This document shows, piece by piece, positions 1 to 64,000 of a stretch of DNA of 64,000 nt. Source of the stretch: Phaeosaccion multiseriatum (Eukaryota > Protista > Ochrophyta, other classes). Numbering within the stretch: position 1 is the first letter of the stretch; each line of letters starts with the position of its first letter. The DNA lies in contig OZ218956.1 in the NCBI GenBank assembly GCA_965112735.1, positions 1,674,001 to 1,738,000 of the forward strand. The letters run 5' to 3'. The position numbers were made by a program, and so were the translations under genes. Under the pieces are notes generated by a model. The model was not told where the DNA came from. It did no database searches and worked only from the letters and a program-made list of their open reading frames with translations.

Positions 1-1415
1 AGGTTGGGAGTAAGGCTGCTGGTGCCAACGCTGAGCCCGAGGACCCCATGCGTGCATGCAGCGGTGGAAACCGAAACCGTCTTACGCGCTCCGTGGCAGA
101 TGTGGGTTTGTATCTCCGCGTGTACAGCTTCCGCTACGACTCCTGGTATCGGTGCAGAGTCGTGGAGTATGATGGGAGGAGGCAGGTGAGTGAGGAGAGG
201 AAGGAAGGAAGGAAGGAAGGAAGGAAGGAAGGAAGGAAGGAAGGAAGGAAGGAAGGAAGGAAGGAAGGAAGGAAGGAAGGAAGGAAGGAAGGAAGGAAGG
301 AAGGAAGGAAGGAAGGAAGGAAGGAAGGAAGGAAGGAAGGAAGGAAGGAAGGAAGGAAGGAAGGAAGGAAGGAAGGAAGGAAGGAAGGAAGGAAGGAAGG
401 AAGGAAGGAAGGAAGGAAGGAAGGAAGGAAGGAAGGAAGGAAGGAAGGAAGGAAGGGAGGGAGGGAGGGAGGGAGGGAGGGAGGGAGGGAGGGAGGGAGG
501 GAGGGAGGGAGGGAGGGAGGGAGGGAGGGAGGGAGGGAGAGAGGAACTGTGTGCATGCGTGGACGCGTGCTGTCCGCTACTAAGTAGGGTCTCCCTTGCT
601 TATCACCTTCGCCCGGAGACTCAGACCATACCATACCATACTCAGACCAGACCAACTCAGACCAGACCATAGGGACGATCCATTCGCCTCCTCCTCCTCC
701 TCCTCCTCCTCCTCCTCCTCCTCCTCCTCCTCCTCCTCCTCCTCCTCCTCCTCCTCCGCCTCCTCCTCCTCCTCCTCCTCCTCCTCCTCCTCCTCCTCCT
801 CCTCCTCCTCCTCCTCCTCCTCCTCCTCCTCCTCTTCTTCTTCTTCTTCTTCTTCTTCTTCTTCTTCTTCTTCTTCTTCTTCTTCTTCTTCTTCTTCTTC
901 TTCTTCTTCTTCTTCTTCTTCTTCTTCTTCTTCTTCTTCTTCTTCTTCTTCTTCTTCTTCTTCTTCTTCTTCTTCTTCTTCTTCTTCTTCTTCTTCTTCT
1001 TCTTCTTCTTCTTCTTCTTCTTCTTCTTCTTCTTCTTCTTCTCCTCCTCCTCCTCCTCCTCCTCCTCCTTCGTCTTCTTCTTCACCCACGGCCATCCCCT
1101 GCCATCCCCGCCCTGCCATCCTCCTCCACTCGACAGATGCACTGCTGTCTATACGACATGGGCGGAGAGCGCCAGTGGCACGACTTGTCCACGAAACAAG
1201 TGGAGGTGGAGATGGAGGGCCGAGGAGGCCGACCAGCCATCCAAACACCCGAAGCAGGTGAGAGGGCTCATGTCGAAGGCCTCGTCAGCTCCCCGCATGT
1301 GTGCTTAGTTAAGGAGATGAAGCGCAAGCGGTCGGCCTGGTGTGAAGACGAAGGTGGACAGAGAACATCTTCGTTCAGTTGGGTATCATCCAGCGGCCCC
1401 CAATCCCTTACGTAA
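1..1415 (+). CDS. 3' part of a Tudor/Agenet-like domain protein (5'-partial; exons ~3-185 and 1137-1415)
   Basis: Phase-0 intron 186(GT)-1136(AG) joins VGLYLRVYSFRYDSWYRCRVVEYDGRRQ to MHCCLYDMGGERQWHDLSTK. This gives a Tudor-like pattern (VG-x-x-x-x-V-Y...WY-x-x-x-V-x-x-YD...H-x-x-x-YD-x-G-x-x-x-W-x-DL). The C-terminal end is uncertain (possible donor near 1258). Confidence 0.65.
199..538. repeat. (GGAA)n followed by (GGGA)n microsatellite, 5' half of intron
   Basis: Directly visible tandem tetranucleotides. Confidence 0.97.
687..1070. repeat. (CCT)n/(CTT)n microsatellite, 3' half of the same intron
   Basis: Directly visible trinucleotide arrays. Confidence 0.97.
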
Positions 1416-2258
1416 TCCAATCTTAAATCTTCCATTTGTCTGAGCAGATATCGAGATCGTGGATGTTCGAGTGCCCCGCTCGGCACCAGCCCCCGCTACG
1501 GCCTCCCCGCTCAGGTCCAGCAGCGGAAGATTTGAGTCGCCAAAAACAGCAGGAAGGAGAACGAAAACCTCAAAAAATGATCAACGGAATGACCGACGGA
1601 ACGACCGCCCTTGCACCGCAGAAGTGCAGCAACGGCCGCAATCACGCGGAAGTGGCAGTGTCCCCCCTGCCGGGCAGACAGGAGTGCCAAGAGGTGGATC
1701 AAGGAGAAGCGGCGGCAGCAGCAAGACTTCTCTCATGAGGGCCGCGGCCCTTGGCGACAAAATGGGCACCGTCCACCACGCCTATGCTCGGTGGTAGAGC
1801 AGGGAGGACGAGGGAGAGGAGGGGGGGGCTCTGGGCTCTAATAACTGTACTAAAATTAATTTTTTATGATGTTTTTTTTATAATGAATTAAATAAATAAA
1901 ACAAAAAAGCTAGGAGGGGAGGTTCTCGAGTTTCAAGTAGACCCAACCGCGCCCATGAAAGCAATCGTCCCTTCGTCAAAAGCTCGGTTAGGGGTGAATG
2001 CACGGCAAGGTAGGTACGTGGAGCGCCGCCTCCGATCATCCCACACACAGCAGCCCATCCATCTGCAGCACGCTCCACGTGACTACACCATCCAAGGTGC
2101 AGGGCATGTACTCCGCTCCATCATCTGACATGTGCAATCCGCTTCATCAAGTGACATACAACACGCCAAGTACATCGTGCTGCTACTGCTGTTGCTGCAG
2201 CAGCAGCTGCTGGAGCTGCGGTTGCTGTGCCAGCTGGTGGTGGTGCTGCTCGTGGCGG

Positions 2259-4249
2259 TTACAGGAACACTTGCAGCATTCCCGTAACCTGCCGCATGCA
2301 CAGAGGACAAAGTCTTTCGGCTTCGGCGGTCGCTCTCGCCTTCTGATCTAAGTGCTTGGTCTTGGGAAAGAGGCTGCCGGCACAGTGCTTGTGGAAGGGG
2401 CCATGGCTGCCCAAGGGGAGGGGAGGGGAGGGGAGGGGTAGAGGAGTTGGAGAGCATACATGCAAGGGTGAGGGCGAGCGCAGGAGAAGAGCGTAAAGCG
2501 GCAGTACAGCGAAGGGGTGAGAGAGGGGAGGGACGGGGGGGGGGGGATGCTCTCTCGAAACAGGAGGGGATTGAGACTGCTATCCTCCCGCCCTTGTACG
2601 CACTACACTCGTATTGGCTCTCCGCTCTCCGTGAGCAATAACCCAAGCAAAAGCAAAAAAGCGTCCCCAATTGGCAGCTACAGCCTGTGGTCTGAACGCA
2701 TAGCAGTGGCACACTTACTTACCCGCATGGGATAAACACATAGGGTGCCCCCTCGACCTCATCGAGGCATATGGAGCACTCCGTGAGCCGCCCGTCTCTC
2801 TCTTTCGGGGCCGCCTCTTTCTGCCGCCCTACCCCGCCCCCCTTCTTCCTGTCCTCGAGCGGCGGTGACTTCCCCTGTTGCTGCTGTCCCTGCCGCTGCT
2901 GCCGTTGCCCCTGCTGTTGCTGCTGCTGCGGCTGATCCGGCTGGGCGCGCTCATCACTCTTCCATCCCGGTCCTGCTACTGGTGTTGGCGGGGCAAACTC
3001 CGGCGCTTTAACGCTGAGTGTTGCTGCTGCTGGTGTTGCTGCTGCTGCTGGTGGTGGTGCTGGTGCGGTTGGGATAAACTGCGAAGCGTTTGCGCTCATT
3101 CGGGCCGCTGTCGCTACTGGTGTCGGTGGGACAAACTGCAGCGCATTCACGCTCATTGGTGCTGCTGGTGCTGCTGCTGGTGCGGATGGGACAAACTGCG
3201 CAGCATTCGCGCTCATTTGTGCCGCTGTCGCTACTGGAGCGGGTGGGACAAACTGCTGGAACTGGGCTTGCTGCTGCTGAAACAGCAGCTGCAGCCGTTG
3301 CTGGTGCTCCTGCAAGACCTGCTGCTGTATAAGCAACCGCTGTTGCTCCAACCCGTCGAGGGTCTGGGCCGTGAGGGCGCAGTTCGGGTTTTGACTGTGA
3401 ATCCGAGCCCAGTGGCTCGCGCTTTGCCCCTGATGGTTGCGCAACGTCACGTCGGCTCCGTGAGCAACCAGCTTCTGGACGACCGTACTGTGGCCTCCTA
3501 GTGCGGCGTAGTGAAGAGGTGTTGATCCCTCTTGGGTAAGGGCATTCGGCTCTGCTCCTGCTGAGAGAAGCAGAGTGGTAATGTCGCCGAAGCCTCGGGC
3601 AGCAGCCAAGTGCAGAGGAGTCATGCCCTGCATGTCTTTGGAGCTTACAAACGCCCCGTTTTCCTGTGAAGAAGAAGTAATGTGTCACGTGAGTGCGCCA
3701 CATAACATTGATCAACAGAGATGACTGACGCGACAACATGTCATCGGTAAGGGACAGCAGGCGAGTGGAGCTACGAACGCATTGGGCACGCGACGCGATT
3801 CGCTACTTACCAGAAGGACCTTGACGAGGTGAAGGGCACCAGCTGTACATGCGAGGTGCAGACAGGATTGCTGAGTGGCGTCCGCGCACACGTGCACGTT
3901 CACCCCCGCACTGAGAAGGTGTTGCGCCGTCTGCACATCCCCATGTAGACAAGCGGCATGAAGTTGCGTCTCGCCCGCGCCCGAGGATACGGCCCCTGTG
4001 GAAAAGAAAAGGGAAGAAAAGGGAAGAGGTATTGGGGGGAGAGATGAAAAAGGATTGCAATGGACGCAATGGATCGTGTACTAATTAAAGGGGCATACAT
4101 TAGTCAGGCGCACATGGGTTGGGCTACAAGGAAGGGCACATAGCTCTTCATTTTCCCCTGAAGGTGCGGTGTGTGACAAAGGGTCCGTCATTAGGAAGGT
4201 CGCCAAAAAAAAATTCACGCCCCCCCCCTCCTTCTTTCTTACATGACAT
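2259..4249 (-). CDS. Ankyrin-repeat / tandem PAM2-like / C-terminal RING-H2 protein, putative E3 ubiquitin ligase (exons ~4249-4243, 3995-3811, 3663-2723, 2406-2259)
   Basis: Ankyrin motifs GETQLHAAC, QQSCLHLAC, GMTPLHLAA, GSTPLHYAA; Q-rich linker; spliced RING CSIC...PCGHGPFHKHC...CPLC ending MRQVTGMLQVFL. Junctions are GT-AG and in phase. The start exon is uncertain. Confidence 0.85.
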
Positions 4250-4503
4250 CTTCACGTCGCACAGATTCCAGGAGCTGGTATTGCTGGTGGCACCTTAGCA
4301 GTCTCTGGCCCAGTCCTCGTATGTGAACCCCCCCACCGACGCCTTGATTTTTTTGTGAAGTGGGATACCAATCAAAATGGCGTCAAATGGCAGCCGACGG
4401 CTTGATTTGTTGGGTTCCCAACCATGCTCATCAGGAGGTTTTTTTCCATTTTTCATTTTTTGGTTTAGTCCTCTGGCGATGCGTAGAAGATAAGCTCCAG
4501 CTC

Positions 4504-7500
4504 ATGGTCTCCGCCGCTCCGCTGCTGCTGCTCCTGCTGCTAGCTCTGACGGGAGTGGTGAGGGATGCCGCAGGCAGGCCCATCCGCAGACAGGGGGGAA
4601 GAGAACTGGAGGAACATGAGTTCGTGGAAGAAAGGCCAGGGAATAATCACGGTGTGATTGATATACGTGTGGACGGAGCCGCAGCACAGGCGGCAGCGGG
4701 GGGGGGGTCATGGGAGGATTTTGTGGAGGTCGATTGGATGGAGGAGCAGGAGCACTGGAATCCGAATCGGAGCGGGAGAAGAAGTCTCTACAACGCCACC
4801 CGGGACAGCTCCTATCAGGACTTGCAGGTTAGTCTGGCGGTGTAGCACCCGCTTGCTTGGGTTCTGTTTTCATTGTGTACTGCTTCCCCTTTGCCTCCTT
4901 GTCCTGAACCAGGTCTTGCGGGACCTCATTCAGCAGAGGGCCGATCTGAATGTGTCGTCCAACTCCGTGGAGGCATGCACAGATCCCGCTGATGTGGAGC
5001 GCATTGCCGACATAATGCGCCTTCGCCAAAACGAGTGGGACGACCCGGACCGCTTTCTCGTGGGCGCCTGCGCCCGGCACTGGAACGAGGCGCACATTCT
5101 GCCGGAGTGGCTGGCTTTCCACTACGTTGCGGGTGTGGACCACATGATGATAATGGATGATAACTCGGACGACGACTGGCTGGCGACCCTGCAGCCCTTT
5201 GTAGAGGCGGGCTGGGTGGAAGTGTTTAATGCAAGCTTCAACCCCAAGGCGAGCGCACATGTGCATCAAATGGCCCCCGTCAACTTTTGCATTGAGCGCT
5301 TTCGGAGCTACAGCGAGGTCGCGGCCAAGGAGGGGGGGAAACAGTACGGGTGGATTGTGCAGGTGAGTGGAGGGTAGTTGCGGGCGGCAGGGACACTGCG
5401 CGACTCCGGAGGAGTCCGGAGCAGGAGGAGATGGTTTTTTATGTTCCGCTTGCACGACACGCATTGGGGATCGAAAGAAGTACACGGATGTAGTGTGCGC
5501 CTGCTGCCGCCCCCCCCCCCCCCCCCCCCCCCCCTTTTTTTTCTTCAAATCATTTATGAATGCTTACAAAGAGGTAGAGGTAGGGCAGTGCTGCACCAAG
5601 TAGAGGTAGGGTAGTGCTGCACCAAGTAGAGGTAGGTGGTGGTGAAGTCGGACACAAGGCCAACCACCCCGCCTCCCCGTTCTACCCCTCCCTGTGCCCT
5701 TTGTGGCTCTTCCTCTCCGCCTCCCCTCTCAGGTTGATCTAGACGAGTTCGTCATGCCCCTAGACCTCCATAGCACCATCGGCGCGGCGCTTGCCCACCA
5801 CAACGACGTTGGCTGCCTGTATGTCCCGAGGTGTAAGTTTGGAGCCAGGGGGCACCTTCTCTCCGCGCAGGGTCTCATCGTGGAGACGTACTTTCATCAC
5901 GCTTACCAATCGAGGTTTGATTGGCCCAAGGTGAGGGGGGGGGGGGAGGGCGCTCTCCTGATATGTGTGTGTGTGAAGTACCAACCGGTGAAGGAAACGG
6001 TGACGATGCAGAGCATGCGTCTTTTCTTGTCTCGGTATTGGCAGTTGGAACTCTGGGCAGACAAATCGAAGAGAGAGAGGCACACAGCCCCGGCCTGGGC
6101 CTGGCCTTTGGCGGAGGGGGGCAAGACTGTACAAGACTGTGCCCTCAACAGGACGAACGGGGTGAAATTCCTTTCTTATCTCTCGTCTTTCTACTGCCCT
6201 CCCCCTGCCCACCCCACCCTCTCTCCCCTGGGACGATCTGTGCATCTCCTTCCTTCCTTACGTACGCACTACAAACTACAGGTCTTCCCCAACCTACAGA
6301 GCCCCCCAGGGTGGGAGCCCTTTCCGTACATCAAGAACATGCACCTAATGCTTCCCAACAAGAAGTGGCACGCGCTTTGCAGGTGTGTGTGAAGAGCTAA
6401 GGGTGTCGCCTTAACTCACACCTCCACCCACCCTAACCACTACCAACACTGCCTGCTTTCCTCCTTCCTTCCTTCCTTCCTTCCTTCCTTGCTTGCTTGC
6501 TTCCTTACCTTGAGCAGGACGATGGAGAACAGGACAACGTTTCCGGAGCCCGGTAGTGAGAAGGCACGGGGGCTTGTCCGTATCAATCACTACCTCCGGA
6601 GTATGGAGGAGTACATAGTCAAGGTAGGGAGGGAGGGGGGAAAGGAGGGAAGGAGGGATGATGGAGGGGGTAAGGGAGGGGGTAAGGGAGGGCTGCCGTC
6701 CACACACACCTCTTGTCATATGCGGCTTTCCATCCATCCCATCTTGCCCGCCCCCTTCCCTTTCGCATCCCCATCGCCGCCACGCACACGCCTAAAGATC
6801 CAAACGTCGTGGGCTTCCACCAAGCACTCTGGAGAATCTCCTTCTCGGCCCATCAAGTGGATCATGACACAACACAACCCCGTCAAGGGGGAGAGCACAA
6901 AGTGAGAACAAGGGCAAGGGAAGAGAGATTTTCTATGGAGTGGGTGGAAGAACGGAGGGTGTACAAAAGAGAAGAGATGCCGTACAGGGTGGGTACAAGA
7001 GGAGAGTTGACAAGAAAAGGGAAGAGTAATCGCGGCTCTGTAAAAAGGGGGAGAGTACAAAGGAAGTAAAAGGGATGACACAGCGGAAGGGGAAGGGGGA
7101 GACTATACAACAAGTAGGTATTGTATAATGTTCTGTTGGGGAGCGAATCTTCAAAGGCACAAGTCCTTAAATAGGAATGGTCGAGTTGGACTTGAGCTTA
7201 GAAGGCAGGAACTCCTGGAATGGGCATGGTCGAGTTCGACTTTGCGGCGTGGTGTCGTAATCTTACTTAAGAGCTGTCGCTTCCGCTCAAAACCCACCGC
7301 CTCCCTCCCTTCCCCTCCCCTCCCCTCCCCTCCCCTCCCCTCCCCTCCCCTCCCCTCCCCTCCCCTCCGCTCCCCCTCCCCGGCCTCTCATCGCGCTCCC
7401 GAATGCTCTGTGGCAGAGAAATCACGCACTGGGCCTGTGCGGTAAAGAAGCTGCTGCTAGACTACAAGGTCAAGATGCCCCTGCCCATCCCACTCCAGCT

Positions 7501-7579
7501 GCCCGAGCATCTTGAATGCATTGTGGACAACAAGTCACGCAAGCGGATCTGCGTGCCCGGCTACAGCGGCCCAGACTGA
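4504..7579 (+). CDS. Secretory-pathway GT-A fold glycosyltransferase, family 92-like (exons 4504-4827, 4913-5362, 5733-5930, 6282-6382, 6518-6623, 6798-6901, 7417-7579)
   Basis: Hydrophobic N-terminus MVSAAPLLLLLLLALTG; motifs NEAHILPEWLAFHYVAGVDHMMIMDDNSDD, spliced WIVQ|VDLDEF (DxD) and RINHY. All junctions are phase-compatible. Confidence 0.85.
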
Positions 7580-7751
7580 CGGGGGTTACAGGTCCACAGC
7601 GGTGCTTCCAGAGGCCCGACGGACTGACTGGGGTTGGTTCAGTTCGTTCGCAAGGCTGACGTACTCTGCTGCTTGACTGACAGACTACTCTACTGCTCTC
7701 CCGGTGGTGGTTGTTGTTCTCGACCGACTGTTCCCCTTACATTCTGGCTGC

Positions 7752-7785
<34 letters not shown>

Positions 7786-8767
7786 GCTGCTACTGCTGCT
7801 GCGCCTGCTGTCACTGATTTCTCTCTGCCTGCGTCTGCCCGCTACTACTACTGCGGGTGGTCGGTCGCTGCTGCAGTCCATCGTCGGTGGTACACAGAGT
7901 GCTTCTGGCGTACTGCTACTACCTCACCGCCTCACCTCCTCCCCCTCCGGATGGGTATGTCCTGCGGTCTTTAGCTTGATGCGCACGCACGCCCACACCC
8001 CAGAATGTTTCTTTTTAATAGCTTCGAAGTGTACAAATATATCGAGAAGAAGAAGTACCATACTTGGTAGTGTTTACTGTAAATGGGGAGGAGTGGCCGA
8101 GCAAGTACGAGATTACATAACAATACACGATTTTGGCATCAATTCAACTCTCTTCCTAGAAGAAGAAAGAGGTGGCCATCACTTCAAGTCACGATCATAA
8201 GAGAAGAGAGGTGGCGTGGAGGCTAAAAATGGGTGGGGTGTAACGCCGGCGGAGTGCGGGGGAAAGACACAAGGGCTCTTGATTTCTTGATTTCTCCGTC
8301 ACAACTCTTCTGTGAGTGAGCCGAGCGGAAATGAGAAGCCCGCGATTGATTGCTTTGAATCTCTTATCCGCGTAGCAACCGTAAGCACTCGGCATTTGGG
8401 GCGTGGCGTGATGGCAGCTCCACTCACTGCTTCCTGCCCTTTCTGTGTCCCGTTCAAGTCTCCCACCTGGCCCACATCCCCTTCCTCCTAGCCTCGCAAA
8501 AAGCTCCCCAATTATAAAGCTGGGTGCTGACCCGGCAGAGGAAGAAGTGGAACGAGAAGGCCTGCTGCTGTTGGGCAACTGCTGCTGCAACTGCTGCTGC
8601 TACTGCTGCCGCTGCTGCTGTATCACCAACTGCTGCTGTTCTTAGAAGCCCCTCCCTCGAATCAAAAGCCCCAAGGCCCCTACCCAGCAGCTCTCTACTA
8701 CTGCCACAGTATCAGTCACTTAACTGCCTGTAACTGCCCTATAAAACGAAACGGCACTGCGCCATCC

Positions 8768-13900
<5,133 letters not shown>

Positions 13901-14419
13901 ATTGGATTGTGGATTGTGCGGTGGGAGAGAAGGGGGGTTGGGGACTAGAACTCAAATTGTTGACAAAGCTTTTGCCATTCTTCTGCCGATTTGCCAGCCT
14001 GTTGACCGCGCGTTATCTCTTTCCGCCTCGCTGGCCCTCTACGAGGAGTGCAACCCTTCAGGTGTGCTGCTACCCACTGGCTGGACGGTACCACGCACGC
14101 GCCCACGGTCACTGGGAGGCTGCCTAGAGCCTAGAGGCGGGCTAGAGGCCGCCTAGGACTGAAAAGTGAGCGGCCTAGAGCTAGGCGTGCGTGGGGCTGA
14201 CGACGAGCAAGTTCGCTACCAATTAAGGTGTCTGGCCATGGACAGAGAGGTTCTTCATCTGCTTCTCAAAGCCACTCATGCTGTCCGACTAAAGGTAAGG
14301 GAGAGAAGAGTGTTCAAACAAGGTGTGAGCGAGGTGAGAGGGACGACTTCTTAATTGAGAGGAAGGAGAGCCGCCGTCCAAGTAAAGTTTGGAGAGAGAA
14401 GAGGGTGCAAGCAACGATG

Positions 14420-14711
14420 TCGACCCCTGACGTGATTCTGAGGGGGGCGTAATTCGTGATTCAGGCGGCCGCTGGAGGCGTGATTCGTAACTCTGTGCAC
14501 CGCTGCAAGGCAAGCACGAATACTCGGCGGATCGGCGGTGCGCCTTCGAAGGCAATGAATGACGTATAAGAGTAGTGCGTAGCTAATAAATAAGTCAGGG
14601 AAACGTGATTCGTATTCCAGCGGCCCGGAGACATGATTCGTGATTCTGTGCACCGCTACAGGCGTGATTCGTGCTTCTCGGCGCCCTCCTCAGAATCACT
14701 TCAGGGGTCGA
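14420..14711. mobile_element. MITE-like non-autonomous DNA transposon A (292 bp)
   Basis: 30-bp TIRs TCGACCCCTGACGTGATTCTGAGGGGGGCG / CGCCCTCCTCAGAATCACTTCAGGGGTCGA (2 mismatches); 6-bp TSD ACGATG at 14414-14419 and 14712-14717; internal CGTGATTC repeats. Confidence 0.9.
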
Positions 14712-14763
14712 ACGATGAGGTGCGTGAGAGAACGACTTTGTACTTGAGACGGAAGGAGAGTGG

Positions 14764-15168
14764 TCGACCCCTGACGCACTATTGAGCTATCGCTATTGCC
14801 GGCTCCAGCCGGATCGCTATTAGCTATTGATGCGTGCCAATCATATAGCGTCGACCCCTGATACACTAGCTATCGCCACATTCTCGATAGCGCGCTATCG
14901 GGCCCTGGCGATAGCGGATAGCGCGCCGGCTGGCGGATAGCACGCCCCAACATGGATAGCGGATAGCGGATAGTGTATCAGGGGTCGAATAGCGCAGCCA
15001 GTTGTTATGCTGGCTGGGGGGAAGGGAAGGAGAGAAGGGATTGAATCGATTGAAGGGTCGACCCCTGACGCAGTCGAACGCAGCCACTATCGCCCACATT
15101 CTCGATAGCGGATAGCGGATCGGCTGGCGCCGGCGATAGCGGATAGCGGATAGTGCATCGGGAGGTTT
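14764..15168. mobile_element. Degenerate/partial copies of the same TIR family (left termini at 14764 and 15058; decayed right end ~15151-15168)
   Basis: TCGACCCCTGACGCA at 14764 and 15058; shared GATAGCG repeats and a CACATTCTCGATAGCG block also present in element B. Confidence 0.65.
14851..14988. mobile_element. MITE-like element B (138 bp), apparently nested in an older related copy
   Basis: Perfect 18-bp TIR TCGACCCCTGATACACTA / TAGTGTATCAGGGGTCGA; 6-bp TSD ATAGCG at 14845-14850 and 14989-14994. Confidence 0.9.
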
Positions 15169-15269
15169 AATGTTTCCTATATTGCACCAGTGGATTTTAT
15201 TGACTTGGGGGTATAAACAACATACAGTCAGTGAAAGCAAAAAAGGAGAGAGGAAAAAAGAAGAAACAA

Positions 15270-15490
15270 GGAGGAGGAGGAGGAGGAGGAGAAGCAGCAG
15301 GAGGAGGAAGAGGAAGAGGAGGAGGAGAAGGAGGAGGAGGAGGAGAAGCAGCAGGAGGAGAAGGGGGAGGAGGAAGAGGAGGAGGAGGAGGAGGAGGAGG
15401 GGGAGGAGGAGGAGGAGGAGGAGGAGGAGGAGGAGGAGGAAGAGGAGAAGGAGGAGGAGGAGGAGGAGGAGGAGGAGGAGGAGGAAGAGG
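15270..15490. repeat. (GGA)n-rich microsatellite upstream of the carrier gene
   Basis: Directly visible. Confidence 0.9.
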
Positions 15491-15628
15491 ATCAGTGAGA
15501 CGTCTTCTCTTGTCTCTTTGACTCGCTCCTAAAATGGTTGGCTTTTGAAAGAATGAGAGTGTTAGCGTTAGCCTCTTAGCCGAGTCGAGGTCCAGCACTA
15601 CTGGAGCTTGCACCGCCAACAGCTCAGA

Positions 15629-15987
15629 ATGCCGGTGGCAGGAGGCAGATCTCGTGGCGTTCTCTCATCGGCGAACCTTTTACCCTCATCATCATCGCCA
15701 CCTTTCCAAACAAGACCGGGAGCAGGAACAGGTATTGTGTCTGGAAGGGGGCGACGAAGGCCGAGAGTCGCCCCCTTGGCCCTGACAGGGTCGTGCGTGG
15801 CGCTTGTTGTGGCAGCAGCGGCCTCCCTTGTACCAGGGATGCGTCAGCCGGTGGTGCAAGCCTTCCAACTCGCCGGGGGCGGCTCTTCGTGGCCATGCCC
15901 AGGTGCGAGGCACGCCAGGGGTGGTGGTAGAGGTAGTGGTAGCTACAGCCGGAGCAGCAGGACATGTCGTCTGGCCGCTCGGCAGCG

Positions 15988-16051
<64 letters not shown>

Positions 16052-19000
16052 CGACCACAGGCGCGGTACCAACATAGTGACAGTGAAAGGAGGTGGGTAG
16101 GACCAGAGACAGCAGTCAAATTAGGCAGAGCAAGCACAAGAGGGGCAGCAACAGGAGAAGCTGCCCCCAGAGAGCAGCAGCGGGTCGTCAGGGGCGGCGA
16201 AGGGGGTTCAAGGGCGGGGAGGCCTGTGGCATCCTCCCCCGTCGACCGCCCCAATCAGAATGCACAGTCTCGCCGCTCTCTGCTGAGAGGAGTGGCGGAG
16301 GCCTCTGCCCTGAGCGCCTTTGCTGTGGCGATAACCGCGTCTGCCGGGTTGGCTTTGGATGATGCCACGGGGTCCATCGCACGTAAGGCAACCGTTTTTA
16401 ATCATGTCTGACATGTTGTGGGAGAGGCCGAGGAGGGGGGGGGGGCGCTGGCCCCGGGGGCGCAGGCCGCGAGGGAGGCCAGGCCTGCCTCCGGTGCTTG
16501 GTAAGGGCAAGAAGTGTTCGTCGTTCTCTCCTTTCCCTGTAACTGTTGTCGTTTCCCTCTGTTGCTAACGAGGATCACTTCGCCCTGTTGGGGCTCTTCT
16601 TCCCGTCCCTGGTGTTCTGCCCCCTCTCCCACCTCGTTCGCTCACTCACTCACTCACTGGCTCACTCTACTCATTCCTGTGTAACTTCTTCTGGTGTTCA
16701 GAAGTATCTGACGAAAACGATCTGGTATGGACCTCCAAAGCTGACATCTTGGGGCGTGTTCGTGCCGGCACCAGCGAGGGCAAGCCTTCACCCAAGAAGA
16801 ATACGGCCTACAGCCCCCGCTTTGTGGCCTACCTGGCCAGGTCAGTCAGAAGGAGGAGGAAGAAGAGGAGGCGGAGGAGGAGGAGGAGGAGGAGGAGGAG
16901 GAGGAGGAGGAGGAGGAGGAGGAGGAGGAGGAGGAGGAGGAGGAGGAGGAGGAGGAGGAGGAGGAGGAGGAGGAGAAGGAGGAGGAGGAGGAGGAGGAGG
17001 AGGAGGAGGAGGAGGAGGAGGAGGAGGAGGAGGAGGGAGAGGAGGAGGGAGAGGGGAATAGGGGAGGGGGGAGCAAGGCGAATTGGTTGTGTTGGTTTTG
17101 TGCTTCTCCATGCTGTCTTTGTCTTGCCATGATAGACACCCTGATGATACCATGGTACTCCGAAGCAAACAGTCAAAGAAGAGGGGGTGAAGGAAGAGGC
17201 CATGCCTATGTAATGCACTGCGCTGTCGCTTCTCTTACCTGCCCCGTTCGACTGCTTGCTTGGCGCAGGTTCCTCATCAACTTTGACCCTGCGCTGGCGG
17301 TGCTGTGGGACCGGGAGGGCAGCGCGTTGTCCTTGAAACTCACCGCGACGCAGGTGAAGATGGAGAAAGCGGGAGGAGGGAGTGGGGACTGACCAAGTTG
17401 GACTGTGTTCGACTTTGTTCGACTTCGTGTATATGTTGTGTGTGTGTGAGAGTGTGTGTGTGTGTGTGGTGTGTGCGTGTGTGTCGGGGGGACGTATGTG
17501 TGCGTGTGTGTGTCCTACTTTCGTGCAGATCCACTAACATGGATTCATGAGCATCCTCGTCTCACGCTGTCTTGTCCGTTCGTCCCTCCCTGCCTGCCTC
17601 CGTCCTCCCCTCCCTCCCTCCCTTCGAAAGGTGGAAGAGAAGCGCAGGAGGCAATTCGCGGAACTAGCGCAGGCCGTGGAAGTGGGGCTGCTGGACTTCC
17701 AGGACAAGACAGGGGTGAACGCGCTCTACTCCCTGCTGCGCTCTCGCTACGTGAGGGACCTGGAGGCCGAACAGCAGTTGGTGATTCTCTTTACACTCAT
17801 CAAGGGCGAGCTCCAGCCCTCCGACAAGATCCTTCGGAGCCTCGGAGAGATTGACAACGCCTCGGTAGACACGGTGCAGGTGGTTGTGAGCGGCTCAGGC
17901 TACACAGGCAGGGTGCCTGTAGTGACCATCACCCCCCCGGCAGCCCGTCAGTACCGGCCAAACTCGAATACCCGACAAGACAGGGATATTTCGAATCGTG
18001 CGGTGGCCGTGGCGCGCATGAGAGAGACAGGAGAGATTGGCGAGTTACGTCTAACGAGGGGAGAAGGCTATGTGTTTGACACCAAGACCAGACCCATTGT
18101 GCGGATATCCCCACCGCCCCCACCCACAATGCGGGGAGGAGGGCAGGGGAAGGCCGTGTCAGCGCAAGGAGAAGGGCCGATTGGGAAAGTGGGGGTGCAG
18201 GCGCAGGCGGAGGTGGTGCTGGGGAAAGGGGGAGAGCTTCAGGGGCTGGTGTTGACCAACAGGGGCTCTGGGTACGACTCGCTCCACCCCATTACTGTCG
18301 AAGTGGTGGGGGTGACTGCCGAAGACGAAACGGGTGTAGAGTCTGCCACACAGAGCAGCAGCAGCAGCAGCAGCAGTGGCACCACATTGGCAGCAGGAGG
18401 TGCGGCGTCGTCCTCCGATGCCGCGAAGGCAAATGCCATCGATGCAGCGGCTGTGGCCTCCGCTGGCGCCGTTGGCAGCGAGCTGGGTGAGGTACCCGTC
18501 GGCGTGGAGGTGGAGGCCTTTCTCAATAGAATAGTGGACTGCGTGGATGTACTGGACCCCGGGTCGGGCTACGCGTCTGCCGCTCCCGTGGACGTGACCA
18601 TCGAGTCTCCGGCGGAGTGCGGGGCTCTCGCTGGTGCTGGTGGATCGGACGGCGAAGGCAACTCCGGTCAAAGTACGGCCTTTGCGGTGGCGTTTCTGCG
18701 ACGTAACGGTGCGGCAGGCGCAGATACCAAGAGGACCGCAGGCCGGCCGCTGCCGTCGTCCTCCTTCTCCGCCCAACTCACTCAGCTTTTGCCTCGCACG
18801 CTGGTCAACACCGTCACCATTGACGAGGACGGATACTTTACCTCTTTGGAGCTGGACGACGCTCTCCCCGCCCCAGTGGGCTCGTCCATGCCGTACGACC
18901 CTGTGTTTGGCCCCATTGGCCGCTCTCCTCTGGAAAGGGAGACAGAGCTGAGCGGTAGGCAGTACCTCTCCCTTGCTGCGGCAGGAGCGGCTTGTAACGG

Positions 19001-19307
19001 CATCGTGCGGCTCGTGCTTCATCCTGTAGATCTCGTCAAGACGCGGGTTCAGGCCAGCAGGGAGGATGAGAAGCCGGGTCTGCTCAAGGCCGCTCTCGAA
19101 CTCATGGACGAGCCGGGCTGGCAGCTGCTGCGAGGGGTGGAGGTGTCCATCATACTTGGGCTGCTGCTGGGCGGTCTTGGCTTTGGCTGCAACGAGCTCT
19201 TTCGCAGGAAGCTGTGTGAGCTGGCGGGACCCGATACTGCGCTGGCCTACCAAGTTCCGATTATCCTGCTGGCCAGCGGCGCCTCACAGGTAAGAGGAAG
19301 GCGAGCA

Positions 19308-19344
<37 letters not shown>

Positions 19345-20391
19345 CTACAGGAGAGAAAAACAATGGTGGCGGGGAGGGGGGGGGGAGTCAGGGATACACC
19401 CCGTCCTCTGAGTATTGCACAGACTTTTGTCTTTCTCTGGGTCTACGAGACTTACTTTGTTAGTTTTGGGGGTGGGCCCGATTGGAAAGAGGGAGAGACA
19501 GAGCGGCTTTCTGTGCCCTCTCTTGTTCTTCTCTCTCTCCTTCCCCAGAGAACCACGAGGGTTTGCACTACCGTATGCTTCCACCCCCCTCCCCCGCCCC
19601 CGCATCAGTTGAAGCCTCGCCTCACTTTCGAAGACTTCACTTCCTCCCTCTCTCCCTCCATCCATCCCTCCCTATCTCTCTTCCTTCCCATCCCATCCCT
19701 CCCTCCGTCTGTCCCTCCCTCTCTTCCCTCCCATCCCCCCGTCCCTCCGTCCGTCCCTCCCTCAATTCCCTCCCATCCGTCCCTCCCTCCCTCCCTCCCT
19801 CCCTCCCTCCCTCCCTCCCTCCCTCCCTCCCTCCCTCCCCTTCTTCTCTTCACTCTCATCCCTCCCTCCCTCCCTTTCTTCCCTTCCATCCGTCCTTCCC
19901 TCTCCTCCCTCCGTCCCTCCCTCCCCTCCCCCCCCCCCTTCCCCCCTCCCTCTCCTATCTACCTTCCTCTCTCCTTCCTTCTCGTCGTGCATCTCTGCTC
20001 TCAGGTCATCAACTCTTTCGTGGTGTGCCCCTTTGAGTCCGTGAGAATTCGAGTCGTCACAGGCCCCGGCAACTTCAAACTAGGTCAGTTGTTGATAGTC
20101 GCCTGTCGCCTGTTTTAGCCAGCACAAAGCGCGGACACACAACTGCGTGCTCGCTTGGCCTTGGCCTTTATTTCTGCTCGAGAGAGGGCGTGCTTTGCTG
20201 CTGCAAAACCAAAACCAAAAACAAAAACAAAAACAAAACCAGCACGTTCCCTCTCTCCCTCTCTCTCTCACTCCGTCGCTGGAATGGCCTCTCTTTCCAC
20301 ATTCTCTCTCCCTCACTCTGCCTCTTCGTTCCTCTCCCTTGTCTGTCTCTCTGTCTGTCCTTGTTCTATTTACTCTCCTACGATCCGGAAA

Positions 20392-20446
<55 letters not shown>

Positions 20447-20450
20447 ATAC

Positions 20451-20486
<36 letters not shown>

Positions 20487-20547
20487 TAACTACTACTACT
20501 CCTTCTACTCCTGCTTCTCTACTACTACTACTATACTACTACTACTA

Positions 20548-20590
<43 letters not shown>

Positions 20591-21227
20591 CACGCCCGAA
20601 AACAATATAGGGTCTTTCATCCCCGAACTGGGCCTCCTCGCTGAGGAGCGAGGCGGCTTTTGGGGGCTGTATTCCGGCATCCTCACCCTTCTCTCCCGAG
20701 AGCTCCCCTTCGTAATGGCCAAGTTCCTCGTGTTCGAGCTCAGTCGGGACTTTGTCGTCTCCCTGCTTCCCTCCGTGCAAGAGGAGGTGCTCAGTAACCT
20801 GCTCTTGTCGCTCTTTTGCGGCATGGCGGCGGGGGTGGCGGGAGCCGTGGTGTCAAATCCCGCTGACTCCATTCTCACGAGACTTAACCTTGTGGATCCC
20901 GCCCCTGCTAACGCCGTGGAGACTAGCGGTGCAGGGGGTGGTGGTGGTCGTGGTGGCAGCAAGAAGAGCAGCAAGGAGAGCAGCAGCACGGAGGTGAAGA
21001 AGCAGGTCGACTGGAAGCAGGTGGTGAAGGAGATGAAGTCCGAGCCGGGCGGTTACAAAAACCTCTTTGCCGGGCTGGTGGGGCGCAGTGCCTTCTTTTC
21101 CACGGCCATCGCCGCCCAGTTCCTTCTGTTTGATGTGTTCAAGAACCTGTTTGGAGTGGCTCCGGACGACTTGACGGCCATATTGGATGTGTTTGCCGAT
21201 AAGCTGAGCTACTACACGGATTATTGA
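15629..21227 (+). CDS. Mitochondrial carrier family (SLC25, phosphate-carrier-like) protein with long N-terminal extension, likely plastid-targeted (exons ~15629-16382, 16702-16840, 17269-17353, 17631-19289, 20005-20083, 20611-21227)
   Basis: Three carrier signatures HPVDLVKTRVQ, CPFESVRIR, NPADSILTRLN plus RELPFVMAKF; hydrophobic segment ending VVQ-AF; four GSGY/GEGY repeats; junctions in phase. Confidence 0.85.
20392..20590. repeat. (ACT)n intronic microsatellite
   Basis: Directly visible. Confidence 0.95.
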
Positions 21228-22210
21228 GCAAGCACCGCTACAGAGGGAGGGAGGGACGAAGAGGAGGAAGAGGGCGAATCGAGAATATATCAACAGAAGT
21301 TTGGATTTCTCCTTCCTGCCCACTTTCTGGGGGGTGGGAACGGAAGCACCAGACCGGCAGGATCGAGCGAGGGTCGAGGTAAAGGAAGCGGAAGCGAGGT
21401 ATTGTCCATCCCAAATCGGATGGCGGACAAAAAGAGCAGAGGGCCGAAGTCAGAAGCACCAGGGGAAGAAGCCCAGCTGCTTCGAGCAGCAGGGTTTGGC
21501 CAGAGCATCAAGTAAGTGTGTCCACGAACGCTCGATAGTAGGAGGGGAGAGGAGAGGTGGACGTGGACTGGCGGCATCTGCACAGAGCGAGTCCGCTATG
21601 CTTACCCACCCCAAACAAACTGCCATGCCATCCACACCAGGGCCTTACTCGGCGGCAGGACACCACCTCTCCCTTCTATATATATATATAGAAAAAATAT
21701 ATATAAACAGTATATAAAAAAAAGGATAGACAGAGGAGTTATGGCCTCGCAGGGAGCGGCGCAGCGAGGAGCCTAGAGTAGATGGAGGTGCTTTAGAAGT
21801 CCAAGCCGAAGGAGAATCAGGAGGGACGAGGCAGCCTGGAAAGGAAGGGATGAGGCAGCCTGGGTGTGGTGTTGCAATGCTGGCTTCACTCCCCCCCAGA
21901 CACAATTCTGGCTTGCGACCAAGAGAGTGCGGCGAGTACTAACCTACAAGAAGGCGTACGTGCCTCCAGACAAGGTTGGAGTTTGAGTTATGTTTGTGAT
22001 GAGAGCCATCATGTCTGCCTCTGGGGGTTTTATTTTTATATTGACTACACGTAGTAAAAGTATATGTAAGAAAATGATAGGAAAGGATAAGGCGTTGTTC
22101 TCTGGCCAGCACGGCAGCCTTTCTCTAAAAAGTATCGGCACGGCAGCCTTTCTCTAAGAAGTATCGGCAAGCTGTGAGCCTTCATGCTGCCAGGACGCAG
22201 CTTTTAACAA

Positions 22211-33946
<11,736 letters not shown>

Positions 33947-34077
33947 GGGGGAAGGAGGGAAGGTGACTGTCTAAGCCAAACAAAGATAGCCAGACATGGG
34001 GGAAGGAGGGAAGGTGACTGTGGTGTAAGCCAAACAAACAGACAAAAAAAAAAAAAAAAATCTGTAACCGTCCCCCA

Positions 34078-34125
<48 letters not shown>

Positions 34126-35389
34126 CATATATATATATATATATATATGTACATACATACATATACACTCAAATTGTTTCACTGTTTGTATGCATTGCGT
34201 ACTAACTCCGTCGTGCGGGTTTGAGAGAGGGATTTATCACATCACTCACTCTGTCCCGCCCCTCTTGTTTTCAGTTTGCACTTTGCAGTTTTTTTGGGGG
34301 TTGATTGCTACAACGGAACAGTGTCTGAAGACTCAGGAGGACCGCCTTGCCCTGGCTTCCACTCATTGTTGCGGTGACATCGGTCTCCTTCGTTGCTACA
34401 TGATTTTTTCTTCTTTTTTCCACGTCTTTCTCTCTGTGATTTCCTGGGAACTTTGTCCCTGAGGTCGTAGTCGTGCACCCCTCCGACTCGTCAATCCTCC
34501 CCAGCGGAACAAAAGTTGATACCAGCCAGAGCCCTGTGTCGAATCGATCTTTCGTGCCGGGCCCTCGGGAGAGCGCCACTGCCAATCGCCTCCGTATGCC
34601 ACAAACAGCTCGCGCATAAGCCCTCATGTCCAGGTGTTCGTTGGCGACCTGTCATCCCCTGCGTCATTTGTGGGCCGTGTGCTGCCCTTGCTGGGGCACG
34701 AGTCAGATCAGCCCCCAAAGGCTGCCCGCGCCCCCCCCCCCCCCCCCGCAAATCACCTCCCCCGACCCAAGAGGTGCCTCTGGAGTCATTGACGCAGACA
34801 GGCACTCGACCCCCCACTCAGTAGGATGGCTTTACCAAGTGCCGTCAACACACGCCGCAAAAAGTCAGTACGAGTAGCTGCAGCAGGTGCTGCAACGCTA
34901 AAGTCGCCTCCAGAAACAATCAAGCCCTTGGCGCATGCGCACCTATGTACACGCTATTCGGTGCGAGGGGTTTGTGACGGTGCGGTGTCAAGAAACACAC
35001 TGCAGAGCAAGGCGTGAGGTGGGCGGTGTGCGGGCCGCCCTCGACGGATGCGAGGCCAAGCCAAGCCAAGGCAAGCCGGCGGGCAGGCGGGCTCTGGTCA
35101 AGGCTGGTAGAGAGCCTCATCCGTATCAGGAGCGTTGATACACGACTAAGGCTTGGCGGAGCACTTGGCTGCTGAGCAGTGGTGTCGACCTCCTTGCACA
35201 AAGCATACCCGCAAAAAAAAGAGGCTTGTCCTCCGAAGCCACACCGGCTGAAACGGCTGTCCCAGAGCTGCTGCTCTCTGGAAACCATTGATTGATGGAA
35301 GATATTGCTGCCCTCGCCCCTGTCCCCTCTCGTCTCCTCCCCCCTCCTTGGGAGTCCTGCAGCTCATTGCTCCCCTCTCTCCTCTCTCC

Positions 35390-37901
35390 TCAGCCTACCA
35401 CTGCTCTCTGCAGCTTCATCGTCTCTTCGTACACTACAAAGGTAACGGCCGAGGCAGGTGCGGCGCGGAGGGCGTAGGGAGCGCAGCCCTTAAAGAAGCC
35501 TCGCATCCCCTCCCGCTGCCACATAACCCTCACACACTGCCCCATGCTGTGGTACTGCTGCTGTCCGGCGGCCAGGCCCGCCGCTGTGAATCTCTGCTGC
35601 AGCCTAGACTTGACCACCTTCGGTTGCGCAGAGTAGAGGAGGAGAAACATAGGATATTTTTTGTCGGTTCGGTCGGGTCGGGTCGGTTCGGTGGGAGGGG
35701 AGGGGAAAGCAGGAGGGGAGAAGAGGAACGCAAAAGTGAAGCGAGCGGAAGAGAGCGAGGGGGCCGGCTCGTAAGAAGCAGCAGCAGTAGGGGTATGGGT
35801 CGTGCGCAAGTACAGCATGTGGGTACATGCTGTGAGTGGATTGCCTTTCTCCTACGCAGCGGAGGGAGTCTCTTGGAGCGCCGAACACTGAAACAAACTG
35901 ACAAGCGAACCAACCTGGCATGGATATGTCACCAGGCTGGCGAAGATCTTCGACGCTCCACCCATGGCCAGAGACTCGTAAGCAGCCATCGCGCGGGGCG
36001 TTTGATGCTGCTGCTCCTGCTCGGTGGTGGTGGGGGGCAGGATATCGGCCAGTCTGTTTCCCCAAGGTCGTGTCTTGAGCCATTCGTACACGGTGAATTG
36101 CAAGGCGCCTTGGCTGGTCAGGAACAACGCTGGACCCACTCCCTGGTGTAGAGTGACGTGGACACCACCATTGAAGGAAGGAAAGGTTGGTCTCAGTTCG
36201 TTAGGGGAATAGCAATGAACAAACTGATTGGCGGTCGTAGAAGGCAGGACATGGCGCTGCCACGGCACAGGCTGCGTCAGTATTCAGCACCTTTCGCAGC
36301 ACAAACGGACGTGTGTGTGTGTGTGCGCGCGTGTCGGGGTATGTGTGTGCTTGTGTGTGCGTGTGAGAGAGCGTGTAACTGGTGCCCCACATTGTTCCGC
36401 CTCACCTTGTACAGCGCCAAAGGCCCCTCCTCCCGGAGAATAGTCACAAGCGCGTTGACAAAGCTCGAGTAGGGCTTCTGCCGATGGCCAATCACAGCAG
36501 CACCACCCCCACCCACCCCGGTACTCTCTCCTCCTGCAGTAGCGGCATCTATCGCCTTGTTCTGTAACTGTAGCCTCGTCTTGATGAGCCAGATAGGGTT
36601 GGTAAGACACACCATCACCGTACCCGCCATTATCCCCGCACCTGTGAGGTTTTGTACGCAGAACACGAGACACAGGGTGGATGAAGAAACGAGAGAGGAA
36701 TGGAGGAAGTGCTGCCTCTCAATCGGTCATTCAGTGTCACCTTCCCTTTCTCCCTTCCTTCCTTCCTTCGTTCGTTCCAACCCTGGTCTTCTCTTCTCGC
36801 ATGCCTCCCTTGCCCACACCTCGCGCCTAAAGCGTCCTTCTCTCGTCCTTTTACATACGCGTACGCGGTCAGGCAAGCCTGGATGCGTGTTGTGAACGCT
36901 CACAACAGATACCACCACCACACAAACACACACATATACACACGCTCACGCACACACACGCGCGCTGTGCTGTCTCTGACACATTTCGCACGCACCCAGG
37001 TGATGCAGAGAGCCTAGGCGGGGACTCGACTTGGCGTCACTTCCGCTACCGCTGGCCCCCATTTCGGAGTCAGATTTGTCACTCCCCAGCCCCCCTCTCA
37101 TGAAGGTCTTGCACTTTTCGTAGAAGAAGAAGTACCCGCCCCAGGACACGCCATTGCCGATTAGGGACGGACCTAAGCCCTTGAGAAGGAGCAAATGGGG
37201 CGGGGAGGGAGCGGGGGGGGGGGGAGAAGAGAAACGTGGGAGCATTAGGACTCCCACGTCAGGCAGTGGGAGGAGCGGGAAGAACACCAGAAATCACGTT
37301 TCAATTTGCGGAAGGCGGTGGGGGGGTGTCTTCGTGGTCTCGAAAATCCAATCAACAAGTGCCCCCCCGCTCGCCCTCCTTTGTCGGTTCATTGAGAGGC
37401 GGGCCACCTGGTATAGGGCTCTCCATCCCTCCTTCGCGACAATCTCCCGGAAGGCTCCCCGCAGGGAGCCATAGGGGGTGGGGCCATGCTCAAACACCTG
37501 TGGGAAGGAGATGTGCATGTGTCATGTGTCATATCGAGCAGCACAGCAGGAGGTGGGCATGTGTCACCAAGGCCGTGAACAGCAGACCGAGGGCGTGTGG
37601 GGGGGGTGCAGCGGCGCCACAATTCAGTACTTTCTCCTCTGCGCCTTATCCTTACTCCGCCCTCCCTCCTACTGTAGAGCGGCACCTGATATCTCGTCTT
37701 GACGAGGTCGAGAGGGTACAGCGCCGCCGTGGTCACACATCCGGCGATAGTCCCGGCCACTAAATGGTGGTCCGTGGAACTGGAAAAGCGCTCCCTCCGT
37801 GTCTGCGTTCTTGATGAGGAGGAAATGCCCAGAGGGGGCGCGGAAGATGGTGATGCTGGCGGTGGTGCTGGAGGTGGTGGCGAGGCTACTTGTACAGCCA
37901 T
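35390..37901 (-). CDS. SLC25A32: Mitochondrial folate/FAD carrier, SLC25A32/FLX1-like (exons 37901-37686, 37497-37408, 37179-36996, 36641-36406, 36142-35915, 35617-35390)
   Basis: YPLDLVKTRYQ, GLGPSLIGNGVSWGGYFFFYE, TNPIWLIKTRLQLQ, SQGALQFTVYEWLK, SKIFASLVTYPCQVVKSRLQQR. Confidence 0.9.
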
Positions 37902-38232
37902 CCCCGGATGAGATGTGGGTAAACAAATAGCTAGCACCTTCGGCTGCGGTTCCTTCTATAAGGCCATACTCTAGCTTCGCTCCTTTGATAAGAAAGGGAG
38001 AGAGAGGGCCGCAAAGAGACAGAGGGTTATGGTAGTGAATATGGTTGTTCGATCGCCACCCTGTGACACCCCTGTCTCGCACAATATTTCACGTGCAATA
38101 TTTCTCATAATAGTTGCCTCTTCTCGTCCTCGTGGCGCACTGAGGTCTTAGAGATGACATCTAGCAGCCTGAAGTAATGGTCTTCCAACAAGATAGAAAT
38201 CAATACGAGAAAAACACGAAAGAAAGAGGAAG

Positions 38233-41200
38233 ATGATGGGGGGAAGAGGGCCAGGACGGCCTCGTCTTGCTCGGAAAAGACGCTTCCCCGGGGCGGCCGC
38301 GGGAGGTAGAGGGGGAAGAGGGGGTAGAGGAAGAGGAGGAGGAGCGGCTCTTCCAGGCGAGGTGAAGCAAAGCACTTCGAAAAACAAGAGCATCGTCAGA
38401 GAGGGAGCATCGGATGAAGCGCTCTTCCGAGCCCTGTCCAAGCACGACACTGAGCTGGCTGCTGCTCTTAAGGCGGCGGAGAGCAGGCTGGAAGGGAGTC
38501 AGCAATACATGCGGGATGCAGAGGCGGAGCTCGGGAGGCTGCGGGGGCAGGAGCAGAAGGTGAAGGAGGAGCTCGTGGGCATGTACAACGCGCTGGTCAA
38601 CCTACAGATGGAGATTAAGAAAGACGCGGAGATGCAGCAGGCCCAGGCACAGGCGGAGGCAGAGGCTGCCGCTGCTACTGCCATCGTCGACGCTGGGGAG
38701 GGCGTACCGAATGAAGGAGGCGGTGGCGCTGGTGCTGCGGGGATTGTCGATAGTGAAGCTGGAGAAGCCGCAGCTCCGCTTGGGCGAAAGAATGATGATG
38801 ACGATGATGATGATGATGATGAGGGTGATGAGGGTGCTCACTCCTTGGGCGGACTACGGACTGCGGACCTACCCTCAGGAGAAGGAAAAGACAAAGATGC
38901 ATCATCGACACCCAGACGGAGGGGCAGTGGAGAGGCAAATCACACCGGGGGCGAGGACCACGTTGAGGCCTCCAGCACGAGTAGATTACAGGATCAGCAG
39001 GCTCAGAGGCGAGGTGGGGCCCCGCTTGCAGGTGGGGGCCAAACTCAGTTTGAGAATGGCCAGTCCGTTACGGCGGCGTCTTCCACTGGGGGTAGAGCTA
39101 CGCCCGAACCTCCTGCTGCTGTGGAATGTGTTGAGAGGCCGTGTGCAGGCTTGGAGCACCTCCTTCTCAGCCGAGGAGCGCTGTTCTGTCTGTCTCCTCC
39201 ACCTCTCCCAACAGCAGTTGGTGATACAGCAGATAGCGCCGCAGTATCCCTGTCTGACTACGTGCGCATGCATCAACTGGGTGGGTGGGCCGCAGGGGAG
39301 TGGGGCGGGGCCGGCGCCTGCTTGCAGCTGGAGGTTGCCGTGGAGGAGCTCGTCACAGCACTGGGGCCCACCGCAGACGGTCCACAGCTCCACGTCGGCG
39401 AGTTGGTGCAGTCGGGGGCGCTGCTTTGCCGTCGTCTTGGTGACAGTGGTGGCGTTATTGATGACGGTGTGGATGGTAGTGGGGCCGCTGGAGTCAGCGA
39501 TGGGATCAGGGAGGCCACCAGTTGGCAGGCAGAGGAGGAGAAGGATGACGAAGGTGGGGCCAAGAGCATTTCCGGTGAAGAGGAGGTCAGAGACAGCATG
39601 CAGGCTGAGGCAATGCCGTCACCACCACGACCACCATCAGTGGTAGCACTTGGTGACGTGAATGGTATCGTGTGCCCGTTTGAGCTGGACGGCGTGTGTA
39701 ACGACCATAGCTGCAGCTACAGTCACCTGGGGAAGAAGGAGCTGCTTCCTAGTGCAGGGATGGCGGCAGGGATAGGGTGCACCGACACTGACAAGAGAGG
39801 AGGCAGCGCTCTGATGAGAGAGGAAGGAAGGGAGTTACACGCTTCTTTGGAACAGCGGTGGTACAAGCGAATGGAAGATATCTACACTCGGAAACAGGGC
39901 ACAGGGCTTCCTCCCCTACAGCTTGACCCAATCGTGCGTAATGTCGACCGTCACCCGTACCGAGGGGGAGGTGGGAAGAAGAGATCCAAGAAGGTGACCG
40001 AATGGGGTGGGGGAAGTATGCAACAGAGCATGCGGGAAGGGGACAAGCAAGGACAGCAGCGGCGAGAGGGCCGTAGTGAAGGTGGTGGCGATGTAGAAGA
40101 AGGAGGAGGTGGAGGAGGCTGTAGCTCTGGCGCAGGCCCGGTGGTGGAACTAGGCGGACTCAGTCCGTCTTCGCCTGATGGTGGTGTTGATACGGAGGGA
40201 CAGGCAACTTCCTTGTCCGGCGAGAGTGGTGGCGGTGGAGCTGTGGAAAGTGGAGTGCCTGGGGACGAAGATGAGGGTGAGAGCACAAGCTTCATTCAGC
40301 TCCCGCGAAGCTATGCTAGCCACGACAGTGAAGAGGAAAAGGAGGAGGAAGAAGAAGAAGAAGATGATGATGATGATGATGATGATGCAGAGGAGGGCGA
40401 GGAAGGTGAGAAGGAGGCTATTGGCATTGACGAAGGAGAGAGCGAGCATGAGGAGCACGAGGAAAGACATGTTGCAGCCTTAATGGGTGAGTCGGGACGG
40501 AGCGACGGCAGCGGAATAGAGCAACGGGGGGGGGGACGGAAGCGTTCCCATGCCCAGCAGGCAGGGACTGGGGCTGGTCATCGTGATGGTGATGTTTTCA
40601 TGGTGCGTAGTGACGATGTTGACAAGGCAGCAGCAGACGAGGAGGAGGAGGAGGAGGAGGAGGAGGAGGAGGAGAAGGAGGAGGAGGAGGTGGGCAAGAG
40701 TGCTCCGACTCTTACCGAGGTCGAAGGCACGGGCTCCGTTGCTGCTGCTGCTGCTGCTGCCGGTGCTTCTTCCCGAATAGGAGCTGTGGACGTGAGGCTG
40801 ATGGTCTCACGGCTCTGTGGAGGGATCAGGGGAGGAGGGGGGGGTGGAGGTGCAACTAGTACTTCCTTTGCCATTGCCCCTGCGACACGCACCACACACA
40901 CACGTTATTGGGACTCACCTCTGCCAAACCACGCTGGGGAAGAAGGAGGGGAGGGGGGGCGGAAGCGGCGCAGGCAGCCGCAGGAGCAAGGAGGAGAGCC
41001 TAAGGAGGAGGGCCCACGGGTACTACCGGCAGAGCGAGCAGTGCGAGGAGCAGGAAACGAGCAGCAGAAGGGCAGCACAAGTGCATTGTTAGTGTGGCAG
41101 CACTCCTCTCTGTTGTCCCCGAGGGAAGCTGCGCTGCTGGCCCAATACGTCAAGGGCGGGGCGGGGGGCGCAGATGTGGATGCGTGGCTGCTTCTGGCGC

Positions 41201-44200
41201 TGGACCGTATTCATATGGACCCAACGTCATCGTCACCCAAGGGTGGGCCTTGCTTGCGTGTGCTGTCGGAGGCCTTGCAAGTCCCTGCCAATCGGCGGAG
41301 TGAGGAGCTGTGGTTGTTGTACTTGCACATGCTACCCAAGCGGAGCTCATCTCGCACTGCGCTGCTCGAGCAGGTGAGGCGAGGCGAGCGACTTGTTCGG
41401 CACAGGAGTAGGGGGGGGATGGGGGGGGGGGGGGGTCCGCTCATACTCAGAGAGGACTCGAACGGACGACGCAGGAAGGATTAGGGTTGGGTAGGACAAA
41501 GGAAAGAGTGGGATGGAGGGGGGGGGTCAGGGGGGGTCAGCGTGAAGGACCTTGGATGGTCTAGTCTTTGGAAGATAAGGCAGCGTTGGAAGGCCTGCGT
41601 CTGGTTTCTTTGCTACGCTTGCTATGCTTCCGTCCACACACATCCTCCGACCACCACACGGCAGGGAGGTGGTTGAGGGAAGAGACCTCCTGCTCCTCCT
41701 CCTCCTCCTCCTCCTCCTCCTCCTCCTCCTCCTCCGTCCTCCTCCCTCCTTCTCCTCATCCTCCCTCTCCCTCCTTTCTCCCCCTCCTCCTCCCACTCCT
41801 CCTCCTCCTTCTTCTTATTCTTCTCATCCTCCTCCTCGTTATCCCCCTCCTCCTCCTCCTTCCCCTCCTCTTCCTTCCCCTCCTCCTCCTTCTCATCCCC
41901 TCCTCCCCTCTCCCCCTCATCCTCCTCCTTCCCCAGCTGAACATGGCCCTCCAAGCAACACGGCAAGTCCCTTTCTCTCCCCGTGTGTGGAGCATCTGGA
42001 GGGGAGCACGCAGGGCCTACAAGCTCGGGGAGGTGGCGAGTGCGGCAAAAGAGGAGGGGCAAGAGCATGGGCAAGGGCAGGGGCAGGGGCAGGGACGGCA
42101 GCACGCTGTATGTATGTCGGTGGAAGGTGCTGCTTTCGACGAGTTCGAACAGTCTCTCGCGTGCTGTGTAGCAGCCGCAGGAGCAGTAGGAGTAGCACGA
42201 GAAGCTGGAGCAGCAGAAGATGCAGGGGAAGAAGCAACAACAATGGCAGCAAAGTGTGAGGGGAACGACGTGACAGATCAGGCTCACAATGGCTTCACTA
42301 GAAACGACAGCAGAAGGCAATTGTCGGACGGGGCCGCAGCTGCGCGCATGGGGGCGTTTCTGCTGCTGCAGAGGGCGGATACCCTTGTGAAAGGGGGCTA
42401 CCCTCAATGGCCTCTGAGAGAACTTGTTCTTTCTCTTGTGCTCGCTTCGTACCAGCAGGGGGCGGACGTCGCAGTAGCAGAAGGTTCTGGGAACACTCCT
42501 AGCAGCGGCACTTTACCGCCACCTCCCCGGCCTGCGCTTTGGGCGATGGCAGATGCGGCGCTTCGGAAAGTCGGAATCGGCCTGGACCCAAGCAATGCCC
42601 AAGGCATCGACACTGCCGAGCGCCAGGTCGATATTCCTGCTCTTTCGAAGCTCTTGGAGAACGCCCCTGCTGCTGTTGGCTGGTGGCTGCGGGCTGTGCT
42701 TTGGCATGCTGCTATTCACCTTCTCGCCACTCGCCACCCTCTGCCGGGCCGTACCCACGCCCTCTTCTTCGGTCATTGTGAGGGGGGGGAGGGGGGGGAG
42801 GAGGAGGGTGAGGAGAAGCATCAGCATCATCCCTCTGCGGCAGAGCTACTGGAGTCGCTGAGGTATGAGTGCTGTCTACGCACGTTATTTGGGTGTGTGG
42901 GGTAAAGAAGAAGGGGCGGGGTGGCGGGGCTGGCGTGGGGTGTTTGCTTCGCTGTCTCGTCCATTGGTGAAGCGCCTTAGCATAGCGTGCAATAGAGCTT
43001 TGGTCGCTCCCCTCCTTGCTCTCTATTAGTAGCCGCTTGGCATGTGTCACTATTCTCATTTCTGAATGCTGTTGGTCCAATGTATCGCGGGCTGCGCGGG
43101 GCGGGATTCTGTGTGTTTTCGGTGATGGTGGCGTGTGTTGTGTGTGTGTGTGTGTGTGCATACATCCACAGATGGAAGGAGGGAAGGCTTCCAACAGAGC
43201 TGCTCCACAGGCGCGGCAGCAGCGCCGGTCGAGGGGCAGTACTAGCGGCTGTGCGCGGCCTGTTTCGCTGCGCACTGATGGATCTCGGCCTGTGGATGGA
43301 GAGGGGGCAAGACACCGGAGGGGAACGAGCGAGTCGGCGTGGGGGGGGGGAGGTCACAGCGGATCGTGGTGCTGCTGCTCATGACGGTGATGATGATGCT
43401 GATGAAGATGAAGAAAGGGATGATGATGCTGCTGCTGCTGCTGCTGATGATGATGATAGCGGCACCTCGCACTGCGGCGCTTCGCTGTGGCTGGACCCGG
43501 AATGCTGTGCTGCTTTGGAAGTGGACCACTGCGATGTTGCCACCACGGTGGAGGCTGCAGAGGCTATTCGGGCGGTGTGGGGGGGTGACGCGACAGAACC
43601 AGACGGGCAAACGAAGGAGCAGAAGGGAAAGGATGGTGGACGTGGAGGAGGAGGAGGAGGAGGAGGAGGAGGAGGAGGAGGAGGAGGAGGAGGAGGAGGA
43701 GGAGGAGGAGGAGGAGGAGGGGGGGGGGGGAGTAGGCGTCTTGACTGCTCGATGAGCAACCACAGCGCGTGTTTGCCGCTGGCGCTGAACTGGATGGTGC
43801 TCGAGGCGGACATGGCGGATGGTTCTACCACTGCCGTCACTGACATTGTGGCTGGACATGGGCGGGGCGGCAGATGGACAGGTGTTGAGGGAGGCGATAA
43901 GGAGGAGAAGTATGACAAGTATGCCGCTTTTTACGGGCTAGGGGTGCGTGTCCTGCGCCTCACGAGGGGCCACCCGCTGGTGCTTGAACTTCTCTTGCGG
44001 CGCTCTCCGGTGAGGCTCGTCATGGAGGGGCTGTTCCTGCTGGGAACGGCTCGACAAGGGCAACAACACGAGCAAGAGCAAGAGCGAGAACAAGAACGAG
44101 AGCAAAGAGAAGGAGAAGAAGGAGGAGAAGACAAGGGGGAGACAAAAGCGAATGCTCTCCAGAGGCGGAGTGACGAGAAGCTTGCGGCGATGGGCGCGGA

Positions 44201-45781
44201 GAAGGGGAGTGGGGCGGTGCTGATGAGACCACGAGTGCTTAGAATGGCGCGGCAGAGTACCAGTACCAGCCGCAGCAGAGGAGGAGGAGGGGGGGGAGGG
44301 GGTGGCAATGTGGAGCGCAGCGGCGGTGAGGAGCCGCGAATGATGGAGCGAAACCGGGGGAGCGTTTCGGGGGTGGCACAAGTATCACCAATGGCGGAAC
44401 AAGCATCACCAATGTCGGAGCTCACGCAGACTTCACCACTCCACTCTCTAAAGCCCTCCCTCCCCCCCAGGCTGAGACGTGCTCTCATCGGCCGAGACTG
44501 TGAGGCCTTTTTCGCCGTGCTGCAGTGCGCGCGTGCCTTGTCTCGTGGTACCAGTAGCAGCTTGTCCAGTTGGTTGTTCAGCCACGCCACCAGAGCCAAC
44601 TGTGATCCAGCAAGAGGCGATAACAACAGCAGCCGCAGCACCAGTACCAGCACCAGCAGAGGCGCTGACAATCAGGGAGGAGCAGGCAGAGTGAAGGCGG
44701 TGGATGGCAAAGCCCCCCCAGCAACGGCTACGGCTGTATTGGCTGGAGTGTCTGCCCCGGCACCATCATGGACTTCACTTGTGCAGTCTCTCTTGGAGGA
44801 AGCGTGCCGGCTCTTTTGGCTGGGCCCTTCGACGGAGCGAGCGGGAGTGGGAGTGAGCAGCAGAGAAGGAGACGACCCTCGTCTCTTCGGCGAGGAGTCG
44901 TCTCTCTTCGAGACGATTCGAGGAGAACTTTTGCACTGGATCGACAGCGGAAAGCTGGACGGAAGTGGAAGTGGTGCAGGAGGTGGACGACTGGGAGAGA
45001 CAGGCGTCTTGGCGTGTATTTTCGGAGGCCTCTGCTGTTGCGTTGGCGTTGCGGAGGCATCCCGGCTACTTAGCGATGTGCATGCCTTCCGCTTTGTGCC
45101 CCTGCAGAGGCGGCGGCTGCTCTCACTCCAAGGGCTACAGGGAGAGCTCAGCCTGGGCCTGGGGGGAGCGGAGGGGAGGAGAGGAGGAGGAGGAGGAAGA
45201 GGAGGAGGAGGAGGAGGAGGAGGAGGAGGAGGAGGAGGAGGAGGAGGAGGAGGGAGAGGAGGAGGAGGAGGAGGAGGAGGAGGAGGAGAAGGAGGAGGAG
45301 GAGGAGGAGGAGGAGGAGGAGGAGGAGCCAAAGGGAGAGGCAGGGCGAGGGAGGTGCTCATCGCCGGGCTCATGGCTGAAGAGTCCGCTGCAGCTGATGT
45401 TCTTCCTGTGGCGACGACATCAACAGCAACCCCGACCTCGACGCGGTCGGCCCTGCGCAACCTTGTACGGATGGAGCTCTCCGACGGGGCCTCATTTTGC
45501 CCCTCTGCTGCGATCGCCAGCCGAGACCTCTTCTGTGCCACGCTCCTGGACATGTATCTCCGCAGCAGCAGTGGTGGTGGTCAAAGGCAGCGAAGAGTGA
45601 TGCCGGCCATCGACTGGAGTCTCGTGGACGTGGTGCAAGGGAGCTCAACTCTCTCGCACTGCCCTCTGCTGGTGGCAACGCTTGTGCGCCACATTGCTCT
45701 TCATCACTCAGGGAGGACGTCACTCCTCAGCCTGCGAGGACTCATGGCGCCTCTTGTATCTCAGCAGTACCAGCGTGAGAC

Positions 45782-45814
<33 letters not shown>

Positions 45815-47065
45815 CCAGGAGTATGGGAGTATCCACAGTCTCAGCGGCATCATCAGCTGTATCTGCAGCACCAGCACCAACGGCAGCGGAAGTGGAACCA
45901 TGGCCGCCGTGGCGTCGACTGCAGCTTGCTTAGAGGTGTGGGAGGGGTTCGAGGGCCGGGCGCAGCGTGTGTTGGAGGCGGCGGTGCGCGTGAGTCCCCT
46001 TGACGCTGCTCTGCAGAGCCGCCTTGTTGCCTTGGAGGCTTGCTTTGCTTCGGGGACAGAGGAGGCAAGCGCAACCGCCGGTAGCGAGAAGAAGGAGGGC
46101 AAGCCTGCGCCACAAACAGCAGCAGCAACAGTTGGTGATACAGCAGCAACAGCAGGGTTGAGTGCGAAGCGACTCAAGACCGAAAGCGGGCACAAGGTTG
46201 TCTTCATGGGCGCGGAGGCAGCTGCACCAGTTGGTGATACAGCGGTGGTGAGTGTAGGGAGGAGTCGTGTGGAGAAGCTGCAGGACCTTCAGAGGCGGGT
46301 GGGGACGTCTTTGGCATTGCCGTGCAGTGGGGACGATCGGCTCAGACTGGACGACGCCAGCGCTCTTGTTCAGGCGCTGAGGAGGAGGGGAGGGCAGGGG
46401 GGCGAGGGCACCATTGGTATTGTTAGCGATTGCGCCGTCAACGCAGATGCCGGTGCGAACGATGGCAACAGACGTGGCAGCAGCAGAAGCCGCGTCGAAG
46501 GGGGTGGAGGCGATTGGATTCTTCCCTCGGCTCTGTGCTTGCGCGGACGGCTGCCACAGGAAAAGCAGCAGGCACCACAGCAGCAGCTGCAGCAGCAGCA
46601 GCAGCAGCAGCAGCGGTATGACCCAGAACACCAACAGCACCAACAACAAAAACAACAAAAAACCCAACAGCAGCACCAACAACAACAACTGACTGAGGAA
46701 TCGCCAGTTGGTCTTCGCACCGTGCCCATGTCTGTCTTCCTTCTGACCGCCTTGCGCCGACTTGACGTCTCCGACAACGGCCTCGACTTCCTCCCCCGCG
46801 CGCTCGCCCTCCTGACCCACCTGATCCACCTCGACGTGTCGCGCAACCGCCTGCGATGCTTGCCGGAGGACCTGCCCGCGACTCGTCGTCGCCATTTGGG
46901 GACACGCTCAGGGCGGGGGCTGCTTTTGGATGACGGCTGCGTGCTGGGTAAGCTGAGCCGTCTGCAGGTGCTGCGTGCCAGTGAGAACCTCCTTGTTTCG
47001 TGGAGCGGGTCTAGCCCTCTTCCAGGTCCAGCTCCAGGAGGCACCAGTAGAGGCGGCACCACCAC

Positions 47066-47109
<44 letters not shown>

Positions 47110-47522
47110 GTAAGAGCGGTGAAGCGCAGATCTGGAGTAACAGCACACGTTCCAGCGCTGCTGCTGTCAAGGACGAGAAAGGAGCATCCGCAGCAGGAGG
47201 AGGAGGAGGAGGAGGAGGAGGAGGAGGAGGAGCTGTAAGCGCCTCGCCCTCAGGGGGGGGGCTGCCTCTTTCTCTGGCTCGCTGTGTGCAGCTGCATGAG
47301 GTGGACCTGTCCCACAACCTCTTGACAGAGGTCCCCGTGTGTCTCCTCCGCGGCGGGCTGAGAGAGCTCGAGGCGCTGAAGCTGCACGGCAATGCTCTGA
47401 CGACGCTGCCCATGGGAATGGAGAAGGCCTTCCCAGCGCTCAAGGTGCTAACTCTCGAGGGAAACCCGCTCTCCGGGGGGGGCGGAGGCCGCGGTGGCAA
47501 GAGCCAACAAAAACAGCATTGA
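38233..47522 (+). CDS. ZFC3H1: ZFC3H1/Red1-like zinc-finger protein with C-terminal leucine-rich repeats (~2800 aa; exons 38233-41373, 41937-42862, 43172-47522)
   Basis: N-terminal coiled coil; zf-C3H1-type CPFELDGVCNDHSCSYSH; HAT-like LRVLSEALQ...SEELWLLYL; LRRs LRRLDVSDNGL, LIHLDVSRNRL, LHEVDLSHNLL, LKLHGNAL, LTLEGNPL; both introns in phase. Confidence 0.72.
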
Positions 47523-47806
47523 GAGTCCCTGTGAATCTGGAGCACCAACGCACCTATCTAACGAATCAAAACGGTCATGTTTTTTTTATTGCAGTATGAT
47601 AAATACAAAGCGGGTGAGACAGAGTCACTCACTCACTCAATCTCGCACTAACTGCACTGACTCACTCACCCCCTCACTCACTCCGCACTTGGAAAGAAAT
47701 TTGGTACCTGCTTTGCAGAACAGGTCAGGCGCCTGCCCAGGCCACTGCCACGCCAGCCCCGAGCGAGACCTGGTACCGCCCGGGACATGTCGTCAGCGGC
47801 CTGCTG

Positions 47807-47841
<35 letters not shown>

Positions 47842-48253
47842 TGCGCTGCCCCCCCGTGCGCCTCCATCACCAAATTGACCTTGACTTGTCGTTTGACTTA
47901 CGTCCAATATACGTATGCCCCCCTCACCTCTACCCCTATCATCGTCCATCTACCCCCCCCCTTGCGCCATGCAAACATGAACACATCAAAATCGTCTGTT
48001 GCCCCTCTCCCCTCTATCGTTACATGTATTCGCCCCTCCTCCTTCCCAATGGAAAGGAAGGGCGATACTCACCACCGACCAGTGCCTCCTTGGTTTTCGC
48101 TGGTACTTCTTCTTCCTTGACCGTGGCCCTCTATTGCCGCTCCTCCTCCTCCTCTACCCGTCTGCATGCCTGCCTCTGCGACACACAGGCGCTTGTGTGC
48201 CGGTTCCGGGGCTACACGATGTTGCACTTGTGGCAGGAAGAAGGTGTGATGCG

Positions 48254-49851
48254 TCAGAAGAAAGCACTGCATATCCGGTCGCGCCGCTCCTCCTCGTCAG
48301 CGCCACCGTAGAATGATACCGCAATTGCTCCTGTCCTATGTCGTTGTTGTCGTTGTTGTCGTTGTTGATGTTGCTGCTGCTGCTGCTGCTGCTGCTCCCA
48401 CCCCAGCTTCACGTCCGCCTCGTCGTCTGCACGCTCCTTCCCCAGCCGCATGTCACTTAACCGGACAGAGGCTACATCCAATGATGGCACATGGCAGGAC
48501 TGGGTACGAAGACGTCTGCACTGCGGAGGCTGTGGGCCCCCAAGCGCCTGCTGGGTGCTGTCGATCAAGGACACATCCAGCGACAAGGCAAGGCAAGGCC
48601 TCGGCCTCGTCCTTTGCCGGCTGGTGCTTGGGAAAGTAGTAGCAGGAGTAGAAGTACTCATTGGTGGCATCAGCGAGTCATTGCTCATGGATCTTGGCCG
48701 CTGCTGCTGGATCCCGATAGCCCCGAGCCCACATTCTTGCCGACAAGAACATGAAGAAGGTGCCAAGCAGTAGGGCTCTTGTCGCCGCTTCTTACCCCCA
48801 CTGCTGCTGCTATCGTCCTCCTCGCTGCTATCGTCCTCGCCACCACTCATACTCCAGGTGCCGCCGCTATAATCTCTTTGTTCGCGGTCTTGTTCACACA
48901 TGACTCCTGTCACGCCACTGCTGGCCGGCCCCAGCAGCATTGTGAAGTCTTTTGCCGGCGAATATGGAGCAGTAAACGCGTCCAGTTCCGCGGGGGAGGG
49001 CTGTAGCACCTGAGGTGGCGAGAGTGAGGCCGTAGGTGTTGTTGGTTGAAGATTGACATGAAGGAAAGAGGGGGGGAGAAAGAGGGGGGGAGGGGGGAAA
49101 GGAATTTAATTGATGTGATGACATCATCATCAAAAAGGTATAATAATAATAATAATAAAGATTTGTCCCTCCAAAGGGATGTTGCAGAGCCAATACCGTG
49201 ATGAACGGACACCGCCGTCAGCTCAACAGGGTCTGCAGCCTAACTCCTCTCCTCCTCCTCCCCCCTCCGCTCCGCTATTGGAAGGGGGTGGACTGGGCAG
49301 TAGGGTGAGCTCAGTCAGTAGTCAATGAGGAGAATCACCGCAGTTCGAGGAAGAAGGGCAGCTCGGCCGGAAGGGTGCCGCCGGGCTCGCGCGTCTGTGC
49401 CCCCCCTTCGAGGTAAAAAGATGCCGTACTTCAACCGCTCGCTCCTTTGACCACTTCCCGCAGAAGATTCTGTGCGAAACCTCTCTTTGCCATTACTGCC
49501 AAGAACGACAGTCTTTGGTATCGCTGTCCCACATGTCGAGTGTACCACTGCATCGACGGCTCCAATGGAGGGAGGCGTGCCTCCGGAGATGGCACACCCG
49601 CAAGCGACTCGATGGAGCTGACGAGAGGGGGCGAGTGGAGGAGGCGGAGGAGGAGCCAACCGACGGCACAGCGCTCCTGTGGCAGGCGCAGGTCGCTCAG
49701 GGATGACAGGGAGGGAGGGCACAGGTGGGGGCGCCCAGAAGACACAGCCACGCCGGCTCGACGAGTACAAGTAGCTGCACGTGGGGAGGAGCCCCCGCAA
49801 CGACGTCGGGGGGGGGGGGGGGCAGCCAGTGGCACTGGAGGAGGCCCCCAT
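48254..49851 (-). CDS. Hypothetical low-complexity protein (two exons: ~49851-49339 and 49009-48254)
   Basis: Two long ORFs join in frame through a phase-0 intron, GT(49338)...CAG(49010), with a polypyrimidine tract. No recognisable domain; start uncertain. Confidence 0.45.
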
Positions 49852-50225
49852 CACACGCTTGCCCACAGCCGCTAGGAGCGGGCAGCGGCCGGAGGACGCA
49901 CTGCTGGTCACGGAGGAGGTGACTGCGCAGGAAAGGGGGTGACGACGGATCCGTCTCGAGCAATTGCAGTGGTAGTGGTGGAGGAAGAAGGGTGGACGGA
50001 ACAAGCAAGGGGAGGAGGAGAGACTCTGCGGGAGGGGAGGAGAGGCGCGGGAGAAGAGGAGACGGTGTAGGGGCGGCAGGGGCGTCACGCGCCAAAATGC
50101 ATCGGCCGAGGGGCGGCAGTGGATTCCATTCCAGCGGCATGAGGGCAGCAGCGGAATGAGCAGTGGTGGCAGGGCATGAAGAGAGGGGGAGGAAGGGGGA
50201 GAAGGCGAGTTTGATGCCTTAATAA

Positions 50226-50566
50226 GTCCTGGACACCAGACCGGGAGCGGCAGCAGCCCACAGCGAGACCCGCAAGGAGCGGCACTATGCCGGCACCTAC
50301 GGCCGAGAGCGTGTTCGCCTCACCACCTTCGCCATCGAGACCCACGCACGACTCGGCGCACAGGCGCAATCACTCCTACATGCACTCGCCGAGCACGTCG
50401 TCTCCCGCACGGGCCGCACCGGCTCCTCCACCACCAAGGGCCACGTCCTGACCAGACTTCGCCGTCTCGTCAGCTGCAGCAACCAGATGTGGCTCTCGGA
50501 GCGAGACCGCGCCTTCCTGGGTCGGCTCCTGCACTCCCCCTCCCCGACCAAGAGGGGGAGTAACCG
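50226..50566 (+). mobile_element. 5'-truncated non-LTR retrotransposon remnant (C-terminal half of a restriction-like endonuclease, CRE/R2-type)
   Basis: Open frame with no upstream start codon: PGAAAAHSETRKERHYAG...TTFAIETHARLGAQAQSLLHALA...RLVSCSNQ. It matches the RLE pattern A..E..K..(K/H)Y...(P)xxxETxGxxG...S...Q. Confidence 0.7.
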
Positions 50567-50840
50567 TCGGCCCCCCGCGGGGCTTCTCGGGCTCCGGGCT
50601 TCTGGGCCATAGCCCCCTCCAGGCTTCGGGCTTCTGGCCGCAGGCCAGCGCGGGCTTCTGCGCCGCAGGCCAGCGGTCTGGGCTTCAGGCTTCTCAGGGG
50701 GGCTCAGGGGGGCTCACGGGGGGGGGGGGAATTATGCCAGGCTTCTGGCCGCAGGCCAGCCCCGGGCTTCTTGCTTCCGGCCGCAGGCCGCCTCAGGCTT
50801 CTGCTTATCGGGGGGCCAGAGAAGCCCCGCGGGGGGCCGA
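50567..50840. mobile_element. MITE-like element C (274 bp)
   Basis: Perfect 22-bp TIR TCGGCCCCCCGCGGGGCTTCTC / GAGAAGCCCCGCGGGGGGCCGA; 6-bp TSD TAACCG at 50561-50566 and 50841-50846; internal GGCTTC(TGGCCGCAGGCC) repeats. Confidence 0.9.
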
Positions 50841-50943
50841 TAACCGTGAATAACCGGCCCAGCCTCCCCCCCCCCTAGAATATGTCAATAAAAAAATACC
50901 CAGCCCCACATCTTCCTCCGCCTTTTTTCTTTTTTCCTTTGGC

Positions 50944-52112
50944 ATGGAGGTCTCCTCGGGATCACAGGTCGGGGCGGATAAGACAGGGATCGAATCAGGG
51001 CCTGCGGGATCAGGTGCAGGAGTAGATGTGGAAGAGAGAGGGGGAGGAGGAGCAGCAGGAGCTGCGGTCGAAGCTGGGACAGGACGGGCATGGAAGAGAA
51101 GGAGAAAGAAGGAAAAAAAAAAAGAGAATCGAAAGAAGCAGCAGGGCAAGAAGGGGGTAGATCAACACAAGCGCTGCAAGTACTTTTTGCAGGAAAAGGG
51201 CAGGGTGTGCAGAATGGTTCGAAAAGAGGAACAACCCTACTGTGGGGCCCACATGCATCTGGCAGAAGAGGGGGGGGAAGACCACATTCCATGTCCGGTG
51301 GACCCTTCTCACACTGTTAGTCGGTTTATGGTTGAGCGTCATGTCCTGGTCTGTCCACGTCGTATGGAGAAAATGAAGATGGAGAGTGCGCCTTGGTACA
51401 GAAAAGGCATCAACTCTGGCAGAGGGGAGACACAGGGTCAGGGGCCGGGAAGTGAGGGAGAGGAACGAGCCAAAGTCTTCGCGCAAGGATTGGGGCCCGA
51501 CGCAAGCAGCCGGGCTTTCATGCTCTCCATTGTCAGCCGAATCAACAAAGCGTACGAGACTCACGTAGCACCACCACCACCCGCAAGAACAGGGCAAGGG
51601 GTGCGAGAGGAAGGATCGGGAGAAGGCCCAATGTACGGAGCCGGAGGAGCGTCTACTCTGGGAATAGCTCCTGGAGTGGCGCCTCCTTCCACGGGCGTAG
51701 GGTATCACCAACAGGAGCAGGAGGAGGAGGAGGAGGAGGAAGAGGAGAAGCAGGAGGATGGGAACGCGTCAGAGCAGCCGGATGGGCCCCTCTCTTCGCA
51801 TGTGGAGCAGCTCAAGCCCTCCGAGTGCGAGGGCCTGCTGGCAGACGCCAGCACCAAGAGCTTACGCCATGTGCAGCAGGTTTGTTGTTGTTGCAGTTGT
51901 TGTATATTGTTTGTTGTTGTTGTTGTTGTTGCTGTTGTTGTTGTTATTGCTTTAGTTTTTGTTGCTGTTGTTGTTGTTGTTGTTGCTGTTTTCATGTCCT
52001 TGTTGTTATTGCTGTTGTTATGTTCTTGCTGTTGTTTTCATGTCCTTGTTGTTATTGCTATTGCTGTTGCTGTTGTTGTTATTGTCGTTGTTGTTGTTGT
52101 GTTATTGCTGTA

Positions 52113-52143
<31 letters not shown>

Positions 52144-54372
52144 TTGTTGCTGTTGTTGTTGTTGTTGTCTTCATGTCCTTGTTGTTATTGCTGTTGTTAT
52201 GTTGTTGCTGTTGCTGTTTGGCAGATGCGTGTGGAGGATCGGTACTTCCCTCACTCATGGCTGCTCATGGCTGCTCATGACTGCCGTCTCTGCTCCTCTT
52301 GCCCCCTCTCACCCCCCCCCCGCATTATCCCTTCCTTGTGCAGCAAGTGAGCATTCTTGGCCACATGAATCGTCGGGGCCTCTTCCCCTCCCTCCACAGT
52401 GCACAGCCGCCCCACCCCCCCGGCGGTGCGTTAGACTTGTCTCGTGCTCTAGTCTCTCTCTTGTCCTCTCCCTCCTGCGTAGATTGTGAACACGCCGAGT
52501 GTGGGGTGTTTCTCTTGATGTGTGCTCCTTCCCCTCTTTCATCGCTGGGCCTCTATTATTCAGCCCCCCCTCCCCCCCCCAACCGCTCTCTCTTTTCTCT
52601 CTCTCTGTCCCCCTCTCCCTATCTTTCTCCCTCCATCTCTCCCTCTCTCTCTCTCTCTCCCTCTCTTGCCGGAAAGGCGGTATCTCTTACGTAGAGATGG
52701 GTGCGGGGAGAGGCAAGCTCGCTTTGGCGCTGGCTCTCACGTCCAAGAGTGAAGCAGATATTGTCCTGGTGGAGCGGAGTGGTCTAAGGAACAAGGCGGA
52801 TATACAGTTTCGTCAGCTTCAGAGCGAGGGCTTTCAAAGGTGGGAGGGGGGGAACAGCAGCAGCAGGAGGAGGAGGAGGAGTGGGAAGCTCTCGTCTTCA
52901 CACGTACGCAAGCCCTTCCTTCTGATGCTGCCCCCCACTGCTGCCTATACTTCCACTGCCCCTCATCTGGCCCGTCCCTGATATCCCCCTCTCCCCTCTC
53001 TTGACCACGACTGCCAAAGAGTGAAGACGGACATCCGCGACCTCTACTTGAGCAGCGTGCCCCTCCGGCACAGGCAGGTGGTGGCCATTGGCAAGCACGT
53101 ATGCGGCGTAGCCACGGACCTAAGTCTTAGGGCCCTTCTCAACCTCCAGCGCCACTCGTCACCAGCCGTTTCAGAATCAACTCCAGTGTGTGATGAAAAT
53201 GGTGCAGGACATGTTGGCAGTGCAAGTGCTTCTTCGGCCGGTGGGGCGGGCGCTGCGTCAGCAGAGGAGCGGCGCAAGAGGGAGGTGGGGGGCGTGGCGA
53301 TTGCAACTTGTTGTCATCAGCACTGCAACTGGTCAGACTACACAGGCAGGGTGAGTGAGTGAGTGAGTGAGTGAGTGAGCGAGGGAGGGAGGGAGAGAGG
53401 GAGGGAGTGAGGCAGTGACTCAGTGAGTGGGTGTGTGCGTGTATGAGTGCGTGCGTGTGTGCGTGTAGGAGTGCGTGCGTGCGTGCGTGCCTGCGGGGGG
53501 GCAGCAGGGAGGCAGGAGGGAGCGCGATGGAGCGGGCCCACGGGCCGATCTTTATCCCTCCTCATGCTGCCACACAGCTGGGAGACAAAACTCGCAGAAG
53601 CACTTTTGTTGCTGTTGGCGTCTCTCACTCTCTCTCCTCGTGCTCCTCTTTCTCCTCCTCCCCAACCCCCTCCGGCTCCCTCCTCTCTCCATGCTCGTCT
53701 CAGGACTTCTTAGAGCAGCAAGGCATCGATGAGTCCGACTTTGCCGTGATGAAACGCCTCACGTCGTGGGCTGTGAGCTTGGACCAAGGGGAGAGGCGTG
53801 GAGGAAATGAGGACGACGAGCACGCCGGAGCAGCAGCAGTCCAGGAGGAGGAGGAGGAGGAGGAGGATGAGAAAGATGAAGATGTGGCGAGCACTCGTGG
53901 GAAATTGGAAGCAGGGGGAAACACAGCAGTGGCAGACACATCAGCAGCAGCAGTAGAGGAAGGTGAAGATTCGGCCGCTGGCACCGGAGAGCAAGAAGAA
54001 AGCACCAAGAAGAGGGAAGGAGGAGGCGTGGAACAGGTAGAGGGAAACGGGCATGGAGAAGAACGCACAGAAAAGGGAGGGCGAGAAAGCCGCAACACCA
54101 GCACCACTGCCACAAGCAGCAGTAGGCCAAAGTCAGTACGACCAAGCACCGGATTGATGAAGTGTGCCTCTGCCGCAGGCCTCTCCAGGGCAGAGAGGAT
54201 CGAGGTGGGGCGGCGTGCCAAGCGCCTCATCGACCACGGTCGGCTGGTCTTCCTGCGGCGAGAGCTCGGCCTGGAGGGAGAGCTTGTGCACTATGTCAAC
54301 AAGAGCTCCACTTTGGAGAACTGCCTGCTCATGGCCTGGCCGGCACAGCAGCAGCAGGGCCAGGAAGGGTAG
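50944..54372 (+). CDS. TRM13: tRNA:m4X 2'-O-methyltransferase TRM13 (exons 50944-51879, 52344-52425, 52677-52839, 53020-53350, 53704-54372)
   Basis: CCCH finger CKYFLQEKGRVC...YCGAH, CPVDPSHTV...HVLVCP, RHVQQQVSILGHM, YVEMGAGRGKL, GKHVCGVATDLSLR, IATCCH, KRLIDHGR, LENCLL. Confidence 0.95.
51880..52220. repeat. (GTT)n intronic microsatellite with three embedded TTCATGTCCTTGTTGTTATTGCT units
   Basis: Units near 51991, 52037 and 52170. Confidence 0.9.
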
Positions 54373-54781
54373 GAGGAGGAGGGGCAGCAGTGGCAGTAGG
54401 GCAGGGCAGTAGGCTTCGTGCTGAAGAGAGCGGAGGGGGCAACTGGTGATGATGGAAGCTTACTGCTGCAGCTGCCCCTCCTGACCTCCTCCGAGCACGA
54501 CATGGTCTGAGTGCCCGAACGAACATGGACCATAATCGAACGAACATGGACCAATATCGACAGTCAAAGGTCTCGCACCAATGCCCCCTTCCGCAGTTTA
54601 AGGAGGATACAAAGGGGAGAGGAAGAGACGGACTCCCCCTGAAACTGAAACTTGGAAGTCGACTACGGGCCGTTGTCAGCTGTTATTGGTTCTCGCCACA
54701 TCGCTCATTGCTCTCTCTGCCACTTACTTCTCTGTGGTTGCTATTATCGTTTCACCCCCCTCTAAGTACCGAGGATGCCTA

Positions 54782-57265
54782 TTATTCTGCCTTGAAAACC
54801 ACACGGCCTTCGTTGCTGTCCTCCCCCGCCGTCGCGGGGAGTAGGAGCTCTTCGTTGAGGTACGCCAGCACTGCAGGCTTGAGCACGCTGACGCCATCAG
54901 CACTGCCGCGGCCTCGCCCGGTGATGACAGTGATCTGTCCCTGCACCCTCTCCACTTGGAGAGCGTATCGAAGGGCGGCCTTGGCGGTCCACTCCGAGTG
55001 CTCGTGCAAGTCCATCACCTTGCCTTCATCGCTCTTCTTCCAATGTGACAATACACTCTGTGCGACGGCCTCTGCGTACAAGCCGTCAGCCGAGCTCCAT
55101 TGCTCGTGCAGGGACAGAACGTCGATAGCAGCTCTGTAGGTTACTTCGTTGGGTTCAATGCCGTCTGCGCGCATCAGCTTCAACAAGTCAAGGGCCCTAC
55201 CATACTCTCCTGCCTTGCCGCAAGCAGTAATCGCAGAGCTGTACGAGACTTCACCAGGCTGAATGCCTTCCCTACGCATCTCCTCCAGCAAGTCTAGCGC
55301 CTTCTCGTGCTCTCCTGCATTGCCACAAGCACTAATCGCAGAGCTGTACGAGATTTCATTGAGTTGAAGGCCTACGCTGCGCATCTCCTTCAACAAGTCA
55401 AGCGCCTTCACCTGCTCTCCTGCCTTGGCACAAGCATCAATCGCAGAGTTGTACGTGATTTCATTGGGCTCAATGCTTTCCCTGCGCATCTCCTGCAGCA
55501 AGTCAATCGCCTTCTCATGCTCTCCTGACTTGGCACAAGCAGTAATCGCAGAGCTGTACGAGATTTGATCGGGTTTGAGCCCTTCCTCTCGCATCTCCTT
55601 GAGCAGGTCCAGCGCCTTCTCGTGCTTTCCTGCGTTGCCACAAGCACTAATCGCAGAGCTGTACGAGATTTCATTGGGCTGAACTCCTTCCCTGCGCATC
55701 ACCTTCAGCAAGCCGAGGGCCTTCTCATACTCCCCTGCCTTGGCGCAGGCATCAATCGCAGAATTGTACGAGATTTCATTGGGTGGAAATTCTTCCCTCC
55801 CCATCTCCTCCAGCAAGTCAAGCGCCTTCATATGCGCTCCTGCCTTGGCGCAAGCATCAATCGCAGAGTTGTACGATCTTGCGTTGGGTTGAAGCCCTTC
55901 CGTCCGAATCTCCTTGAACAAGTCAAGCGCCTTCTCGTGCTCGCCTGCCCTGCCACAAGCAGAAATCGCAGCATTGTAGGAGATGTGATCGGGTTGCAGG
56001 CCCTCTGTCCGCATCTCCTCCACCAAGTCAAGCGCCTTCTCGAACTCTCCGTCCTTTCCACATGCGTCAATCGCAGAATTGTACGAGATGACATTGGGTT
56101 GAAGGCCTTCCCTCCGAATCTCCTTTAGCAAGTCAAGCGCCTTCTCATGCTCTCCTGCATTCCCACAAGCCTCAATCGCAGAGCTGTAAGAGATGACACC
56201 GGGCTCAACCCCTTCCCTCCGCATCTCCTCCAGCAAGCCAAGGGCCGTCTCGTGCGCTCCTGCCTTGCCACAGGCAGATATCACAGAATTGTACGAAATG
56301 TTATCGGGCTTAAGGCCTACCCTGCGCATCTCCTCCAGCAAGGCAAGCGCCTTCTCGTACTGGGCCGTCTTGCCACATGCAGAAATCGCAGAGCTGTACG
56401 AGATGACATCGGGTTGAAGCCTCTCCCTCCGCATCTCCTCCAGCAAGCCAAGCGCCTTCTCGTGCTGCCCTGCCTTGCCGCAGGCAGTAATCGCAGAATT
56501 GTAAGAGATAACATCGGGTCGAAGGCCTTCCCCCCGCATCCCCTTTAACAAGTCCAGGGCCTTCTCGAACGCTCCTGCATTGCTGCAAGCAGCAATCGCA
56601 GAGTTGTACGTGACAACGTCGGGTCGAAGGCCTTTCGTCTGCATCTCCACCAGCAAGTCAAGCGCTTTCTCGTACTGCCCAGCCTTGCCACAGGCAGAAA
56701 TCGCAGAGCTGTACGTGAAATCGTTGGGTTGAAGGCCTTCCCTCCGCATCTCATCGAGAAGGGCAAGCGCACCCTTCCATCGCCCAGCTTTGCCCACCGC
56801 AGTAATGGCAGTCGTATACAAAATTACATTCATCTGAACCCCGTCTACTTTCGCCCCCTCAAGCGCTTTCGCAACCCCCCTCCAGTCGCGCATGTTCCCA
56901 AGCCTCTGCAGCACTTTGTTCAACTGCACTTGCTGATCTCGTTGGCTGCCACCCCCCCCGCCTTCTCGCTGCTGCTGCCCTCCCGTGTTAGTAAGATTGC
57001 CACCCGGGGCTCCATGGAGGTGGAGCGAGCGAGTCCCCGATCGCCGCGGAACATGCACCGCCCCTGTGAGGAAGGAGTTTTGTTTTTCCACAGGAGTGTG
57101 CTGTGCAGGCGAAGAGGTGGATGACGGAGCAGAAGCCCATCTTCCCCACGAGCTTTCACATCCACCTGCAGCACACAGCCCTCTTCCACCCCCTCCTCCT
57201 GGGTAAATGAATCCCGTCCCGGTGCTTCCGCTATTGGCCGTCATCCAAGGGGGGCATGGCCCCAT
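54782..57265 (-). CDS. Intronless P-class PPR protein with C-terminal SMR domain (16 canonical and 2 degenerate PPRs)
   Basis: 35-aa repeats xISYNSAIxACGKAGxxEKALxLLxEMRxEGLxP(N/D); SMR motifs MDLHEH, ITVITGRG, LKPAV, NEGRV; first ATG at 57265. Confidence 0.95.
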   Translation of the reverse strand: MGPCPPWMTANSGSTGTGFIYPGGGGGRGLCAAGGCESSWGRWASAPSSTSSPAQHTPVEKQNSFLTGAVHVPRRSGTRSLHLHGAPGGNLTNTGGQQQREGGGGGSQRDQQVQLNKVLQRLGNMRDWRGVAKALEGAKVDGVQMNVILYTTAITAVGKAGRWKGALALLDEMRREGLQPNDFTYSSAISACGKAGQYEKALDLLVEMQTKGLRPDVVTYNSAIAACSNAGAFEKALDLLKGMRGEGLRPDVISYNSAITACGKAGQHEKALGLLEEMRRERLQPDVISYSSAISACGKTAQYEKALALLEEMRRVGLKPDNISYNSVISACGKAGAHETALGLLEEMRREGVEPGVISYSSAIEACGNAGEHEKALDLLKEIRREGLQPNVISYNSAIDACGKDGEFEKALDLVEEMRTEGLQPDHISYNAAISACGRAGEHEKALDLFKEIRTEGLQPNARSYNSAIDACAKAGAHMKALDLLEEMGREEFPPNEISYNSAIDACAKAGEYEKALGLLKVMRREGVQPNEISYSSAISACGNAGKHEKALDLLKEMREEGLKPDQISYSSAITACAKSGEHEKAIDLLQEMRRESIEPNEITYNSAIDACAKAGEQVKALDLLKEMRSVGLQLNEISYSSAISACGNAGEHEKALDLLEEMRREGIQPGEVSYSSAITACGKAGEYGRALDLLKLMRADGIEPNEVTYRAAIDVLSLHEQWSSADGLYAEAVAQSVLSHWKKSDEGKVMDLHEHSEWTAKAALRYALQVERVQGQITVITGRGRGSADGVSVLKPAVLAYLNEELLLPATAGEDSNEGRVVFKAE

Positions 57266-57371
57266 TTTCCTTTCCAAACACGAATGTGACGCTGTTGTCC
57301 ATCGTGACAGCAGACTAAGTCAACGACATAAGTCAACAATCTCAAAGTAACGGCACAAATATATAATAACA

Positions 57372-60215
57372 ATGAGGAGAGCCAAGCGAGCCACGGTGGC
57401 GCCAGCGAAGCACTCGCCGAAGAAGGGAGGAGGTTCTACTGCGGCTGCTTCCATCAGCGCCGCGCCTTCATATGACTGCGCCGATGGGATGAACCAAGAA
57501 GGGCAGGAGGAGGTGGAGGAGGAGGAGGAGGAGGAGGAGGAGGAGGAGGAGGAGGAGGAGGAGGAGGAGGAGGAGGAAGAGGAGGAAGAGGTGTGGATAG
57601 GCGGAAAGCTTCGACCCAAGCTTCAAGATCCGAATAACTATGATGGCAGTGATAGATGGTGAGTGCGACGCTGATTAGGGTCTACGTTGTGCCTCTCCCA
57701 CCTTTCTCTGCTAACCTCCTCTTGCCATAGTCTTGGCCCTTTAAACCCACTATTACCATGCACACATCATCTCTCCAGGTACGAGCCGGGATCTGTAGAG
57801 TGGAACGCTTCGCTATTGCCCCTAGATCTCTCCTCCGCGTGCTCTCACATCGCCCGGGGGGGTAGCGGCCACCATGGCAAGAAAGCGAAGCGTCCATTGC
57901 AATACTCGGGTAAGAGGAAGCACAGCAGAAGAGGGGCCTTTTCTATATCATCTCACTCTGTTGCTCACATAGGTACGCACACCTACCCGCACATGAATTA
58001 CAGGACTATGGCAGTGCTTTTGTCCGTGCTGGGCGGCCGCCCGCAAGGAGTCCATCATACACAGGGAAGAGTCGACAGTTCCGGACTGCAGCCCCTCAGC
58101 CTGCTGTTGCTGTATCACCAACTGTTGCGGCTACTGCGGCTCTTATCAAGCCGCACCGTCTGGGATCTCTCCTCGGCAGCCGTACAGCAGCGAGTATGAC
58201 GTCGAAAGCGAGTCCTGCCGGAGGCACTGCTGCGCTCAGCGACCACACCCATCCCCATTGCTGTCTCAGACGATGAAGCGAGACGAGGAGTGGGGGGGGC
58301 AGCAGCATGGTGGTGAGGCGCGGGGAGGCGGCAGGCAGGGTCGGGAGACTGAGGGTGGGCAGACGAAGGCCACAGCAGGAGACGACGAGAGTGGGACCCC
58401 GCAGCCGCTGGACTCGGGCGGCAACAAGAAGAATACAAAGGAGGACAAGAGTGACGAGAAAGCCGCCTGGAAGCTGCCCGCCTGGGCCGCTCGTCCGTGG
58501 CTAGCCTGCAATCTGGGACCGCGCGGCTGGCAGCGATGCCACATGACGTGTCTTGTACCGTGCCTGCTACCTTGTGTGGCGGTGCGAGACCGACGGGCCC
58601 TGAGAAGGGCCTATCCCTTCAACAAGCACTTCATTACCTCATGCTGCTGCACCGAGGTGGGGTAGGATGGACGTGTGAGCGTGCGTGGCGTGGGGTGGAA
58701 TCCTGTTGCGGCCTGGCCTGAATGAGAAGACTCTGAAAGGGATGGGAGAGGGCGAGAGGATAGACAACGTGATGCGAGCCAAAGTCACAGACAGCGATCG
58801 AACCAGCTCGTCCGCCTCCAGGCTACTTGGAGGGTCCTCATCCAAGTACGATTCTCTAACGCCGCCCCTCCTCTCTCTCTCCCTCTCTCTCTCTGTGTGT
58901 GTCGCTCTCTCACTCTCTCTCGCTCACTCGCTGGCTCGCATGCTGTTTTCTCTATCTTTCTCTGTTCCCCCAATTGTACTTGCTCTATACGGTGCCCTAT
59001 TTTGCTCCCATAGGAGGCCAAAGCCTGCCTATGCTGCCCGTGCGCACTTCGACAGGTACGTGTGTGCGTGTGTGCGTGCATGCCTGTGTGCGTGCGTGTG
59101 TGCCTGCGTGCGACCCCCCCCCTCGCCACTTGCTTACTCACTCTCGCGCCCCCCGCCCCCCGCCCCCCACCCACACATACACATACACCGCCCCTCTCCT
59201 CTCTCTCTCAGCACCACCTCTTCCTGGTGGAGAGGCGAGCGCTTGAGCTGCAGGAGAAGGAGGACGTCTTTGAGGACTATGAGCATGGGCATATGGGGGG
59301 AGGAGGAGAAGGAGGAGGAGCAGGAGGAGACCTTGACGAATCTGACGCAGCAGGGCTTCGAATACGCCGCGCCATCGTCGCCAGACGGAGAAGGCCCGGG
59401 CTGGGGCACGGCCCATTGCTACACTACTCTGGACACTCCAATCGGAGATGGACTGCGCCTGTGGGGAAGGGGCCGGCGGTGCCTATGTTTAAGGTAGGTG
59501 GGGGCAGCGAGGGGCTCCAGCGGTGCACAGTCCACGGCGCTCCCCTACTTCTTTCTTCCTTCTGTGGCGGCGAGGCTCTACGTGTTCTTGTTGTGTGTTC
59601 TGTGGTGATTGCTGTTGTGAATTGTATTGCTGCCTGCACACAACCCCCCTTTGCTCATCTGCTGCTATGCTACCATCCCCCCGACTCCCTCAGGTGGTGC
59701 TGCTTGGGTCTCACGGAGTGGGCAAGACGTCCCTCGTGGACATGCTTGTGCACAAGCCTTTCTATGCGTCGTATGTGGCGGACACAAAACTCAAGACGGC
59801 AGTGAGGATGTACCAACTTCGCACGGAGGAAGGGGAGGAGGAGGAGGACGACGACGACGAGGAGGAGGAGGACGACGACGACGAGGAGGAGGAGGACGAG
59901 GCGGGGGGGGAGACTAGGGGAGGAGGTAGAGGAGGAGGGGGAGGAGGGGAGGCCTTCCCGTCCGCTTGTCTGCACTTGCACGACGTCCCAGCATCCACCA
60001 ACTTAGATCGGTACGTGGGTACGGGTCGGCCGGGGTGAGCGCGCCACTGTTAACGCGGCGAGGATAGCGTGCAGCACCCCTCTCACCTCTGCAGCCAACT
60101 CTCAAGGCTCATGCGCTGCATCAACCTGCGGCCAGAGGACCATCGCTAAACAAGACTCAGACACTCACACGGTCCGACTTGTCATTTGCCTCTTTCTAAC
60201 GTGAGCATGGAATGT

Positions 60216-60286
<71 letters not shown>

Positions 60287-60978
60287 TGTGCGTGTGTGCG
60301 TATCTCTGTGTGCGTGCGTCGCCCACAGGCGGCCGGTCTGGCTGGAGGGTTGCGACGCTGCGCTGCTTCTCATGGACCTTGATGATCGCAAGGACGTTGA
60401 AACCGTCAAGGTGAGCGGGAGGACCGACGGGAGGACCGAGGGGCGGGGGCGAGGAGAGGAGGCGAGGGGCGGGGGCGAGGAGGGGGGAGAAGGGCAAGGG
60501 GGTGGTCTTCTAGACAAGTAGAGGCATATGGAGGCGTATCGAGGCCTGGGACGATACTGTGGAGGCTCTGTTGATCCGCCAGCTGCCTGCCCCCAACATT
60601 TTCCAACGACGTGTCCGCCGGTGTCCTCTCTCTCTCCCTCCCTTCCTTCCTTCCTTCCTTCCTTCCTCCCTCCCTTCCTTCCTTTCTTCCTTCCTTCCTT
60701 CCTTCCTTTCTTCTTTCTTTCTTTCTTTCCTTCCTTCCTCCCTCCCTCCCTCCCTCCCTCCCTTCCTTCCTTCCTTCCTTCCTTCCTTCCTTCCTTCCTT
60801 CCTTCCTTCCTTCCTTCCTTCCTTCCTTCCTTCCTTCCTTCCGTCCTCCCTCCCTCCCTCCCTCCCTTGCTGTCCCTCGCTGTCATAGGGCTGGTACTAC
60901 GAGCTGGAGAAGCACAGCGCAGGGAACATGCCCGCCGTGTGGATTGTGGGCACCAAGACGGACCTCGTGCCCCCGACA

Positions 60979-61029
<51 letters not shown>

Positions 61030-61446
61030 TGTGTGTGTGTGTGCGTGTGTTTGTGCGCGTGTGAGAGAGAGAGAGAGTAAGAGTGTGTGTGTGAGGGCGT
61101 GCACTCGCGAGTGGGTGGGTGTGGGCATTGCAGCTGGTACCCCGAACAACTTAAAAGCAAATCATATCATCACGGATACTAAGACAAGTACCTCGTGTGT
61201 GTGTGTGTTTCTGTGCGCGCGGGTGTGTGTATGTGTGTGTATGCGCGTGTGTGATTTTTTACCTGCGTGTCGCGTGGGTACTTTGGTTTGCACAGGTGCT
61301 TTTTCCTGCGGGAGATTTGCGAGTGGGCGGGCGCGAAGGGCGTGGGCGTATGCATGACCTCGGCCTTCAGCGGAGAAGGCACCACACGACTGCTGCACCA
61401 AGTGGTGAGGGCGGCCTTCAGACGACATGGGACGACTGGGCGATAA
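57372..61446 (+). CDS. PLAC8-like Cys-rich domain fused to a Ras-superfamily small GTPase domain (exons 57372-57658, 57779-57909, 58004-58656, 59014-59055, 59212-59493, 59694-60010, 60329-60410, 60889-60980, 61296-61446)
   Basis: PLAC8-like W..SL...CFCPC...RRALRRAY...CLCCPCALRQ; then FKVVLLGSHGVGKTSL (G1), LHDVPA (G3), WIVGTKTD (G4) and MTSA (G5). All 8 introns are GT-AG and phase-consistent with no stops. Confidence 0.8.
60640..60865. repeat. (CCTT)n/(CCCT)n intronic microsatellite
   Basis: Directly visible. Confidence 0.95.
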
Positions 61447-62338
61447 AGCAACAATGATCCAACAATGATCCAGCCTGACTGCCTAAGTAAACCCAACCCT
61501 GCGGCTCAACATGCCACTGGTGGTGTAGTGCCTTTATAAAAATATAAAAATCAGCCACAAACAACTGTGTGGAGGAGGCTTCCTTCCTCCCTTGTGCGGC
61601 CACTGTCTGTCATTAAGTCATTCGCACCGTTCAGAGAGCAAGCAGTGCCTACAGTACCCATAGCTTGTATGCCTCCGAAGTGCGACATTGAAAACGAGAC
61701 CCCCTGCACTTCGCGCTACGTAGCAAGGTCCTGCCTTCCTCCCTTCCGTACACATACACACACACACAGGTTACACACTCTCTCCCCCTCTCGTCCCTTC
61801 GCTGCTGTGAGCTCTGCCTCCATCTCCCCGCTCCCAACCTCCTCAGCCGCCCTCCTCTCTCTCTCTCCTCTATGTACAAAAGCAAAGTGTGCTTGAACGG
61901 CTGACGGCACCCCCCCTGCCCCGGTCACAACTGTCGCAAGTTCAGCATAGCATAGTCAAGCTCTCCCGAAGGACTCCTGCAGCTCTTGAGAGACACACAC
62001 TGCCTTGCCCTTCTTCGCTGGCAGCCCTTCCTTCCGTCCGTCCGTCCGTCCGTCCGTCCTTCCTTCCCGCCCGCCTACTGGACAGTTCACTCCCACCTCC
62101 ACCCGCTGCCACCCTCCCTCCACGTTTCGAGGGGAGGAGAAAGAGCACGGTGTCGAACAGAGGCGACAACTCGCGGTCCTTGTGGTGAAGATGGATCCAA
62201 TGCGCGGCGTCCATTTCCATCCCCCTTCCCCTATTCCGAGCCGGATGCTTGCCGTCGGTAGCGCTGTTGCCACTTCTGCAGGTGATGAAACCTTTCCTTC
62301 CATGCCTCCCCTCTCGTCTCTCGTCCCCCCCCCCCATC

Positions 62339-63548
62339 TTATTGCTGCCTCTTTTTTAAGCCTTCGGGAACGATGTTCACAACCCTCGTCACTTCCTTCA
62401 CCAGCATATCAACAGCGGCCTGACGGAATACGATAGCAGGGCGGGGTGATGGGGTGACGGGAAGGGAATGAGGCATTGCAACGTGTGTCAATTGATGAGA
62501 AGACCCTCTCTTTCTCCGGCACACACAACCCCCCCTTCCCACACACACACCCCGTCTCATCTTCTCTCCTTCTCGTTTGCCTCTTTCTCGTAATAAAGTT
62601 ACTGTTATACGACATCACATGCGGCTGAGCAAGACCCATCATGATACAGCTATAATAGAAGTGTGATCCCCCTCCTTCCTTCCACAGCCTCAACCCACCC
62701 ACCTTCTTGTTTGCCGCGAAATCGGCCGCCATTTTAGACACTGCCGCGTCGGTCTCTCGCTTGAGAGTGGCCTTCTCGTCGCCGGACGACCCCAGAGTCT
62801 AGGAGGCGAGGAGAGGCGAGAGGCGAGATGGAAGTGAGCGCAGAGTGGCACGAGGGGGGGGGGGGGGGCAGTCGAGCGGAGCGGAGGGGAGGTAAATGCC
62901 GTGGAATGGAATGGATTCTCCTTCTCTTTTTTTTTCCCCACAAGACTGCCTTCCAAAGATAAGCATCTTTCTCTCTCTCTACCCCCCACTCTCCCTCACC
63001 GATTGCATCGTGGCCTGATAAGATGCCTCCTTCTCTGCCCTATACGAATTAATGAGGCCTTCCGCCTCCTTCTTGGCCTCCTTGAGACGCTCGCTTCGGG
63101 CTGGACGGAAGATGAACGGGGAGGGGAGGGTGTAAGAGTCATTGGGGGAAGGGTCAAAAGATAGGAGAGTAGCGGGAGAAGTAGTTGAAGGAGAGGAGGA
63201 GATGCAAATGCATAAGAAGCGCACAGAAGCTCCGGTTCCCTCCTCTGGTGCATGCCTTCAGAAAGTCCAGCCGTCGCCCGAACCACGTTCATCTATTCCC
63301 TCCGACATATTGCCATGCGGAAAGGTACCCGCACCAGAGCCTGGACCTATGCCACTGCCTGTCAGCCGAGTATAGCATATTCGTGACTACTCTCTGGCTC
63401 TTCCCCCCCCGCCTGCACGCACCAACCCTCTCTGTGAGGGAACTCCAGGATACGCACCACTTCTGGCTTCACTGACGAGCTGCGACGCCTGCGCCTCCGC
63501 AGACATCAGGTCATCGTACTCCTTGCGCCCTCCTCCCATGCTTGCCAT
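62339..63548 (-). CDS. VMA10: V-type proton ATPase subunit G (exons 63548-63458, 63100-63000, 62798-62703, 62419-62339)
   Basis: LMSAEAQASQLVSEARS|ARSERLKEAKKEAEGLINSYRAEKE...NKK|AAVDMLVKEVTRV; size and motif pattern typical of subunit G. Confidence 0.93.
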
Positions 63549-64000
63549 CTTGTTCTTTTCTCTTTTCACTCAATTCTGCGCCCTCTCTACAGTATTGAGG
63601 TGGGTCGACATAGCATATCGATATCGATAATCGATATCGTCGGTCGCGTTCCGCGAATGAATCTCGGATGCAAAACATTATAAAGGGAAGAGCAGCCCAG
63701 ACCATGTACTGTGGAGGAGCAGCCCAGACCATGCAGATACCATAGAAGGGGAGGAGGAGAGCAGAGGAAGAGGAGGGAAGAGGATGTCGAGAAGGAGAGG
63801 AGACTGCGCAGCGTAGTATTTTCTTTCCATTACTAGCGTTAGGGCGGCTCATGCACATGAGCAGGAGGAGTGCTGCCGCTTGTTCCAGGCATGCGACACG
63901 GAGAGCACGCTTTGGGGGCTGAAGTGTCGGAGTGCTGAGCGGGTACAATCGTCAAGGTCAGAAAGCAGCTAGGACGAAGGGAGAGAGGAGGAAGAAGGAG

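What the first reader, a model, noticed from the sequence alone, without database searches (positions are those of the whole stretch)
14414..15168. Nest of miniature transposons with TCGACCCCTGA termini and 6-bp TSDs
Seen: two complete elements (14420-14711, TSD ACGATG; 14851-14988, TSD ATAGCG) share an 11-bp terminus but have unrelated interiors built from different short repeats (CGTGATTC versus GATAGCG). Two orphan left ends lie at 14764 and 15058. All are in the Hsp70/carrier divergent region, and every left terminus is preceded by G. Known: 6-bp TSDs are uncommon among cut-and-paste superfamilies (Tc1 TA, PIF 3 bp, hAT 8 bp, Mutator 9 bp). I do not recognise TCG...CGA termini. Inference: non-autonomous members of a possibly undescribed DNA transposon group with an insertion hotspot.
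Basis: partly seen in the sequence, partly recalled or inferred. Interest (0 to 1): 0.8.

Follow-up and report, generated by a model that had tools for sequence, protein, structure and literature searches.

The report
Cluster of miniature DNA transposons, 6-bp duplications
A 750-base stretch between two genes holds a pile-up of small, non-coding jumping-gene relics (MITEs) that share the same 11-base ends and a 6-base insertion scar; they are real and belong to high-copy families, but I could not confirm which enzyme moves them.

Summary
[quoted passage not shown] There is also a left-end fragment at 14764 and a third element at 15058-15169. That third element is not an orphan end: its right tip has decayed. 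A related element lies at 50567-50840.

Inverted ends plus a 6-bp TSD occur 3 times in the window against 0.07 expected. An uninterrupted copy of a local 93-bp tandem repeat acts as an empty site for the first element. Contigs from four public runs show the families are repeated tens to probably thousands of times, with flanks diverging exactly at the tips.

None of the elements codes for protein. Their interiors are family-specific 7-8-mers, mostly in direct orientation and often doubled.

They are best read as MITEs moved in trans by a cut-and-paste transposase. The 6-bp TSD and TCG tips fit none of the groups I could check in papers (P, hAT6, IS3EU, Dada), but Repbase and Dfam were not available.

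This scan has already noted the same group many times elsewhere in this genome, including 8.4-kb elements with TCGACCCCTG ends and a P-element-like transposase. I could not reach or test that link. Moderate interest.

The parts
14420..14711 (+). MITE 1 (292 bp). Tip TCGACCCCTGA; 30-nt inverted ends at 14420-14449 and 14682-14711; about nine CGTGATTC motifs, all on the + strand except the one inside the right end; low-copy middle around 14511-14604.
   Evidence: (I1, D3, D5); read depth
14414..14419 (.). Left copy of the 6-bp TSD ACGATG of MITE 1; the right copy is at 14712-14717.
14712..14717 (.). Right copy of the TSD ACGATG of MITE 1.
14280..14372 (.). Host 93-bp tandem unit 1, uninterrupted. 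It acts as a local empty site for MITE 1: unit 2 is 14373-14419 plus 14718-14763.
   Evidence: 71/90 identical and colinear once MITE 1 and one TSD copy are removed; score 84 against shuffles 18 +/- 5. Single-copy depth.
14764..14850 (+). Left-end fragment of an older element (TCGACCCCTGACGCACTAT...). Its interior carries CGCTAT-type motifs, and it has no matching right end or TSD. MITE 2 sits at its right edge.
   Evidence: (D4, I2, I4); about 12-19x the single-copy baseline
14851..14988 (+). MITE 2 (138 bp). 18-nt perfect inverted ends and GATAGCG 7-mers in doublets and triplets. TSD ATAGCG at 14845-14850 and 14989-14994.
   Evidence: (I3). As single-stranded DNA it folds to -41.8 kcal/mol, z -5.3.
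15043..15061 (.). Possible remnant of a right end (GAATCGATTGAAGGGTCGA, 9 of 11 tip bases) abutting MITE 3 and sharing its TCGA. Uncertain.
   Evidence: I8, I13. An abutted right-end/left-end junction also appears in a contig from elsewhere in the genome (table 5c). It could be chance.
15058..15169 (+). MITE 3 (about 112 bp), same GATAGCG family as MITE 2. Intact left tip, decayed right tip, no TSD recognisable.
   Evidence: (D6, D8, D9). Loose ends of other copies continue ...AGGGGT[C/T]GA at 15159.
50567..50840 (+). Related element (274 bp). Tip TCGGCCCCCCG, 22-nt perfect inverted ends, about ten GGGCTTCT motifs (nine on the + strand). TSD TAACCG at 50561-50566 and 50841-50846. It ends 14 bp before the open frame that holds the TRM13 zinc finger.
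13628..13900 (-). Context: first coding exon of the Hsp70 gene (profile positions 1-71). The cluster lies 520-1270 bp upstream of its start codon.
17547..19463 (+). Context: long open frame on the + strand with a mitochondrial-carrier domain, part of the carrier gene on the other side of the divergent intergenic region. I did not verify the gene's start; a first-reader note (s1-360495) places it near 15629.
   Evidence: Mito_carr domain; note s1-360495

Best explanation
These are miniature inverted-repeat transposable elements (MITEs): short, non-coding passengers of cut-and-paste DNA transposons.

**Shown here**
- Each element ends in inverted repeats that begin TCG(A/G)CCCC.
- Each intact element is flanked by an exact 6-bp duplication of the target.
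- Element 1 interrupts one unit of a local 93-bp tandem repeat whose sister unit is uninterrupted.
- Element 2 sits inside or beside an older fragment of a related element.
- The same families occur many times elsewhere in the genome, with flanks that diverge exactly at the tips.

**Inferred**
- A transposase made elsewhere binds the family-specific 7-8-bp motifs (GTGATTC, GATAGCG, GGCTTCT; often doubled at a 7-bp offset) that fill the subterminal regions.
- It pairs the two ends, cuts at the conserved tip, and reinserts with cuts staggered by 6 bp.
- The shared 11-bp tip combined with different interior motifs suggests several related transposases that share cleavage-site contacts but have diverged in DNA-binding specificity.
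- Because the interior motifs run in one direction, the two ends are not equivalent.

**Not tested here**
- Notes from this scan say the same genome holds 8.4-kb elements with TCGACCCCTG ends, 31-bp inverted repeats, 6-bp TSDs and a P-element-like transposase. That is the likely driver, at least of element 1, whose inverted ends are 30 nt long.
- The clustering in divergent promoters may reflect a preference for open chromatin near gene starts.
For: - Inverted ends and TSDs.
- Three pairs observed against 0.067 expected.
- Tip enrichment, 7 matches against 1.9 expected.
- Local empty site, 71/90 identity and colinear, score 84 against 18 +/- 5.
- Contigs from 4 runs (2 studies): summed depth over the element ends is about 14-60x (element 1 family), and about 125-900x and 1300-3000x (GATAGCG family) the single-copy baseline of the neighbouring bins. 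Loose ends of other copies stop at ...TCAGGGGTCGA or its CpG-decayed forms TCAACCCCTGA and AGGGGTTGA, then diverge. Joints skipping 155-191 bases inside element 1 indicate shorter relatives.
- No Pfam match for open frames over the elements.
- Motif maps.
- No small-RNA gene at the sites.
- Gene context.
- Repbase places non-autonomous elements with the same TSD length and matching terminal positions 1-11 in one superfamily (PMC4455052).
- MITEs that share only their termini with a P-element master are documented (BuT5, PMC3698922).
- Leads only: scan notes on the autonomous element.
Against: - No transposase was found in this window, and none could be fetched, so the driver is unverified.
- A 6-bp TSD is outside the 7-9 bp reported for the P superfamily.
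- No empty-site allele and no insertion polymorphism was seen. All junctions that contigs covered are occupied, and the two samples may be the same strain.
- Depth summed over contigs is not a copy number. GATAGCG 7-mer arrays elsewhere could inflate it.
- Two of the five elements lack a TSD.
- Only five insertion sites, four of them clustered, are too few to show promoter targeting.
Confidence: 0.8

Rival explanations
1. They are MITEs, but of a superfamily already known to make 6-bp TSDs (the hAT6 branch of hAT, IS3EU or Dada), or of some other driver, rather than of the P-like element noted elsewhere in the genome.
For: 6-bp TSDs are documented for hAT6, IS3EU and Dada. The P superfamily is reported with 7-9 bp. 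I could not examine any transposase.
Against: - IS3EU ends read TAYGG..CCRTA in the described families; here they read TCGAC..GTCGA.
- Dada elements mostly insert in multicopy small-RNA genes; none is present at these sites.
- hAT ends usually begin YARNG (my own knowledge, not tested).
- Scan notes report an autonomous element with the same first 10 terminal bases and the same TSD length (untested).
Confidence: 0.12
2. The clustering is not a targeted hotspot. It results from tolerance of insertions in intergenic DNA, together with nesting into earlier copies, local hopping and local duplication.
For: Element 2's target ATAGCG lies in an older related fragment rich in that motif. The region already contains a 93-bp tandem duplication and another high-copy repeat at 14017-14181.
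Against: Elements 2 and 3 differ by several indels and substitutions, so they are not recent local duplicates. Element 1 belongs to a different family and has its own TSD. The separate element at 50567 also lies directly upstream of a gene's open frame.
Confidence: 0.4
3. The structures are not mobile elements but chance or structural palindromes, for example hairpin-forming repeats made by replication errors.
For: The elements fold into strong hairpins. Two of the five lack TSDs.
Against: Three exact 6-bp TSDs against 0.067 expected. There is a local empty site. Hundreds to thousands of contigs match, with flanks diverging at the tips.
Confidence: 0.02

Closest known systems
BuT5, a MITE mobilised by a divergent P element in the Drosophila repleta group (PMC3698922)
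   Same: A short non-coding element that shares only its terminal sequences with a transposase-bearing master. Its interior is unrelated, it is flanked by TSDs, and it is more numerous than the master.
   Different: BuT5 is about 1 kb, has very short inverted ends and makes 8-9-bp TSDs. The elements here are 110-290 bp, have 18-30-nt inverted ends starting TCGA, make 6-bp TSDs and are filled with short direct motifs. The master was not examined here.
8.4-kb P-like autonomous elements of the same genome (scan notes s1-338371, s1-350129, s1-360290; unchecked by me)
   Same: They are reported to have TCGACCCCTG termini, 31-bp inverted ends (element 1 has 30 nt) and 6-bp TSDs.
   Different: They carry a transposase gene and a second gene; the elements here carry none. 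Sequence identity of the ends could not be measured with the tools available.
Superfamilies known to make 6-bp TSDs: hAT6, IS3EU, Dada
   Same: TSD length.
   Different: The termini differ from the IS3EU ends (TAYGG..CCRTA). There is no small-RNA gene target as in Dada. No transposase is available to place the elements in hAT.
Subterminal repeat arrays of Ac/Ds and En/Spm, and classic plant MITEs such as mPing (my own knowledge)
   Same: Multiple short transposase-binding motifs inside the ends; a non-autonomous element amplified to high copy; frequent location near gene starts.
   Different: Different termini and TSD lengths (8, 3 and 3 bp). Here the interior motifs are almost all in one orientation and occur as 7-bp-offset doublets.

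Membership tests
MITE (miniature inverted-repeat transposable element) | Short (tens to a few hundred bp) with terminal inverted repeats | tested here: met
   Lengths 292, 138, about 112 and 274 bp; inverted ends of 30, 18 and 22 nt
MITE (miniature inverted-repeat transposable element) | Flanked by target-site duplications of fixed length | tested here: met
   Three exact 6-bp TSDs against 0.067 expected pairs; two decayed or truncated copies lack them
MITE (miniature inverted-repeat transposable element) | No coding capacity | tested here: met
   No Pfam match for the open frames over the elements
MITE (miniature inverted-repeat transposable element) | High copy number in the genome | tested here: met
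   207-3177 contigs per run match the 1.4-kb stretch. Summed depth is 14x to over 1000x the single-copy baseline, and flanks diverge at the tips. Depth is not an exact copy number.
MITE (miniature inverted-repeat transposable element) | Termini shared with an autonomous element that supplies the transposase | not testable with these tools
   No transposase in the window. The rest of the genome cannot be read. Only scan notes are available.
P superfamily | Mobilised by a P/THAP9-type transposase | not testable with these tools
   Rests on unchecked scan notes
P superfamily | TSD of 7-8 bp (9 bp in BuT5 and its master) | tested here: not met
   6 bp in all three intact copies; literature values
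IS3EU | 6-bp TSD with long inverted ends finishing TAYGG..CCRTA (as described for the fungal families) | tested here: not met
   TSD length fits, but the ends are TCGAC..GTCGA
Dada | 6-7-bp TSD, with many families inserted specifically in multicopy small-RNA genes | tested here: not met
   TSD length fits. No Rfam family in 13500-16000 and no tRNA gene in the whole window. Rfam was not run over the 50567 site.
hAT (hAT6 branch) | hAT transposase; 6-bp TSD in the hAT6 branch | tested here: inconclusive
   TSD length fits. No transposase is available. The termini do not look hAT-like, by my own knowledge only.

The most novel reading that the evidence does not exclude
These elements are the abundant non-autonomous arm of an uncatalogued, P-related lineage of cut-and-paste transposons. 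The lineage would be defined by TCG(A/G)CCCC tips, 6-bp TSDs and one-directional arrays of doubled 7-mers. Several sub-lineages would keep the same cleavage tip but have evolved different DNA-binding specificities, and integration would be steered to gene promoters.
Probability: 0.35. Interest if true: 0.7.

Novelty: new variant of a known kind. Interest (0 to 1): 0.45.

Why it matters
MITEs are ordinary in kind. These combine ends and a TSD length that fit no superfamily I could check, and they are numerous.

If their driver is the P-like transposase noted elsewhere in this genome, they offer a natural panel of substrates. They have the same 11-bp tip and three different sets of binding motifs. 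That panel could be used to separate cleavage-site recognition from end binding in a poorly known transposase lineage.

Their position in two divergent promoters, one belonging to an Hsp70 gene, also makes them candidates for changing gene regulation. Their high copy number means they must be masked and named in any annotation of this genome.

Tried and rejected
- **Transposase in the window:** 107 open frames of 170 aa or more were scanned against Pfam. No transposase family appeared among the 25 families shown, out of 54 matched.
- **Metagenome scans:** the 24-nt end of element 1 found nothing. The generic tip pair with a 100-130-nt gap gave one hit, L001. It has no TSD, looks like GC-rich bacterial coding DNA and matches the one or two hits I estimated by chance, so I rejected it.
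- **Earlier findings by sequence:** blank.
- **Organism identity:** two exact look-ups of the intronless PPR protein found no record. The organism stays coded as 'organism A'.
- **Literal search of papers for the termini:** only cloning primers.
- **Paper search combining transposase, NHL, PHD finger, P element and Ulp1:** none.
- **Relaxed scan for CpG-decayed copies with TSDs in the window:** no further copies.
- **The 1-mismatch tip at 22320:** no partner and no TSD; taken as chance.
- **Reading 14764-14988 as one element** (19-nt ends, 89% complementary): rejected, because its flanks GAGTGG and ATAGCG do not match.
- **Empty-site joints in reads** (14419 to 14712, or 14850 to 14989): none among those listed.

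Full report
**What is there**

The stretch 14414-15169 lies between the first exon of an Hsp70 gene on the minus strand (13628-13900; Pfam HSP70 positions 1-71) and a carrier gene on the plus strand (Mito_carr domain). I did not verify the carrier gene's start; a first-reader note puts it near 15629.

The 11-mer TCGACCCCTGA occurs six times in the 64-kb window, all within 14420-15068: four as left ends and two as right ends. With up to one mismatch there are 7 matches against 1.9 expected, and no shuffle reached 7.

- **Element 1 (14420-14711, 292 bp):** 30-nt inverted ends, 93% complementary, flanked by ACGATG on both sides.
- **Element 2 (14851-14988, 138 bp):** 18-nt perfect inverted ends, flanked by ATAGCG on both sides.
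- **Left end at 14764:** starts an 87-bp fragment with no partner.
- **Left end at 15058:** starts an element of the same family as element 2. Its right end is recognisable but decayed, and it ends near 15169.
- **Related element (50567-50840):** tip TCGGCCCCCCG, 22-nt perfect inverted ends, TSD TAACCG. It ends 14 bp before the open frame that holds the TRM13 zinc finger.

**Is it more than chance?**

A whole-window scan for inverted ends of at least 11 nt (at most 1 mismatch), 40-1000 bp apart, with an exact 6-bp TSD returns exactly these three elements. The simulated mean is 0.067 per window. All five left ends are preceded by G, which I estimate has about a 0.002 chance at this base composition. 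A relaxed scan that allows CpG-decayed tips finds no more copies in the window.

**Evidence of insertion**

The host DNA around element 1 is a 93-bp tandem repeat. Unit 1 (14280-14372) is uninterrupted. Unit 2 is 14373-14419 plus 14718-14763. Once element 1 and one TSD copy are removed, unit 2 aligns colinearly with unit 1: 71 of 90 positions identical, score 84 against 18 +/- 5 for shuffles. This works as an empty site within the same locus.

Element 2's target ATAGCG lies at the edge of the older 14764 fragment. The cluster is therefore at least partly nested.

**Copies elsewhere**

Contigs from four public runs (two studies, one coded organism) were laid on 13900-15300 at 80% likeness. The unique flanks give a flat single-copy baseline of about 22, 101, 521 and 98 in the four runs. 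Summed depth relative to that baseline rises as follows:

| Region | Depth relative to baseline |
|---|---|
| Ends of element 1 | about 14-60x |
| Element 2 | about 125-900x |
| Right half of element 3 | about 1300-3000x |
| Middle of element 1 | near baseline |

Between 207 and 3177 contigs per run match the stretch. The tool warns that this is not a copy number, and GATAGCG arrays elsewhere may inflate it. Still, the families are clearly repeated many times.

Loose ends show other copies running to ...TCAGGGGTCGA, or to TCAACCCCTGA and AGGGGTTGA, and then diverging. This places the element boundaries exactly at the tips and shows CpG decay of the TCGA. Joints that skip 155-191 bases inside element 1 indicate shorter relatives.

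Every junction that contigs covered is occupied. No empty allele was seen. The samples may be one strain, so this says little about current mobility.

**Anatomy**

None of the open frames over the elements matches Pfam. Element 2 folds as a strong hairpin. The interiors are built from family-specific short motifs:

| Element | Motif |
|---|---|
| Element 1 | CGTGATTC |
| Elements 2 and 3 | GATAGCG |
| Element at 50567 | GGGCTTCT |

In elements 1 and 50567 about nine copies lie on the plus strand, and only the copy inside the right inverted end is reversed. The two ends are therefore not equivalent. Reading the sequence, the motifs often occur as doublets offset by 7 bp. The left and right subterminal blocks of element 1 are direct repeats of each other (D5).

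**How it most likely works**

The inverted ends, TSDs, insertion, multiplicity and lack of coding are shown. The mechanism is inferred. A transposase supplied in trans binds the subterminal motifs, pairs the ends, cuts at the conserved tip and integrates with a 6-bp stagger. An identical 11-bp tip combined with different motif sets points to several related enzymes that share cleavage contacts but differ in DNA-binding specificity.

**The driver**

No transposase is present in this window, and none could be fetched. Two metagenome scans gave nothing real.

This scan's earlier notes on other parts of the same genome describe 8.4-kb elements with TCGACCCCTG ends, 31-bp inverted repeats, 6-bp TSDs and a P-element-like transposase with an extra propeller and a PHD finger. 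They also contain several first-reader notes on non-autonomous TCG...CGA elements with 6-bp TSDs and doubled subterminal motifs. I reuse this as the most likely driver but did not test it.

Under Repbase's rule, the same TSD length plus matching terminal positions 1-11 places non-autonomous elements in one superfamily (PMC4455052). On that rule, elements 1 and 2 and such a master would be filed together.

**Comparison with known groups**

- **P superfamily:** TSDs are 7-8 bp, and 8-9 bp for the MITE BuT5 and its master (PMC3698922). Here they are 6 bp.
- **IS3EU:** makes 6-bp TSDs but ends TAYGG..CCRTA (PMC12730594).
- **Dada:** makes 6-7-bp TSDs, mostly in small-RNA genes (PMC8869645). Rfam found nothing in 13500-16000 and no tRNA gene lies in the window.
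- **hAT6:** makes 6-bp TSDs, but membership needs the transposase.
- **Literature:** no searched paper prints these termini.
- **Not available:** Repbase and Dfam.

**Hotspot**

Four elements in 750 bp, with only one more in the remaining 63 kb, is far from uniform. Both sites lie directly upstream of genes. Promoter preference is known for P and Mutator elements (cited in PMC9977147). With five sites I cannot separate targeting from nesting, local hopping or tolerance of insertions between genes.

**Unresolved**

At 15043-15061 a sequence resembling a right end (9 of 11 tip bases) abuts element 3's left end and shares its TCGA. A similar abutted junction occurs in a contig from elsewhere in the genome (table 5c). 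It may be chance or a recurrent end-to-end arrangement.

**Verdict**

This is a real cluster of MITEs from at least three families of one group. The novelty of the group is plausible but unproven here, and the group has already been flagged repeatedly by this scan on other DNA of the same genome.

Noticed in passing
window 14017-14181: Another very high-copy repeat in the Hsp70 upstream region, built from GCCTAGA/GCCTAGAGGCC units. Summed contig depth is several hundred to a few thousand times the single-copy baseline. Other copies continue beyond 14181 with more such units. I found no TCG tips and no TSD here.
   Followed up: partly
window 14280-14763: A single-copy 93-bp tandem duplication of host DNA (units about 79% identical). 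Its second unit carries MITE 1.
   Followed up: yes
window 15048-15068, and a contig elsewhere in the genome (table 5c, 14988 to 14780): A right-end-like sequence directly abutting a left end, sharing the palindromic TCGA (GGGTCGACCCC). It could be a recurrent end-to-end arrangement of these elements.
   Followed up: partly
window 15269-15491: Long (AGG)n microsatellite, about 74 units at 88% matches, just upstream of where a first-reader note places the carrier gene start.
   Followed up: no
loose ends at 15085 and 15159: Many other copies of the GATAGCG family have tips TCAACCCC and GGGGTTGA instead of TCGACCCC and GGGGTCGA. This is CpG-to-TpG/CpA decay, which would fit cytosine methylation of these repeats.
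   Followed up: no

Follow-up and report, generated by a model that had tools for sequence, protein, structure and literature searches.

The locus on the forward strand between positions 57372 and 61446 of the window (the whole 64-kb stretch of DNA that was analysed) is best explained by one gene encoding a multidomain protein of 678 residues, in which a pseudo- or atypical GTPase is carried by a cysteine-rich, PLAC8-like part. We give this reading a probability of roughly 55%. The protein would begin with an acidic disordered N-terminus, followed by a Cys-rich PLAC8-like region that is not transmembrane; a linker, some 95 residues long, would then lead to the G domain at the C-terminus. Both families are known, but they are probably combined here in a new way, and we found no described pairing of PLAC8 with a small GTPase in the literature. 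To our knowledge, there is as yet no agreed molecular mechanism for the PLAC8 proteins (onzin, FW2.2, PCR, MCA). If the fusion is true, its natural link to a nucleotide-binding switch would hint at a partner activity for them, and this is directly testable.

Gene model and the junction of the two halves

We rebuilt the exons from the sequence of the window (Table 1). As the preliminary description had claimed, joining the nine exons keeps the frame and yields a single ORF of 678 codons, which contains neither stops nor frameshifts. All eight introns are of the GT..AG type, with pyrimidine-rich 3' ends and phases that agree, and all the motifs quoted in that description are present in the spliced translation. 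Regarding the 5' end of the gene, exons 2 and 3 have no in-frame ATG upstream of the PLAC8 motif, therefore the start codon must come from an upstream exon. Exon 1, whose second in-frame ATG is codon 40, has a codon log-odds of +0.48 in the frame of the model; the coding score is neutral in exon 2 (-0.01) and +0.30 in exon 7.

Table 1. Features of the locus in the nine-exon model (nucleotide positions in the window, residues of the spliced translation)
Feature	Position (nt)	Strand	Residues	Remarks
Exon 1	57372..57658	+		start codon M1, basic N-terminus, 25-residue poly-Glu run
(GAG)n array	57505-57591	+		source of the poly-Glu run of exon 1
Exon 2	57779..57909	+		in-phase join to exon 3; junction completes Gly of ...SGLWQCFCPC
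Exon 3	58004..58656	+		Cys-rich PLAC8-like region; open over 217 codons
CFCPC	58015-58029	+	144-148	within GLWQCFCPC of exon 3
Hydrophilic stretch	about 58234-58530	+		inside exon 3
CLVPCLLPC	58549-58575	+	322-330	exon 3
RRALRRAY	58591-58614	+	336-343	exon 3
Exon 4	59014..59055	+		42 nt, encodes EAKACLCCPCALRQ; PLAC8 C-terminal CCx(x)CAL..Q signature; exact AG/GT bounds
CLCCPCALRQ		+	362-371	exon 4 minus its first four residues
Exon 5	59212..59493	+		linker, 282 nt = 94 codons; ends ATG TTT AAG (59485-59493, M-F-K)
In-frame ATG within intron 5	59667..59669	+		GTPase start MLPSPRLPQ-VVLLG... if separate gene
Exon 6	59694..60010	+		G1 P-loop, switch I region, acidic/Gly insert, degenerate G3
G1, GSHGVGKT	59706-59729	+	470-477	fits GxxxxGK[ST]
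Acidic/Gly insert	about 59826-59954	+	510-552	~45 residues, ahead of G3
G3, DVPA	59982-59993	+	562-565	DVPAS (562-566) in place of DxxGQ
Exon 7	60329..60410	+		remainder of switch II and beta-4 (...WLEGCDAALLLMDLDD...)
Exon 8	60889..60980	+		beta-5 and G4, VWIVGTKTDL
G4, TKTD	60952-60963	+	620-623	58 residues past the G3 Asp (H-Ras 59)
Exon 9	61296..61446	+		G5 TSA, C-terminal helix, stop TAA; Cys-free tail
G5, TSA	61357-61365	+	650-652	about 30 residues past G4 (H-Ras 29)
Stop codon TAA	61444-61446	+		end of the spliced ORF

A single gene that joins the PLAC8-like region to the G domain is the most economical gene model, and from it we infer a single mRNA. The interval from exon 4 to exon 6 offers just two strong acceptors, 59212 and 59694, and a single strong donor, 59494. 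The acceptor of exon 5 has a pyrimidine share of 0.95 and its donor reads AAG/GTAGGT, while the only other candidate acceptor of the interval, at 59385, is weak (pyrimidine share 0.65). Exon 5 is open in the frame fixed by exon 4, with a codon log-odds of +0.21 (for comparison, the mean over windows of known ORFs is 0.27, and off-frame scores have their 95th percentile at 0.085); its 3' half scores neutrally, from -0.16 to -0.01. The splice 59493/59694 rebuilds F-K-V-V-L-L-G, where the M-F-K of exon 5 completes the start of the beta-1 strand. A start of this kind, a lysine plus hydrophobic residues, is usual in Ras, Rab and Rho proteins.

The main rival at this junction is that two adjacent genes of the same strand, a PLAC8-like gene (exons 1-4 or 1-5) and a stand-alone atypical small GTPase, have been misjoined, which we consider rather unlikely. 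The GTPase would then start at the ATG at 59485 (MFK/VVLLG..., with a first exon of three codons) or at the one at 59667 (MLPSPRLPQVVLLG...), both of which lie in frame just before the P-loop and give a small-GTPase N-terminus of textbook length. The very short intergenic distances of this compact genome also fit this rival, as only 106 bp separate adjacent start codons in the neighbourhood and 410 bp convergent stop codons, and so does the neutral score of the 3' half of exon 5. Furthermore, long open frames arise easily in this GC-rich window, where 46% of the codon positions fall within open stretches of at least 94 codons. Stops are thus scarce, so the open 94-codon linker is weak evidence for fusion and ORF length alone proves little. 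However, in the frame of the PLAC8 C-terminal signature the first stop appears only at 59803, within the P-loop exon, whether intron 4 is removed or not. Therefore, the coding region of a separate PLAC8 gene would overlap the first exon of the GTPase gene in another frame. The weakness of the acceptor at 59385 and the frame-preserving length of exon 5, which is flanked by the best splice sites of the interval, also argue against two genes. The 64-kb window contains no other PLAC8 or GTPase gene. Were there two genes after all, the locus would be an ordinary divergent PLAC8 gene beside an ordinary divergent small GTPase. Of the PLAC8-GTPase fusion proposed before, the placement of both domains in one reading frame holds, and the fusion is the most economical model, with a single transcript as its putative product.

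Four public runs, all from one sample, cover the locus, and in all of them it lies on DNA contigs that run through the introns and break at microsatellites; no splice joints were found in these runs. Neither the protein nor the metagenome searches found an orthologue of either half, which weighs against a firm claim of fusion or of purifying selection. The word-index search gave 139 candidates for exon 3 and one for the P-loop piece, none of them significant; an exhaustive phmmer search with exon 3 against 1.84 billion representative proteins gave no match at E <= 0.001; and the metagenome scans with exon 3 and with exon 6 confirmed no loci. As a calibration we used the neighbouring PPR-SMR protein, whose best matches were 32-50% identical and did not include a copy of itself. 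This means that the proteome of this stramenopile alga and of its close kin is missing from the database, and therefore the blank searches say little.

The blank searches could also be read as the mark of a locus that arose recently as a chimera or is decaying, with weak selection on it at most. Its frame would be intact but its protein without conserved function, and its degenerate motifs and repeat expansions would be drift. The degenerate G3, three microsatellite-type runs within the coding sequence and a PLAC8 match below threshold are in line with this reading. Nevertheless, we regard it as very unlikely, given the open frame of all nine exons, the intact and correctly spaced G1, G4 and G5 with their preceding hydrophobic strands, and the fact that the PPR-SMR gene also has no close kin in the databases, so that missing relatives say little.

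The cysteine-rich region

The PLAC8-like region contains 26 Cys in 236 residues, and its signatures appear in the order of the family: xLxxxxCPC or CLxxxxLPC, then R..LR..Y and finally CCxCAL.Q. The described motifs of PLAC8 proteins are CCXXCAL, CC/CLxxxxCPC and QxxRELK (PMC12467093). Two near-matches to the second of these are present, neither exact, namely G-L-WQCF-CPC (aa 140-148) and C-L-VPCL-LPC. The C-terminal signature reads CLCCPCALRQ-HHLFLVERR, in which CC-x-CAL falls short of the CCxxCAL spacing by one residue, and QxxRELK is absent.

The Pfam scans were run on single-exon pieces of a domain that extends across exons 3-5. In these scans PF04749, whose gathering score is 34.4 bits, gave 16.4 bits for the whole of exon 3 (E 0.018), against 18.1 bits for the 77 residues at its start (E 0.005). 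Among 24736 models, and up to an E of 10, PLAC8 was the only Pfam family that matched the Cys-rich piece; in the ESM Atlas it accounted for 34 of the 40 clusters nearest to exon 3. The HMM match therefore singles out one family, at 16-18 bits for exon pieces, below the gathering score. Exon 3 gave only noise against the PDB and nothing relevant against NCBIfam. Its C-terminal piece alone had no Pfam match and no usable Atlas match, and the AlphaFold2 fold of the exon, made without an alignment, had a pLDDT of 39.6 and was unusable.

It is unlikely, in our opinion, that the Cys-rich part is no PLAC8 homologue, that is, an unrelated low-complexity extension of a divergent GTPase with convergent likeness in its motifs. 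The low bit scores would be expected of such an extension, as would the loss of QxxRELK and of both transmembrane helices of the plant PLAC8 proteins, the failure of phmmer to recover any PLAC8 protein, the blank C-terminal piece and the poor fold. On the other side stand the exclusive Pfam match, the Atlas neighbours and the three signatures in family order, the last of which fills a 42-nt exon of its own.

The preliminary description had proposed a PLAC8-like domain with a large insertion. Its motifs and the sub-threshold HMM match agree with a PLAC8-like domain, although the insertion may instead separate two degenerate modules. Residues 143-216 alone align to positions 18-85 of the 101 of the PF04749 profile. 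An internal repeat between the two Cys-rich modules was not significant (Smith-Waterman score 36, shuffle mean 33). Either the region is a single domain that some 100 hydrophilic residues interrupt, or it consists of two degenerate modules.

The G domain and its possible attachment

Exons 6-9 encode a Ras-superfamily G domain. The spacing of G1, G3, G4 and G5 is Ras-like save for one insert of 45 residues, and the hydrophobic strands ahead of G1, G4 and G5 are intact. In 200000 shuffles of residues 466-678 the chain of G motifs at Ras-like spacing never arose (0/200000), in a test devised after the motifs had been seen. Exon 6, one of the four exons over which the domain extends, matched Pfam Roc with 20.5-21.0 bits (E 4e-4 to 6e-4; cut-off 27) and Ras PF00071 with 16.6 bits (E 6e-3; gathering score 21.6). 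In the PDB, the G protein that it matched best was Rab7, along the P-loop and helix 1 (E 0.0085), and its nearest ESM Atlas clusters were Ras/Roc. Taken singly, exons 7, 8 and 9 had no match in Pfam or the PDB, exons 8 and 9 being too short alone. Exon 7 is colinear by eye with the Rab sequence ...YRGADCCVLVFDVT.... When phage records were searched for template GTPases by tblastn with the P-loop piece, only P-loop noise was returned.

The features ascribed earlier to this domain, GSHGVGKT, TKTD, TSA, DVPA as G3 and an acidic insert before it, are all there. TKTD is not atypical, since TKxD is the usual G4 of Rac-type GTPases. The deviant motif is G3, which has Ala in the place of Gly and Ser in that of Gln. 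The domain therefore lacks the catalytic glutamine as well as the glycine whose backbone is the sensor of the gamma-phosphate. In H-Ras, the G60A mutant is held in the inactive state 1 and its GTPase activity is drastically impaired (PMC4867591). The motifs that hold the nucleotide are kept (the P-loop, the guanine-specificity TKTD and TSA). The domain would be expected to bind guanine nucleotide, to hydrolyse it poorly and not to switch as Ras does, and may act as a nucleotide-dependent scaffold.

Regarding attachment, the lack of a C-terminal CAAX or CC, already described, was corroborated: the C-terminus RAAFRRHGTTGR (...RRHGTTGR) has no Cys after aa 648 and therefore no CAAX, CC or CxC. 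An N-terminal glycine for myristoylation is absent too. Consequently, any targeting to a membrane or a partner would have to reside in the N-terminal half, with S-acylation or metal binding of its cysteine clusters as the most plausible means. The Cys-rich domain may, as suggested earlier, stand in for prenylation as the anchor. With 19-residue Kyte-Doolittle windows, the highest mean is 1.26 overall, in the beta-1 strand of the GTPase, and 1.14 in the PLAC8-like part, where no transmembrane-like segment was found. The plant PCR/FWL transporters are defined by two transmembrane helices (PMC12467093). Neither of these helices is present in the PLAC8-like region, which weakens the earlier idea of a cation flux gated by a pseudoGTPase.

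A bolder extension of the one-gene reading, to which we assign a low probability, is a lineage-specific GTPase-like class. Here a soluble, Cys-rich PLAC8 module would do the targeting to a membrane or a partner in place of the missing lipid tail, and a locked or slow G domain would couple guanine-nucleotide occupancy to the activity of PLAC8 (e.g. metal handling or S-acylation-dependent membrane binding). If true, a PLAC8 domain would here be physically tied to a functional partner for the first time.

Comparison with known systems

With the PLAC8, PCR, FW2.2-CNR, MCA and cornifelin proteins (PF04749), the region shares R..LR..Y, the C-terminal CCxCAL.Q and, as near-matches, the CPC-type N-terminal motif. 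It differs from them in its sub-threshold score, in having neither transmembrane helices nor QxxRELK, in a motif span of about 228 residues instead of about 100, and in the G domain that follows. In MCA proteins PLAC8 also lies inside larger proteins, which are not known to have a GTPase.

The Ras-superfamily small GTPases (PF00071 / PF08477; among solved structures, Rab7 matched best) have the same G1, G4, G5, hydrophobic strands and spacing. Unlike them, the domain described here has DVPA-S as G3, a 45-residue acidic/Gly insert in the beta-2/beta-3 hairpin, no CAAX/CC tail and about 465 residues ahead of it, and Rab family motifs are not recognisable in it by eye. It resembles the atypical or pseudoGTPases (EhRabX10, RGK, Rnd, RhoH, AAGAB), which keep the Ras fold but have degenerate motifs for switching and catalysis. 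For example, EhRabX10 has an altered G3 (DTQDME), TKAD and a changed G5 (PMC8514894), and the pseudoGTPase concept has been laid out before (PMC12490416). However, none of these proteins is known to be joined to PLAC8, and the likeness noted here is one of motifs.

Small G domains that lie in a larger protein and are localised by another module instead of a C-terminal lipid occur in Miro, SR-beta, Rab44/45-CRACR2A, RJL and Roco. The partners there are a transmembrane helix, EF-hands, DnaJ or LRR/COR, and among multidomain small GTPases we found no described case of a PLAC8 partner in the literature. If the one-gene reading is true, the protein would add to such arrangements a Ras-fold domain that has lost the lipid anchor, the G3 glycine and the glutamine, and is carried by another module.

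Gene model and surroundings

The window is eukaryotic, with a G+C content of around 57% and short introns rich in microsatellites. As the preliminary description had stated, the nine exons of the putative PLAC8-GTPase gene could be spliced in phase: in the rebuilt model every intron is GT..AG, the phases are consistent throughout, and the product of 678 residues contains all the sequence motifs quoted before.

Features of the PLAC8-GTPase locus and its neighbours (window positions; residues are those of the spliced product)
Feature	Position	Strand	Remarks
TRM13 tRNA methyltransferase gene	50944-54372	+	at least 2 large exons
PPR-SMR gene	54782-57265	-	intronless; 16 PPR repeats and Smr domain; head-to-head with the PLAC8-GTPase gene
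Intergenic stretch	57266-57371
TATATAATAA element	57360-57369
Exons 1-5	57372-57658, 57779-57909, 58004-58656, 59014-59055, 59212-59493	+	model rebuilt exactly
Exons 6-9	59694-60010, 60329-60410, 60889-60980, 61296-61446	+	model rebuilt exactly
Intron 4	59056-59211	+	156 nt
Intron 5	59494-59693	+
(TG)n, intron 6	60213-60316
CCTT x58, intron 7	60637-60868
(GT)41, intron 8	60981-61063
G1	residues 470-477
Acidic/glycine run	residues 510-552
G3, DVPA	residues 562-565
G4, TKTD	residues 620-623
G5, TSA	residues 650-652

Public short-read contigs were interrupted at each of the three long intronic microsatellites, 60674-60840 being uncovered. In three bins (58002-58168, 59839-60005 and 61676-61842) the contig depth was 5-15x the local level; the loose ends there vary from contig to contig, pointing to short stretches of low complexity (CTG/GCT-rich, GGA-rich, CA-rich) present genome-wide rather than to extra gene copies. 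Regarding the neighbours, TRM13 carries CCCH and CHHC zinc fingers on one exon and the methyltransferase domain on another, and the best database matches of PPR-SMR include brown algae and dinoflagellates. The TATATAATAA element ends only 2 bp before ATG 57372. It may therefore act for the minus-strand PPR-SMR gene, or the true start of the plus-strand gene may be codon 40.

The cysteine-rich half

Scanned alone, exon 3 (the Cys-rich region) matched Pfam PLAC8 with E 0.018 (16.4 bits) and its first 77 residues with E 0.005 (18.1 bits, profile positions 18-85 of 101), both scores of these exon pieces being under the cut-off of 34.4 bits. The PLAC8-like domain described before is a candidate member of the family, which was the sole one that Pfam returned, although its score falls short. 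PLAC8 also appeared in 34 of the 40 ESM Atlas clusters nearest to exon 3 (top score 0.91).

The family signatures include CC/CLxxxxCPC, CCxxCAL..Q and QxxRELK (PMC12467093). Their order is kept across exons 3-4, with imperfect matches: GLWQCFCPC and, downstream, CLVPCLLPC stand in place of the first, RRALRRAY comes next, and CLCCPCALRQ replaces CCxxCAL..Q; QxxRELK was not found in the PLAC8-like region. CLCCPCALRQ occupies its own 42-nt exon with exact AG and GT borders, an arrangement unlikely to be accidental. The region may be a single domain interrupted by ~100 hydrophilic residues or a pair of degenerate modules; the two Cys-rich modules showed no significant similarity to each other, and the structure predicted for exon 3 alone was unusable (pLDDT 39.6).

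The GTPase half

The P-loop exon (exon 6) matched Pfam Roc (E 4e-4) and Ras (E 6e-3), fell in Ras/Roc clusters of the ESM Atlas, and had Rab7 as its best G-protein match among solved structures (E 0.0085, over VLLGSHGVGKTSLVDMLVHKPFYASY). A prenyltransferase subunit scored a lower E there (0.0046); this match arises from the acidic/glycine insert. G3 and G4 are separated by 58 residues and G4 and G5 by ~30, compared with 59 and 29 in H-Ras. Between G1 and G3 the acidic/glycine run accounts for the extra 45 residues, and by its position it lies in the beta-2/beta-3 hairpin. The complete chain of G motifs appeared in none of 200000 shuffles, in a test devised once the motifs had been seen.

TKxD is the usual G4 in Rac-type GTPases and therefore G3 alone is truly aberrant here, its glycine being changed to alanine and its catalytic glutamine to serine. 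The C-terminal tail (...RRHGTTGR) has no cysteine, thus prenylation is excluded. DVPA instead of DxxGQ, the acidic insert ahead of it and the missing prenylation motif were all confirmed as first described.

One gene or two, and the known families

The nine exons might instead belong to two genes, a stand-alone small GTPase and a separate PLAC8-like gene. A normal small GTPase would result from ATG 59485 (M-F-K, with the intron next) as well as from ATG 59667 (in intron 5), and genes are closely packed in this compact genome: only 106 bp separate the start codons of PPR-SMR and the PLAC8-GTPase gene, and the PPR-SMR stop is 410 bp from the convergent TRM13 stop. However, in the interval from exon 4 to exon 6 strong acceptors occur at just two positions, 59212 (pyrimidine share 0.95) and 59694 (0.80), and a strong donor at just one, 59494 (AAG|GTAGGT), so that exon 5, the linker, is set by 59212 and 59494 as 282 nt (3 x 94) without a stop in the frame of exon 4. 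Its codon score of +0.21 falls among coding values, above the off-frame 95th percentile (0.085) and below the mean for the window's known ORFs (0.27), although its 3' half is neutral, and stops are scarce here anyway (0.019-0.025 per codon, 46% of codon positions lying in open stretches of at least 94 codons). In the frame of the PLAC8 C-terminal signature the first stop is 59803, whether intron 4 is removed or kept; it falls within the P-loop exon, in a different frame from the GTPase, and therefore a separate PLAC8 gene needs overlapping coding regions. Furthermore, the splice 59493|59694 restores F-K-V-V-L-L-G, a normal beta-1 start.

The fusion claimed in the preliminary description is thus favoured by the single frame, the exon 5 splice sites and the open frame up to 59803, and weakened by the stand-alone ATGs and the scarce stops. 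We give the single gene a probability of around 0.65-0.7, and one gene together with the mechanism proposed below is slightly favoured. Four public runs contain the locus, all DNA from one sample, and their contigs cross the introns without splice joints. Intron 4 is in frame and stop-free in all three frames, and two of the three frames of intron 5 are open. If intron 5 were retained, translation would end at 59803 and yield a PLAC8 protein that lacks the GTPase and has a hydrophobic stretch (…LRVLVVCSVVIAVVNCIAAC…). This could have arisen by chance, the sequence being T-rich, or could represent an alternative isoform.

No relatives were found for exon 3 or the P-loop piece by word-index search, for exon 3 by exhaustive phmmer against 1.84 billion representatives, or for exon 3 or exon 6 in two metagenome scans. 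These blanks are weak evidence against relatives, because the alga and its close kin are absent from the databases: PPR-SMR, taken as calibration, has no self copy there and its best proteins are 32-50% identical. Full-text literature searches found no paper on a PLAC8 domain together with a small GTPase.

Judging from sequence, the locus is most likely, if unproven, a real fusion that joins a soluble, Cys-rich PLAC8-like part and a Ras-fold domain; both families are already known, and their combination in one protein is probably new. A 19-residue hydropathy scan gave no transmembrane-like helix, the best mean (1.26) being the GTPase beta-1 strand, and therefore the PLAC8-like region is closer to soluble Cys-rich PLAC8 proteins than to the two-helix plant PCR/FWL transporters. 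The idea of a regulated cation flux has little support. The Ras-fold domain probably binds nucleotide, and normal switching and hydrolysis are both predicted to be lost. In H-Ras, G60A holds the protein in the inactive state 1 and drastically impairs its GTPase activity (PMC4867591), and pseudo-Rabs with an altered G3, such as EhRabX10, are already known (PMC8514894).
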